From Candidatus Woesearchaeota archaeon (GTDB lineage Archaea > Nanobdellota > Nanobdellia > SCGC-AAA011-G17 > GW2011-AR20), in NCBI GenBank assembly GCA_016181245.1, contig JACOZR010000018.1:1-43229 (forward strand): a DNA stretch of 43,229 nt. The letters are read 5' to 3'. How positions within the stretch are numbered: position 1 is the stretch's first letter; each line of letters begins with the position of its first letter. Positions 1 to 43,229 of the stretch are shown here, in pieces. The translations under genes were made by a program, and so were the position numbers. The notes beneath the pieces were generated by a model, which was given only the letters and a program-made list of their open reading frames with translations, was not told where the DNA came from and did not search any database.

Positions 1-387
1 TTCTTTTAGAGGATAACCTCTAGTCTTGTAATCCAAAACAACTAATTTTCCATCTTTAACTAATAAGTTATCAATAGCACCATGCAATAAAATTCCAGAT
101 TTTAAATCAGTAAATTCAATTCCTTTTCTGTTATTTCTCCATAAATCAAGAAGAGGCTTTTCATTAAATAAGCCATAACCTGCACATTTTTCTTTTATTT
201 CTGGAGGCAATTCATTTTTTTTCATAAATCTGTCAAAATGCTCTTTCAAGATTTTATCCATTCCAGAAGGAAGAGAAGGAAAAACTGAAGAAGGCCTTTT
301 AATATTTTTAACAATATGAAGATAGAAGCATCTAGGACATTCTAACATTAGGTTTATTGAACTGGGACTTAGCTTGTAATTTGGCAT
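1..387 (-). CDS. PD-(D/E)XK nuclease superfamily protein (RecB/Cas4-like), runs off the window edge
   Basis: Not in the ORF track; translated by hand from ATG at 387: MPNYKLSPSSINLMLECPRCFYLHIVKNIKRP...LLHGAIDNLLVKDGKLVVLDYKTRGYPLKE. Has the SPSS..CPRCF N-terminus and GxID...DYKT catalytic motifs. Confidence 0.85.
   Translation of the reverse strand, partial: MPNYKLSPSSINLMLECPRCFYLHIVKNIKRPSSVFPSLPSGMDKILKEHFDRFMKKNELPPEIKEKCAGYGLFNEKPLLDLWRNNRKGIEFTDLKSGILLHGAIDNLLVKDGKLVVLDYKTRGYPLKE
320..350. repeat. 31-bp perfect direct repeat, copy 1
   Basis: AGATAGAAGCATCTAGGACATTCTAACATTA, identical at 1012-1042. Confidence 0.95.
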
Positions 388-403
388 TTTAAAAGCTCCA
401 AAG

Positions 404-418
404 CGAAAAACTTAAATA
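404..418 (+). promoter_or_regulatory. Archaeal BRE-TATA promoter, possibly bidirectional
   Basis: CGAAAAA-CTTAAATA about 23 bp upstream of the stem starting at 441. On the minus strand the same box reads TATTTAAG, about 24 bp upstream of the ATG at 387. Confidence 0.5.
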
Positions 419-440
419 CCTCAATTCCTTAAGATGTTTA

Positions 441-514
441 TACAAGGGAACGCGACCTGACGAAAGCCATATCTTGTTATGGGGAGTAGGACTGACGGAC
501 GCTCTTACCTTGTA
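441..514 (+). ncRNA. Candidate ~74-nt structured RNA, possibly a DUF3800-associated motif
   Basis: GC-enriched island in AT-rich DNA. Terminal stem TACAAGG(441-447)/CCTTGTA(508-514), GCG/CGC, CCT(456-458)/AGG(488-490), hairpin CCATA(467-471)/TATGG(478-482). Upstream TATA present. Confidence 0.5.
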
Positions 515-528
515 AATTTCTTTATATT

Positions 529-975
529 TCACTTTGTTAACCTCTTAATATTTAGTAAATTATCCAGAACAAGACTTGCTTGATATTCACTCGTTCCTTG
601 TATAAGTTCACTCTCTTGCTTTATAACTACATTCTTCCCATCAATGATATTAACCATTTTTCTAAAAGCGATATATTGGCTATTATCTACGGATATAAAA
701 ATGATACAATTCCTGTGGTTTTTCAAAAATTCAAGAACATCCAAAAAAATTTCTACATTTTTGTGCATCTCTTTTATTTTAAATTTCAGAAATGAAGATT
801 TGATATTATCTTTTTTAAAGGTTTTTTTAATATTTCTTAGATAAATTTTTCTATCTCCTGCATTTCGATAGTGTCTGAACCTAGAAAGTTTTGGAAGCAA
901 CTCTTTTAGTTTAACTTTTTCTATCACTGAATAACCTATTAAATTTTCAGAATAATCGATAAAAAACTCTTTCAT
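529..975 (-). CDS. Hypothetical protein, possibly DUF3800-like / RNase H fold
   Basis: 148-aa ORF with acidic residues spaced as in RNase H-like DUF3800 proteins (FIDYSE, ISVDN, SLVLDNL). The family call is tentative because the DES motif is not canonical. Confidence 0.6.
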   Translation of the reverse strand: MKEFFIDYSENLIGYSVIEKVKLKELLPKLSRFRHYRNAGDRKIYLRNIKKTFKKDNIKSSFLKFKIKEMHKNVEIFLDVLEFLKNHRNCIIFISVDNSQYIAFRKMVNIIDGKNVVIKQESELIQGTSEYQASLVLDNLLNIKRLTK

Positions 976-1079
976 TTTGTAGTTAACTCCCTCTGAACTT
1001 TAGCTATTTGGAGATAGAAGCATCTAGGACATTCTAACATTAAGTTTATACTGGATGGCGATAGTTTGTAATTTGGCAT
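972..1079 (-). pseudogene. Truncated second 5' end of the PD-(D/E)XK nuclease gene (35 codons)
   Basis: MPNYKLSPSSINLMLECPRCFYLQIAKVQRELTTK*. First 23 aa identical to the gene at 387. Its TGA overlaps the ATG of 529..975 (ATGA). Confidence 0.8.
1012..1042. repeat. 31-bp perfect direct repeat, copy 2
   Basis: Identical to 320-350, 692 bp apart. Confidence 0.95.
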
Positions 1080-1121
1080 TTTAACCTTAAAATAGTAGAA
1101 TATATGGGTTTTAAAGGGTTT

Positions 1122-1607
1122 TTATGCTGATCTTTTACGATGTAGGAAATTGGATTGAAGCCTTAAATTTTCTATTATTTTGCTTTCTGTCTCCGCAGAT
1201 AGGTTTGTCCATTCATCCTGAAAGTGATTTATTGTTTGTCCTGTTTTATGATTGACTAATATTGTATCCGGCATTTCTTTGAAAAAGCCAACTAGATCGT
1301 CACCTTGCAGCTCATACCATAATCTAAGTTGTTGAATTTTTATTGTTTTGGCAGGAAGATCAGCATCCTTTATAACACAAAGAACCTCGTCTACATTCTC
1401 AGAATTGTGTTTGTGTTTAATAAAAGAACTGGAGTAAATTTCAACCTCTACTTTAACCTTTTTATCTTTTCTAAGCATGATAAAATCTGGAACTTTATCT
1501 TTATTTTCTTCTATTATTTCATCATATCCTAATTCTTTGTAATTTTCTTTAATCCAGTGGATAATCTCATTTTCATACGCGCAAATTATGTTATCAATGT
1601 TTATCAT
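1122..1607 (-). CDS. Restriction-endonuclease-like (PD-(D/E)XK fold) protein
   Basis: VPDF...KVEVE..SSSFIKHKH...DEVLC pattern. Likely start is the ATG at 1607, overlapping the integrase stop (ATGA), not 1664. Confidence 0.6.
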   Translation of the reverse strand: MINIDNIICAYENEIIHWIKENYKELGYDEIIEENKDKVPDFIMLRKDKKVKVEVEIYSSSFIKHKHNSENVDEVLCVIKDADLPAKTIKIQQLRLWYELQGDDLVGFFKEMPDTILVNHKTGQTINHFQDEWTNLSAETESKIIENLRLQSNFLHRKRSA

Positions 1608-2458
1608 TGTTTTCCTCCGCAGCCCGAGCAAAAATTTGCATCGGAATTTAGCTTCATTCCGCAATTAGAGCAATACTTTGAATCTGTCTTAATTTTTGAA
1701 GAAAAAGGCTGATGCTCTTCATAATCTTTTCTGCGAACAGAATCAATAATCTTGGTATATTCATTGGTTATTGAGATATTTGAATGACCTAATTGATCCC
1801 TAACACTAATAATGCTCACTCCTTTCTTTATTGCATTAACTGCGTGTGTATGCCTGAATTTATGGGCAGATACCCTATTTACATCCAATCCTGCTTGTTT
1901 TGCTATTGATTTTATTTTTTTTGTTATTCCCTTAACTGTATAAGGTTTATTCCAGTTGCTCAAAAACAAATAATCCTCATTTTTCTTATTGCCAATGTAC
2001 AACCTAAGACTTTGTAAGAAGTCTTCATTGAAGAATAAAGCGGTTCTTTGTTGTTTCCCTTTTGTTTCTTTCAATAGAACAAACTTATTGTTGAAATCTA
2101 TGTCTTTTATCCTTACCCTGGCTGCCTCACTTGGCCTACATCCAGTGTTATATAAAAACTTCATTAAAATCTCTGTTCTGATATCATTCTGCAACCTTAA
2201 CACTTCAAACATCTTGTTCATTTCTTCATCGGACAAGAATACTGGTAATTTTCTTTCTTTTTTAGGTCTTTTTAGATAAGATATTTCTTTCTCAGTTAAA
2301 TGCTTAATAATCTCTGATTCTGGAAGGCGGCCAACTTCCTTTATCAGGTCTTTTCTTTTTTTCAAGATGTGAACATTAGGGGGTGTATTAGTTATCTTGC
2401 TTAATACATCAACAAGTACTGCATTACTAATATATTGTGAGGGATATCTGTTTATCAT
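1604..2458 (-). CDS. Tyrosine recombinase/integrase (Xer-like) with C-terminal double zinc ribbon
   Basis: TGCRPSE, KETKG, HKFRH, LGH and EYT catalytic set; C-terminal CSNCG...FCSGCG. Confidence 0.92.
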   Translation of the reverse strand: MINRYPSQYISNAVLVDVLSKITNTPPNVHILKKRKDLIKEVGRLPESEIIKHLTEKEISYLKRPKKERKLPVFLSDEEMNKMFEVLRLQNDIRTEILMKFLYNTGCRPSEAARVRIKDIDFNNKFVLLKETKGKQQRTALFFNEDFLQSLRLYIGNKKNEDYLFLSNWNKPYTVKGITKKIKSIAKQAGLDVNRVSAHKFRHTHAVNAIKKGVSIISVRDQLGHSNISITNEYTKIIDSVRRKDYEEHQPFSSKIKTDSKYCSNCGMKLNSDANFCSGCGGKQ

Positions 2459-2688
2459 AGTTAAAAGTTCCCTTTTGTTAGTTTAAAGGGGTTTATTTAT
2501 AAATGAAAGTCGACTTAATAGATATTAACGCTACTTTTATATAAATATTTGGTTATTCTAGAATACAATTAAAACTTTTAATCTTTGATTAAATTATTCT
2601 TCAAAGTTTATGCTTAAATATTTTAAGCTTTGACTGTAGTTTTTATCTATAGCATAAATCTAAATTGTTTAATAAATGCTTAAACATT

Positions 2689-3094
2689 TTAGCCAGTCAT
2701 TCTAGTTACTAAATGTTCATAAAAATGGCTTGAATCTTCTGGTCTATCTCTGTGCTGCTCTTGCATTAAACTTTCTCTGGGAACTAATGCTGTTCTTTCT
2801 GTTACTTCCTGCTCATAAATAGATACATTTTCTGTAAATTTCTGTAAGCTAGGAATTACCCTTTCTAAATATACTCCATAATTTACATATGTTAAGTTAA
2901 TTTTCTTTCTTCTTCTAGTAATGATAAGAAGGAATCTATTATTACAGAAGCCTGTGTTGAATTTTGAACTGATTCTAAAGTTTTTCTATTTCTGCTTTTG
3001 TCATACGTCCTTCATATCTGTTCATTAACAATAAAACATCATCTGCCAGATAAGAAAGATCGCACTTATCAATTCGTTTTCTTCTGTCTCTCAT
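2689..3094 (-). pseudogene. One or two short frameshifted ORF remnants
   Basis: GGAGTGA-like RBS, then MRDRRKRIDKCDLSYLADDVLLLMNRYEGRMTKAEIEKL* (3094-2975). One extra A in the A5 run would extend it as ...EKTLESVQNSTQASVIIDSFLSLLEEERKLT*. A second frame (LERVIPSLQKF...HLVTRMTG*), lacking a start at its 5' end, ends at 2689. Confidence 0.35.
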
Positions 3095-3134
3095 TTTTAC
3101 ATCACTCCTATGTTTTTGTTATTGATTAAAACTT

Positions 3135-3776
3135 TTAAACTTTTACTTTCTTCTTTATTTTTTGTCTTTTTTCTTTTGTTTCTTGTATTAAATCAAGACC
3201 ATTCTTGGTTATTGCTACAAAACTTTCTTTCCCTACTCTTTGTTTCTTAATTAATCCCCAGGTATGTAATATTGTTAAATAATCCGATATTGTTGATCTA
3301 ACGCTGTTGTACAGCTTTCCAGAATAATGTAAGTTGGCTATTGATCTTAATGAGACTTTATTGCTGTTAGTCTGTTTTTGTATTTGATATATAGTTTTGA
3401 AGAGATCCAGCTGGGTCTTTGTCAACGATGAGAATATCTCATTTTTTTGGACCCTTTCTGGACCCTCTTCTAATGGCAGCTCTTCTTGAAGTCTAAAGTT
3501 CCGTTTTTCTTCGATTAGAGGAGTGGGAGCCTGTTCTCTTAGTAACATCGTGCTTACAATTGAATTCAGTTGGTTCTCTATTTTTAGAAGTCTTAACTCG
3601 TGCTCTCTTAGTTTTAAACGATGATCTTGTGTATTTTCGTGGGTATTTTCAGTCCATTTGTGTAGTCTGTCTATGTCTTCCCTTATGTTGGAAAATGTTA
3701 GTTTTAATGTTTCATGGAGCCTTTGAAATCTATCTTCAAAATCATCATCTTTTCTTCCGAATATCCAGAAACCCAT
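3135..3776 (-). CDS. N-terminal coiled-coil plus C-terminal winged helix-turn-helix protein
   Basis: Heptad-like N-terminus; LTKTQLDLFKTIYQ...SLRSIA...STISDYLTILHTWGLIKKQRVGK is wHTH-like. Confidence 0.8.
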   Translation of the reverse strand: MGFWIFGRKDDDFEDRFQRLHETLKLTFSNIREDIDRLHKWTENTHENTQDHRLKLREHELRLLKIENQLNSIVSTMLLREQAPTPLIEEKRNFRLQEELPLEEGPERVQKNEIFSSLTKTQLDLFKTIYQIQKQTNSNKVSLRSIANLHYSGKLYNSVRSTISDYLTILHTWGLIKKQRVGKESFVAITKNGLDLIQETKEKRQKIKKKVKV

Positions 3777-3823
3777 GAGATTGTGAATATTTACTCATAT
3801 TTATACTTTTTCATATTCTAGTT

Positions 3824-3886
3824 TAAACGTCTTAGACGTCTGTAGACATGTCGTAGACGTCTTAGAAGTTCGTAGACGTCTTAGAA
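3824..3886. repeat. Helically phased TAGACGTC-type tandem repeats
   Basis: TAGA at 3833, 3843, 3854, 3863, 3873, 3882; exact 17-mer TCGTAGACGTCTTAGAA at 3851-3867 and 3870-3886; GACGTC palindromes. Confidence 0.9.
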
Positions 3887-3977
3887 ATGTTATTTTTATC
3901 GTTGATGAGTCAATATTTTGTATTTCTTTATAGAATTTGATTATTGCTTAATTTTATTTGTTTTAAACAATAAAGGC

Positions 3978-4406
3978 AAAAGTGAGACTCCATTTTAATG
4001 GATTTTTACATTATTTTGATGGTACTTAGGTAGTTCTAGTTTTAGAAGAGCTTATTTCTTGATTTTATCAAAAAAGTGAGAGTTTATTTGAGTTTGATCT
4101 GCTAATTTGGATGTAAAAGTCATAATTTTGCAGATTTAGCAAGCCAGAAGTGCATATAATCAGTTATTTTACCGAAAATGAGAGTTCAGATAGTCTTATT
4201 ATCGTTTTTTATGATTAAAAGTAGCAGTTTTACAAAATAAATTTGGCCATTTTAAATGAATTTTATCGGAAAATGAGTTTTAATCATTGTTGATTAATGA
4301 TTATCGAATAGAGAAATTTGTGTGTTTGAGCCACTTTGCCTTAATTTTAGCAGTTTGGAAGCTAAATTAAGCTCTTTTAACTCTTTTTTTATAGAAAGTG
4401 AGACTT
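3978..4406. repeat. Spaced ~21-bp motif ATTTTAYC-RAAAR-TGAGA[G/C]TT at ~95-125 bp intervals
   Basis: Copies at 3978-3989 (partial), 4062-4084, 4166-4186, 4260-4280 and 4387-4406. Confidence 0.6.
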
Positions 4407-4908
4407 TCTTATTATATTGTCTTGTTTTATCTATTGGGATTCCCTTGTTTATCATTGAATTTACGTAGTTTCTGATGCTTATTTCTGTTAATTTAAGGGT
4501 TTTTGAGATATCTTGGTATCTTACAGATCCTTGACCAAATTCATCTTCTAAATGGTAAATTGCCATAAAAACTGAAAATTCTCTGTCAGTTAAGCCCCTA
4601 AAGAGGCTTTCAAACTCTTTTTTTACTGTTTCCAATGATTGATTGTGATTGATGATTGTTGATGATTGTTGATGATTGTCGTTTACCCCATTATTTCCAC
4701 TGGAGTTTTTATAAAAAAAAGTTAATTTATCCTTTATTTCACTTAAAGAGTTTAATAAGTCATTTATTTTAATTTCTAATGCTTTTTTATCCTCTTTTTG
4801 CAATAAAAGTTCTTTTTTTGTTGATTCTATCTCATTTCTAAAGAATTCCATGTCTTTTCTTACGTTTTCAAAGGAATTTCTGAGTCTTTCCTCATTATAA
4901 TCGGCCAT
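4294..4908 (-). CDS. N-terminal coiled-coil plus C-terminal winged helix-turn-helix protein
   Basis: LTDREFSVFMAIYHLE...YQDISKTLKLTEISIRNYVNSMINKGIPIDK. Same architecture as 3135..3776. Confidence 0.85.
   Translation of the reverse strand: MADYNEERLRNSFENVRKDMEFFRNEIESTKKELLLQKEDKKALEIKINDLLNSLSEIKDKLTFFYKNSSGNNGVNDNHQQSSTIINHNQSLETVKKEFESLFRGLTDREFSVFMAIYHLEDEFGQGSVRYQDISKTLKLTEISIRNYVNSMINKGIPIDKTRQYNKKVSLSIKKELKELNLASKLLKLRQSGSNTQISLFDNH
4635..4680. repeat. Intragenic 10-bp tandem repeat (GATGATTGTT)
   Basis: Three tandem 10-mers at 4651-4680 plus degenerate copies at 4635 and 4645. Confidence 0.9.
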
Positions 4909-4934
4909 TTTGATGATAAAAGCTTGAGATTTAT

Positions 4935-4995
4935 ATGATTAATTGTGTTATTTAATGATTGTTTGATGATTAGCAATGATTATTAATGATTGATT
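4935..4995. repeat. Phased ATGATT repeats upstream of the second wHTH gene
   Basis: ATGATT at 4935, 4955, 4966, 4976, 4986, abutting a minus-strand TATAAAT at about 4929-4935. Confidence 0.8.
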
Positions 4996-5209
4996 AGAAT
5001 TCTGATAATGACTTTGTCTCTTTTTCCTTTATTTTGGCATCTTTCCAGGAACACTTATCTTTTTTCATTATCTTTAATATCCTTAGTTCCTTGTGCATTG
5101 GAATAGAATAATTATTTTATTTATATAGAATATTGAAGTAGGTAATACTTTTCTTGTCATAACTTAAAGCTGTTGGAGTATGTTTATATTAGAATTAATT
5201 TTAGAGTGA

Positions 5210-5650
5210 CTAACCAATGTAATCTTGTGGATTTACAGATGGAGGAACTATCCTTGGCATTGGAATATGAGAAGGTAAATTTACTTCTTGTGTCAAAAGG
5301 AGCGCCTTAACATTTGATCTTCTGAATATTAAATTAATTAATTGTGCCTTAAGATCATCTGGAACATCTTTCTTTTCATCCCAATGTTCTTTAATCTCTT
5401 TTATTTTCTCTTTATCTTCTGTATAGATTATATTGCCATTCATACCTAATTCGCCTATTTGCGGCGTATACCTAATAGAGAATTCAAAAACAAACCTTAA
5501 GGCTTTTTGTTTATCTTGCAGTTTTAGCTCGTAATCTTGCATGTCTTTTATACTCACATTATATGTTACTTTGAAATCGCCTCCTTTTTTTACTTCTTCT
5601 TCCTTTTTTTCTACACTTAGTTTATCGTAGTTGAATCCCACTATTGTCAT
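5210..5650 (-). CDS. Conserved archaeal hypothetical protein, possibly SecB-like fold
   Basis: 146 aa; MTIVGFNYDKLSVEK N-terminus, beta-rich core, C-terminal VNLPSHIPMPRI...YIG. Confidence 0.65.
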   Translation of the reverse strand: MTIVGFNYDKLSVEKKEEEVKKGGDFKVTYNVSIKDMQDYELKLQDKQKALRFVFEFSIRYTPQIGELGMNGNIIYTEDKEKIKEIKEHWDEKKDVPDDLKAQLINLIFRRSNVKALLLTQEVNLPSHIPMPRIVPPSVNPQDYIG

Positions 5651-5734
5651 GTTCTTAGTTTTTGTGAGAAGTTATATAAATCTTGTGGAAGTTTATTAGA
5701 AAACTTTTTAATCAAGCTTATCTCAAGATTTACA

Positions 5735-7429
5735 ATGTCCTCTGCCATTTTTAAAAAAGAAATTGCTAAAATTCTTTCACTAGTTTTAGGAAAGGAAATA
5801 GATGCGCCTGTTATTGAAGTTCCTCCTGATCCTTTGATGGGTGATTATGCATTTCCTTGTTTCAGTCTTGCTAAAGAAATGAAACAAAATCCTAATGAGA
5901 TTGCTAAAAGTTTATTAGAAAAGATTAAACCGAATAAGTATATTGATTCTGTTAAAGCTATTGGGCCTTATGTGAACTTTTTTGTTAAGAAGGATTTGTT
6001 GTTTAGTGATGTACTCGTGGGCATATCTTCACATAAAGAAAAGTATGGCAAGAAAAAAATTAAAGGAAAAACTGTTTTGTTAGAGGGATGGCAGCCTAAT
6101 ACGCACAAAGCATTTCATATAGGTCATGTCAGAAATGCTGTGCTCGGTGAAAGCGTTGCGAGAATCCTTGAGTTTTATGGTTATAAAGTCATAAGGGTTT
6201 CTTATATGGGGGATATTGGGGCACATGTAGCAAAATGGATTTGGTATTTTAATAAATTCTATAATGGGGGCATTCCAAAAAATAATGTTGGTAAGTGGGC
6301 AGGCAACCTTTATACCTTAGCTAGCATTAAGGAAGAAGAAAATGAAACATATAAAGATGAAATAAATGAAGTTCAGAAAAAACTTGAAGAAGGAGATAAA
6401 AAATTAGTTAATCTCTGGAAAAAAACTAGGGAGTTATGTTTGAATGATTTTTGGAAAATCTATAAAGAGCTTGATTGCGATATAAAGGAGAAGTATTTTG
6501 AAAGCGAAGTTGAAGTGCTTGGAAAAAAAACAGTTATGGACCTTGTAAAGAAAAAATTAGCTTTTTATGATGATGGAGCTGTTGTTATTGATCTTAAGAA
6601 ATATGAGTTGGGTGTATTTGTTTTGTTGAAGAGTAATGGGACTTCTTTGTACTCTACTAAAGATATTGCTCTTGCTTATCTTAAATCTAAAAATCATAAA
6701 TTTGACCTTTCCTTGTATATTGTTGCCAGCGAACAAGAATTCTACTTCCAGCAGCTGTTTAAGACCCTAGATATCATTAAATATAAAGATGCTTCTAAGT
6801 TGAGACATGTTTCTTACGGGCTTGTGATGTTAAAAGATGGAAAAATGTCTTCAAGAGAAGGAAACATAATTCTTTATGAAGATGTTCGTGATGATCTTGT
6901 GAAAAAAGCCTCTGACATCATAAGAGAAAGAGGCTTTAGTAGTAATAAGAAAGAGAAAATTGCTGAAAATGTTGCTTTGGGGGCTATGAAGTTTACTATG
7001 CTTAATCAAGATTCTAATAGAGAAATTATTTTTGACCCTGAACAAGCTTTATCTTTTGAAGGGGAAACAGGACCGTATATTCAGTATACCTATGCAAGGA
7101 CATGCAGCATTTTAAAAAGATATAAAGGAAATGTTAAGGGGGAGGTTGATTTTTCTTTGCTGAATAATGAAGAGGAGAAGAAAATTGTTAAGATTCTTGC
7201 TGATTTCCCAGAAATAGTTGAAAAGGCTGCACTTTCTTATAAGCCAAACTTAATTTGTAAATTCTTATTAGATATTAGCCATGCGTTTAATGAGTACTAC
7301 CATAAGCACAAGATATTGCAAGAAGACAAAAAATTGGAGGAAGCTAGGATATTACTTGTTTTTTGTTTAAAACATGTATTAGAAAACGGACTTGGATTAT
7401 TAAGTATTAAAGCGGTTTCTGAAATGTAA
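5735..7429 (+). CDS. argS: Arginine--tRNA ligase
   Basis: PNTHKAFHIGH (HIGH), KMSSR (KMSKS), GPYIQYTYAR anticodon-domain motif. Confidence 0.97.
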   Translation: MSSAIFKKEIAKILSLVLGKEIDAPVIEVPPDPLMGDYAFPCFSLAKEMKQNPNEIAKSLLEKIKPNKYIDSVKAIGPYVNFFVKKDLLFSDVLVGISSHKEKYGKKKIKGKTVLLEGWQPNTHKAFHIGHVRNAVLGESVARILEFYGYKVIRVSYMGDIGAHVAKWIWYFNKFYNGGIPKNNVGKWAGNLYTLASIKEEENETYKDEINEVQKKLEEGDKKLVNLWKKTRELCLNDFWKIYKELDCDIKEKYFESEVEVLGKKTVMDLVKKKLAFYDDGAVVIDLKKYELGVFVLLKSNGTSLYSTKDIALAYLKSKNHKFDLSLYIVASEQEFYFQQLFKTLDIIKYKDASKLRHVSYGLVMLKDGKMSSREGNIILYEDVRDDLVKKASDIIRERGFSSNKKEKIAENVALGAMKFTMLNQDSNREIIFDPEQALSFEGETGPYIQYTYARTCSILKRYKGNVKGEVDFSLLNNEEEKKIVKILADFPEIVEKAALSYKPNLICKFLLDISHAFNEYYHKHKILQEDKKLEEARILLVFCLKHVLENGLGLLSIKAVSEM

Positions 7430-7469
7430 TCCGTTTAACCGCATAGCTTATATATTTGTATAACTTTGT

Positions 7470-7739
7470 TTGATTGTGAGCAAAATATCTTTGAAAAAAG
7501 AAGCTAGGATTAAGGAAGACATACTAAGACTTCTTTATGACAAATATCCCGAGTTTCATTATACGAGTGTTGTTTCTTATGAGACTTTAAGGAATAATGA
7601 ATTTATTTTGAGATTGTTAAATGAATTGACAAAAGAAGGGCTTGTTTCTTTTATTGATGAAAAAGGAGGGAGGGGTATAAGGAAAAAATGGTGCTTAAAG
7701 AAGGAAGTTTTTGAAAAGTATAAAGAATTACTACCCTAA
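7470..7739 (+). CDS. Small winged-helix protein
   Basis: ILRLLYD...[19 protein letters not shown] wHTH-like pattern; overlaps the lonB C-half stop convergently. Confidence 0.65.
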
Positions 7740-9089
7740 CTTTTTCAAAAGATCCTTTTTTCCTGACCAGTCTAAAGCATATTTTAATACTTCTTGAATT
7801 GTGTTTACAGGGATAATTTCTATCTTTTTCTTGCTTTCTGGAGATAAAACAACATCTTTTAGGTTTGTTTGGGGGATTATAACTTTCTTTATGCCCGCTT
7901 CTATTGCTGCTTCTATTTTTGGAGTTACTCCTCCAATAGCCAGAACCTCTCCTCTAACTGAAAGAGAACCAGTCATAGCCACATCTTGTCTTACTGGAAC
8001 GTCCTTTAGTGCAGAAATAATCGCTGTTGCAACTGCTATGGAGGCTGAATCGCCTTCAACACCTGAGTCTGCTGTTTGTAGAAATTGAACAAAAATATCG
8101 TATTTTTCTTTGATATCTTCACCGAAGTTCTTCAAGATAATTGCTGAAACATTCTTTACTGCCTCTTTGGCTATTTTTCCTAATTGACCTGTAGCTATTA
8201 TTTCAGATTTTTTGCCTCCTGGTGTGATTTCTGATTCTATTGGGAGGACTATACCTGAGAAGCTTAATTCTGTGCCTATTACTGCTAGACCGTTAACTCT
8301 TCCTATTAATGTGCCTGTTGTGACTATGATTTGGTATTCCTTCTTGGTTTCTATGTATTTGTCTGCTATTTGCTGCTCTAGGGTTCTTGCCAATCTTTTT
8401 GCTTTTTCAATATGAATTGGTTCAACTAACTTTGATTTTTCTGCTATTGCGAAGTCTCCTGCTGCTCTTACTAGACCACCTAGTTCTCTTAATCTTAAAG
8501 TTAATTTTCCTGCTCTTGTTGATCTTTTTCTTGCTTCCTCTATAATTTTGATAACTGCGTTTTTTGAGAAATGTGGAATTTTCTTATCTTTCTTTACTTC
8601 TTGTGCTATGAATTGAGCGATCTTATAATGATTTTCTGGGGTATCATCCATTTCGTGATCCATATAAACTTCATAACCATAACCTCTGATTCTTGATCTT
8701 AATGCAGGATGCATATTTTTTACTGTCTCTAAGTTTCCTGAGGCAACTAGAATAAAATCGGTTGGAACTGGGTCGCTTCTTGTCATTGATCCTGAAGAGC
8801 GTTCTGATTGGCCTGTGATAGGGTATTTCTTTTCTTGCATGGCTGTTAAGAGCTCTTGCTGAGATCTTGGTGAAAGACTTGCAATTTCATCTACATAGAG
8901 AACTCCCCCAGATGATCTGTGGATAAAACCTGGAATTAAACGTTCATGAGCTGGAGTGCCTAAACCTCCTGAATTTTTGACTAGAATGTTATTAGCTAGT
9001 AAATTCCCTGATTCTGTTGTTAAATTGTACAAGTATCCTTTGTATGGGATTTTTTCTATTTTCTTGATTTTTTCTGTGGTGAGTTTCAT
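7731..9089 (-). CDS. lonB: LonB protease C-terminal half preceded by a 39-aa split-intein C fragment
   Basis: [12 protein letters not shown], Walker B LYVDE, arginine-finger region [11 protein letters not shown], catalytic Ser GDSAS and Lys GGVTPK. Confidence 0.95.
8973..9089 (-). mobile_element. Split intein C fragment (blocks F and G)
   Basis: [39 protein letters not shown] followed by Ser+1 (TCA at 8972-8970). Confidence 0.93.
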
Positions 9090-9195
9090 ATTAATTGATT
9101 GGATAAATGAATTTAAAAGATTAATGCTTTATTCTCTAAATGGGATTTCTTTTCCTTCTACCTTCAATATCTTAAGACTTGCTTTTTTATTCCAA

Positions 9196-10248
9196 TCATA
9201 CATCTTTTCTTTGCTGTTTGATGATTTCTAAGGAGTGTGGAGTTAAATTTAGTACTCTTAGTGTGGTTTCTTTATTTTTCGTATTAAATAAAACATCCCT
9301 ATATCTGTGATATTTTAAATTAATAAAGTCTTTTAATGTATTATTTAATCTTTCTTGTTTATATTTGCAGTATGTTAATCTTATCATTTGCACAAAATTG
9401 TAAAAATTATCTAGATCCTTGCTAATTTGTAACCTGAGCAAGCATTTGTCTGGATATTTCTTAGGATAACTTATTGAAATTGATCCTGTTCTTATATTTT
9501 TACTATTCAAATATTTTTGAATTTGAGATAGAAAGTTTATCTTATTTTCTCTTGAATTTATTGTTGTTTGTAAACCTATATCTAATGATGTCAATTGATT
9601 ATTATTTTTATGTATTGTAGGAGTTCCTAGCTCCCCCCCGAGAAAAGATGAAAAGAAGCTATCTGCTATTTTTTCGTTTATAAATATCCATTCTGGTATT
9701 TTAAATTCTATTTGTGATTTTCTCCCTATTGGTGCCCCTAATGCTTGAAATAATCTTATTACGTTTCTATTTGTATTTTGATAACACCATGAATGCCCAT
9801 ATCCTCCTGCTTCTATTATTCTTGAATTTGATTCTATTTCACTTCCGAAAATTGTTTTAAGATCTTCTCCGAACTCCTTTACTGCTTCTAATTCTGAACT
9901 TGATAGAAAAATTCCATTTAAATTACCAAATATTCCTCCGTCTCCAAATGTCGCCCCTAAAATCTTCGAAATTAATTGTACTCTTGAATCTTCTATTGTG
10001 AGGGGAATTAACCCTTTTTCTTTTAGCCAGTTAGCTGTTTGTATTGGGACTGGAATATGTTTCTTTGCATGCCACCATCTTGTTTTTCCGTATGACTGAT
10101 TTAGTAATTTTGCTATTTTTTTGTAACCAAAAGAAGGATTTTCTTCCTTGATTTTTATATATGTGTGATAGAGTCCGCATTGCTCTTGCTGTCTTGCATC
10201 GTATGTGTTGATCATATCTTGTTCTGTTAATACTATTTTGTTTTTCAT
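9196..10248 (-). CDS. Free-standing two-motif LAGLIDADG homing endonuclease with N-terminal HTH-like segment
   Basis: ILGATFGDGG and FFSSFLGGELG motifs about 100 aa apart; LGAPIGRK..IPEWI typical of intein-type endonucleases; GYKKIAKLL HTH-like. Confidence 0.9.
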   Translation of the reverse strand: MKNKIVLTEQDMINTYDARQQEQCGLYHTYIKIKEENPSFGYKKIAKLLNQSYGKTRWWHAKKHIPVPIQTANWLKEKGLIPLTIEDSRVQLISKILGATFGDGGIFGNLNGIFLSSSELEAVKEFGEDLKTIFGSEIESNSRIIEAGGYGHSWCYQNTNRNVIRLFQALGAPIGRKSQIEFKIPEWIFINEKIADSFFSSFLGGELGTPTIHKNNNQLTSLDIGLQTTINSRENKINFLSQIQKYLNSKNIRTGSISISYPKKYPDKCLLRLQISKDLDNFYNFVQMIRLTYCKYKQERLNNTLKDFINLKYHRYRDVLFNTKNKETTLRVLNLTPHSLEIIKQQRKDV

Positions 10249-10339
10249 AGTTTAATATTAGTATATGCTATTATATATAAATGTTTGTATTTTATAGTTA
10301 AATGATAACATTTAAAAATAATGAAACTTTTATAAGATT

Positions 10340-10480
10340 ATGAAAAAAATAGAGAAGGTTATGGTTTATTTTCCTGAAGATCTTTCTAAGAAGTTAAAAG
10401 AGATTGCTGAGAAGAATACTAGATCTATTTCGGGGCAAGTAGTTCATTATGTAAAACAGGGAATTAAGATGGAAGATTAA
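10340..10480 (+). CDS. Arc/CopG-like ribbon-helix-helix DNA-binding protein (46 aa)
   Basis: Below the ORF-track cutoff; translated by hand: MKKIEKVMVYFPEDLSKKLKEIAEKNTRSISGQVVHYVKQGIKMED*. TATA (TTTAAAA) at about 10311-10317. Confidence 0.85.
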   Translation: MKKIEKVMVYFPEDLSKKLKEIAEKNTRSISGQVVHYVKQGIKMED

Positions 10481-11497
10481 TTAAGATATTGTGATAACCC
10501 TATCAAATCTTGTCAATTTCTGTGCTTCTTTGTATATTATTTTTCCAAATCTTCTTACTGCCACTTTATGTTCCGGTGTTACTATTAATATTTTTCCTTT
10601 TTCTGTTATGAATTTTATTAGTTTTCCTTTGTAAAAATAACGGTTTGCCGATAATACTTCTACTTCTTCTGTATCTTTGCCTTTTTTTCCTAAAATAAAT
10701 AATTCTTTTTTGTTTGTAAAGAAGGCTTCATATTTTCCTTTCTTGATTAATTTGTTTCTATTTTTTTCAAATAAAGGATCTAATAACCCTTTTAGTTTTA
10801 TTTCTTGTAGAGTTTTAATTTCACTTTTTCCATTTTGTATTATTTTTACTACTTTTGTGTTAGGAAAAAAAGTTTGGAGCGGGTCATGAAGTACATCGCC
10901 GAATAATGCACCTGAATGAGCCCCCGTAGCATCGATGAAAGGTGCTTTCTTTGTTTTTGCATTATCAATTAAAAGCTTTGGTACTTTAAATTCTCCGTTC
11001 ATCTTGACTCTTTTATTTACATTGATGAATATAACAAAAGCTGCTAAAAATATCATCGATGAGATTAGTGAAGCTGCTGCTAGGATATCCCCGTATTGCT
11101 TTCTTACCCACCACGGGGTTATGATTGCTAAGATAATTAAAATAAAAAAGATAATATTTTGATTTTTGAAGGAAGCCATTAATTGTATTTTTGCTTTATC
11201 TACCATCGCTCTTCCCTGACCTCTTGGGACGGTTCTTATCTTGGGAACATTTTCGTCTGCATGATTGGGGTAAGAAAGAACGTCTACTAACTTTTCTTTT
11301 GGCAACAATTCTGCTAGAGCTTGGCCTAGAATACTCTTTCCGGTTCCTGGTTGGCCGATTAATAAAACATTTCTTCTTTGCTCTGCTGCCTTTTTTATGA
11401 TATTCTTGGCATTTTCCTGGCCAACTACTTGATCTATAATTCTTTCTGGAACTTTTATTTCTGATGTAGATTTAAAGTTGAGAAGATCTTTTGCCAT
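10481..11497 (-). CDS. lonB: LonB protease N-terminal half fused to a 130-aa split-intein N fragment
   Basis: DQVVGQE, Walker A GQPGTGKS, two TM helices, DATGAHSGALFGDVLHDPLQ, then intein sequence to the stop. Confidence 0.95.
   Translation of the reverse strand: MAKDLLNFKSTSEIKVPERIIDQVVGQENAKNIIKKAAEQRRNVLLIGQPGTGKSILGQALAELLPKEKLVDVLSYPNHADENVPKIRTVPRGQGRAMVDKAKIQLMASFKNQNIIFFILIILAIITPWWVRKQYGDILAAASLISSMIFLAAFVIFINVNKRVKMNGEFKVPKLLIDNAKTKKAPFIDATGAHSGALFGDVLHDPLQTFFPNTKVVKIIQNGKSEIKTLQEIKLKGLLDPLFEKNRNKLIKKGKYEAFFTNKKELFILGKKGKDTEEVEVLSANRYFYKGKLIKFITEKGKILIVTPEHKVAVRRFGKIIYKEAQKLTRFDRVITIS
10484..10873 (-). mobile_element. Split intein N fragment (blocks A and B)
   Basis: Block A TFFPNTKV (Thr codon ACT at 10873-10871); block B ILIVTPEHKV; ends KEAQKLTRFDRVITIS*, the usual split position. 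Confidence 0.92.
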
Positions 11498-11549
11498 AAC
11501 TATATTCTTAGAGATATAGTTTAAAACTATTTCGTTTATGTATTAAGAA

Positions 11550-11813
11550 CTAGATTACCTCTTCTTCTGCAATGACAATGTAATCGCCTATTGCTATTAC
11601 AGATGAAAAAGGAACCATTAGAAGATTGTCTTTATTTTTTTCTAGTTCTAAGCCTTCACAATAACCTGTCGGATTTTTTAGAAGTATATGAATAATTTCA
11701 CCTGTTTTCATTTCAAACTCTATGTCTGCGGCTTCACCAAACTTTTTACCTGTTTTAGATACTATAGTTTTTCCTAAAAGTTGCTTAGAATATTTTCTGT
11801 CGTCTTCTTTCAT
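11550..11813 (-). CDS. PRC-barrel domain protein (CdpB-like)
   Basis: LLGKTIVSKTGKKFG...VPFSSVIAIGDYIVI. Confidence 0.9.
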   Translation of the reverse strand: MKEDDRKYSKQLLGKTIVSKTGKKFGEAADIEFEMKTGEIIHILLKNPTGYCEGLELEKNKDNLLMVPFSSVIAIGDYIVIAEEEVI

Positions 11814-11899
11814 ATTAAATCTGCTTAATTTGAACTTGTTTATAAATATTGTTGTTTTTATAAAGTATTAATTGAACCCTTAGTATTTAATTATTATTT

Positions 11900-12292
11900 G
11901 ACCCTCAGACCATCATTTCTCTTGGAACTTGTGTATTTTGATTTACTTCTTATGGAAATCTTTTAATTTGCTTATTCTTTCGTTTATGGGCTTTAAACGC
12001 TTAATTTGACTTATTTTAGATATTTTTTAATAATTTTATTTTTATTTATCAGTAATTAATAATTCATAGAATTGGTTTATATGGTCTGTATTGTTGTTTT
12101 ATTGATATTTTTTTATTTTTCTTATTATTTTTATATATAAGTTTTTCTATATTATATTATATATCTATATTATATCTATTATAAAATATATATTATATCT
12201 GATGTTACCATTATTTAGTTCTATTTGAAATGGTGGGGTTATTTATAGATTTTTTAAATTTTAATTCTTGCATAGGAAATGTAGGTGGGGGA
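11900..12292. other. Probable replication origin oriC
   Basis: ORB-like boxes: minus-strand GTTCCAAGAGAAATGATGGTCTGAGGG (11928-11902), TTCTTATGGAAAT (11947-11959), GTTCTATTTGAAATGGTGGGG (12218-12238), CTTGCATAGGAAATGTAGGTGGGGG (12267-12291). They flank a very AT-rich tract and sit directly upstream of cdc6. Confidence 0.85.
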
Positions 12293-12344
12293 GTATATAT
12301 TTTTACATAACAATACTTATAAAAGGAATTTACTTCTAAAGATT

Positions 12345-13550
12345 ATGAAAAAGGGGCTATCTAATTTCTTTGAAGAATATCTTACTAAAAACCCTCTTTT
12401 TGTTAATAAAAAGGCTTTACAAGGGAATTTTACTCCAGATAATATTTCACATAGAGATGAACAAATTAAACAATTGGCAAGTATTCTTGCACCTGCTTTG
12501 CGAATGGAAAAACCAAGTAATGTATTTTTGTATGGAAAAACTGGAACAGGAAAAACATGTGTTACTCAATACATAACTTCACAAATTTTTGACCTTAGCA
12601 AAAAAAAGAACTTGGATTTAAAGATTTGTTATCTCAATTGCAAACTAAAAAAAGTTGCAGATACAGAGTATAGATTAATGGCTGAACTTGCTAGAAATTT
12701 TGATGTTGAAGTTCCTGCTACAGGATTACCTACAGAAGAGGTTTACAAAATTTTTGTTAAGGCTATAGATAGTAATGAAAAAAAGCTTATTTTATTAATA
12801 CTTGATGAAATAGACCAGCTCGTAAGTAGAGTAGGAGATGGTGTTTTATACAATCTTACAAGACTTAATTCTGAACTTAAGAATTGTGAATTAAGCGTAA
12901 TTGGTATAAGTAACGATTTGCTTTTTACAGATGATTTAGACCCTAGAATAAAATCTAGTTTGAGTGAAGAAGAGCTTGTATTTCCCCCTTATAATGCAAT
13001 TCAATTACAAGATATTTTGAGAGAAAGATCTGCTATAGCTTTTCGTGAAAATGTAATTGAATCAGGCGTTATTGAGAAATGTGCTGCTTATGCTGCAAGA
13101 GAACATGGAGATGCAAGAAGAGCTTTGGAACTTTTGAGAGTTTCTGGTGAACTTGCAGAAAGATCAAATAGTGAAATTATAAAAATTAAACATATAGATG
13201 AAGCAGAAGAAAAAATTGAGAAAGATACTGTGCTTGATGTTGTTAAGACTCAACCGAAACAAAGTCAAATTGCCCTATATTCTATTTTAAAAGTTTGCAC
13301 CAATGAAAATCATATCTTTACAGGAGATGTTTATGATTATTATAAAGATATTTGTAGACAGGTTGGTGCAAAATCATTAACACAAAGAAGAATTAGTGAT
13401 ATTATAGCAGAGTTAGACATGTTTGGGATTATACATGCCCGTGTTGTTAGTAAAGGTAGATATGGTAGAACAAAAGAGATTACCTTAGGTATTCCGTTAT
13501 CAACTCTTCCAAAATTAGAGGAAACATTGAAGGAGGGTCTTGGTCTTTAG
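12345..13550 (+). CDS. cdc6: Orc1/Cdc6 replication initiator
   Basis: Walker A GKTGTGKT, Walker B ILDEID, GDARRA sensor 2, C-terminal wH SKGRYGRT. Start moved to ATG 12345 (TATA at about 12316-12324). Confidence 0.97.
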   Translation: MKKGLSNFFEEYLTKNPLFVNKKALQGNFTPDNISHRDEQIKQLASILAPALRMEKPSNVFLYGKTGTGKTCVTQYITSQIFDLSKKKNLDLKICYLNCKLKKVADTEYRLMAELARNFDVEVPATGLPTEEVYKIFVKAIDSNEKKLILLILDEIDQLVSRVGDGVLYNLTRLNSELKNCELSVIGISNDLLFTDDLDPRIKSSLSEEELVFPPYNAIQLQDILRERSAIAFRENVIESGVIEKCAAYAAREHGDARRALELLRVSGELAERSNSEIIKIKHIDEAEEKIEKDTVLDVVKTQPKQSQIALYSILKVCTNENHIFTGDVYDYYKDICRQVGAKSLTQRRISDIIAELDMFGIIHARVVSKGRYGRTKEITLGIPLSTLPKLEETLKEGLGL

Positions 13551-13551
13551 T

Positions 13552-15066
13552 ATGCTAAGCGCAAAAGATTATCAAAAAACTGTTTATGATTTTTTTTTAT
13601 CTAAAGGTTTTTTAGTTAGTCCTAGTTTTCTTCAATGTATCTCTGAAGATTTTGATATTGATGAGTTTTATCTAAAACTGAAAAGATATACCCCTGTTCC
13701 ATTTGTTCTTACGGATGAGCTTTTTTTAAAAATAAATGAAGAAAAAAAAGAGTTTACAGAAGAGAAAAAACAAGAAGTTGAAATAATTTCCTTTGATATT
13801 TCTAGAGAACCCAGGGTAGTTGTTGTCAAGAATTATACTGAAAAAAATAAGAAAAAAGAGGTCATGGATTTTGTAAATTATTACAGGGCAAGATATAATG
13901 CCATAAAAAACATTCTTATTAATAGACAAGAACTACAAAATGCGGTTTCAATAAATAGGATTCTTCAAAGAACAGAAAAAGATTTTGTGGCTTTAATAGG
14001 GATTGTGAAAGAGAAGAAAATAAGTAAAAATGGAAATATCATTCTTGTACTTGAAGATCTTACCGGAACCATATCTGTTGTGATTAATAAAAACAAACAG
14101 GAATTTTTTTCTTTGTCACAGGACATACTTCTAGATGAGATAATCGGAGTTTCTGGTGTAAATAGTGATAAAGTTGTGTTTGCAAATGAAATAATTCTTC
14201 CAGAGATACCTATAAATAATGAGCTTAAGAAATCTGATGTTGAGGAATATGTTGTTTTTACGTCTGATTTACATGTTGGCAGTAAAATGTTTTTTGAAAC
14301 TAATTTTTTAAAATTCATTTCCTGGATTAATGGGGAATATGGGAGTGATGAGCATAAAACTTTAGCAAAGAAAGTTAAATACCTGTTCATAGGGGGGGAT
14401 CTTGTTGAAGGTGTAGGAATCTATCCTGGGCAAGAAGGGGATCTTGTTATTAAAGATGTTTATGAACAATATTCTAAGCTTACAGACTACATTTCAAAAA
14501 TAAGAAAAGATTTACCAATAATTGTAATAGGCGGGAATCATGATGCTCTTAGACTGAGTGAACCACAACCTCCGATTGATCCTAAAATGGCACCTTCTCT
14601 TTACGAGCTCAAAAATATAACTTTTGTTACTAATCCTTCTGTTGTAAATATTGGTTCTACTGAACTTTTTAGCGGCTTCAATGTTCTCCTTTATCATGGA
14701 GGAAGCTTTCCATATCTTTCTGAAAATGTGGATAGTATAAGGAGAAATGGAAGACTCAACAGACCAGATTTGATTATGAAATACTTATTACAAAGAAGAC
14801 ATCTTTCAGTTAGTCACACATCTACTTTGTATGTGCCTGGTGACGAAGACTTCTTGGTTATAGATAAGGTGCCAGATTTTTTTATTAGTGGGCATATTCA
14901 CAAAACTATTTTGAATAGTTACAGGAATGTTACCCTTGCTGCTTGCGGCTGTTGGACTGGGCAAACCGATGATCAGGCTAGAAGAGGTATTGTTCCTGAT
15001 CCAAACAGAATTATCCTTGTTAATCTGCAAACAAGAGAGCCAAAAATTTTGAACTTTGAGGAATAA
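13552..15066 (+). CDS. polB: DNA polymerase D small subunit (DP1)
   Basis: OB fold, then phosphoesterase motifs SDLHVGS, GDLVEG, GNHD, YHG, GHIH. An in-frame TTG at 13540 is an alternative start. Confidence 0.96.
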   Translation: MLSAKDYQKTVYDFFLSKGFLVSPSFLQCISEDFDIDEFYLKLKRYTPVPFVLTDELFLKINEEKKEFTEEKKQEVEIISFDISREPRVVVVKNYTEKNKKKEVMDFVNYYRARYNAIKNILINRQELQNAVSINRILQRTEKDFVALIGIVKEKKISKNGNIILVLEDLTGTISVVINKNKQEFFSLSQDILLDEIIGVSGVNSDKVVFANEIILPEIPINNELKKSDVEEYVVFTSDLHVGSKMFFETNFLKFISWINGEYGSDEHKTLAKKVKYLFIGGDLVEGVGIYPGQEGDLVIKDVYEQYSKLTDYISKIRKDLPIIVIGGNHDALRLSEPQPPIDPKMAPSLYELKNITFVTNPSVVNIGSTELFSGFNVLLYHGGSFPYLSENVDSIRRNGRLNRPDLIMKYLLQRRHLSVSHTSTLYVPGDEDFLVIDKVPDFFISGHIHKTILNSYRNVTLAACGCWTGQTDDQARRGIVPDPNRIILVNLQTREPKILNFEE

Positions 15067-18000
15067 ATGAAAGAATACCACAAATCTTTACAACTTGAAC
15101 TAAACAAAACGTATGATGTAGCTGTGAAAGCTAGAAGTAAATGCCTTGATCCTAGTCCCTATGTAGAAATTCCCGTAGCAAAAAATATGGCCGAAAGAGT
15201 AGAAGGTTTGATCAGTGTTGCAGCGCCAGAAATTAGAGGTTGTGGTGTGGTAGAACGTATTCAGGAACTTGAAAAAAAATATGGGAAGCTAAATTGGAGA
15301 GTTGCTTTGCAAGTTTCTGAGGAAGTAGCGCAAGAAACCTTTTGTAAGTTTACTGATAAGAAAAAAGCTATGGAAGTAGCAATACGTGTTGGAATAGCTT
15401 ATGTTACTAATGGAGTTGTTTCTAGTCCTTTAGAAGGATTTACAGAGCTAAAGATTAAGAAACGAAGGGATGGAAAAGAATATTTTGCTTTGTATTTTTC
15501 TGGGCCCATTAGAAGTGCCGGCGGAACTGGTGCTAGTGTGTCTGTAATTATCGGAGATTATGTTCGAAAGAAAATGGGATACAGCGAGTATGATCCTACT
15601 GAGGAGGAAGTTAAGAGAATGAATACTGAGCTTTATGATTATCATGAAAAAGTAACTAACTTGCAATACCTGCCAAGTGAAGAAGAACTAGAATTTATGG
15701 TTAGGCACCTTACAGTGCAAATAGATGGAGATCCCAGCGAGAAATATGATGTTAGCAACTATAAGGATCTTGACAGGATAGAGACAAATAAAATAAGAAA
15801 TGGACCTTGCCTTGTTTTGGGGGAGGGTTTATGCCAAAAAGCTCCAAAGTTATGGAAACAGATAGACAAATGGGGTAATGATTTTGATCTTGTACATTGG
15901 AGATTCTTGGAAGAATTTTTAAATTTACAGAAAAAAATTAAATCTAAAGGAGTTATTAAATCAGAAAATAAAGATAATCTGAAGATTAAACCCGATTTTA
16001 CATTTATCAAGGATTTGGTTGCAGGCAGGCCTGTACTTACTCACCCTTTAAGGGTTGGTGGTTTTAGGTTACGTTATGGTAGGGCAAGAAATACTGGGTT
16101 AAGTTCTAATGCAATTCATCCTGCTACTATGTACGTTACTAATAACTTTATTGCAATTGGTACGCAAATCAAAATGGAGAGACCTGGAAAAGCTAGTGCA
16201 CTCAGTATTTGCGATACTATTGAAGGACCTATTGTCAAACTGAAAAATCAAAGTGTTCTATTATTGAATAATGTAGAAGATGCAAAGCATTATGCTCCAG
16301 AAGTCGAAGAGATTATATTTTTGGGAGATATTCTGGTAAGCTATGGCGACTTTTTTAACAGAGCGCATCCTCTTGTTCCTTGCGGATATAATGAAGAATG
16401 GTGGCTCAGAGAACTAGAAGACAAAATTGAAAAAAAATTTGATAACGATATAGATAAACTTGCTTCTTCTATGGGGGTAGATAAATCAATATTAAAAAAT
16501 ATTTTTTTTGAACCTTCTAGTATTTCATTTGATAATTCTGTTAAGCTTTCTAGATTATTGGATATACCCCTTGCTCCAAGATTTACATACCATTGGGCGG
16601 ATATAAATCATGAACAATTTTTAAGTTTACTTTCCTGGTTAAGCGAAAGAAGGATTGAAAATGAAAATATAGTTCTTCCTTTTATATATGATTTGAATTC
16701 AGCATTATCTGATGCAGATCCAAAACGCATACTTGAACTTTTAGGTGTTCCTCACCTTGTTGCAGGCAAGAATCATGTAATCATAAGTGGCGAAGATGCG
16801 CAAGCTTTTTCTTTTTCATTGAATGAATTTATTATACCTCTTGAGGATATCAAAGATGCAAAAAATGGACTTGATATAGTTAACAAGATATGCCCTGTTA
16901 CCATAAGAGACAAATCCGGAACATTTATTGGAGCTAGAATGGGCAGACCTGAAAAAGCTAAAATAAGAAAGCTTACTGGTAGTCCACACTGTCTTTTTCC
17001 TATAGGGGAACAAGGAGGAAGGATGCGTTCTTTTCAAAGTGCAATTGAAAAAGGATATGTTAAAGGAGATTTTCCTCTTTACAAATGTTTGAATTGCAAT
17101 ATTGATTCTATATTTTCTATTTGTATAAAATGTAATTCAAAAACTGAGAAGTTTTATTCTTGTCAAGCATGTGCCAAAGATGTAACTACATGTACCCATA
17201 AAGAAGTAAGGAAGAATTACAAATACAGAGAAATTCCTATTAGAGACTATATGGATTATGCCCAGAATAATCTTAATCTAAAAGGATTACCGGATCTTAT
17301 AAAGGGTGTTAGAGGATTAAGTAGTAAAGATCATATACCAGAAAATCTTATGAAAGGCATATTAAGAGCAGTAAATGAAGTTTATGTTAACAAAGATGGT
17401 ACTGTGAGATATGATGCAACTGAACTTACAATTACACACTTTAGACCTTTTGAAATAGGCGTTACTATAGAAAAACTCAAGTCTCTTGGTTATTTAACAG
17501 ATACCTACGGGAATCCATTGGAAGAGGATACACAGATAGTTGAACTCAAACCACAAGATGTAATTATTCCATCTTGTAAAGACTCTCTAGATGAAGGAGG
17601 AGATGATATACTTCTAAGGTCTAGCAAATTCATAGATGATTTGTTAAAACATATGTATGGAATGGATACTTTTTATAATGCTGATCAAAGACAAGACCTA
17701 GTGGGACATTTGGTTTTGTCTATAGCCCCACACATTTCTGCAGGAATTGTCTGTAGAATAGTTGGTTTTAGTAATACCCAGGGATTTTATGCTCATCCGA
17801 TGCTTCATTGTGCAGTTAGAAGAGATGCGGATGGTGATGAAATTGCATTTACTTTACTTTTAGATGCTTTGCTTAACTTTTCTAGAGCATATTTACCTGC
17901 TCATAGGGGGGCTACACAAGATGCACCTTTAGTTCTTAGTTCTACACTTATACCTAGCGAGATTGATGATATGGCTTTCGATGTTGATATTGCACCTAAA

Positions 18001-18576
18001 TACCCCTTAAAACTTTATGAAGCAGCATTAGAATATAAATTTCCATGGGAAGTTGAAGTTGAACAATTAAGACATAGGCTTGGTAAAGAGGATGAGCAAT
18101 ATGGTTGGAAGTTTACTCATGATACAAGTAATATTAATGATGGAGTTGTCTGTAGTGCATATAAATCTATACCAGATATGCAAAAAAAAGTTTTTGGGCA
18201 ATTAGAGATAGCAGAAAAGATAAGGGCAGTTGATGAAGTTGATGTAGCAAGACTGGTAATTGACAGACATTTTATTAGAGACATAAGAGGGAACTTAAGG
18301 AAGTTTTCTACACAAGAATTTAGATGTGTTAGTTGTAATGAAAAATATAGAAGACCACCTTTAGCAGGCTATTGCTTAAAATGTAAAGGCAAACTTCTTT
18401 TTACTGTTTCTGAGGGAAGTGTTATTAAATACCTAGAACCAAGCATTAGCTTAGCTGAAAAATATGAACTACCAAAATATCTGAGACAAACACTTGAACT
18501 AACTAAGATGCGTATTGAAAGCGTTTTTGGCAAAGATCCTGAAAAACAAGAAGGACTTGGAAGATGGTTTGGATAA
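15067..18576 (+). CDS. polC: DNA polymerase D large subunit (DP2), intein-free
   Basis: GPIRSAGGT, GGFRLRYGR, RMGRPEKA, catalytic RRDADGDE, zinc-binding Cys pairs. Confidence 0.98.
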   Translation: MKEYHKSLQLELNKTYDVAVKARSKCLDPSPYVEIPVAKNMAERVEGLISVAAPEIRGCGVVERIQELEKKYGKLNWRVALQVSEEVAQETFCKFTDKKKAMEVAIRVGIAYVTNGVVSSPLEGFTELKIKKRRDGKEYFALYFSGPIRSAGGTGASVSVIIGDYVRKKMGYSEYDPTEEEVKRMNTELYDYHEKVTNLQYLPSEEELEFMVRHLTVQIDGDPSEKYDVSNYKDLDRIETNKIRNGPCLVLGEGLCQKAPKLWKQIDKWGNDFDLVHWRFLEEFLNLQKKIKSKGVIKSENKDNLKIKPDFTFIKDLVAGRPVLTHPLRVGGFRLRYGRARNTGLSSNAIHPATMYVTNNFIAIGTQIKMERPGKASALSICDTIEGPIVKLKNQSVLLLNNVEDAKHYAPEVEEIIFLGDILVSYGDFFNRAHPLVPCGYNEEWWLRELEDKIEKKFDNDIDKLASSMGVDKSILKNIFFEPSSISFDNSVKLSRLLDIPLAPRFTYHWADINHEQFLSLLSWLSERRIENENIVLPFIYDLNSALSDADPKRILELLGVPHLVAGKNHVIISGEDAQAFSFSLNEFIIPLEDIKDAKNGLDIVNKICPVTIRDKSGTFIGARMGRPEKAKIRKLTGSPHCLFPIGEQGGRMRSFQSAIEKGYVKGDFPLYKCLNCNIDSIFSICIKCNSKTEKFYSCQACAKDVTTCTHKEVRKNYKYREIPIRDYMDYAQNNLNLKGLPDLIKGVRGLSSKDHIPENLMKGILRAVNEVYVNKDGTVRYDATELTITHFRPFEIGVTIEKLKSLGYLTDTYGNPLEEDTQIVELKPQDVIIPSCKDSLDEGGDDILLRSSKFIDDLLKHMYGMDTFYNADQRQDLVGHLVLSIAPHISAGIVCRIVGFSNTQGFYAHPMLHCAVRRDADGDEIAFTLLLDALLNFSRAYLPAHRGATQDAPLVLSSTLIPSEIDDMAFDVDIAPKYPLKLYEAALEYKFPWEVEVEQLRHRLGKEDEQYGWKFTHDTSNINDGVVCSAYKSIPDMQKKVFGQLEIAEKIRAVDEVDVARLVIDRHFIRDIRGNLRKFSTQEFRCVSCNEKYRRPPLAGYCLKCKGKLLFTVSEGSVIKYLEPSISLAEKYELPKYLRQTLELTKMRIESVFGKDPEKQEGLGRWFG

Positions 18577-18578
18577 AT

Positions 18579-19775
18579 TTATAGTAGGAAAAATAAAATA
18601 ACCGGCAAGATTAAAGACCCCATCAAGTGACTTTTTCCTGTTTCTTTTAAATCTGGAAGCATTCCTAAAAATATTGCAGTAAATAACACTATTACGCCTA
18701 TGAATCCTGAAATTATTAATACTGCAATTGTTAATCCTGCTATTATTGTTAAACTTAATATGTTATAGTTTATCATCGAAATATAAGTGCTAAACAATTT
18801 GGACATTTTCATCGCAATTATAGTCGATATACCCCCTACAACTAAGGCTATTGCTATAAATATTATCAAGTCGTTAATTGTAAAGGCTTCCATTATTTTT
18901 GATACAGCAACTATTGAACCGTTTCTTGCTTTGTCTAGAGCATAAATGGATACAAAGCTTATAATAAAGTCAATTGTGCTAATCCCTCCGACCATTATTA
19001 GAAAACTCTTTGAATCTTTTTCTTTAACTATAGAACTTCCTAATATCGCGCCTTGTGCACTTCCTAAACCGGGCAACATAGATACTATGCTTCCTGATAT
19101 CAAACTAGTTAAAACCGATTTGAATATCTTTCTTTTTTTAATATTTATTTCTACTTTTTCCTGTTTTGGAATTTTCACTTTATTTTTTAGACCAAGAAGT
19201 AATGTGCTTATTCCAAATAAACCTGAAAATAATGGAAATAAAGGTTCTTTTATCTGTAAGTTTATTGTTGCTATGCCTAATATCCCAGAAAGTAAAAAAA
19301 TTATCAATGCCCACAATCTATTTTTCTCTCTCAGTATAAGAAATGCCATTACTGCTATAATGATAAATGCGATATACTTTATAATCAAAGGATAACCCTT
19401 ACTCAAGAAAGTTATTAGTGGCGGTATTGAAACTATTGCAAATATTAAACCGAAAAGGGAACCTGTTATTGTTAATATTATTGCTTCGTGACCTTTTCCG
19501 TCTAATAGCATTTTGTGTCCTGGCAATACATTCATTGCACTGCTATCTGCATCTGGTGCACCTAGATAAATTGAAGGAAGTGCGTCTATTATTGAATTAG
19601 AAACAGCTACAGCCACTATTAATGTGGCCAACCCTATTGGCGATAAGTAACTTAGTAATATGGGAGAAAGAGATATGAGAATTACGTTCACCGCATTTGG
19701 ATGCAACCCCGGAACAAGTCCGCATATAATACCCAAAATAGTTCCCAAGACTATTATTACTAACAGTTCAAGCAT
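18579..19775 (-). CDS. TctA-family (DUF112) membrane permease
   Basis: GLVPGLHPN, PSIYLGAPD, VLPGHKML..GKG; many TM helices. Confidence 0.88.
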   Translation of the reverse strand: MLELLVIIVLGTILGIICGLVPGLHPNAVNVILISLSPILLSYLSPIGLATLIVAVAVSNSIIDALPSIYLGAPDADSSAMNVLPGHKMLLDGKGHEAIILTITGSLFGLIFAIVSIPPLITFLSKGYPLIIKYIAFIIIAVMAFLILREKNRLWALIIFLLSGILGIATINLQIKEPLFPLFSGLFGISTLLLGLKNKVKIPKQEKVEINIKKRKIFKSVLTSLISGSIVSMLPGLGSAQGAILGSSIVKEKDSKSFLIMVGGISTIDFIISFVSIYALDKARNGSIVAVSKIMEAFTINDLIIFIAIALVVGGISTIIAMKMSKLFSTYISMINYNILSLTIIAGLTIAVLIISGFIGVIVLFTAIFLGMLPDLKETGKSHLMGSLILPVILFFLL

Positions 19776-20137
19776 TACACTATAGCTATTTTATTAGCTA
19801 TTAATTCTTTTTTGTTTTGATATTCCTTTACCGTTCCTTCTATATCTGCTTTATATCCTTTACTTATGTTAAGTTTTTCCTCTTTAAAGACAATTACGCT
19901 TATTTTTCCACTGTCATCTTGTAGATCTAGGATGTACAATCCTGGTGTTTCTTTGACATTATTTATTTTACCTATTACCCTTATCTTTTCTTCCTCTTTC
20001 ATATTTTCAATGTCACTTATATTTACCTTTTTTATGTCAGTATATTCAACTATTAATAACAAAATAAGTATACCCGTTAAAGAAACTGTTAAAGCTATTT
20101 TGAATAATGATGATTCATTCATACTATGATTATACAC
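19775..20137 (-). CDS. Membrane-anchored OB-fold protein
   Basis: N-terminal TM helix, then IRVIGKI..LQDDSGKISVIVF..IEGTVKEY. Confidence 0.8.
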   Translation of the reverse strand: MYNHSMNESSLFKIALTVSLTGILILLLIVEYTDIKKVNISDIENMKEEEKIRVIGKINNVKETPGLYILDLQDDSGKISVIVFKEEKLNISKGYKADIEGTVKEYQNKKELIANKIAIV

Positions 20138-20191
20138 CCTGATTTTTGTGTATTTCGGTAAATTTTAAAACCTACGTTTTTTTGTTAAAGC

Positions 20192-20953
20192 ATGAAAATT
20201 ATTGGAATTCCTTTTGCTTCTGGGAGCTTAGGAAAAAATGAAGGATGTGAGAAAGCTCCAGAATTGGTTGTAAAAAGATTAAGGGACATTTCTGTAAATG
20301 AAGATGGTAATTCAATATCTTTTGATTTTTTAAAAGTAGATGTAGATAAAAACAACTTTGATTCTACACATAAAGAGATTCAACGAGTATCTGGGGATGT
20401 GTATATTGGCGGAGACCATTCTATTACTTACTCCAGTTTTAGTTCTTTGCCTGGAAAAAATAAAGGTATAATAATTTTGGACGCACACCCTGATTTAGAA
20501 GTTGGAACCAAGACACCAGATCATGAAAGCTACTTAAGAGTGCTTATAGAAGAAAGAAAAATTCCAAAAGAAAATATTTTGCTTGTCGGCATTAGAAGTG
20601 TAAGTAAAAATGAACTTGATTTTATCAAACAAAACAAAATTAAATGCATCTATATGAAATCCATATTTGAAAATGGAATCAGAGAAACAGCAGATGATAT
20701 TACTGAACTTGCCATTAACTTTTCAGATATTTACTTGAGCATAGATATAGATGTTTTGGATCCTGCTTTTGCCCCTGGAACAGGATATTGCGAGCCTGGA
20801 GGCATGAATATTAGAGAATTATTGTTCTTGTTACAAAGAATTAAAAAAATGAGGAATTTGAAAAGGATAGACCTTGTTGAAATAAATCCTGATAAAGATT
20901 CCAATGGCATAACTCTAAGCTGCGGGGCTAAAATATTATCCACCTTTTTTTGA
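20192..20953 (+). CDS. Agmatinase/arginase family ureohydrolase
   Basis: GGDHSITY, DAHPD, SIDIDVLDP, PGTG, DLVEINP. Confidence 0.93.
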   Translation: MKIIGIPFASGSLGKNEGCEKAPELVVKRLRDISVNEDGNSISFDFLKVDVDKNNFDSTHKEIQRVSGDVYIGGDHSITYSSFSSLPGKNKGIIILDAHPDLEVGTKTPDHESYLRVLIEERKIPKENILLVGIRSVSKNELDFIKQNKIKCIYMKSIFENGIRETADDITELAINFSDIYLSIDIDVLDPAFAPGTGYCEPGGMNIRELLFLLQRIKKMRNLKRIDLVEINPDKDSNGITLSCGAKILSTFF

Positions 20954-20990
20954 ATTATATTTTTATAGTAGGTTGTTTTATTGAATATTA

Positions 20991-21428
20991 ATGAAACTAG
21001 TTATATCTGTAAGAATATTTTTACTTTTTATTTTGCTAATCCTTACAGTTGGTTGTTCTTCACATAATATTGTTATTAATTCTGGCGGAAAAGAAGCATA
21101 CATTAATGCTGAAGTGGCAGATACTAATGAAGAAAGAATTAATGGGTTGATGTATAGGAAAAACTTATGCGACAATTGCGGTATGCTTTTTGTTTTTGAT
21201 GATTCTGATTACCGGTCTTTTTGGATGAAGAACACACTTATTCCTCTTGACATGATATTTATCGGTGAAAACTATGTAATCACTGATGTTAAAAGCGCTG
21301 TTCCTTGTTTAGAAGAAAAATGTGATACTTATTCTTCAACAAAAAAAGTAAAATATGTACTTGAGGTTAATGGTGGTTTTGTAAAGGAAAACAATATTAA
21401 TGTTGGAGATGTAGTTGTTATAACATGA
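20991..21428 (+). CDS. DUF192 family lipoprotein
   Basis: Lipobox TVGC; EVADT..GLMYR..GMLFVF..FWMKNTLIPLDMIF..YVLEVNGG. Confidence 0.92.
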   Translation: MKLVISVRIFLLFILLILTVGCSSHNIVINSGGKEAYINAEVADTNEERINGLMYRKNLCDNCGMLFVFDDSDYRSFWMKNTLIPLDMIFIGENYVITDVKSAVPCLEEKCDTYSSTKKVKYVLEVNGGFVKENNINVGDVVVIT

Positions 21429-21979
21429 GATGCTTTTTAGCTATTCCATTAAGCGATGAATTGAAAAATCATTTGTTTTTAGTAGCGCAAGATATAAAAA
21501 AAGAGTTCAAAAAGCATAAAATAAAATCAAGTTTTGTACCCAAAAAAAACCTGCACATCACTCTTATGTTTTTAGGAGAACTTAATGAAAAAGAAGTTAT
21601 ACAAATGAAGGATGCTATTTCTAAAATAAGATTTAAACCTTTTAGATTTAAACTAAAACATCTTGGTGTTTTTCCTAACGAAAATCTTTCTAGAGTTTTA
21701 TGGATTGGAATTGACCCTGTAAAAGATGTTATAGCTTTACAAAAAAAGATAGACACTGCTTTATTGGATATTGTTGGGTTGGCGAGAGATCACGAATTTG
21801 GAGCGCACATAACATTAGCTAGAACAAAACACTCTCCAAAAATCTCTGCAGTTATCAAAAATATTCAATTAGCAGAAATTGAACAAAGTGTCGATTCTAT
21901 TGTGCTTTATAGGAGTGAGTTACATAAGGATGGCGCAAAGTATTTTTTAGTTGAGAAATTTAAAGTGAACAATGCTTAG
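21425..21979 (+). CDS. thpR: RNA 2',3'-cyclic phosphodiesterase (2H family)
   Basis: MRCFLAI start; two HITL motifs. Confidence 0.93.
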   Translation: MRCFLAIPLSDELKNHLFLVAQDIKKEFKKHKIKSSFVPKKNLHITLMFLGELNEKEVIQMKDAISKIRFKPFRFKLKHLGVFPNENLSRVLWIGIDPVKDVIALQKKIDTALLDIVGLARDHEFGAHITLARTKHSPKISAVIKNIQLAEIEQSVDSIVLYRSELHKDGAKYFLVEKFKVNNA

Positions 21980-22632
21980 GATTCATATTCTTTTTCCATA
22001 ACCTCTTTTATTTTTCTAGCTTTGTTTTTTCCTATCTTTTCAACTTCTTGCAATTCCTTTTCATTAGTACACGCTATGTTCTTTATGGATTTGAATTTTT
22101 TTAATAATGACTTTGCTAAGGTTGGCCCTACACCTGGTAAAGATTCTACTATATATTCTTGCAGCTCTTTTGTACTGATTGGTTTTTTTGACTTTAATAA
22201 ACTTACATCTCTTTTTTTGTTTTCTAATCTTTTAGCAATTGTTTCTAGATATGCTGCTGTGTCTTTTTCACTCTTTGTATAAATTATTGGAACTTGCAGG
22301 TCTATTGCAATTGCTGAAAGCATGCCTCTTATAGAGTTAGGGTGAAAATTTCTTACCTGGTAGATATTTTCTTCTCCCTCTATTATTAGTATTGGAATGT
22401 TGAAATTTTCTTTTAATGATATTAGCTGGGTTATAATCCTCTTGTCTATTATAGAATTTAGAAAATCACTTATTGTTTTTCTTTCGATACCTACTAGAAC
22501 TTCTCTACCCTCTAACATTTTTGACTGGATTATGAAATCTGCTGAAATAAGACTTTTTATGTTTACTTTAATATGCTTTTTTGATAACTCTAAAATAATT
22601 CTCTTTTCTCTGTAATCTGCTATTATTTCCAT
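21976..22632 (-). CDS. ERCC4/XPF nuclease with tandem HhH (Hef nuclease moiety)
   Basis: IADYRE, ERKTISDF, LPGVGP and VEKIG HhH motifs. Confidence 0.93.
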   Translation of the reverse strand: MEIIADYREKRIILELSKKHIKVNIKSLISADFIIQSKMLEGREVLVGIERKTISDFLNSIIDKRIITQLISLKENFNIPILIIEGEENIYQVRNFHPNSIRGMLSAIAIDLQVPIIYTKSEKDTAAYLETIAKRLENKKRDVSLLKSKKPISTKELQEYIVESLPGVGPTLAKSLLKKFKSIKNIACTNEKELQEVEKIGKNKARKIKEVMEKEYES

Positions 22633-22683
22633 ATTAATTTATAATCTTTTTATAATATAAATTTTTATATATTTACCTTTATT

Positions 22684-23145
22684 ATGATTTTTATGAAAAC
22701 AAGAAATGCTGTTGCTTCTTTATTGACTTTAGTATCTATGGGATTAAGTGATGTTGGGGCTGTTGAACTTAAAGATTCTACTAGTGTTACTCCCGATACA
22801 TTAAAGGTTTGCGTTTCAGATAATCCTGTCTTGGGCCCAGGTATATATTTAGATCTTCCTGATTCGAGGTATACTGGCAAAAGACTTGGAAATCATTTTG
22901 ATCCACCTTTTTTAGTTTCTGATAATTCTATCGTAGGTTGGCACATCCAAACTAAGAGCGTAGAGGGATCTATCATTCTCGTTACTCAACTTTTTGGTCC
23001 TGGTATTTTTGTAGGCAATCCGCATTTTGCTTCTACTCCCCTTTTTGAGCATTTAGATAGTTTGATGACTACTCGTTTTGTTGGTTATGATAAAACTGAT
23101 TTACAGAAATATTTAGATGGGTATGTGGGGAATATGAACCATTAA
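22684..23145 (+). CDS. Hypothetical protein with possible signal peptide
   Basis: 153-aa ORF with upstream TATA; no recognisable motif. Confidence 0.6.
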   Translation: MIFMKTRNAVASLLTLVSMGLSDVGAVELKDSTSVTPDTLKVCVSDNPVLGPGIYLDLPDSRYTGKRLGNHFDPPFLVSDNSIVGWHIQTKSVEGSIILVTQLFGPGIFVGNPHFASTPLFEHLDSLMTTRFVGYDKTDLQKYLDGYVGNMNH

Positions 23146-23146
23146 T

Positions 23147-24646
23147 CTATTGATAATTCTCTAGAGTATTACTTGACTGCATTTGTTTTAAAATGAATTT
23201 CATTGATTTTTCTTTTCTTTTAGCTGACCAGTAATATCCTTGTTCTCTTGTATCTTTTGTCATTAATTGGATTATTCTTCCAGAAGCTATTCTACCAACT
23301 CTACCTGCTCTTTGTATCGCTCTTATTTCTGATGGCACGCAATCGTAAAATATCGCTAAATTTGCTCCTGAAATATCTAAACCTTCTTCTCCAATTGAAG
23401 TACAGATAAGTGTATTGTAATCTCCTTCCTCAAATGTTTTTATTGTACTTATCTGCTCTTTTTGTGACAACCCCGATTTTTGTCCTATTAATTTTAATGG
23501 CTTTATTTTTGGCTCTTGGCCTAGAAATGTTATTATCTCATCTATTGTATCTCTGTAATTTGCAAATACTATTGTTTTTGTTTTTTCTGGTTCTTTCTTA
23601 AGTGCTCCTATTAGTGCTAATAACTTTGGATGTTTTATTCCTTTTTTTATTAAATCTGTATTTTTTTCCATGACATTTTTTATTTCTTTATTATTAACTA
23701 ATGCCTTTGCAGCCTTGGAATTTTCACTTTTTAATTTTTCCCAGTACTTTTGTATTGCTTCTAATCCTTGTGTTTCAAGAAGTTCTAGAAGATAATCTAT
23801 CTTAAGTAAATACGATGTTAAAGATACACCATAAAAGGCTATCTGGTTTTTATTTTCTATTTCTTTTCTCAACTGATATTGCAATTTTAATATATCTGTT
23901 TTGTTAATTACATTTGCTGGTTTATAGAATCCCAGTTTTTCAAGATCTTTTAATCTTAACTTGTAAATATTTTTTATTACCTTATGAATTTCTTTCATTT
24001 CTTTTGGTAATTCTACTTCTACCCAGGTTATATCTTTTTTTTGTACATATTGTGCTACTTCTTTATGTTGTTCTTCTCTTATTTCTACTCTTTCTATGAA
24101 AAGATTTTTACAGACATCATTTATTTTTTCTCTTGTACCCCCTGGTGAAGCTGTTAAGGCAATTATTCTTTGATTATTCGCTTGTTGATTGTAAAAGAAT
24201 GCAACTCTCGTATTAGCGTAGTTTTCTTTTGACCTGTGCGCTTCATCAATAACTAAAAGTGAAACATCTTCTAGACTTATTCTCCCATTCTCCAAATCTT
24301 TTTGTATTGTTTGAGGTGTTGCAATTATTATCTTGCTTTTTTTGAATATTTCAATTCTATTTTTTGGAGAAATTATCCCAGTTAACATTTGAATGTATTC
24401 TTCTTCTAGGTTGGTGTTTGCTTGAAACTCCTTTTTTATTTGTGATGCCAATGGTTTTGTTGGTGTAAGAAACAGGATTTGTGTATTCTTATAATCGTTT
24501 AATCTTTTCATTGCTAGTAAAATTGCTGTTTTTGTTTTTCCTAATCCTGTTGGGAGAATTATTAATGTATTGTGGTTTAATGCTGTTTTTACTATGTTTT
24601 CCTGATATTCTCTCGGAGTATAATCTTTGATTTCAAACATAATCAT
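23147..24646 (-). CDS. hef: Hef/FANCM-like SF2 helicase without fused nuclease
   Basis: PREYQ, PTGLGKT, DEAH, LTASPG, EEGLDI, QRAGRVGR. Confidence 0.92.
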   Translation of the reverse strand: MIMFEIKDYTPREYQENIVKTALNHNTLIILPTGLGKTKTAILLAMKRLNDYKNTQILFLTPTKPLASQIKKEFQANTNLEEEYIQMLTGIISPKNRIEIFKKSKIIIATPQTIQKDLENGRISLEDVSLLVIDEAHRSKENYANTRVAFFYNQQANNQRIIALTASPGGTREKINDVCKNLFIERVEIREEQHKEVAQYVQKKDITWVEVELPKEMKEIHKVIKNIYKLRLKDLEKLGFYKPANVINKTDILKLQYQLRKEIENKNQIAFYGVSLTSYLLKIDYLLELLETQGLEAIQKYWEKLKSENSKAAKALVNNKEIKNVMEKNTDLIKKGIKHPKLLALIGALKKEPEKTKTIVFANYRDTIDEIITFLGQEPKIKPLKLIGQKSGLSQKEQISTIKTFEEGDYNTLICTSIGEEGLDISGANLAIFYDCVPSEIRAIQRAGRVGRIASGRIIQLMTKDTREQGYYWSAKRKEKSMKFILKQMQSSNTLENYQ

Positions 24647-24681
24647 AAAGGTTTAAAAGTATATTTAAACTATGTTATACT

Positions 24682-24948
24682 ATGATAACTAAGATTTTAG
24701 GAATTATAGACCTTTTGGCAGCTTCTTTTCTCCTATTAGCTGGTTTTGATGTTATTTTCACAAGTTCTTTCATATTAATAACTGCTTTATTGTTAGTAAA
24801 GAGTTTAATATTCTTAACAAACTGGACTAGTTGGATTGATCTGGTTATTGTGATTTTTATGATTTTAATTTTATTTAATTTTTACACTTTTATCAATTTA
24901 TTTTTTGCATTATGGTTACTCCAAAAAGGAGTTCTTTCCCTTTTTTAA
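24682..24948 (+). CDS. Small membrane protein
   Basis: 88 aa, nearly all hydrophobic, with two internal 'IDL' repeats. Confidence 0.7.
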   Translation: MITKILGIIDLLAASFLLLAGFDVIFTSSFILITALLLVKSLIFLTNWTSWIDLVIVIFMILILFNFYTFINLFFALWLLQKGVLSLF

Positions 24949-25715
24949 AAATGCTCTGAGAACATTTTTTTACCGTACTCTATATATTTAAAGTAAGCAA
25001 TTGCAAGTATTAATGCGACCACTAAGGCAAGAAGCAGTGCGAATTTTATTGATAAGATTCCTACTAATATTAAGAATAAAATTGCCAAAACTGCTGTGAA
25101 GACATATGTTGTTCTTGAATGCATTGCTATGTAATTTCCTGGAAGAGTTGAAAGAGGTATTAAATTTCCTATTATTATCCATGTATTTACTATTACTCCC
25201 GTTTCTGAGTTCAGCAACATGAAAAAAACTAAAGTTATTGTACTAAAAATAATCCCGGCTATTGTTATTCTTGAGGCTTCATGATCTCTTACGTACTTGT
25301 ATTTTCTATCAATTCTTTCTGAGTCTAATGAAAAATTAGAAATTGCTGTAAAATATTGCAAGCCTGAAGATACTAAAGTTACAAAAATTGCTATTATCTG
25401 CCCTAGATAAGTTGGTAATGGGATATGAAATGCTTTTAGTGATATCTTTTTTTCTAACTCTTGGATTCTCCACAAACCAAAAGTTAATGATATCCTGTAA
25501 TATTTTGCTGCTAATTTGTAGCCTAAAATAAGCATCTGCGCAGAGACTGTTACAATTAGGAACGTCCTTATTAGATTCAATGTCCATGATGCTGTTGTTG
25601 TGATTTCTTTTCTATCGTTATATGCAAAAATTAATGTTAAGAGAATTATTAGAATTAAACTATCCTTGATTTCCTTTGATAATTTTAATGATACCTTCTT
25701 CATGCCCAGCGCCAA
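24945..25715 (-). CDS. Multi-pass membrane protein, possibly degenerate M50/site-2 protease-like
   Basis: NLIP..LPG resembles the NPDG motif but HExxH is absent. The true start is probably downstream of 25715. Confidence 0.6.
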   Translation of the reverse strand: MALGMKKVSLKLSKEIKDSLILIILLTLIFAYNDRKEITTTASWTLNLIRTFLIVTVSAQMLILGYKLAAKYYRISLTFGLWRIQELEKKISLKAFHIPLPTYLGQIIAIFVTLVSSGLQYFTAISNFSLDSERIDRKYKYVRDHEASRITIAGIIFSTITLVFFMLLNSETGVIVNTWIIIGNLIPLSTLPGNYIAMHSRTTYVFTAVLAILFLILVGILSIKFALLLALVVALILAIAYFKYIEYGKKMFSEHF

Positions 25716-26331
25716 CTATTGCAAATATTGTCTTAGTTGGATTATTAGTCATTAGGCTATATAAGTTTTTTGCCATCACATGATTTCTTTCTTCTATTAA
25801 GACATTGTAAACATTAGGGTAGGAGTTCTTTACTATTTGAACCATTTTTTCTATTGTTTCTTTAGGAGGTATTTTTCTTAAATCAAAAGGTTCTATCTGT
25901 GGTTTTCTGGTTATTAGCCCTTTTATTATTTCTTTAACAAATCTTAATTTTTCTCTCCATGTTACACTTTTTGATAATTTTTTTAGTGTAATTGATATAT
26001 CCTGGTCTATTAGGGCTATAGCCAACTTGTGTTTTTTTGCTAATTTTATTGCTGTTTTCATTTCGCTTCCAGGGGTTACTCCCACAAGCTTTCCTAGCTT
26101 TTTTTCAATATAAGCCCCTATTAAGTTCATTAAGAAACCCTTTATGCCTAGATATCTTATATCTTTTATACTCAGCTTTTTTTCCTGGAATAAGGCATAA
26201 ACTCTCTTTTGGTCTAGTTCTATTGCCACTATCTCTGGCTTTTTTGCTTCTATAAACTCCTTTACTTTGTCTATTGACTCTTGGGCTATGTGTGATGTTC
26301 CAAGTAGATATATATTTCTGTAAGATAGCAT
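25660..26331 (-). CDS. TraB/PrgY family protein
   Basis: LGTSHI, VAIELD, PGSEM, ERN, AIVGAGH. Confidence 0.92.
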   Translation of the reverse strand: MLSYRNIYLLGTSHIAQESIDKVKEFIEAKKPEIVAIELDQKRVYALFQEKKLSIKDIRYLGIKGFLMNLIGAYIEKKLGKLVGVTPGSEMKTAIKLAKKHKLAIALIDQDISITLKKLSKSVTWREKLRFVKEIIKGLITRKPQIEPFDLRKIPPKETIEKMVQIVKNSYPNVYNVLIEERNHVMAKNLYSLMTNNPTKTIFAIVGAGHEEGIIKIIKGNQG

Positions 26332-26376
26332 ATCATAAGAGAAATCTTTAAATATATAAACTGAGTGTAGAAAGTT

Positions 26377-26649
26377 ATGTTAAGAACAAAAAGAGTCACA
26401 GAAGTTTATGATATGAAGGTTTTTACCGATGATGGAAACTATTTTGGTGATATTGAAGAAACTATTTTAGGTTCTAACAAAGTTTTTGGATGGAAAGTAA
26501 GGGCAACTAAGGGGTCTTATCTAAGCAAGGTTTTAGGTGGTGCTAAAGGGGTTATTGTTCCACACCAGATGATAAGGTCTTTTGGTGATGTTGTTCTAAT
26601 TAGTAAAGATGCTATTCCACAGCAAGAACAGAGTGAAGAAGAAGAGTAA
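26377..26649 (+). CDS. PRC-barrel domain protein
   Basis: MKVFTDDGNYFGDI...IVPHQMIRSFGDVVLI. Confidence 0.9.
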   Translation: MLRTKRVTEVYDMKVFTDDGNYFGDIEETILGSNKVFGWKVRATKGSYLSKVLGGAKGVIVPHQMIRSFGDVVLISKDAIPQQEQSEEEE

Positions 26650-26681
26650 AATTTATATAGTTCTGAAATCAAAAGATTTTT

Positions 26682-27266
26682 ATGGCTTCATCTTTGCAGA
26701 ATGCTGTTCAATTTTTTCAAGAATTTGGTTTATTTGATGTAGTTTTGCCATTTCTTTTGGTTTTTTCTCTTGTTTTTGCAGTGCTTGAGAAAACTATGAT
26801 TCTAGGGAAAGAAACCCATGGTGGGAGAGATATTCCAAATAAAAATTTGAATGCCTCGATGGCTTTTGTTATAGCTATGTTGGTTATTGCAAGCACTAGA
26901 ATTGTAGGCATAATCAATACCGCTTTACCAAATATAATGCTTTTATTGGTTGTTTCATTAATGTTCCTTTTGCTTATTGGGATATTTGTTGGAACTGGAG
27001 AACTTAATTTTTCAAAAGAGCATACAAAGGCAAATACTTTTATCTTATTTGTCATGTTTTTTGGTGTTGTTTTGGTTTTTTTAGATGCTATTCCAACTGA
27101 TTCTGGTAAAAGCTGGTTGGATTTTGTTTGGGATTTTATTTTAAATCAATGGAGTGGAGCTGTGTTTTCATCCATTGTCATACTACTGGTGATTATAGGA
27201 GCAATACTTTATGTAACAAATACTCCTAAACCTTCTGGCGGAGAAAATAGAAAAGGAGCTGATTAA
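26682..27266 (+). CDS. Multi-pass membrane protein, paralogue 1 of 3
   Basis: DVVLPFLLVFSLVFAVLEKT motif shared with the next two genes. Confidence 0.85.
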   Translation: MASSLQNAVQFFQEFGLFDVVLPFLLVFSLVFAVLEKTMILGKETHGGRDIPNKNLNASMAFVIAMLVIASTRIVGIINTALPNIMLLLVVSLMFLLLIGIFVGTGELNFSKEHTKANTFILFVMFFGVVLVFLDAIPTDSGKSWLDFVWDFILNQWSGAVFSSIVILLVIIGAILYVTNTPKPSGGENRKGAD

Positions 27267-27268
27267 TT

Positions 27269-27841
27269 ATGGTTTCACAAATACAAGATGTTTTTGCACA
27301 ATTGCAGAATATTGGGCTTTATGATTTTATATTACCTTTTTTATTGGTTTTTACTATTGTTTTTGCTATTCTGGAGAAAACTTATATTTTTGGAAAAACT
27401 AGCGGTCCAAATGGAGAATCTAAAAGGAATATAAATGCTGTTGTTGCCCTTGTTTTAGGACTGATAATTGTTAATCAATTTGAAATCATTCAAAGCTTGA
27501 ATAACTTTTTACCTAAGATATCTTTTTTCATAATTGTATCTTTAATGATACTAATTTTATTTGGGTTGTTTGGTGCTAATGTAGAGAGAGGATTGAGTGG
27601 ATTTTTATTGACTGGTGCTGCAATTATATCTCTTGTTGCTACTTATTGGGCTTTGGGGCCTAGCTTGGACTTTAGAGTTCCTTATTGGGTGCAAGACAAT
27701 GCCTCAACCATTCTTGTTTTGTTAATAATTTTAATAATAATATTTGCTGTTGTAAGTGGTGGAGGCAATAGGCAACAAAATACATTTGATACTTGGCATA
27801 ATAACTTGGAAAAACTTTGGGGTAGAGGTCCTTCTCACTAA
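27269..27841 (+). CDS. Multi-pass membrane protein, paralogue 2 of 3
   Basis: DFILPFLLVFTIVFAILEKT. Confidence 0.85.
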   Translation: MVSQIQDVFAQLQNIGLYDFILPFLLVFTIVFAILEKTYIFGKTSGPNGESKRNINAVVALVLGLIIVNQFEIIQSLNNFLPKISFFIIVSLMILILFGLFGANVERGLSGFLLTGAAIISLVATYWALGPSLDFRVPYWVQDNASTILVLLIILIIIFAVVSGGGNRQQNTFDTWHNNLEKLWGRGPSH

Positions 27842-28405
27842 ATGGCAACTGTTTTAGATATTAGCTTATTGAAACTTATTGCACCTATTTTTTCATTTAT
27901 TTTTGTTTTTACTCTTGTCTATGCAGTTATGGACAAGTTTAAACTAGTTGGGGATAATAAGGGAATTCATGCAGCAATTGCCTTCTCAATAGCAATGGTA
28001 TTCATGTTTGCAGGAGATGCTATCAAATTTGTTAATTTCATAACCCCCTGGTTTATCATTATGCTTATTGTAGGAATGTTTATAATTACATTTTTTGTGT
28101 TCTTTGGCGTTTCTACAAAAACAATAGGAGAGCAGGTTATGACTGATCCAAGGGTTGTTTGGACAATCATCATAATTAGCATTATTATATTATTTGTTTC
28201 TATAGGCCAGGTATTTGGTTCTGATTTGCCTGGGCAGTTTGATGAAAATGGTCAAAGAATTTCAGTAGAGAATGATAGTGGAACTGCAACATCTGAAGGG
28301 TTACAGGCAATTGTACATCCTAGGGTCTTGGGCGCATTATTCTTATTAGTTATTGCTGCCTTTGCTATAAGGCTTATATCTGAAAATGTAGTGCCCATAA
28401 AATAA
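27842..28405 (+). CDS. Multi-pass membrane protein, paralogue 3 of 3
   Basis: PIFSFIFVFTLVYAVMDK, divergent version of the same motif. Confidence 0.85.
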   Translation: MATVLDISLLKLIAPIFSFIFVFTLVYAVMDKFKLVGDNKGIHAAIAFSIAMVFMFAGDAIKFVNFITPWFIIMLIVGMFIITFFVFFGVSTKTIGEQVMTDPRVVWTIIIISIIILFVSIGQVFGSDLPGQFDENGQRISVENDSGTATSEGLQAIVHPRVLGALFLLVIAAFAIRLISENVVPIK

Positions 28406-28406
28406 A

Positions 28407-28991
28407 CTATTTTTTTAATTTATTAGTTATTCTTTCTAATTCTTTTATGTTTGTGACTAAAGGATCCAGTATTTTTTCAAATACTTTTTCCAAGGCTTTC
28501 ATTTCAGTGCTAATATTCAGTATATTTTCATTATATTCAGAAACTTTTCCTAGAACTGCTTTTTGTAAATTATTGAAACGATCTTGTGTTCTAATTAGTT
28601 CTTGTTTTATAGAAACCATTTCTCTATCTGTACGCTCTTTCCAGAGCTCAAAATTCCCGGCCCTAGCCATGAATTCTTGCCATCTCTCTTCTATAATTGA
28701 TTCTGCTATTTCTTGGATTTCTTCTGATGAAGAAGATTGTTGGTAATACTGAGGATTATAATTTCTTTCTACTACTGGGAATTGTGGACTTTCTTCCCAG
28801 GGAGAAGGAGCTTCTTCTATTAATTCTTGCTCAGCACTTTGTGGTTTTTCTTTTGTTTGCTGAGGTGCATTTGTTGTAAACTGATCTAGTGTATCCAGTA
28901 TATTCTGCTGTTTTTTTGGACTCTCATCAACTGGTTCTTGATTATCCATCTGACTGTAAGGATCTTTTTTTTGTTCTGGTATTTTTATCAC
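28407..28991 (-). CDS. Hypothetical protein with disordered N-terminus and coiled-coil C-terminus
   Basis: P/Q/E-rich N-terminus; EIAESIIEERW...MKALEKVFEKIL. Confidence 0.8.
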   Translation of the reverse strand: MIKIPEQKKDPYSQMDNQEPVDESPKKQQNILDTLDQFTTNAPQQTKEKPQSAEQELIEEAPSPWEESPQFPVVERNYNPQYYQQSSSSEEIQEIAESIIEERWQEFMARAGNFELWKERTDREMVSIKQELIRTQDRFNNLQKAVLGKVSEYNENILNISTEMKALEKVFEKILDPLVTNIKELERITNKLKK

Positions 28992-29322
28992 CCCTATTTT
29001 CTAAAGCTTTTTGTAATTGAGAATCTGTTACGAATTTTAGAGGATTCCAAAATTCTACATATTTCTCCAAAACCTTTAACTGCTCTTTTTTTGCGAAGAA
29101 TCTTAGTTCTTCGGCTATTTTTGCCATTGAATTTTTTATTTCAAACATCTCGGATTTTAAATCTCTTACATCCTGATTTACTTCTTTTATCTCTTGGTGA
29201 AGCTTTTTGTATTCTGCAATCATATTCTGATTTACTATTAAAACTCTATCTCTAAGGTTATCGTATCTTGCTTCCAAAAGCCTCACTCTTTCAGATGGAT
29301 CAATTTGAAATTGCTCTTGCAT
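28942..29322 (-). CDS. Coiled-coil hypothetical protein
   Basis: RVRLLE...LEKYVEFWNPLKFVT. Start taken as ATG 29322, divergent from the ATPase. Confidence 0.75.
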   Translation of the reverse strand: MQEQFQIDPSERVRLLEARYDNLRDRVLIVNQNMIAEYKKLHQEIKEVNQDVRDLKSEMFEIKNSMAKIAEELRFFAKKEQLKVLEKYVEFWNPLKFVTDSQLQKALENRGDKNTRTKKRSLQSDG

Positions 29323-29401
29323 TGTTATTAATACATTACCCTGGCTTAAAAACATTTTGCTTTTCATAACTTTTTTATATAGCCTTAATTTGGATATATG
29401 T

Positions 29402-31690
29402 ATGCTTTTTGATAAGAAAATTAAACCTGGAGATTATATCATTGAAAAAGAAGGTGCAAATACTATTCTTAAAATAAATTTTGATGGTTATCCTTCTGTG
29501 CCTAGTGTGGAAGATAGCGACTCTACTATGGCAAAAGTTGTAGACATTCTTGTGGAGTCTCCAGGTGTTAATACAATAATGTTTGCTCAAAGAAGAAATT
29601 ATGTTTACAGCTATGAACAGACTAACATCTTAAATGAAATTGCAGGGCTTTATAATTATTTAACAAAGCAAAAAAAAATCTTGTCTTTGAGCTTCTTTGA
29701 GCAAACAGAGGCTTTTCAGTTTTATTCTTCTGAATGGAGAGAAACTTTGAACTCTATTGTTTATAGCTTATTAAAGAGCGATCCTGCTGGAGCATATGTT
29801 GAACTTAAAAGAATTGCAAGGGATGAGCGTATAAAGATAAAAAAAACAGAATCTTTAGAAGAGGTACATGCGAGATCTGCCTACATTGAAACCCTTAATT
29901 ATCTTATCAAGTTGTTGGATGGAACTACATTGATTTCTAGCATTAAAAATTCTCTTGCCGGGCATGTAGTTGGAAGTAGAGGCATTTATCGAACTATTTT
30001 CAAACCGGAAGTAGGACCTGATTTTGTTTTTACTAGATTAATGGCTGATATTCCTTTGCACGCAGAGGAAATTGATGCTTATAGTTTAGATGCCGGGACA
30101 GATGTAACTATTTATAGAATTCCGAATGACATTAAGTATTATTACCATCTAAGTCCTCCTGAGTTTAAGATTTCTGAGGAAAAATATGTTTTGTTAGATT
30201 TAGCAAGAAATTCTATGCTTGAATATAAACCTAAAAAGGAAGAATTTACTGATCCAGAAAAAATGAGAAGAACCTTTTTTAACATTGGTAGAGATATGCT
30301 GGGGGAATTAGCCGAAAATAGAGGTTATGACTTAAGTTATGCTGAAATTGAGGAACTTGCACATATTCTCGTGAGGTATACTGTTGGATTTGGATTTGTT
30401 GAACTTTTGCTTAAAGACAAAAATATTCAAGATATTAATGTAAATGGTCCAATAGGAGAAACACCGCTTTTTATTGTTCATGCAAACTATGATGAGTGTA
30501 CTACTAACATTATTCCTGCAAGAGAAGACGGGGAAAGTTGGGCTACAAAGTTTAGAATAATTAGTGGAAGACCTTTGGATGAGGCTAATCCTGTTTTAGA
30601 TACTGAACTTGTTTTGCCTTATGCTAGAGTAAGAGTTGCTGCAATGGGCAGGCCATTAAACCCTACTGGATTGGCTTTTGCTTTTAGAAGGCATAGAGAT
30701 AACCCTTGGACATATCCTTTGTTTATTTCAAATAGAATGATGGGGCCTTATGCAGCAGGGCTTTTAAATTTCTTAGTTGATGGCGGGAGATCGATGTTAT
30801 TTGCAGGTACAAGAGGATCCGGAAAGACTTCTTTATTGGGAAGTACATTAGTGGAGTTGATGAGGAAACATAGGATAATTACTGTTGAAGATACGCAAGA
30901 GATTCCTGTTGATTATTTGAGAAAAATTGGATATAATATCCAATCGATGAAAGTTAGGAGTGCTTTGACTAAAGGTGGAAGTGAGGTCGGAGCTGACGAA
31001 GGAATAAGAACTAGTTTAAGATTTGGTGATAGTAGTTTGATTGTGGGTGAAATAAGATCTATTGAGTCAAAAGCTTTGTATGAAGCAATGAGAGTCGGAG
31101 CTTTAGCTAATTTGGTAGCGGGGACGATTCATGGAGCTAGCCCATATGCTGTATATGACAGAGTTGTAAATGATTTAGAAGTACCAAAAACAAGTTTTAA
31201 AGCAACAGATATAATTGTAATTAGCAATCCTGTCAAGACAAGCGGAGGATTGCATAAACAAAGAAGGGTTTTGCAAATTACTGAAGTTAGAAAACATTGG
31301 ACTGATGATCCCGTAAAAGAAAATGGATTTGTCGACTTGATGAAATATGATGTTAAAGATGATCTTCTAAAACCAACAGAAGCTTTGCTTCATGGAGACA
31401 GTGATGTTTTAAAATCAATCGCTTCTCAAGTCAAAGAATTTGTTGGGAACTGGGATGCTGTTTTGGAAAATATACAATTGAGAGCTAACATCAAAAGAAC
31501 TCTAGTTGAAACAGCTAATAAAATGGGAAACTATCAACTATTAGAAGCTGATTTTGTTGTTAAAAGTAATGATGCTTTTCATCAACTCATGGATGATGTG
31601 AGAGAAGAAAATGGAAGTTTAGATAGTAAACGCATCTTCTTTGAATGGAATGAATGGTTAAAAAAAGAGGTTAAGAATTTTAAGACATGA
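29402..31690 (+). CDS. Type IV pilus / type II secretion assembly ATPase (VirB11/TadA family)
   Basis: Walker A GTRGSGKT, TVEDTQE, LIVGEIR, GTIHG. Start moved to ATG 29402. Confidence 0.95.
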   Translation: MLFDKKIKPGDYIIEKEGANTILKINFDGYPSVPSVEDSDSTMAKVVDILVESPGVNTIMFAQRRNYVYSYEQTNILNEIAGLYNYLTKQKKILSLSFFEQTEAFQFYSSEWRETLNSIVYSLLKSDPAGAYVELKRIARDERIKIKKTESLEEVHARSAYIETLNYLIKLLDGTTLISSIKNSLAGHVVGSRGIYRTIFKPEVGPDFVFTRLMADIPLHAEEIDAYSLDAGTDVTIYRIPNDIKYYYHLSPPEFKISEEKYVLLDLARNSMLEYKPKKEEFTDPEKMRRTFFNIGRDMLGELAENRGYDLSYAEIEELAHILVRYTVGFGFVELLLKDKNIQDINVNGPIGETPLFIVHANYDECTTNIIPAREDGESWATKFRIISGRPLDEANPVLDTELVLPYARVRVAAMGRPLNPTGLAFAFRRHRDNPWTYPLFISNRMMGPYAAGLLNFLVDGGRSMLFAGTRGSGKTSLLGSTLVELMRKHRIITVEDTQEIPVDYLRKIGYNIQSMKVRSALTKGGSEVGADEGIRTSLRFGDSSLIVGEIRSIESKALYEAMRVGALANLVAGTIHGASPYAVYDRVVNDLEVPKTSFKATDIIVISNPVKTSGGLHKQRRVLQITEVRKHWTDDPVKENGFVDLMKYDVKDDLLKPTEALLHGDSDVLKSIASQVKEFVGNWDAVLENIQLRANIKRTLVETANKMGNYQLLEADFVVKSNDAFHQLMDDVREENGSLDSKRIFFEWNEWLKKEVKNFKT

Positions 31691-33879
31691 ATGAAGAGGA
31701 GATTATAGCCAAGTATCAGAAGAAATTAAAGAGTAATATCTCTATGGAAGATGTAGAAGGATATAGTCCTACTACTTTTTCGAGAGAATATCAGCGTTTC
31801 AGAAAAGACTCACTCAGTACTGGAAGGAATTTATACGAAAATGCGTGCAATAATCTTGAGGATGTTTTAAGAATTAAAGTAAAAGATAAAGATTATGATA
31901 AGCTCAAAGAGAGTATTGATATAATCCATTTAGATATCACTCCTGAAGGAGCAGCAAGTTTCGCAAGCTTCGTTTCTCTATTTGTTATCTTTATTGGCTT
32001 GTTTTTAAGTGGTTTTATTTGGGTTATTACAGGAGAATTTAGCTTTACTATTTTGATATTATTCTTGTTTTTCTTTTTTGTTGGAGCTTTGTTATTGAAA
32101 CCTTTGACCTCTATTCCTAACTATATTGCTAATAAATGGAGATTAAGAGCAGGTAATCAAATGGTTCTCTGCATTCTTTACGTTGTTATGTATATGAGGC
32201 ATACTTCAAACTTAGAACATGCTTTAAAATTTGCAGCAGATCATGTTGGTAATCCCTTATCTTTAGATTTAAGAAAAATATTTTGGGATGTTGAAACTGG
32301 AAAGTATTCGACTATTAAAGAAAGTCTTGATTCTTATCTTGTTAAATGGAGAGATTACAATCTTGAATTTGTCGAGGCTTTTCATTTAATTGAAGGAAGC
32401 TTATTAGAAGAGAGTGAAGATAGAAGAATAAGTTTATTGGAAAAATCTTTGGAAGTTATACTTGATGGAATGTATGAAAGAATGCTGCATTACGCACATG
32501 AATTGCAGAATCCCATAACAATATTAAATATGCTTGGTGTTGTTTTGCCTGTTTTAGGTTTAGTTATATTACCTTTGATAGGTAGCTTGGTTCAAGGAAG
32601 CGGAGCCATGAAAGCGTTTGTTTTGTTTTTACTTTATAACTTATTTTTACCGACTTTTTTGTATCTATTCGGAACAAGTGTATTAGCAAAGAGACCTACT
32701 GGGTATAGTGAAGCGGACATTATTAAGAAGAATCCCAAACTTAGAAAATATTCTTATATAATCCTTCCAATAGGAAACAGAGAAATTTTATTTCATCCTT
32801 TTTGGGTAGGCTTTTTTGTTTTTTTAGTTGTTGGCTTTATTGGGTTAATACCTTTGCTTATGATGTTAAGCGGAATTGATTTTTCTTTTTTAGGAATGAA
32901 TGTTGTGAACATGACTTCTGTTGACGGTAAAAATTGCAGCTTTGGTGAAAATTGTTTTGGCCCTTTTGGTCCTGGTTCTGTCTTGTTTGGTTTGTTCTTT
33001 CCTTTGGGGCTAGCTTTAGGCATTGGAACTTATTATAGGCTAAGAAGCAAAAATCTCATTGCATTAAGAAATAATATCAAGAATTTAGAAAAAGAATTTT
33101 CTGGTGGCTTGTTTCAACTAGGAAACAGAGTTGGAGATGGAGTGCCTGTTGAAGTAGCTTTTAATGATGTTGCCCAGAATATGGAGGGAACTCCTACAGG
33201 AGATTTTTTTAGAACTGTCAGCTACAACCTTCAGAGATTAGGTATGAGTGTCAAAAGTGCTTTATTTGGAAGCAATGGAGCTATTAGGATGTTTCCTAGT
33301 AGCCTAATTGAAACAAGCATGAAAGTTTTATTGGAAAGCAGTAAAAAGGGAACTGCAATTGTTGCTAAATCTTTGATTAGTATATCTACTTATGTTAACA
33401 GAATTCATCAAGTAAATGAAAGATTAAATGATTTATTGAGTGATACATTGTCTAGTATGAAAAGTCAAATTAGTTTTTTAAGCCCAATTATTTCTGGAAT
33501 TGTTGTTGGAATAAGTACTATGATTGTTACTATTATTGTGAAACTTGTTGTCGAACTTAATGTGCAATCTGGTGGAGCAGATTCTGTTGTTCCTGGAAAT
33601 TTGGCTGCTATTGCTGGTATATTCAGCATATCAAATATAATTCCTAGTTACTACATGCAGCTTATTATTGGGTTATATCTAGTTGAAATTGTAATAATAT
33701 TGACTTTATTATCTACTCGAATTGAGCATGGTCTTGATTCTTTACAAGAACAATATAACTTAAGCAGCAACTTGTTTTCATCTTCTATATTGTACTTCAT
33801 TTTGGCAGTTATTGTTACAGTGATATTTACTTTCTTAGTATCTTCAATTGTACCTACGTCTTCTGCATCGTTTAATTAA
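31687..33879 (+). CDS. Type IV pilus membrane platform protein (TadC/T2SS-F-like, two repeats)
   Basis: Overlaps the ATPase stop (ATGA); two soluble domains (SNLEHAL; GVPVEVAF), each followed by TM helices. Confidence 0.88.
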   Translation: MNEEEIIAKYQKKLKSNISMEDVEGYSPTTFSREYQRFRKDSLSTGRNLYENACNNLEDVLRIKVKDKDYDKLKESIDIIHLDITPEGAASFASFVSLFVIFIGLFLSGFIWVITGEFSFTILILFLFFFFVGALLLKPLTSIPNYIANKWRLRAGNQMVLCILYVVMYMRHTSNLEHALKFAADHVGNPLSLDLRKIFWDVETGKYSTIKESLDSYLVKWRDYNLEFVEAFHLIEGSLLEESEDRRISLLEKSLEVILDGMYERMLHYAHELQNPITILNMLGVVLPVLGLVILPLIGSLVQGSGAMKAFVLFLLYNLFLPTFLYLFGTSVLAKRPTGYSEADIIKKNPKLRKYSYIILPIGNREILFHPFWVGFFVFLVVGFIGLIPLLMMLSGIDFSFLGMNVVNMTSVDGKNCSFGENCFGPFGPGSVLFGLFFPLGLALGIGTYYRLRSKNLIALRNNIKNLEKEFSGGLFQLGNRVGDGVPVEVAFNDVAQNMEGTPTGDFFRTVSYNLQRLGMSVKSALFGSNGAIRMFPSSLIETSMKVLLESSKKGTAIVAKSLISISTYVNRIHQVNERLNDLLSDTLSSMKSQISFLSPIISGIVVGISTMIVTIIVKLVVELNVQSGGADSVVPGNLAAIAGIFSISNIIPSYYMQLIIGLYLVEIVIILTLLSTRIEHGLDSLQEQYNLSSNLFSSSILYFILAVIVTVIFTFLVSSIVPTSSASFN

Positions 33880-34468
33880 CTTTTTTTATTCTAAATATAA
33901 TATTTTTTCCTAAGAAGTTTGAACTCATAATTTTAAAATTATTTTTTTTAATTATTTTTTTTAATTCAAAATAGCCTATGAAATTGTAATACCTTTGCAA
34001 AATTTCATCTTTCTTTTTCCAAGGAATATATGTTTCCTGTTTCTTTAATATAAACTTTAACTGTAATTTATTCCATACTGTTATAAATGCTTCTCCATTT
34101 GGTTTTAAAACTCTGTTTATTTCTTTTATTGCTTTTTCTGGATTTTTTAAATGGTGTAATGTTGCTATTGCTAAAATGTAGTTAAATGTGTTGTTTTTGA
34201 ATTTTGTATTTGTTATTTCTGCATGTTTTAAAATTACTTTGAAATTATGTTTTTTTGAGAATTTTTTTGCTTCTTTTAGCATTTCTTTTGAGAAATCAAG
34301 ACCGTAACATTTTAAATTTTTGAAAGGCAATAGATTTCTGCAATTTCCACAACCCAAATCCAAGATTTTTCCTCTTTTCCAATTTAAATCTTTTAACTCT
34401 CCTATTGGCTTATTTCTAAAATTATTCCATGATTGCGCAATTTTATCCCATACTTTTTGCTGGTTCAT
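33872..34468 (-). CDS. Class I SAM-dependent methyltransferase
   Basis: ILDLGCGNCR, GLDFS, TLHHL, RVLKPNG. Confidence 0.92.
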   Translation of the reverse strand: MNQQKVWDKIAQSWNNFRNKPIGELKDLNWKRGKILDLGCGNCRNLLPFKNLKCYGLDFSKEMLKEAKKFSKKHNFKVILKHAEITNTKFKNNTFNYILAIATLHHLKNPEKAIKEINRVLKPNGEAFITVWNKLQLKFILKKQETYIPWKKKDEILQRYYNFIGYFELKKIIKKNNFKIMSSNFLGKNIIFRIKKVN

Positions 34469-34510
34469 TTTTTTACAAATATTTTTAAACTTTATATACC
34501 TTTTATTTTT

Positions 34511-34771
34511 ATGAGAATAGAAAAGAGGATTTGGCCTGAGGCTTTTCAGAAAATTTTAGATGGAATAAAGAATGTTGAACTTAGATTGGCGGATTTTGAG
34601 TGCAATCCTGGAGATATTTTGGTGTTAAGGGAGTATGATCCTAAAACTAAAGAGTATACTGGAAGAGTCATTGAAAAGGAAGTAAAATATGTAATGAGAA
34701 CGAAAGAACAACCTTATTGGTCAAAAGAAGAAGTTGAAAAATATGGATTCCAAATTATGTCATTTAAGTAA
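34511..34771 (+). CDS. DUF3850/ASCH-fold protein
   Basis: IWPEAFQKILDGIKNVELR..DF..GDILVLREY....YTGR. Start ATG 34511. Confidence 0.85.
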   Translation: MRIEKRIWPEAFQKILDGIKNVELRLADFECNPGDILVLREYDPKTKEYTGRVIEKEVKYVMRTKEQPYWSKEEVEKYGFQIMSFK

Positions 34772-34799
34772 ACTATTTAAAACAAAAATTAAATAAATC

Positions 34800-35237
34800 A
34801 TGGAACATATTGCAATAATGAGAAAGTCTTGGGATTTGACTCAAAAAATTTTGACAGGACAAAAGAAAATTGAATCAAGATGGTATAAAGTAAAATATGC
34901 TCCCTGGAATAGAATTAAATCTGGTGATGTTGTTTATTTTAAAGATTCTGGTGAGCCTGTTACTATAAAAACGGAAGTTGATAAAGTTATTCAGTTTTCT
35001 GATTTAAATCCAGAAAAAGTTAGAGAGATTTTGTATCAATATGGCCAAGCTGATGGTCTAGGTATCGATACAATACCCGAATTTTTTGAAATGTTCAAAG
35101 ATAAGAAATATTGCATGTTAATTTTTTTGAAAAACCCACAAAAAATAATTCCATTTGAAATTGATAAATCTGGATTTGGCGCAATGTCCGCATGGATCTC
35201 TATTGATGATATAAACAGGATAAAGGTGAACTCCTAA
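34800..35237 (+). CDS. ASCH domain protein
   Basis: HIAIM...ILTGQKKIESR...PWNRIKSGDVVYFK. Confidence 0.85.
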   Translation: MEHIAIMRKSWDLTQKILTGQKKIESRWYKVKYAPWNRIKSGDVVYFKDSGEPVTIKTEVDKVIQFSDLNPEKVREILYQYGQADGLGIDTIPEFFEMFKDKKYCMLIFLKNPQKIIPFEIDKSGFGAMSAWISIDDINRIKVNS

Positions 35238-35326
35238 ATTTCAAAACTCTTTCCCACTTCTTTTGATTTTACTTAGTACAGCATATCTTAGGCAAACTAT
35301 TTAAAATAAAGATTATTAGAAAAAAT

Positions 35327-35434
35327 ATGAAAAAAGGGGCAATGTCATTAATTCTAGTTATGATTCTTTTACTCGTACTTGTTATATTACTATTGTTAAT
35401 CTTTATGGGTGGTTTGAAAAATGTTTTTCAATAA
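35327..35434 (+). CDS. Mini pilin-like peptide (35 aa)
   Basis: Hand-translated MKKGAMSLILVMILLLVLVILLLLIFMGGLKNVFQ*. Class III signal; TATA at 35298-35306. Confidence 0.75.
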   Translation: MKKGAMSLILVMILLLVLVILLLLIFMGGLKNVFQ

Positions 35435-36311
35435 AAAAGGAGAAACTTATAATACTGTTTTAGGTTTGGTAGCTCTTGCTCTTGTTGCTGTTCTGTTCTT
35501 AGGGATATTTACTCCTCTTTTTGGAGATTTAGCTAATAAGACAGATGATAGTACTTGTGAATCTTGGGTTCGCTTACAAGCTAAGGCTAAATTTGGAGGG
35601 ATAAGGTCTATTTCCAGCAACAATCCCTGTGTTACTAATATTGATACATTAAAAAATAAAGAGAGTTCTGAAGTTTATGCTGACTTTGCGAAAAAAGCTT
35701 ATCATTGCTCTTCTAAATATGGGGGTGGTAATGCGGATTTTCTAAGTGACTGGGTTGCTGTAAATCCTTTTTATGAAGGAACTTATTGTTTTGTCTGTTC
35801 TGAGACCACTATAGGTGAAGATGTTAAACTTAAAGAATTTGACTTAAATACATTTGAACTTTATCTTTCTCAAAATAATGTTCCAGGACAAATTATTGGC
35901 GAAAAAAAGACTTATACAGATTATCTTACAGAAGCAAAGAACTCTAAAATTGATTTTGGAGATGGTAAAATACCCTTAAAACAAGGTTCTAAGATTTACA
36001 CCATCTTTACTGTGCTAAAGACTAATGTCGCACCTTCTCTTACTGAACAAGTTGTTGATGGATTTTCTAGTGTATTTGAAAAAACTTTAACATCCACTAC
36101 TTTGGCAGCTGTTGCCACTAGATCTATTCAAGGTACTGTATCTGGGGCAATCTTTGGTTTTGTTTATTCAAGCACTGAAGCAAGTTTTGGTAAGAATTAT
36201 GCTTATCCTGGTTTAGTTATTGCAAACACAGATGATGTGACTAAATTGGGATGTTCACAAATTCATTTTAAACCCAATAAAGGAATAATTGAAGGTATAA
36301 AAAGTGCATAA
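35421..36311 (+). CDS. Class III signal peptide protein (minor pilin-like)
   Basis: NKKG|ETY plus hydrophobic helix; Cys-containing exodomain. Confidence 0.85.
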   Translation: MFFNKKGETYNTVLGLVALALVAVLFLGIFTPLFGDLANKTDDSTCESWVRLQAKAKFGGIRSISSNNPCVTNIDTLKNKESSEVYADFAKKAYHCSSKYGGGNADFLSDWVAVNPFYEGTYCFVCSETTIGEDVKLKEFDLNTFELYLSQNNVPGQIIGEKKTYTDYLTEAKNSKIDFGDGKIPLKQGSKIYTIFTVLKTNVAPSLTEQVVDGFSSVFEKTLTSTTLAAVATRSIQGTVSGAIFGFVYSSTEASFGKNYAYPGLVIANTDDVTKLGCSQIHFKPNKGIIEGIKSA

Positions 36312-36453
36312 AAATGGAAGTTTTGAATGGGGGGAAATTGCAAAGTTTATCTTGCTACTACTAGCGATTGTTATCGTTTTTTTGTTTATATCTCTATTTA
36401 AGGGAGGACTTGGCAAGGTTCTTGTTTCTATAAGGAACCTTTTAGGATTGTAA
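36304..36453 (+). CDS. Mini pilin-like peptide (49 aa)
   Basis: GTG start; MHKNGSFEWGEIAKFILLLLAIVIVFLFISLFKGGLGKVLVSIRNLLGL*. Fills the gap between its neighbours exactly. Confidence 0.75.
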   Translation: MHKNGSFEWGEIAKFILLLLAIVIVFLFISLFKGGLGKVLVSIRNLLGL

Positions 36454-36455
36454 AA

Positions 36456-37031
36456 ATGAATAAAAAAGGTGAAAATTTACTTCATTATGTTGTACCCATA
36501 ATCTTGATTCTTTTAGTTCTTGTCTTGATTATAACTTTCTCTTTTTCTACTACTAATTTTGGAAAGTCTGTTCTTAAGATGCTCGGACTGAGCGATGATA
36601 ACTCTCTTGCTCAGAAAAATGAAGAAGCACAGAACAGTTTTAAAGAATTTACTAAAAATTTAAAACAATGTTCACAATACAAAGAGGATAATTGTTTTTG
36701 TAATGCTCCTTTAGCTGGGTTTTCCGATATCCATGCAGTTAAGGCATCACAAAAAGGCGTAAAAATAGAAACTGTGAAAGATAGTAGCGAAGTTACACTA
36801 GCTGAAGAAAGTATTCAGCATACATCTTGTTATGTCTCTAATGTAGGATTTTCTGTTAAAGACTCTTTGGTTATATACTTTGATGAAGAAAGTGCTTATA
36901 CTCTTGTTAATGGATTTATTGAAGATAATAAGGTAAGGCTTTTAGCAACTAACAATATTTATAAAAAACAGGGTAACTTATGCTTTATTACTAGTGATTT
37001 TGTTGAAAAGCCAAAGAAGTGTGAGAAATAG
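36456..37031 (+). CDS. Class III signal peptide protein
   Basis: MNKKG|EN plus hydrophobic helix. Confidence 0.85.
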   Translation: MNKKGENLLHYVVPIILILLVLVLIITFSFSTTNFGKSVLKMLGLSDDNSLAQKNEEAQNSFKEFTKNLKQCSQYKEDNCFCNAPLAGFSDIHAVKASQKGVKIETVKDSSEVTLAEESIQHTSCYVSNVGFSVKDSLVIYFDEESAYTLVNGFIEDNKVRLLATNNIYKKQGNLCFITSDFVEKPKKCEK

Positions 37032-37080
37032 AAAGGTTTAATAATAAATAATTGTTTATAAAAAATAAAAAAGAGGTAAA

Positions 37081-37473
37081 ATGTTATTTCCAAAAGACAA
37101 GAAAGGCGCAGAGTTATCAATGAATGTTATTGTTATTGTAATCATTCTTGTCATTGTTCTTGTTGTTATGGTATCATTTTTTTATGGTGGGTTTGGTCCA
37201 TTAACTGATAGAATAAGACAGGTTGGACCAGACACTAAGGATGTTGCTGTAGCGGATTGTAAATCTAAATGCCAACTTGCTCAGGGTGCAGAAGGAGATA
37301 ATGCAAAAGAAAAATCATCTTACTGCAGGAAGCTTGTAAATGTAGATAGTGATGCAGATGGAACAGCGGATCAGAAACATAGATGTTGGAGTAATGAAAT
37401 AGGGGAGCAATGCCCAGGAGTTACGTCTATTTGTGAGAGGAAATACCCTGATGCTTTTGATACTATTGAGTAA
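37081..37473 (+). CDS. Pilin-like protein (candidate major pilin)
   Basis: KKG|AELSMNVIVIVIILVIVLVV; own TATA-like element and GAGGT RBS; Cys-rich head. Confidence 0.88.
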   Translation: MLFPKDKKGAELSMNVIVIVIILVIVLVVMVSFFYGGFGPLTDRIRQVGPDTKDVAVADCKSKCQLAQGAEGDNAKEKSSYCRKLVNVDSDADGTADQKHRCWSNEIGEQCPGVTSICERKYPDAFDTIE

Positions 37474-37488
37474 TTTCTTTTTATTACT

Positions 37489-37674
37489 ATGAAAAAAGCA
37501 GAATTAAGTATGACTGTAATTGTTACTACAATTTTACTACTAATTGTTTTGGTCGTTCTAAGTATTGTTTTTCAGGAGCAGATTTTGAGTATGGTTGATA
37601 GTTTGAAGAGTCTTACAAGTGGCATTACTGATACCGCTAGCGATGTTAATGTAAAGGATTTGGTAAATAGGTGA
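37489..37674 (+). CDS. Short pilin-like protein
   Basis: MKKA|ELSMTVIVTTILLLIVLVV. Confidence 0.85.
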   Translation: MKKAELSMTVIVTTILLLIVLVVLSIVFQEQILSMVDSLKSLTSGITDTASDVNVKDLVNR

Positions 37675-37678
37675 TTTT

Positions 37679-38233
37679 ATGAAGAAGAGGGCTGAAGAAA
37701 GTTCAAGCAGTGCCGGTTTGACTGTGGCTGGTTTGGTTATTTTTGCTATTGTTTTAGTTCTTATTACACCTGCTATTTCTAGGGCATGGTCTTTGCTTTT
37801 TGCTGAAGATGAGGATACAAGTCAGTCTACAAGAGAGTTTTATACCCAATTAGTTGACACTATAACTCAGTTGAAAGAAGGGAGTAAAACAGAACTCTTA
37901 TTTTCATTGAATAATGATTTTGTGCTAGTGGGGTTTCGAAAAGATCAAGACTCTTTTTCAGGAAGTTGTCAAGATATTTCTTTGGATGTTAAAAAACAGC
38001 TTCAGTGTAATGGAAAGGGGTGTATTTGTCTTTGCGAGAAAAGTACATTTACTAAAGAAATTTGCGGCTCTGAAGGAGATGTTTGCAATCCTTTTGAATT
38101 AGACGTTATTGATACTAAATCTGATTGCGGAATTCTTTTTGTTAAACCAAATATTGTGACTACTTTGGCCGTTACTAAGGATAAAATAAAAATTGATATT
38201 AATTCTTTAAATTCTAGAGAACTTGCCAATTGA
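37679..38233 (+). CDS. Class III signal peptide protein
   Basis: MKKRA|EE plus hydrophobic helix; CICLC motif. Confidence 0.85.
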   Translation: MKKRAEESSSSAGLTVAGLVIFAIVLVLITPAISRAWSLLFAEDEDTSQSTREFYTQLVDTITQLKEGSKTELLFSLNNDFVLVGFRKDQDSFSGSCQDISLDVKKQLQCNGKGCICLCEKSTFTKEICGSEGDVCNPFELDVIDTKSDCGILFVKPNIVTTLAVTKDKIKIDINSLNSRELAN

Positions 38234-38267
38234 AAACTAATATAAATTGCCGTTTGTTTTACATTAT

Positions 38268-38600
38268 ATGAATAATCACGGAAAAGAGGCAATAGCTATT
38301 CCTTTCTTATACTTGACTTATTTGGTTCTTGCTTTGACAATAGTATATCTTTTGTTTGCCTTTCTGGATGATCGAGTCACTGGAAATGATTTTTATAATC
38401 AATATACTGCTGAAGCTGTATCGCTTGCTTATGGTTTTGCTGAGGCTGCTCCAGGGAACTTATATGTCTCTTACACTGAAGATAAACCATATGACTTAGA
38501 AATGGAAGGTAATTTTATCTCTGTTAATAGGGAAGGGAGTAAGTTAATTGGTGATGCTTACATAATTCAAAATGGTTATTTAAATCAAGTTTATCAGTAA
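38268..38600 (+). CDS. Pilin-cluster membrane-anchored protein, possibly 3'-truncated
   Basis: ATG 38268: MNNHGKEAIAIPFLYLTYLVL...AAPGNLYVSY. Confidence 0.7.
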   Translation: MNNHGKEAIAIPFLYLTYLVLALTIVYLLFAFLDDRVTGNDFYNQYTAEAVSLAYGFAEAAPGNLYVSYTEDKPYDLEMEGNFISVNREGSKLIGDAYIIQNGYLNQVYQ

Positions 38601-38615
38601 AAAGAGAATTTTTAA

Positions 38616-39041
38616 GTAATCCCTATTATCTTTGTTTCTCTGATACTTATTGTTTTTTTTATTATTCCAAGTTCTTATGCACAAATTGATACAAGTAATG
38701 CTGATCATGTTGTTATTAAGAAAAATTTGCTATACAATTGTTTAGCTTATAATGATGTAAGAACCCATCCTGGAATTATTGATAGCAATTCTTTTAATGA
38801 GGATAGAATCCAGAGATGTTTGGGGTTTAGTGGTGATTCTTATGGGGTTATTCTTAACCTGAATTATGATGACAAGAATTCTGAAGTTTTTGTCAATAAG
38901 CGTATGACTGATAGAATTACTTTTTGTTCATCTAAAGGATCTTTTCAATGTAATAACGAAGATATTTATGTAACTATTTATGAAAAAGATCAACTAAAAA
39001 TAGGATTACTAAATATTAAAATTATAGGACTCAAAAAATGA
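38616..39041 (+). pseudogene. Pilin-cluster gene lacking a canonical start and signal peptide
   Basis: The frame of ORF 38727..39041 is open back to a TAA at 38613-38615 and encodes a TM helix (VIPIIFVSLILIVFFII) with no ATG/GTG/TTG before it. Confidence 0.55.
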
Positions 39042-39487
39042 AAAAAGGACAATATCAATATCTCCTGTTTATTTATGGATTGATTATTCTTATAATTGCT
39101 TTGCTATTTGGTGGTTTTCTTTTTTCTTTTAAATCTGGTACAGATGTCAAAACTTATCAAGACTATTCTAGTTTAGACATTAATTTTTTAAATTATCTTA
39201 GAACTCCTGTAACTATTAATGGATTGGGATTTTCTATGGGGGATTTGATTGTTTATAGTTATTATACGAATGATTTTAACAAATTGGATGAACAGACACA
39301 CTTGATTTTCAACAAGTTTTATGGAGAGAAATGCTCTTGGGAGGTCAGCTATTCTCTTAAGGAAAGCCAAAACTTTCATATTGTTAACAACTTAGGTTTA
39401 CTTCCTACTGATTCTCGTTCAGCTCATGCTATTATTCCCGGGTTTAAAGGAGAAAATATAAAGGTGGAGTTAAAAGAAAAATGTTAA
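39038..39487 (+). CDS. Class III signal peptide protein
   Basis: MKKG|QY plus hydrophobic helix; LNYLRTPV. Confidence 0.85.
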   Translation: MKKGQYQYLLFIYGLIILIIALLFGGFLFSFKSGTDVKTYQDYSSLDINFLNYLRTPVTINGLGFSMGDLIVYSYYTNDFNKLDEQTHLIFNKFYGEKCSWEVSYSLKESQNFHIVNNLGLLPTDSRSAHAIIPGFKGENIKVELKEKC

Positions 39488-40191
39488 ACAAAAAAGGAAA
39501 TTTACTTTTAGTTGTATATGCAGTATTACTTCTTATAGTATTTAACCCACTTTATGCTCTTGCTACAGATTCGAATAACAGAATTAATATTTTTAGATCA
39601 GATTTAGGACGGCTCCAAGAAAGCATCAATGATGCATATTTTAATACTGAAGTTGAATTGTTTAAATCTGACCAATTAATTAAATATGATGTTTATAGAA
39701 TCACAAATGAATTTGGAGAAAATGGAGGATATTCTAAGGATAATTTATGTGAGAAGAAAGATGGAGTTGTTGTTATAGACTTTAAGGATTGTAATCCGGA
39801 TTTAAATGCTAATTACATTGAGCTGTTTAAGAAATATTTTGATAAAGAAATTAAAGATTTAGAATTAAAGGATAATAGTTTAATTGGTGAGTTAGATGAA
39901 GTTAAATACGATAAAAAAGGAGAAAATTTTGAAATTGACTATAATGCAGCCAATAAATTCAAACAGGATACTTTAATTGACTTAAAATTCTTAAATGAGC
40001 TAAAAAATAGGGTTAACAGTTGTGTAGAAAGAAAACAGGACTTGAAAGATTGCGTTGGTGTTGAGTTTACAGAGAAAGACGGATATGCATTTTTTACTAT
40101 AGAAAATGATAAAAATGGCCTTATGATTCTAGAAGGTGAGGTTGTTGTAATAAAAAAACCTGCTTTTAAATTTGCTGTGAAAAATGATTAA
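39481..40191 (+). CDS. Class III signal peptide protein
   Basis: MLNKKG|NL plus hydrophobic helix. Confidence 0.82.
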   Translation: MLNKKGNLLLVVYAVLLLIVFNPLYALATDSNNRINIFRSDLGRLQESINDAYFNTEVELFKSDQLIKYDVYRITNEFGENGGYSKDNLCEKKDGVVVIDFKDCNPDLNANYIELFKKYFDKEIKDLELKDNSLIGELDEVKYDKKGENFEIDYNAANKFKQDTLIDLKFLNELKNRVNSCVERKQDLKDCVGVEFTEKDGYAFFTIENDKNGLMILEGEVVVIKKPAFKFAVKND

Positions 40192-41176
40192 TCTAAATTA
40201 TGAAGACATTATTACTAAGATTAAAGAGGATAGAGGATTGAGTGAAGACGAGATTAGTACTCGGGTAAATGAAAAAATTAACCAACTTGGCGATTTAATC
40301 AGCAAATCTGGTGCTGCACATATTGTTGCTAATGAGCTTGGTGTTAAGCTTTATGATCTTAAAAAAAGAAAGCTTAAGATTAAAGATTTGATTGCAGGTT
40401 TGAGTTCTGTAGACATTGTTGGAAAAGTTCTCACATTATATGGTATAAGAGACTTTGTTAGAAATAATACTCCTAGTAAAGTTGCAAGTATCTTGATAGG
40501 AGATGAAACTGGAACTGTGAGGGTAGTTATATGGGATACTAAACAAATTACGCATTTAGAGAACAATGATATTACTGAGGGAATGATTATTAGAGTAAAG
40601 AATGCATATGTCAAGGAAAATAATGGTTTCAAAGAGATGCATGTTGGAAGTAGGGGAGAATTAGAACTTAATGTAGATGAAGATATAGGTGAAGTAAGGT
40701 TTAGTTCTGCTGCTCCAGAAAGAAGAGAAAAAAGAAAGATAAGTGACTTAAAACACGGAGATTTTGCTAGTTTAAATGGTTATATTGTGCAACTCTTTGA
40801 GCCTAAATTTTATGAAGCTTGTGTTGAGTGCAATAGGAAAGTTCTCTTAGACAATGGAAAAGGGAGATGTGAACAGCATGGAGATGTAGAAACTAGAAAA
40901 AATGCTATTCTTAATTTCTATTTAGATGATGGGAGTGGGAATTTGAGAGTTGTAGCTTTTAGAGATAATGTCAAGAAATTAATACCTGATCCTGAAACAA
41001 TCCAAGGAGATGCTGAGAAATTTGAGGCTTGCAAAAATAAACTCTTAGGAAGCCTTATAACTGTTGATGGGAAGGCTGTAAAGAATATGATGTTTGAAAG
41101 GATTGAATTTTTAGCCAACAATATCCAGGAATTTGATGTTGATTCTAAGATTGATGAATTATTGAAAGAAATTTAA
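40184..41176 (+). CDS. rpa: Replication protein A (two OB folds plus zinc finger)
   Basis: KIKDL, GDETGTVRVVIW, CVEC...CEQHG, LDDGSGNLRVVAF. Confidence 0.92.
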   Translation: MINLNYEDIITKIKEDRGLSEDEISTRVNEKINQLGDLISKSGAAHIVANELGVKLYDLKKRKLKIKDLIAGLSSVDIVGKVLTLYGIRDFVRNNTPSKVASILIGDETGTVRVVIWDTKQITHLENNDITEGMIIRVKNAYVKENNGFKEMHVGSRGELELNVDEDIGEVRFSSAAPERREKRKISDLKHGDFASLNGYIVQLFEPKFYEACVECNRKVLLDNGKGRCEQHGDVETRKNAILNFYLDDGSGNLRVVAFRDNVKKLIPDPETIQGDAEKFEACKNKLLGSLITVDGKAVKNMMFERIEFLANNIQEFDVDSKIDELLKEI

Positions 41177-41472
41177 TCTGTTTCTATTTCAATTGGGCCT
41201 ATCCAACCAGCTATAAGGTTGTAAAGAAATGCGCCTATTAGTCCTGCTAGAAAACCCATTATTCCGTATAATATTGGAAATAATATTATTGCTGCTCCTC
41301 CATACATCATTGAACCAAATGTTGAGCCGTAGTTTGAACCCATCATACCAAAACCCATTGTAGGGATAATTGAGAATATTAAACCGAGAAATACGCCAAT
41401 TATAAGATAGATAATTCCCACAATTTTTCCTGTAGATAACACATCTATTTTTCTTATTCTTAATTTCTTCAT
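41173..41472 (-). CDS. Two-TM membrane protein (DUF3566-like)
   Basis: IRKIDVLSTGK...AFLYNLIAGWIGPIEIE. Confidence 0.8.
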   Translation of the reverse strand: MKKLRIRKIDVLSTGKIVGIIYLIIGVFLGLIFSIIPTMGFGMMGSNYGSTFGSMMYGGAAIILFPILYGIMGFLAGLIGAFLYNLIAGWIGPIEIETD

Positions 41473-41559
41473 ATTTTATTTAATCATTATTTTACTATAT
41501 ATAGTTTTTGTTGTTATTTTCTAGTAAAGTTAATAAGTAATCATTCTCCCCTTTTATTT

Positions 41560-42321
41560 ATGATTTTAGAAGATGAATTTGGGGATATTATAAAGAAAGC
41601 TAGAAATGGTTTAAAGATATCTTTAAATGATTTAGCCTTGAAAACTGGAATTAATGAGAAAGATATCTCTTTAATGGAATCTTACAAGTTAAGGCCTACC
41701 AAAGAACAGATTACTAAACTTTCTAAGTTTTTGGGATTAAATGGAAAGAAATTGATTAATATTTTTAATTGGGAACCTAAGAAATCTAAATTAGAATCTA
41801 ATTCTATTAAAGTTATTAAAATGGAGAATGATTATCATGGATACTTAGTTAATAGTTATATTGTTATTAAAGGTATAAATGCACTTTTAATTGATACTGG
41901 AGCTAATCCTCAAAATGCTTCGCATAAACTAAAAGAGTTAAATATTAAACTAAATGGGATATTATTGACACATGGGCATGGAGATCATACTTATGGTGCT
42001 GAAGAAATTAGCAAAAGATTTAATTGTGAAGTATTTAGAGATTTTGATTATGATAAAGATTTGAAAATAAAGAACTTTCATGTTAAAGTTATTTCTACTC
42101 CCGGTCATACCTCTAAGAGTTGCTCTTACTTGATTGATAATTTTTTATTTGTTGGAGATGAATTATTTGCTGGATCTATTGGTAATTCTGAAATTCCTTA
42201 TGAAAAACATTTAGAGATTATTAGGAAGAAGATATTGTCTTTAGATGATGATGTAATATTACCTGGACATGGGCCTGTTACAACAGTGAAAGAAGAGAAA
42301 GAAAATAATCCTTTCTTTTGA
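41560..42321 (+). CDS. XRE-type HTH fused to a metallo-beta-lactamase-fold hydrolase
   Basis: N-terminal IKKARNGLKISLNDLALKTGI HTH; THGHGDH, PGHT, GDELF, PGHG. Confidence 0.9.
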   Translation: MILEDEFGDIIKKARNGLKISLNDLALKTGINEKDISLMESYKLRPTKEQITKLSKFLGLNGKKLINIFNWEPKKSKLESNSIKVIKMENDYHGYLVNSYIVIKGINALLIDTGANPQNASHKLKELNIKLNGILLTHGHGDHTYGAEEISKRFNCEVFRDFDYDKDLKIKNFHVKVISTPGHTSKSCSYLIDNFLFVGDELFAGSIGNSEIPYEKHLEIIRKKILSLDDDVILPGHGPVTTVKEEKENNPFF

Positions 42322-42369
42322 AAAAAATAAAACCAAAAGGTATATATATATTAAATCCTTAAAAAATTC

Positions 42370-43229
42370 ATGCAAAAAAAATATTTGGTGATTTTTAGTT
42401 TAATCTTATTCTCTATGTTTATTATTGCTGGATGTAAAGAAGGAGCTGTTGGGGGTCCAATTACTAAGAAAAATAATGGGGTCTTATGTAACACTAATAA
42501 TGACTGCTTGAGTGGATCATGTTTCGGACCTGCAAATGGTGCAAAATATTGCCAAATCTTACCTGTAGCTGGAGTAACTGAAACAAAACAGTTATCTTGT
42601 TCTAGTACTAAGGATGAATTTTGTCCAAGTTCTTGTGCGGCTGGAACAGATTATGATTGTTGTATAAATAAAGGAGCTTATTGGACTGTTAGTGATCAGG
42701 GTATTGAAGGGTGTTTTGATACTCTTTATAGTGGAGTACAACCTCTTGGAAATGATAGGTATATGTTTCCTTCTGGTAAATATCTTATCAAAGATGGATT
42801 GATAATAACACTTGTAAAGGTTGGGTCTGGAGGAGATGTAGCCGTTGATGTAGATGGTACATCTCAAATTATTGCATATCAACAAACTGTAACTGTTTTA
42901 GGTGGTTTACAAATTACTAATTTAGATCAGTTTTATGATTCAAAGGATCAAAGTTTTAGTTCTGCAATTCTGTCAACTAAATTAACTCCTCTTAAGGGTC
43001 CTACACAACCTACACAAACATGTGCAACTTATACATCTCAGGATGTATGTGGAAGAAATAATTGTGTATGGGATGTTGGGTCAAACAGATGTGATACTAA
43101 GGTTGTTAGAGAACCAGCATCCATATCTAACACGGTGTGTTCAAAATTATCTATAACGGCGTGTAATACACAGTATACAAGGTGTAAGGTAATTAATAGT
43201 GTATGTGTTGATTTATTGGTAAAATCTTC
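42370..43229 (+). CDS. Cys-rich surface lipoprotein, partial (runs off the window)
   Basis: Not in the ORF track; ATG 42370 MQKKYLVIFSLILFSMFIIAGC (lipobox), CNTNNDCLSGSC and other Cys modules; open to the end. Confidence 0.88.
   Translation, partial: MQKKYLVIFSLILFSMFIIAGCKEGAVGGPITKKNNGVLCNTNNDCLSGSCFGPANGAKYCQILPVAGVTETKQLSCSSTKDEFCPSSCAAGTDYDCCINKGAYWTVSDQGIEGCFDTLYSGVQPLGNDRYMFPSGKYLIKDGLIITLVKVGSGGDVAVDVDGTSQIIAYQQTVTVLGGLQITNLDQFYDSKDQSFSSAILSTKLTPLKGPTQPTQTCATYTSQDVCGRNNCVWDVGSNRCDTKVVREPASISNTVCSKLSITACNTQYTRCKVINSVCVDLLVKS

Follow-up and report, generated by a model that had tools for sequence, protein, structure and literature searches.

The window analysed here, a 43,229-nucleotide stretch of a contig from a Woesearchaeota-like DPANN archaeon, carries its single lonB on two genes, which raises the question of how a complete LonB protease is made. 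An initial annotation of the letters alone had proposed that a split intein joins the two products. Our reading, which we hold to be very probably correct, is that a naturally split class 1 intein breaks lonB and that protein trans-splicing restores it.

Anatomy of the divided lonB locus

The features of the locus were collected in Table 1. The initial annotation had described lonB as two genes (a 208-aa extein with a 130-aa IntN, and a C half opening with a 39-aa IntC), with a LAGLIDADG gene and an antisense RHH gene between them and a TATA-like element ahead of the C half. All elements of the two genes were recovered in place, both intervening ORFs were present with their families supported by fold or profile matches, and the TATA-like element was located at 9111-9118, at the genome-wide modal distance from the ATG.

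Table 1. Features of the divided lonB locus in the window
Feature	Position	Strand	Basis
N-precursor gene (338 aa): LonB N-extein + IntN	10481..11497	-	ORF; TAA stop 10481-10483
N-extein, LonB 1-208, ends DPLQ	10874..11497	-	sequence and alignment
IntN, 130 aa, Thr1, block B TPEH, without cysteine	10484..10873	-	sequence, alignment, family conservation
RHH (CopG-like) gene, 46 aa	10340..10480	+	ORF and Pfam RHH_5
Free-standing LAGLIDADG homing endonuclease gene, 350 aa	9196..10248	-	profile and fold matches
C-precursor gene (452 aa): IntC + LonB C-extein	7731..9089	-	ORF and profile matches
IntC, 39 aa, ends Lys-Asn, without cysteine	8973..9089	-	sequence, alignment
C-extein, LonB 209-621, first residues SGGLGTP, 413 aa	7734..8972	-	sequence, profiles
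TATA-like TTTTAAA	11520..11526	-	first T 29 nt before N-precursor ATG
TATA-like TTTTAAAT	9111..9118	-	first T 29 nt before C-precursor ATG

The NCBIfam LonB profile TIGR00764 matched the first ORF over positions 2-196 and the second over positions 194-605 (of 608), the latter with 619.5 bits against a cut-off of 516.6, and Pfam Lon_C matched the C precursor (E 5.4e-35). The N-extein contains a GQPGTGKS motif and two hydrophobic helices, which we take, from what is known of LonB and AAA+ proteins, to be Walker A and the membrane anchor. Walker B, the LID domain and a protease domain with a GDSAS serine lie in the C-extein, where a lysine follows 43 residues later, the spacing of the LonB Ser-Lys dyad. 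Taken across both ORFs, the locus holds the traits of an archaeal LonB: full-length TIGR00764 coverage, both Walker motifs, the membrane anchor and a Ser-Lys protease. The N-precursor protein reads ...HDPLQ/TFFPNTKV...VTPEH...DRVITIS and then stops (the slash marks the extein-intein boundary), and the IntC stretch ends ...NNILVKN/SGGLGTP. Joining the exteins (208 + 413) gives the 621-aa LonB that the initial annotation had calculated, which is the length of an uninterrupted LonB from the same genus (L007). The exteins align with it codon for codon, with 91% protein identity to its residues 1-209 for the N-extein, 94% for the C-extein and 83.6% identity at the DNA level. The contig also encodes ArgRS and Cdc6/Orc1.

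The 350-aa ORF had no Pfam LAGLIDADG match at E <= 0.1; it did match the endonuclease region of NF038162 (intein-containing RtcB, NCBIfam) with E 2.6e-24. Its model (pLDDT 93.2) gave Foldseek matches to I-Tsp061I, I-DmoI, PI-SceI and PI-PfuI, with E 1.7e-6 against I-Tsp061I and I-DmoI. Two LAGLIDADG motifs (motif 1 ...FGDGG and motif 2 ...GGELG) retain both acidic residues, with the motif 1 Asp found in 19/19 and the motif 2 Glu or Asp in 18/19 members of the endonuclease set; the ORF has both the paired acidic motifs and the double alpha-beta-beta-alpha-beta-beta-alpha fold of this family. It is colinear with the endonuclease (HEN) domain of cis Lon inteins (identity up to 43%, E to 8e-80), from which it descends. 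The 46-aa ORF matched Pfam RHH_5 with 33.5 bits against a cut-off of 26. This gene converges on the N-precursor gene, with no space between the two stops, and a 91-bp spacer separates it from the divergently oriented endonuclease gene; its promoter scored at the 99.9th percentile of the position weight matrix (PWM) described below. It is single copy in the genome, was not found in 100+ related loci and is a local addition, whose product might regulate the divergently transcribed endonuclease gene.

Genome-wide, TATA-like hexamers are most frequent at position -29 relative to the ATG, and 33% of 485 long ORFs carry one at -31 to -27. Ranked against every ATG of the genome by a PWM built from these 485 ORFs, the element of the N precursor reached the 99.8th percentile and that of the C precursor the 96.5th, the latter above the median of the matrix-building ORFs. 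Among the runs that hold the lonB region, none is on record as RNA. The earlier suggestion that the halves come from separate transcripts gains from this in-register promoter-like element before each gene, and from unrelated opposite-strand cellular genes that lie between the lonB halves in other genomes. We infer that the halves are transcribed as separate units.

Intein residues, docking and proposed splicing

IntN and IntC lie on separate genes, each fused to part of LonB, as in a naturally split intein. The window's intein has Thr at position 1, and across related loci this position is Ser in 37, Thr in 17 and Cys in 13, a nucleophile in 67/67, with positions 2-8 free to vary. Block B reads TPEH in 63/66 loci, TPKH in 2/66 and TPTH in 1/66, its T, P and H never varying among 36 N halves. 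In 66/66 loci the intein ends in Asn and Ser follows at +1, and the penultimate residue varies (K in 56, S in 7, A in 2 and R in 1). The intein thus shows the class 1 features of a position-1 nucleophile, a Thr-x-x-His block B and a terminal Asn followed by Ser (VKN/SGG). Every module had dN/dS below 1 (IntC 0.06-0.26, IntN 0.08-0.70, HEN 0.13-0.33), with dS saturated.

Usual assisting residues were absent by an alignment of the blocks by eye: Lys replaces His at G:6, Asn replaces Asp at F:4, and block F has no His. This absence extends through the split family and to the cis inteins related to it. PMC4031507 describes inteins that splice without His G:6, so that assisting residues are common and not obligatory. 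The NX-motif histidine that Ser1 inteins carry according to PMC10189870 would be a second conserved His, which was not seen in IntN. Thr at position 1 is unusual, and no experimentally tested precedent for a Thr1 intein was found in the literature.

The initial annotation had recommended Hint-domain profiles. These matched at the right places in both halves, and all scores fell under the curated cut-offs, as expected of half domains. Pfam Intein_splicing (PF14890, cut-off 35.8) gave 18.7 bits for the N half (E 0.0016) and 16.9 bits for the C half, where IntC aligned to profile positions 119-155 of 155; TIGR01445 gave 20.4 bits for IntN against a cut-off of 24.5 (E 7.9e-4). IntN also matched the Mja KlbA intein (2jmz, E 0.009). 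The Hint fold was modelled on a natural cis mini-intein relative (L093), and the window's halves were modelled as a predicted complex. The L093 model (pLDDT 92.5) forms a complete Hint domain, with the PhoCDC21-1, Mja KlbA, Pho RadA and Aes123 PolB1 inteins as its top Foldseek matches (TM up to 0.81, E 1.5e-12 against solved inteins). IntN and IntC are predicted to associate, with a docking score of 0.85 against 0.38 for the best control, a score that may be helped by likeness to solved split inteins; 58 of 80 solved complexes attained the docking mark, as did 2 of 110 mismatched pairs. Docking runs agreed in at least 92% of contacts, partner pLDDT was at least 80, and chain residues 1-41 (the 39 of IntC and the first two of the C-extein) were all in contact.

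Under trans-splicing, two separate leaderless transcripts would yield two precursors. The N precursor would be anchored in the membrane by the two transmembrane helices of LonB 1-208, a part that also holds Walker A and is followed by the 130-aa IntN; the C precursor, in which the 39-aa IntC precedes the Walker B, LID and Ser-Lys protease regions of LonB 209-621, would be soluble. Docking of IntN and IntC would complete one Hint fold, and splicing would run through oxyester intermediates: an N-O acyl shift at Thr1, attack by Ser+1 to give a branched ester, cyclisation of the terminal Asn and an O-N shift, leaving a native DPLQ-SGG bond in the 621-aa LonB. The free-standing endonuclease probably still cuts intein-less lonB alleles, carrying the whole cassette along. 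That the two halves act as a post-translational AND gate is speculation.

The alternative that survives best, which we regard as unlikely, is that IntN and IntC only hold the LonB pieces together, giving a non-covalent two-chain protease that retains the Hint domain. Enzymes in fragments that assemble without splicing are known (PMC3045599), docking is predicted here whereas chemistry cannot be, and both Thr1 and the substituted assisting residues (Lys for the penultimate His, Asn for the block F Asp) would fit a domain that does not splice. Association alone, however, would keep neither a position-1 nucleophile beside freely varying neighbours nor a terminal Asn behind a variable residue, and the cis relatives with K/S/A-Asn ends, Thermococcales included, must splice for a working LonB. 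Walker A and Walker B of the AAA+ module flank the insertion point, and an unexcised domain of 169 aa there would probably interfere with the hexamer. The trans-splicing proposed by the initial annotation is supported by residues conserved in 60+ loci, predicted docking, a Hint-fold relative and the lack of an intact lonB in the assembly. From this comparative, predicted structural and promoter evidence, we strongly infer that protein trans-splicing builds LonB from its separately encoded halves.

Contiguity and recurrence of the split

Independent contigs bridged both junctions without indels, against the misassembly of the stop or intervening DNA that had been named as a ground for refutation. 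Logan contigs crossed the stop at 10481-10483 (runs X1 and X4) and the ATG at 9089 (runs X2 and X4), with no indels listed; the four runs used for contiguity share a single source study, and the sample behind the window's own assembly may be among them. A strain variant among the Logan contigs retained the stop. The runs that hold the lonB region are groundwater metagenomes. The split is not an artefact.

Within the order, IntN was present in 38/240 genomes, a recurrence of the same split that excludes chance. Of the 39 IntN places, 33 had an open frame of 324-376 aa, and a frame of 600-800 aa occurred at none. LonB was split at model position 194-196 in 11/41 relatives, and 63/69 LonB loci of a species-wide scan had their N and C parts as separate ORFs, on one strand and in native order, with gaps of -85 to 3573 nt. 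The two ORFs overlapped by 4 nt in 20/63 of these split loci, and the endonuclease gene was absent from 10 loci. Uninterrupted, cis-intein and split states were all encountered in the comparison of related lonB loci that the initial annotation had called for, and the arrangement in the window is one state within a widespread family derived from the cis Lon intein. Among the relatives, L060 is visibly frameshifted, and L080 has its IntC and C-extein in separate ORFs.

An intact lonB elsewhere, the other ground for refutation named beforehand, was not found in the assembly, which is 82.6% complete. That completeness, together with the reduced nature of DPANN genomes and the states of L060 and L080, would leave room for lonB to be a decaying pseudogene after intein break-up, with Lon absent or encoded intact in genome regions missing from the assembly. 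We consider this quite improbable: both ORFs are intact, the extein proteins are far closer to the uninterrupted LonB than their DNA is, extein and intein dN/dS is well below 1 (though dS is saturated), and the intact two-ORF state predominates in the scan. The other split-carrying genomes in the table of 41 relatives likewise had no one-frame LonB match covering positions 2-600. One genome (G039) had a weak partial extra LonB match at positions 449-565.

Least probable of all is that the break arose in assembly or sequencing, or that an endonuclease-bearing intron is removed from the RNA to leave an actual cis intein: LAGLIDADG genes often lie within group I introns, and "Group I introns are widespread in archaea" (PMC6125680) mentions Woesearchaeota, but the contigs of all four runs agree with the window, the break is found again in dozens of genomes assembled independently, the stretch 7600-11700 gave no Rfam match at E <= 1, an ATG of its own always opens the C part at one and the same point of the intein (54 loci have an IntC of 39 aa), the three minus-strand ORFs occupy three different frames by their coordinates so that read-through could not join them, and the 4-nt overlaps and the endonuclease-less loci leave no room for an intron.

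Relation to known inteins and fractured genes

The Nanoarchaeum equitans (Neq) PolB and cyanobacterial DnaE split inteins are, like that of the window, chromosomal, with an IntC of about 35-40 aa (the canonical split site). Their halves are unlinked, have no endonuclease gene and belong to replicative polymerases, whereas the window's halves are linked. The Neq Pol intein is also archaeal (DPANN) and cysteine-less; it needs 50-70 C (PMC10189870), whereas the window's intein comes from groundwater metagenomes and uses Thr1. The split inteins Aes123 PolB1 and PolB16 OarG share the cysteine-less Ser/Thr junction chemistry, with Ser1 and the NX-motif histidine (PMC10189870) in place of the window's Thr1 and single conserved IntN His. 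The fused structure of Aes123 PolB1 (9hth) matched the fold of the cis relative L093 with TM 0.79.

The closest likeness is to the cis Lon intein (Pab, Pfu and Pho in Thermococcales, with relatives in Micrarchaeota and other DPANN archaea), which occupies the same DPxQ/SGG point of the same host protein. Insertions at this point were present in 74/88 long LonB proteins, and in 49/88 they were a cis intein matching the window's HEN module, with K/S/A/C-Asn ends. LonB-named proteins of Pyrococcus and Thermococcus carried insertions of 448-474 aa exactly there, in agreement with the earlier statement that DPxQ/SGG is a known LonB intein site. The cis form has the module order IntN, LAGLIDADG HEN, IntC, colinear with the window's modules, and shares the unusual Asn end (never His-Asn) and the YN.TTE.GN block F; Thr1 also occurs in it (13/49). 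It is one polypeptide with its host, whereas in the window IntN and IntC are on separate genes and the HEN has its own. The Pab Lon intein reportedly splices, according to one study. By these sequence comparisons, the window's intein is a split descendant of this cis form.

The organisation of the locus is that of a fractured gene as defined by Dassa et al. [quoted passage not shown] The 26 loci of that study are mainly phage DNA synthesis and repair genes, whose GIY-YIG or Vsr-like endonucleases are thought to have invaded a mini-intein; the word LAGLIDADG does not occur in its text. A GIY-YIG or Vsr-like endonuclease, a phage host and a DNA-metabolism enzyme, traits of those examples and not of the definition, are not matched by the window. 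Its host gene encodes an archaeal chromosomal membrane protease, and its endonuclease is a LAGLIDADG enzyme with a homologue in the domain that cis Lon inteins carry, so that the direction here looks like fission of a full intein.

Anatomy and integrity of the split lonB gene

Open reading frames (ORFs) of the lonB region were compared to TIGR00764, the NCBIfam archaeal LonB equivalog (608 positions), which was matched at positions 2-196 by a 338-aa ORF and at positions 194-605 by a 452-aa ORF. The latter by itself scored 619.5 bits against a cut-off of 516.6. Both ORFs, and a 350-aa ORF between them, are on the minus strand, each in a different frame. In the 338-aa ORF (N precursor) the extein, ending in ...HDPLQ, is followed by the 130 residues of IntN, which open with TFFPNTKV, include VTPEH and run to a TAA stop. 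The 452-aa ORF (C precursor) opens with 39 residues (IntC) ending in ...NNILVKN, followed by SGGLGTP. Position 1, the first intein residue, is Thr, and cysteine was found in neither IntN nor IntC. The exteins sum to 208 + 413 = 621 residues. A genome of the same genus has an uninterrupted LonB that is also 621 aa long, and the exteins can be aligned with it codon for codon, their protein identity being 91-94%. The Hint/intein HMM check proposed in the initial annotation placed the Pfam intein model correctly on both halves, at residues 272-335 of the N precursor and residues 4-39 of the C precursor (profile positions 119-155 of 155), in each case below cut-off, as is expected of half domains.

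Features of the lonB region and its neighbourhood in the window
Feature	Coordinates	Strand	Promoter matrix percentile	Basis or remark
N precursor ORF, 338 aa	10481-11497	minus	99.8	ORF listing of window
RHH ORF, 46 aa	10340-10480	plus	99.9	ORF listing; passes Pfam RHH_5
HEN ORF, 350 aa	9196-10248	minus	92.6	ORF listing of window
C precursor ORF, 452 aa	7731-9089	minus	96.5	ORF listing of window
IntN, second half	10484-10700			VEVLS...YKGKLIKF.TE.GK...TPEH
IntC	8973-9089
TATA-like element	11520-11526			example
TATA-like element	9111-9118			example
Cdc6/Orc1 gene	12285-13547			in region 11814-13547

The 350-aa ORF (HEN) had no Pfam LAGLIDADG match. It matched the endonuclease region of the NCBIfam intein-containing RtcB model (E 2.6e-24) and has both LAGLIDADG motifs with acidic residues. 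A fold search was needed, as the best PDB hit by sequence with the HEN as query was an unrelated protein (E 0.77); using the predicted model (pLDDT 93.2), the best fold matches were I-Tsp061I, I-DmoI, PI-SceI and PI-PfuI. The ribbon-helix-helix (RHH) gene lies antisense between the N part and the HEN gene, with its stop abutting the N-part stop and its start facing the HEN gene across 91 bp. It is single-copy in the genome of the window and was found in none of the more than 100 related loci, so it may have arrived with a mobile element. It also matches the ORF56 plasmid copy-control family weakly (E 7e-4, below cut-off). That it regulates the HEN promoter would be a guess. The two-gene lonB, the split intein halves and the intervening HEN and antisense RHH genes described in the initial annotation were all confirmed by the ORFs, TIGR00764, Pfam and fold.

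The lonB region was present in four DNA sequencing runs, all from one groundwater study; none recorded as RNA contained it. Contigs assembled independently from these runs span both the stop at 10481-10483 (run X1 records 7 and 8, run X4 record 31) and the restart at 9089 (run X2 record 12, run X4 record 28), and contigs crossing either point list no insertions or deletions relative to the window. A strain variant with 11 substitutions retains the stop. Since the sample of origin may be among those sequenced, recurrence among relatives is the stronger argument for real DNA. No second LonB match was found in the genome, which comprises 907,905 bases in 51 contigs and is 82.64% complete. The split arrangement in the window is almost certainly genuine. 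An intron reading was dropped, Rfam having no match in the lonB region.

Elsewhere in the window, the 470-bp AT-rich spacer before the Cdc6/Orc1 gene contains short direct and inverted repeats, and the sign of the GC skew changes from negative to positive at around 4-6 kb of the window. A replication origin may lie nearby.

Recurrence and states of the Lon intein

In a sample of 41 genomes of the order, lonB was uninterrupted in 21 and split at model position 194-196 in 11. Strong matches to the window IntN were obtained in 38 of 240 genomes of the order, at 39 places. The IntN open frame was 324-376 aa at 33 of these and 600-800 aa at none; it reached 930 or 949 aa at two places, reflecting an extra cis intein in the P-loop, and was short at four, which are contig edges. 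A species-wide scan (one genome per prokaryote species) used one block B peptide as its pattern and is blind to relatives with other block B sequences. It returned 72 loci (69 LonB and three other proteins), whose records bear labels such as Candidatus Woesearchaeota and Nanoarchaeota. Separate N and C ORFs on one strand in native order were present at 63 of the 69 LonB loci, spaced from an 85-nt overlap to 3573 nt apart. The remaining six were a cis mini-intein (L093), three contig-edge fragments and two disrupted copies (L060, L080). Full cis inteins numbered 0 of 69, a count valid for the block B pattern only; full cis forms exist in the protein collection. Comparison of related lonB loci, as earlier proposed, yielded intact, cis and split states. 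The N halves carry only the depositors' label "ATP-binding protein", by which lonB is hidden in current annotation.

A total of 88 long LonB proteins (at least 1088 residues) were found, 74 with an insertion of more than 100 residues between DPxQ and [ST]GG. Of the 74, 49 matched the window HEN module, with identities of up to 43% and E-values to 8e-80, and are colinear with the IntN-HEN-IntC order; among them are proteins named LonB of Pyrococcus kukulkanii, Thermococcus species, Micrarchaeota and Nanobdella. The residue before the terminal Asn of these 49 cis inteins is Lys, Ser, Ala or Cys and never His, and 13 have Thr at position 1. The other 25 proteins carry an unrelated intein at the same DPxQ/SGG site (slashes mark junctions), with Cys1, a His-Asn end and no Lon-type endonuclease. 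Given the same site, the HEN homology, the colinear modules and the similar Asn end, the window intein was identified as a split form of the classical Lon intein.

Further LonB intein sites were observed after the Walker A lysine (GTGK/C...HN/S) and within the P-loop (GEPG/C...HN/TGKS), with examples at loci L029 (genome G038), L036 and L097 and in long LonB proteins P0047-P0058, P0090, P0097 and P0106; some lonB genes combine a P-loop cis intein with the split intein. Locus L073 (6977-9965), whose C part is read in two ORFs that overlap (619 and 398 aa), apparently has a second intein about 70 residues into its C-extein, with a HEN related to that of the window. Other cis inteins in the genome, outside the window (C12:18481-21330; long open frames of 857 and 1190 aa), matched the window IntN and HEN weakly.

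At 36 scan loci the HEN is fused behind IntN, with the break only before IntC, and 19 of these have a 4-nt overlap with the next ORF. A free HEN gene of the window type (at least 300 aa) was counted at 14 loci, 13 being the safer figure since the L073 match is the second intein in its C part. HEN remnants were present at six loci (L104 among them cut by a contig end) and no HEN gene at ten; one locus is the cis mini-intein and two were unclassifiable. A C-extein tree was built using FastTree with a midpoint root, the intact lonB alleles being sampled from the order of the window only. One clade contained all fused forms, two HEN-less loci and the cis mini-intein. In the other, comprising the order of the window, free, remnant, HEN-less and intact alleles were interleaved, and the window was sister to an intein-less same-genus allele (support 1.00). 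This topology fits one old break before IntC and a later break freeing the HEN in the order of the window, followed by repeated HEN decay and repeated loss or gain of the whole cassette, although the direction of the breaks is inferred. In a search for a co-conversion tract, the window exteins were compared to the same-genus intein-less lonB in 90-nt bins; identity was 83.6% overall, 77.8-81.1% beside the junction and 71-90% elsewhere, with no dip at the junction, the genomes being too diverged for such a tract to stand out.

Predicted association, splicing residues and promoter-like elements of the halves

The intein complex was predicted from N-precursor residues 203-338 and C-precursor residues 1-46, using alignments of 36 and 10 rows, respectively. 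Binding was predicted with a score of 0.85, the best control scoring 0.38; among solved complexes 58 of 80 attained the mark of the pair, as did 2 of 110 mismatched pairs. Part of this score may be likeness rather than new evidence, as solved split-intein structures exist. Three runs shared at least 92% of contacts, with partner pLDDT of at least 80. In the model, residues 1-41 of the second chain, which comprise all 39 IntC residues and two more from the start of the C-extein, are in contact with IntN, residues 207-212 at the N-terminal junction included. In L093, a short spacer joins both intein halves, and its model is a complete Hint domain (pLDDT 92.5), closest among solved structures to the PhoCDC21-1, Mja KlbA, Pho RadA, TvoVMA and Aes123 PolB1 inteins (E 1.5e-12, TM up to 0.81). 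When this cis relative was aligned with separate IntN and IntC rows, MAFFT placed the second half of IntN on IntC, a resemblance that seems to reflect the two-fold symmetry within the Hint fold; the alignment used leaves out the IntC rows.

Position 1 was Ser at 37, Thr at 17 and Cys at 13 of 67 related loci; a nucleophile was always found there, whereas the next seven positions vary freely. Block B read TPEH at 63 of 66 loci, TPKH at two and TPTH at one. The last intein residue was Asn in 66/66, preceded by Lys (56), Ser (7), Ala (2) or Arg (1), the +1 residue (first of the C-extein) was Ser in 66/66, and IntC was 39 residues long at 54 loci. The conserved nucleophile, Thr-x-x-His turn and cyclising Asn are needs of splicing, and mere association would need none of them; the pattern is read as selection on the splicing residues. 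Pairwise dN/dS was below 1 in all modules (IntC 0.06-0.26, IntN 0.08-0.70, HEN 0.13-0.33, exteins 0.05-0.23), values that saturation at synonymous positions makes rough: dS exceeded 1 in almost every pair, and many pairs could not be computed. On the C-extein tree, position 1 differs between close relatives as Cys/Thr (L081/L056), Ser/Cys (L072/L062) and Ser/Thr (L077/L069). The nucleophile seems to change easily in this family.

As the organism is archaeal, a sigma-70 promoter scanner was unsuitable and a genome-derived matrix (positions -38 to -20) was used, scores being expressed as percentiles among all ATGs of the genome (table). Long ORFs of the genome have a sharp TATA-like hexamer peak 29 nt before the ATG, accompanied genome-wide by an A-rich stretch at -36 to -32. 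Such a hexamer starts at -31 to -27 in 33% of 485 ORFs, against a background of about 1% per position. This pile-up at -29 suggests that the mRNAs are mostly leaderless. TTTTAA starts exactly at -29 before both lonB parts. In three other genomes, unrelated genes, some on the opposite strand, lie between the halves (named by eye as a radical SAM-like protein, TrmB-like regulators and a secreted protein), from which we infer that the halves cannot rely on one transcript.

The main proposal of the initial annotation, that LonB is assembled by trans-splicing, is well supported by conservation, predicted docking, promoter-like elements and recurrence, if short of proven. The halves probably trans-splice to a working LonB. 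AND-gate control of LonB assembly is offered as a hypothesis.

A tentative joint reading and comparison with known systems

Natural split inteins are workhorses of protein ligation. In the split Lon family, groundwater archaea supply dozens of naturally occurring variants that differ at position 1 (Ser, Thr or Cys) but otherwise share a similar scaffold, making the long-standing question of nucleophile activation by oxyester inteins directly testable. For DPANN, a central quality-control protease would depend on post-translational ligation in a sizeable part of one order (the 38 of 240 genomes).

A joint reading, which we hold only tentatively and consider somewhat unlikely in full, would combine a series from a mobile cis intein to a host-essential split intein, every step of it surviving in present-day genomes, with a homing cassette, unusual chemistry and membrane-coupled assembly. 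The series would begin with a full cis intein; a break after the endonuclease domain would give IntN-HEN / IntC; a second break would free the HEN gene, the state of the window; and the HEN would then decay and be lost, with host genes entering the space between the halves. The free HEN would still be homing, pulling the two-gene cassette into intein-less alleles, which would explain split and intact lonB within one genus. The class 1 chemistry of the intein would be unusual: it would be cysteine-less, probably mesophilic and devoid of the penultimate His, the block F Asp and the NX His, and position 1 would exchange freely among Ser, Thr and Cys. Protease assembly would be linked to the supply of both halves, splicing taking place at the membrane.

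Literature searches retrieved no relevant paper on split inteins together with Lon protease and archaea, or with DPANN. No description was found of a natural IntN-HEN / IntC split state, nor of split inteins in Woesearchaeota or a split form of the Lon intein, in a search covering mostly open-access main texts. The Novikova survey lists ten LonB inteins, all from Euryarchaeota (PMC4760082); the search found no paper on LonB inteins beyond it, and its supplementary tables, which itemise the ten, might bear on priority. What is new is the form that the known Lon intein takes here: it is naturally split, its halves stay linked, an endonuclease gene accompanies them, and it is widespread in one DPANN lineage.

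Two sources call natural split inteins few and devoid of endonuclease domains (PMC6801210, PMC8966425), and a third calls cysteine-less ones working at moderate temperature very rare (PMC10189870). The seemingly changeable nucleophile of the split Lon family differs from the C1S mutants reported there, which were inactive. By the definition of Dassa et al. (2009, PMC2677866), the lonB arrangement in the window is a fractured gene. The cases described in that paper are mainly genes of phage DNA metabolism, whose GIY-YIG or Vsr-like endonucleases are proposed to have invaded mini-inteins. The graded series in lonB, from a cis intein with HEN to a split intein without it, is the opposite of that route proposed for phage fractured genes.

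Follow-up and report, generated by a model that had tools for sequence, protein, structure and literature searches.

In accounts of protein splicing, the nucleophile of the first step is a cysteine or a serine, and most class 1 inteins use an Asp at F:4, a His at F:13, a His at G:6 and a His at the NX position. According to a statement in Tori et al. (2010; PMC2807308), Thr1 has never been seen in natural inteins; that class 1 inteins start with Cys or Ser, as an earlier note on the present DNA had held, agrees with the same source. Class 2 inteins are defined, in the relevant passage of PMC5222942, by the lack of a nucleophile at position 1, where they have Ala. The residues at F:4, F:13 and G:6 are described as assisting and less conserved in a section of PMC4031507, the reference list of which includes a paper on splicing without a penultimate His. 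Our literature searches, which covered the full text of papers, found no later report of a natural Thr1 intein, and in the relevant passages of the papers that were found on Thr1, it appears only in the statement of Tori et al. or as a theoretical option. A literature search for split inteins in DPANN listed no paper that contains the term.

The gene arrangement described as a fractured gene in 2009 (PMC2677866) resembles the locus studied here. In the window, by which we mean the whole stretch of 43,229 nucleotides that was analysed, a small-genome, AT-rich (31% GC) DPANN archaeon carries a "fractured" LonB gene. In both cases, as far as the compared sections of that paper extend, the host gene falls into two parts where an intein sits, and the N half, an endonuclease and the C half follow in the same order and orientation; moreover, relatives show the stages of the model proposed there. 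However, the endonucleases in those sections are GIY-YIG or Vsr-like, whereas the one here is of the LAGLIDADG type, and the hosts are mainly phage DNA-metabolism genes, whereas here the host is a protease gene of a cellular archaeon. The window locus also differs in harboring an RHH (ribbon-helix-helix) gene on the opposite strand.

On the minus strand, the order is LonB-N with IntN, the endonuclease, and IntC with LonB-C. The LonB N-extein (10874..11497, minus strand) contains the Walker A motif GQPGTGKS and a hydrophobic, membrane-like stretch, ends in ...GDVLHDPLQ and matches positions 2-196 of the NCBIfam LonB model TIGR00764 (E 9.7e-60). It runs directly into IntN (10484..10873, minus strand; stop codon at 10481-10483), whose 130-aa translation, TFFPNTKV...TPEH...VITIS, has weak matches to Pfam Intein_splicing and TIGR01445. 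The RHH gene (10340..10480, plus strand; 46 aa; Pfam RHH_5 E 3.6e-8, Arc 2.5e-4) is an unrelated gene that lies between IntN and the endonuclease, tail-to-tail with IntN. The free-standing endonuclease of 350 aa (9196..10248, minus strand) matches positions 217-473 of NCBIfam RtcB_rel_intein (E 2.6e-24). IntC (8973..9089, minus strand; 39 aa) starts with MKL and contains block F YLYNLTT and block G NNILVKN. From Ser+1 onward, the LonB C-extein (7731..8972, minus strand; stop codon at 7731-7733) carries Walker B LYVDEI, the AAA lid and the Lon_C protease domain with GDSAS; this fragment matches TIGR00764 positions 194-605 with 619.5 bits, above the cut-off, and Pfam Lon_C (5.4e-35). In a comparison of split C fragments it scores 617.9 bits, and the others score 571-629.

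The insertion site of this mobile intein lies in the AAA+ module, between ...HDPLQ and SGGLGTP.... Because the intein-free LonB proteins of relatives, including that of the same-genus genome G001, read straight across this site (18 of the 20 loci listed), the intein boundary is unambiguous. The two halves lie in separate ORFs, each joined to half of LonB, and an endonuclease gene stands between them, which is the arrangement of a naturally split intein. Besides the two fragments, no LonB copy was found in the genome of the window (G000, 82.6% complete), and the host seems to rely on its split lonB. Organisms bearing homologues are labelled Woesearchaeota or Nanoarchaeota in their source records.

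The endonuclease ORF is intact and contains the motifs LGATFGDGG and FLGGELG. A PDB sequence search gave nothing useful for this protein and Pfam gave no name, so its identity is based on the NCBIfam match and on a fold search. Foldseek relates the AlphaFold model (pLDDT 88.2) to I-DmoI, I-Tsp061I and PI-PfuI (E 8e-7 to 2e-5, prob 1.00), with a TM (target) of 0.6-0.7 for I-DmoI and I-Tsp061I. As modelled, the ORF between the intein halves is a LAGLIDADG fold with two motif helices bearing acidic residues, and cleavage is a predicted activity.

The first intein residue is Thr1, encoded by ACT (10871..10873, minus strand) and preceded by CAA, the codon of Gln, the last N-extein residue. IntN further contains Arg78-Tyr79 at the NX-motif position (10637..10642, minus strand), where the MjaTFIIB intein has R-H and 9hth has K-H in the alignment, and block B T99-P100-E101-H102 (10568..10579, minus strand), which supplies B:7 Thr and B:10 His. 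In IntC, also on the minus strand, F:4 is Asn22 (9024-9026), G:6 is Lys38 (AAA, 8976-8978) and the terminal residue is Asn39 (AAT, 8973-8975), followed by Ser+1 (TCA, 8970-8972). F:13 is presumably Gly28, as judged by visual comparison with the common form of block F. The earlier note had read Thr1, an intact block B TxxH, the block F Asn, the VKN terminus and Ser+1 at these same places. Its count of net charges also stands: IntN has 31 K+R and 14 D+E (net +17), IntC has 7 and 3 (net +4), and Cys is absent from both intein halves and, beyond them, from both whole LonB fragments. The note was likewise right to set class 3 aside, as the WCT triplet is absent (B:12 is Val104, F:4 is Asn22 and G:5 is Val37) and F:4 is Asn in 35/35 sequences. 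The features of class 1 are present, namely, a hydroxyl at Thr1, the block B T-x-x-H, and a terminal Asn followed by Ser+1; the assisting Asp at F:4 and the assisting His at F:13 and G:6, common but not obligatory in this class, are all missing.

Among Cys-less inteins, PolB16 OarG, a split class 1 intein with Ser1 and Ser+1, offers a close comparison (PMC10189870, in its sections on this intein). Both inteins have oxygen nucleophiles at the two junctions and no catalytic Cys, both are naturally split, and the block B His and an [RK]-x at NX are common to the window and to Cys-less Ser1 inteins of this kind. Those inteins have Ser1, a His at NX and an Asp at F:4, whereas the window has Thr1, Tyr and Asn at the respective positions; in the part of Pasch et al. 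(2023; PMC10189870) that describes NX, the residue is Tyr or Asn in 2 of 58 sequences. PolB16 is also atypically split, whereas the window intein is split at the canonical endonuclease site.

By profile, the closest solved structure to the LonB intein family is the class 2 Mja KlbA intein (2jmz/2jnq), with 2jmz giving the best match (E 2.4e-14, profile positions 19-122). The family profile was needed for this comparison, as the window IntN alone has only weak matches in the PDB (best E 0.0074); the profile also matches other solved inteins and Hedgehog domains. The Mja KlbA intein has Ala1 and Cys+1 and splices by direct attack (PMC4031507, in the passage on this intein), whereas in the LonB family residue 1 is Ser, Thr or Cys without exception and +1 is Ser. 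The Euryarchaeota LonB inteins treated in part of Novikova et al. (2016; PMC4760082; 10 LonB inteins) share the same host protein family. In a representative search of 1.84 billion sequences, residue 1 was readable in the 38 of 258 domain matches that start at profile position 3 or before; the readable non-LonB matches have Ser in 15 cases, Cys in 3 and Thr in 0 of 18, and 17 of the 18 lie at a ...HEAMEQQ junction. The host of these inteins, which from the flanking motif we take to be MCM (CDC21), differs from LonB, but they are the nearest non-LonB relatives and share the block A S/C-[FY]-H-P and the preceding Gln.

Homologous LonB inteins were aligned, a check that the earlier note had proposed. 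Residue 1 is Ser in 54 of the 87 distinct IntN sequences that share this LonB site, Thr in 22, Cys in 11 and nothing else; in species-level genomes, the counts are 21, 8 and 8 (37 sequences, 36 genomes), with Thr1 encoded by ACT six times and by ACG twice. Most homologues come from metagenome assemblies, and the counts omit G386, G410 (L056; partial) and G027 (N fragment not found). Although Ala, Gly, Asn, Arg, Ile, Pro and Leu are one base away from the Ser codons in use (AGT/AGC/TCN), these residues occur at position 1 in 0/87. On a tree of 63 sequences built with column 1 left out, Thr needs 9 changes, at least 5 of them forced by well-supported branches; because many branches are weak (26/60 open), 9 or 17 changes are upper-end figures and 5 is the conservative one. 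Even the closest Thr-Thr pairs share no more than 57-66% identity. P0005 and P0006, to which the window IntN is most closely related (65% identity), both have Thr1; therefore, the Thr1 state is old. The prospect raised in the note, that close homologues would all have Ser or Cys, does not hold because many homologues have Thr. As judged from the aligned sequences, Thr1 is no defect but a natural state that has recurred in this intein allele in place of Ser1 and Cys1.

The other splicing residues are conserved across the family. In 37 sequences, H102 of block B is invariant and T99 nearly so, and among distinct sequences with a residue at these positions, B:10 is His in 86/86 and B:7 is Thr in 84/86. 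N22, G28, N29 and N39 of IntC are invariant in 35 sequences, and the terminal Asn and Ser+1 are present in 35/35. The block F Asn, the penultimate Lys/Ser/Thr and the lack of an F:13 His belong to the whole family; the earlier note had grouped the Asn and the VKN ending with Thr1 as one oddity, but both are family-wide, in Ser1 and Cys1 members too. The active site is thus poor in His throughout, with the block B His alone remaining next to F:4 Asn, F:13 Gly, G:6 Lys/Ser/Thr and, in Ser1 and Thr1 members, NX Tyr.

In solved Ser1 inteins, the residues aligned with position 79 form the [RK]-H NX motif, as described in the NX section of Pasch et al. (2023; PMC10189870); the window has Arg78-Tyr79 in place of [RK]-His. 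Tyr occupies this position in 72/75 Ser1 and Thr1 members (20/22 for Thr1 alone), and Cys1 members have His in 7/11 and Tyr in 0/11. With respect to NX position 79, Thr1 is, in the alignment, like Ser1. A kinship-controlled test of residue 1 against position 79 gives about 3 of 4 independent pairs in the predicted direction and 0 against (sign test p ~0.25), and because there are only 4 such pairs, the test cannot reach significance. Pro4 is found in 12/22 Thr1 and 5/54 Ser1 members, with about 2 of 5 independent pairs in support, so that its enrichment with Thr1 is unproven. Loss of His38 was also considered as a Thr1-specific change (His in 28/54 Ser1 vs 2/22 Thr1 members), yet this reading was dropped because 5 independent pairs do not point one way (0.7 same, 1.0 opposite, 3.3 unchanged).

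In relatives, the same intein occurs in contiguous maxi- and mini-inteins, in fusions of IntN with the endonuclease, as three genes, with the endonuclease lost, and with other genes inserted between the halves. P0058 is a contiguous LonB of 1114 aa with a Thr1 maxi-intein (...LQ|TIFPD...); therefore, LonB is not whole there without splicing. P0057 and the mini-intein of G399 are further contiguous forms. Thr1 is present in 6 of 16 genomes with IntN fused to the endonuclease, and in G028 (L009), no gene separates IntN from the endonuclease, and the frames of the two overlap.

The window pair probably splices in trans as a class 1 intein, with Thr1 serving as the oxygen nucleophile. IntN and IntC would associate into the HINT fold, and the Thr1 hydroxyl, aided by Thr99 and His102 of block B, would attack the carbonyl of Gln(-1) in an N-O acyl shift. 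The N-extein would then pass to Ser+1 by transesterification, the intein would be released through cyclisation of Asn39, and an O-N shift would yield full-length LonB with the junction peptide ...HDPLQSGGLGTP.... The structure prediction suggested in the earlier note favors association of the halves: the predicted IntN-IntC complex has an ipSAE of 0.88 (best control 0.00), a mark attained by 58/80 solved complexes and 2/110 mismatched pairs, although this pass may reflect likeness to known complexes because structures of split inteins have been solved. At least 93% of the contacts are common to the runs (pLDDT 82-88, at least 81 for the partner), and in the predicted complex position 79 pairs with the block F strand. 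Because an Asp at F:4 and a His at F:13, G:6 and NX are all missing from the center, splicing activity is something that we infer for the family as a whole. Of the three options in the note, the Thr-nucleophile class 1 intein is supported by the comparative evidence (Ser, Thr or Cys in 87/87, recurrent Thr, conserved splicing residues), direct attack by Ser+1 is not needed, and a splicing-dead clamp is disfavored.

The missing assisting residues could also mean that the HINT pair is splicing-dead, in the Thr1 variants alone or in the whole His-poor family, and serves as a non-covalent clamp for LonB, a role for which the extensive predicted interface of about 226 contacts would be suited. However, a clamp needs neither a hydroxyl or thiol at position 1, which is kept in 87/87, nor a terminal Asn (35/35) or a block B His (86/86). 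Moreover, contiguous P0057, P0058 and G399 need no clamp and keep the same residues. Because the terminal Asn and the block B His are invariant and contiguous forms exist, we consider a dead clamp unlikely. It is more doubtful still that Ser+1 directly attacks the N-terminal scissile bond, as in class 2, with Thr1 as a bystander. The profile match to the KlbA intein would fit such a route, but Ala or another non-nucleophile, the mark of class 2, occurs at position 1 in 0/87, so that direct attack is not needed; position 1 covaries with the neighboring NX residue, and direct attack is described for Cys+1 in the KlbA passage of PMC4031507, whereas +1 here is Ser.

We give slightly less credence to Thr1 as a recent mutation that disables or slows splicing in a lonB becoming a pseudogene or working poorly. 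The intein-free lonB of G001 indicates that a population can do without the intein allele, and a beta-branched Thr might be a poorer nucleophile; yet neither the two extein halves, whose scores resemble those of relatives, nor the endonuclease ORF is damaged, the old Thr1 state is shared with P0005 and P0006, and no second lonB was found in G000. Lastly, ACT is almost certainly not a Ser or Cys codon altered by faulty sequencing or assembly, the misreading of TCT/AGT/TGT that the earlier note had allowed for: no support for an error was found, contigs of four runs span 10871-10873 with no difference listed at the codon, and Thr codons occupy the matching place in 7 more species-level genomes and 14 further database proteins. 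The runs, all of one study, are X1 (which may be the source sample), X2 (covering 10512-10912), X3 (10695-10932) and X4 (10716-11497), the last three each with 0 other letters; what was compared are assembled contigs, and contigs lose rare variants.

With Thr1 preferred as the class 1 nucleophile, a broader reading, to which we give even chances, is that these are the first natural inteins known with an N-terminal Thr nucleophile. They would form a natural series of repeated Ser/Thr/Cys swaps at position 1, in which the adjacent NX residue has been adjusted to the nucleophile (Tyr where it is an oxygen, His where it is Cys) and the catalytic center cut down to the block B Thr/His and the terminal Asn, and would represent a mechanistically distinct, His-poor class 1 sub-type giving a fully Cys-free natural split intein. 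About a quarter of the family has Thr1, and its Ser1 and Cys1 sisters are built-in controls. The family therefore allows one to ask how a HINT active site fits a beta-branched oxygen nucleophile and to test what the NX residue, first defined in 2023, contributes. Cys-less split inteins are rare and wanted for oxidising conditions, according to the passage on their use in PMC10189870, and the window pair, being Cys-free in intein halves and exteins, is of practical interest. In cellular archaea, and within a single host gene, the locus and its relatives also display every stage of the fractured-gene model. A second intein site is present in the LonB P-loop (GTGK|C...HN|S) of some relatives, namely G038, P0049, P0050, P0053 and P0055.

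The broken lonB gene of the window is made up of three minus-strand open reading frames in series. The first (10481-11497, minus strand, 338 aa) encodes the N-extein followed by IntN, the N-terminal half of the split intein. Its N-extein of 208 aa matches the N-terminal third of archaeal LonB (TIGR00764 positions 2-196, E 9.7e-60) and ends in ...GDVLHDPLQ, and the following 130 aa, IntN, start with TFFPNTKV, contain TPEH and end in VITIS before the stop codon. The second (9196-10248, minus strand, 350 aa) matches the endonuclease portion of NF038162, a model of intein-containing RtcB (positions 217-473, E 2.6e-24). The third (7731-9089, minus strand, 452 aa) begins with the 39 aa of IntC, the C-terminal half, and supplies the remainder of LonB (TIGR00764 positions 194-605, 619.5 bits, which exceeds the cut-off; Lon_C, 5.4e-35). 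In relatives, the uninterrupted lonB reads ...HDPLQSGGLGTP... across the insertion site; because these genes, including that of the same-genus genome G001, define the site, the intein is exactly Thr1 to Asn39 of the two halves, with Ser as the first C-extein residue (+1). The earlier note was right about the codons, about the lack of Cys and about the net charges of the halves (+17 for IntN, +4 for IntC). In addition, cysteine is missing from both whole LonB fragments (window 7731-11497), and the organism's LonB after splicing would therefore have none either.

Between IntN and the endonuclease lies a CopG/Arc-like ribbon-helix-helix gene (10340-10480, plus strand, 46 aa; RHH_5, 3.6e-8), placed within the fractured locus; relative to IntN its orientation is tail-to-tail, and relative to the endonuclease gene it is divergent. 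It may regulate the endonuclease, or it may be an orphan antitoxin. In genome G028 (locus L009), IntN and the endonuclease have no gene between them.

The suspicion that the Thr codon, ACT, is a sequencing error can be set aside. In one groundwater study, four runs, one of which may be the source sample, gave contigs that span 10871-10873 with no difference listed at the codon; these are contigs rather than raw reads, and the commonness of Thr at this position in homologues is the stronger evidence that the codon is genuine. A search of 41 related genomes with the LonB model found an uninterrupted gene in 21 and a gene broken at model position 194-196 in eleven (G000, the genome of the window, and G004, G006, G012, G014, G021, G027, G028, G038, G039 and G040). 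When the phylum was sampled evenly, 36 of 401 genomes matched the window IntN at E <= 1e-5, a tally that takes in one genome flagged as unpublished, left out afterwards, and a small number of weak hits on other inteins. Residue 1, read from the junctions of 37 sequences from 36 species-level genomes, was Ser in 21, Cys in 8 and Thr in 8 (G000, G028, G117, G061, G227, G196, G259 and G200; codons ACT in six and ACG in two). Protein databases added 45 homologues of the size of the N-fragment (Ser 32, Thr 11, Cys 2) and 10 longer proteins (Thr 5, Ser 3, Cys 2). When pooled and de-duplicated, the 87 distinct IntN sequences had Ser in 54, Thr in 22 and Cys in 11, and no other residue was found at position 1 among them. 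Thus, the alignment of LonB homologues that had been proposed as a check on Thr1 did not return Ser and Cys only.

Thr1 is both recurrent and old. When column 1 was left out and a tree was built from 63 distinct IntN sequences, the Thr state required 9 changes, at least 5 of which are forced by well-supported branches; a quick tree of all 87 rows gave 17 changes, many of its branches being weak. Because the nearest Thr-Thr neighbours are only 57-66% identical (65% for the window and P0005 or P0006, 66% for L009 and P0053, and 57% for P0054 and P0055), the Thr1 state has outlasted a long divergence. Moreover, the IntC of G021 (L026 2169-2297) and that of the window (8973-9080) are identical at 36 of 36 residues, the exteins are 80-85% identical, and the G021 IntN has Ser1 and is 46% identical to that of the window. 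Therefore, one IntC sequence serves partners of both types, Ser1 and Thr1, and the two halves differ in history. Such a mosaic points to recombination, or to homing tracts with an end point within the element.

We consider the most economical reading to be an ordinary class 1 pathway in which Thr1 would act as the oxygen nucleophile. In its favour, position 1 is strictly Ser, Thr or Cys, the block B His and the terminal Asn are kept, contiguous forms occur, and there is apparently no second lonB (a search of G000, 82.6% complete, with the LonB model found no match besides the two fragments). Chemistry is no obstacle: Tori et al. (2010; PMC2807308) note that the Tli pol-2 intein still splices with the S1T mutation. 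Some residual doubt attaches to splicing in this histidine-poor family. Of the other two readings in the earlier note, the same conserved residues, contiguous forms and apparently single lonB argue against a splicing-dead pair retained as a clamp. They also argue against Thr1 as a bystander, with Ser+1 attacking directly in a class 2-like manner. A class 3 intein is ruled out by Val at B:12, Asn at F:4 and Val at G:5, and the triad is missing as had been claimed.

The remainder of the active site was compared across the family. In the IntN alignment (n = 37), Y48, N77 and H102 (B:10) are invariant, and T99, P100, E101 and K103 are nearly so; in the IntC alignment (n = 35), N22 (F:4), T25, G28, N29, L36, N39 and S+1 are invariant. 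Of the 35 IntC, 30 have Lys as the penultimate residue, 4 have Ser and 1 has Thr. The atypical block F Asn and VKN terminus are therefore present as first noticed, but they are common to the whole family and not special to Thr1: the F:4 Asn, the missing penultimate His and, as we interpret block F, the lack of an F:13 His are family traits. Position G:5 is Cys in 20 of the 35 (ILCKN), Val in 12, including the window, and Ala in 3, so many relatives are not Cys-free.

The family profile, searched against solved inteins, matched Mja KlbA (2.4e-14), 9hth (2.6e-6), MjaTFIIB (4e-6), Pho CDC21-1 (1e-5) and PolB16 (1.6e-4), and the family's N77-[RK]78-Y79 aligned with S-R-H of the MjaTFIIB intein and M-K-H of 9hth. 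In cysteine-less inteins, an [RK]-His "NX" motif adjoins Ser1, as Pasch et al. (2023; PMC10189870) describe, and position 79 is this NX position. In the predicted IntN-IntC complex, IntN 78-81 pair with IntC 18-21, the block F strand. Tyr79 occurs in 72 of 75 Ser1 or Thr1 members (20 of 22 for Thr1 alone), and the 11 Cys1 members have His in 7 and Tyr in none. About 3 of 4 phylogenetically independent pairs agree with this direction and none oppose it, in a test that is underpowered. We read this as a probable coupling of residue 1 to its neighbour 79, with Thr1 grouping with Ser1.

The cysteine-less Ser1 inteins thus offer the closest chemistry, and the window differs from them in Thr1, in Tyr at NX and in Asn at F:4. 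A search of 1.84 billion representatives placed the nearest non-LonB relatives after ...HEAMEQQ, a flanking motif that we take to indicate an MCM host. The 18 readable non-LonB matches, 17 of them at the HEAMEQQ junction, had Ser (15) or Cys (3) at residue 1 and no Thr; the LonB matches of this search had Ser in 10, Cys in 6 and Thr in 4. Tori et al. (2010) stated that Thr1 had not been seen in nature, a 2014 review gives the step-1 nucleophile as Cys1 or Ser1 (PMC4031507), and in the main text of open-access papers neither a natural Thr1 intein nor a LonB split intein of this type came to light. The arrangement itself is that of the fractured genes of Dassa et al. (2009; PMC2677866), from which the window differs by its LAGLIDADG endonuclease and its cellular archaeal host. 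What is new is the natural, recurrent Thr1, which sequence comparison confirms as a real feature of a putative class 1 family; a split class 1 intein in a fractured gene is of a kind already known. Elsewhere, G000 is rich in inteins, with 16 Pfam Intein_splicing matches spread over no fewer than 8 long open frames other than lonB (contigs C5, C46, C12 with two ORFs, C51, C11, C39 and C14; loci L058-L063). Four other putative N-junctions, read by eye, appear to have Ser (SVTGD...) or Cys (CVAPD..., CTSYD...), not Thr.

This one intein allele illustrates all the stages of the fractured-gene model. There are contiguous maxi-inteins (P0057, Cys1; P0058, Thr1) and a contiguous mini-intein of 171 aa (G399, Ser1); IntN is fused to the endonuclease with IntC separate in 16 of the 37 sequences (Thr1 in 6) and stands alone in 20 (Thr1 in 2, the window among them). 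At L024 (G012), L026 (G021) and L027 (G006), unrelated genes lie between the lonB halves, now 3-4 kb apart, a stage that precedes full dislocation in the model; their translations resemble, by eye, a TrmB-like regulator, a radical-SAM-like ORF, an SGNH-like ORF and a Cys-rich secreted protein. The G039 bin holds two different LonB-N/IntN copies, L022 (contig C23) and L023 (C28), which both have Ser1 and lie at the ends of their contigs, with IntC/LonB-C downstream of one copy only; this could be a strain mixture or a real duplication. A second, unrelated intein with its own LAGLIDADG domain occupies the LonB Walker A loop (GTGK|C...HN|S) in L029 (G038), L042 (G307), P0049, P0050, P0053 and P0055; therefore, LonB has two intein sites in the phylum.

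The IntN-IntC complex was predicted with a score of 0.88, against 0.00 for the best control; 58 of 80 solved complexes reach this mark, as do 2 of 110 mismatched pairs. The runs share at least 93% of contacts, and partner pLDDT is at least 81. The prediction supports association of the halves as a likeness rather than a proof, because split inteins with solved structures exist. Both window halves are basic, and the claimed lack of DnaE-like charge complementarity holds for them; such complementarity is not a rule in the family, because net charges range from -7 to +23 for IntN and from -5 to +7 for IntC. The intervening ORF was modelled confidently (pLDDT 88.2), its fold matches being the LAGLIDADG endonucleases I-DmoI, I-Tsp061I and PI-PfuI (E 8e-7 to 2e-5), and an empty target site is present in the same-genus G001.
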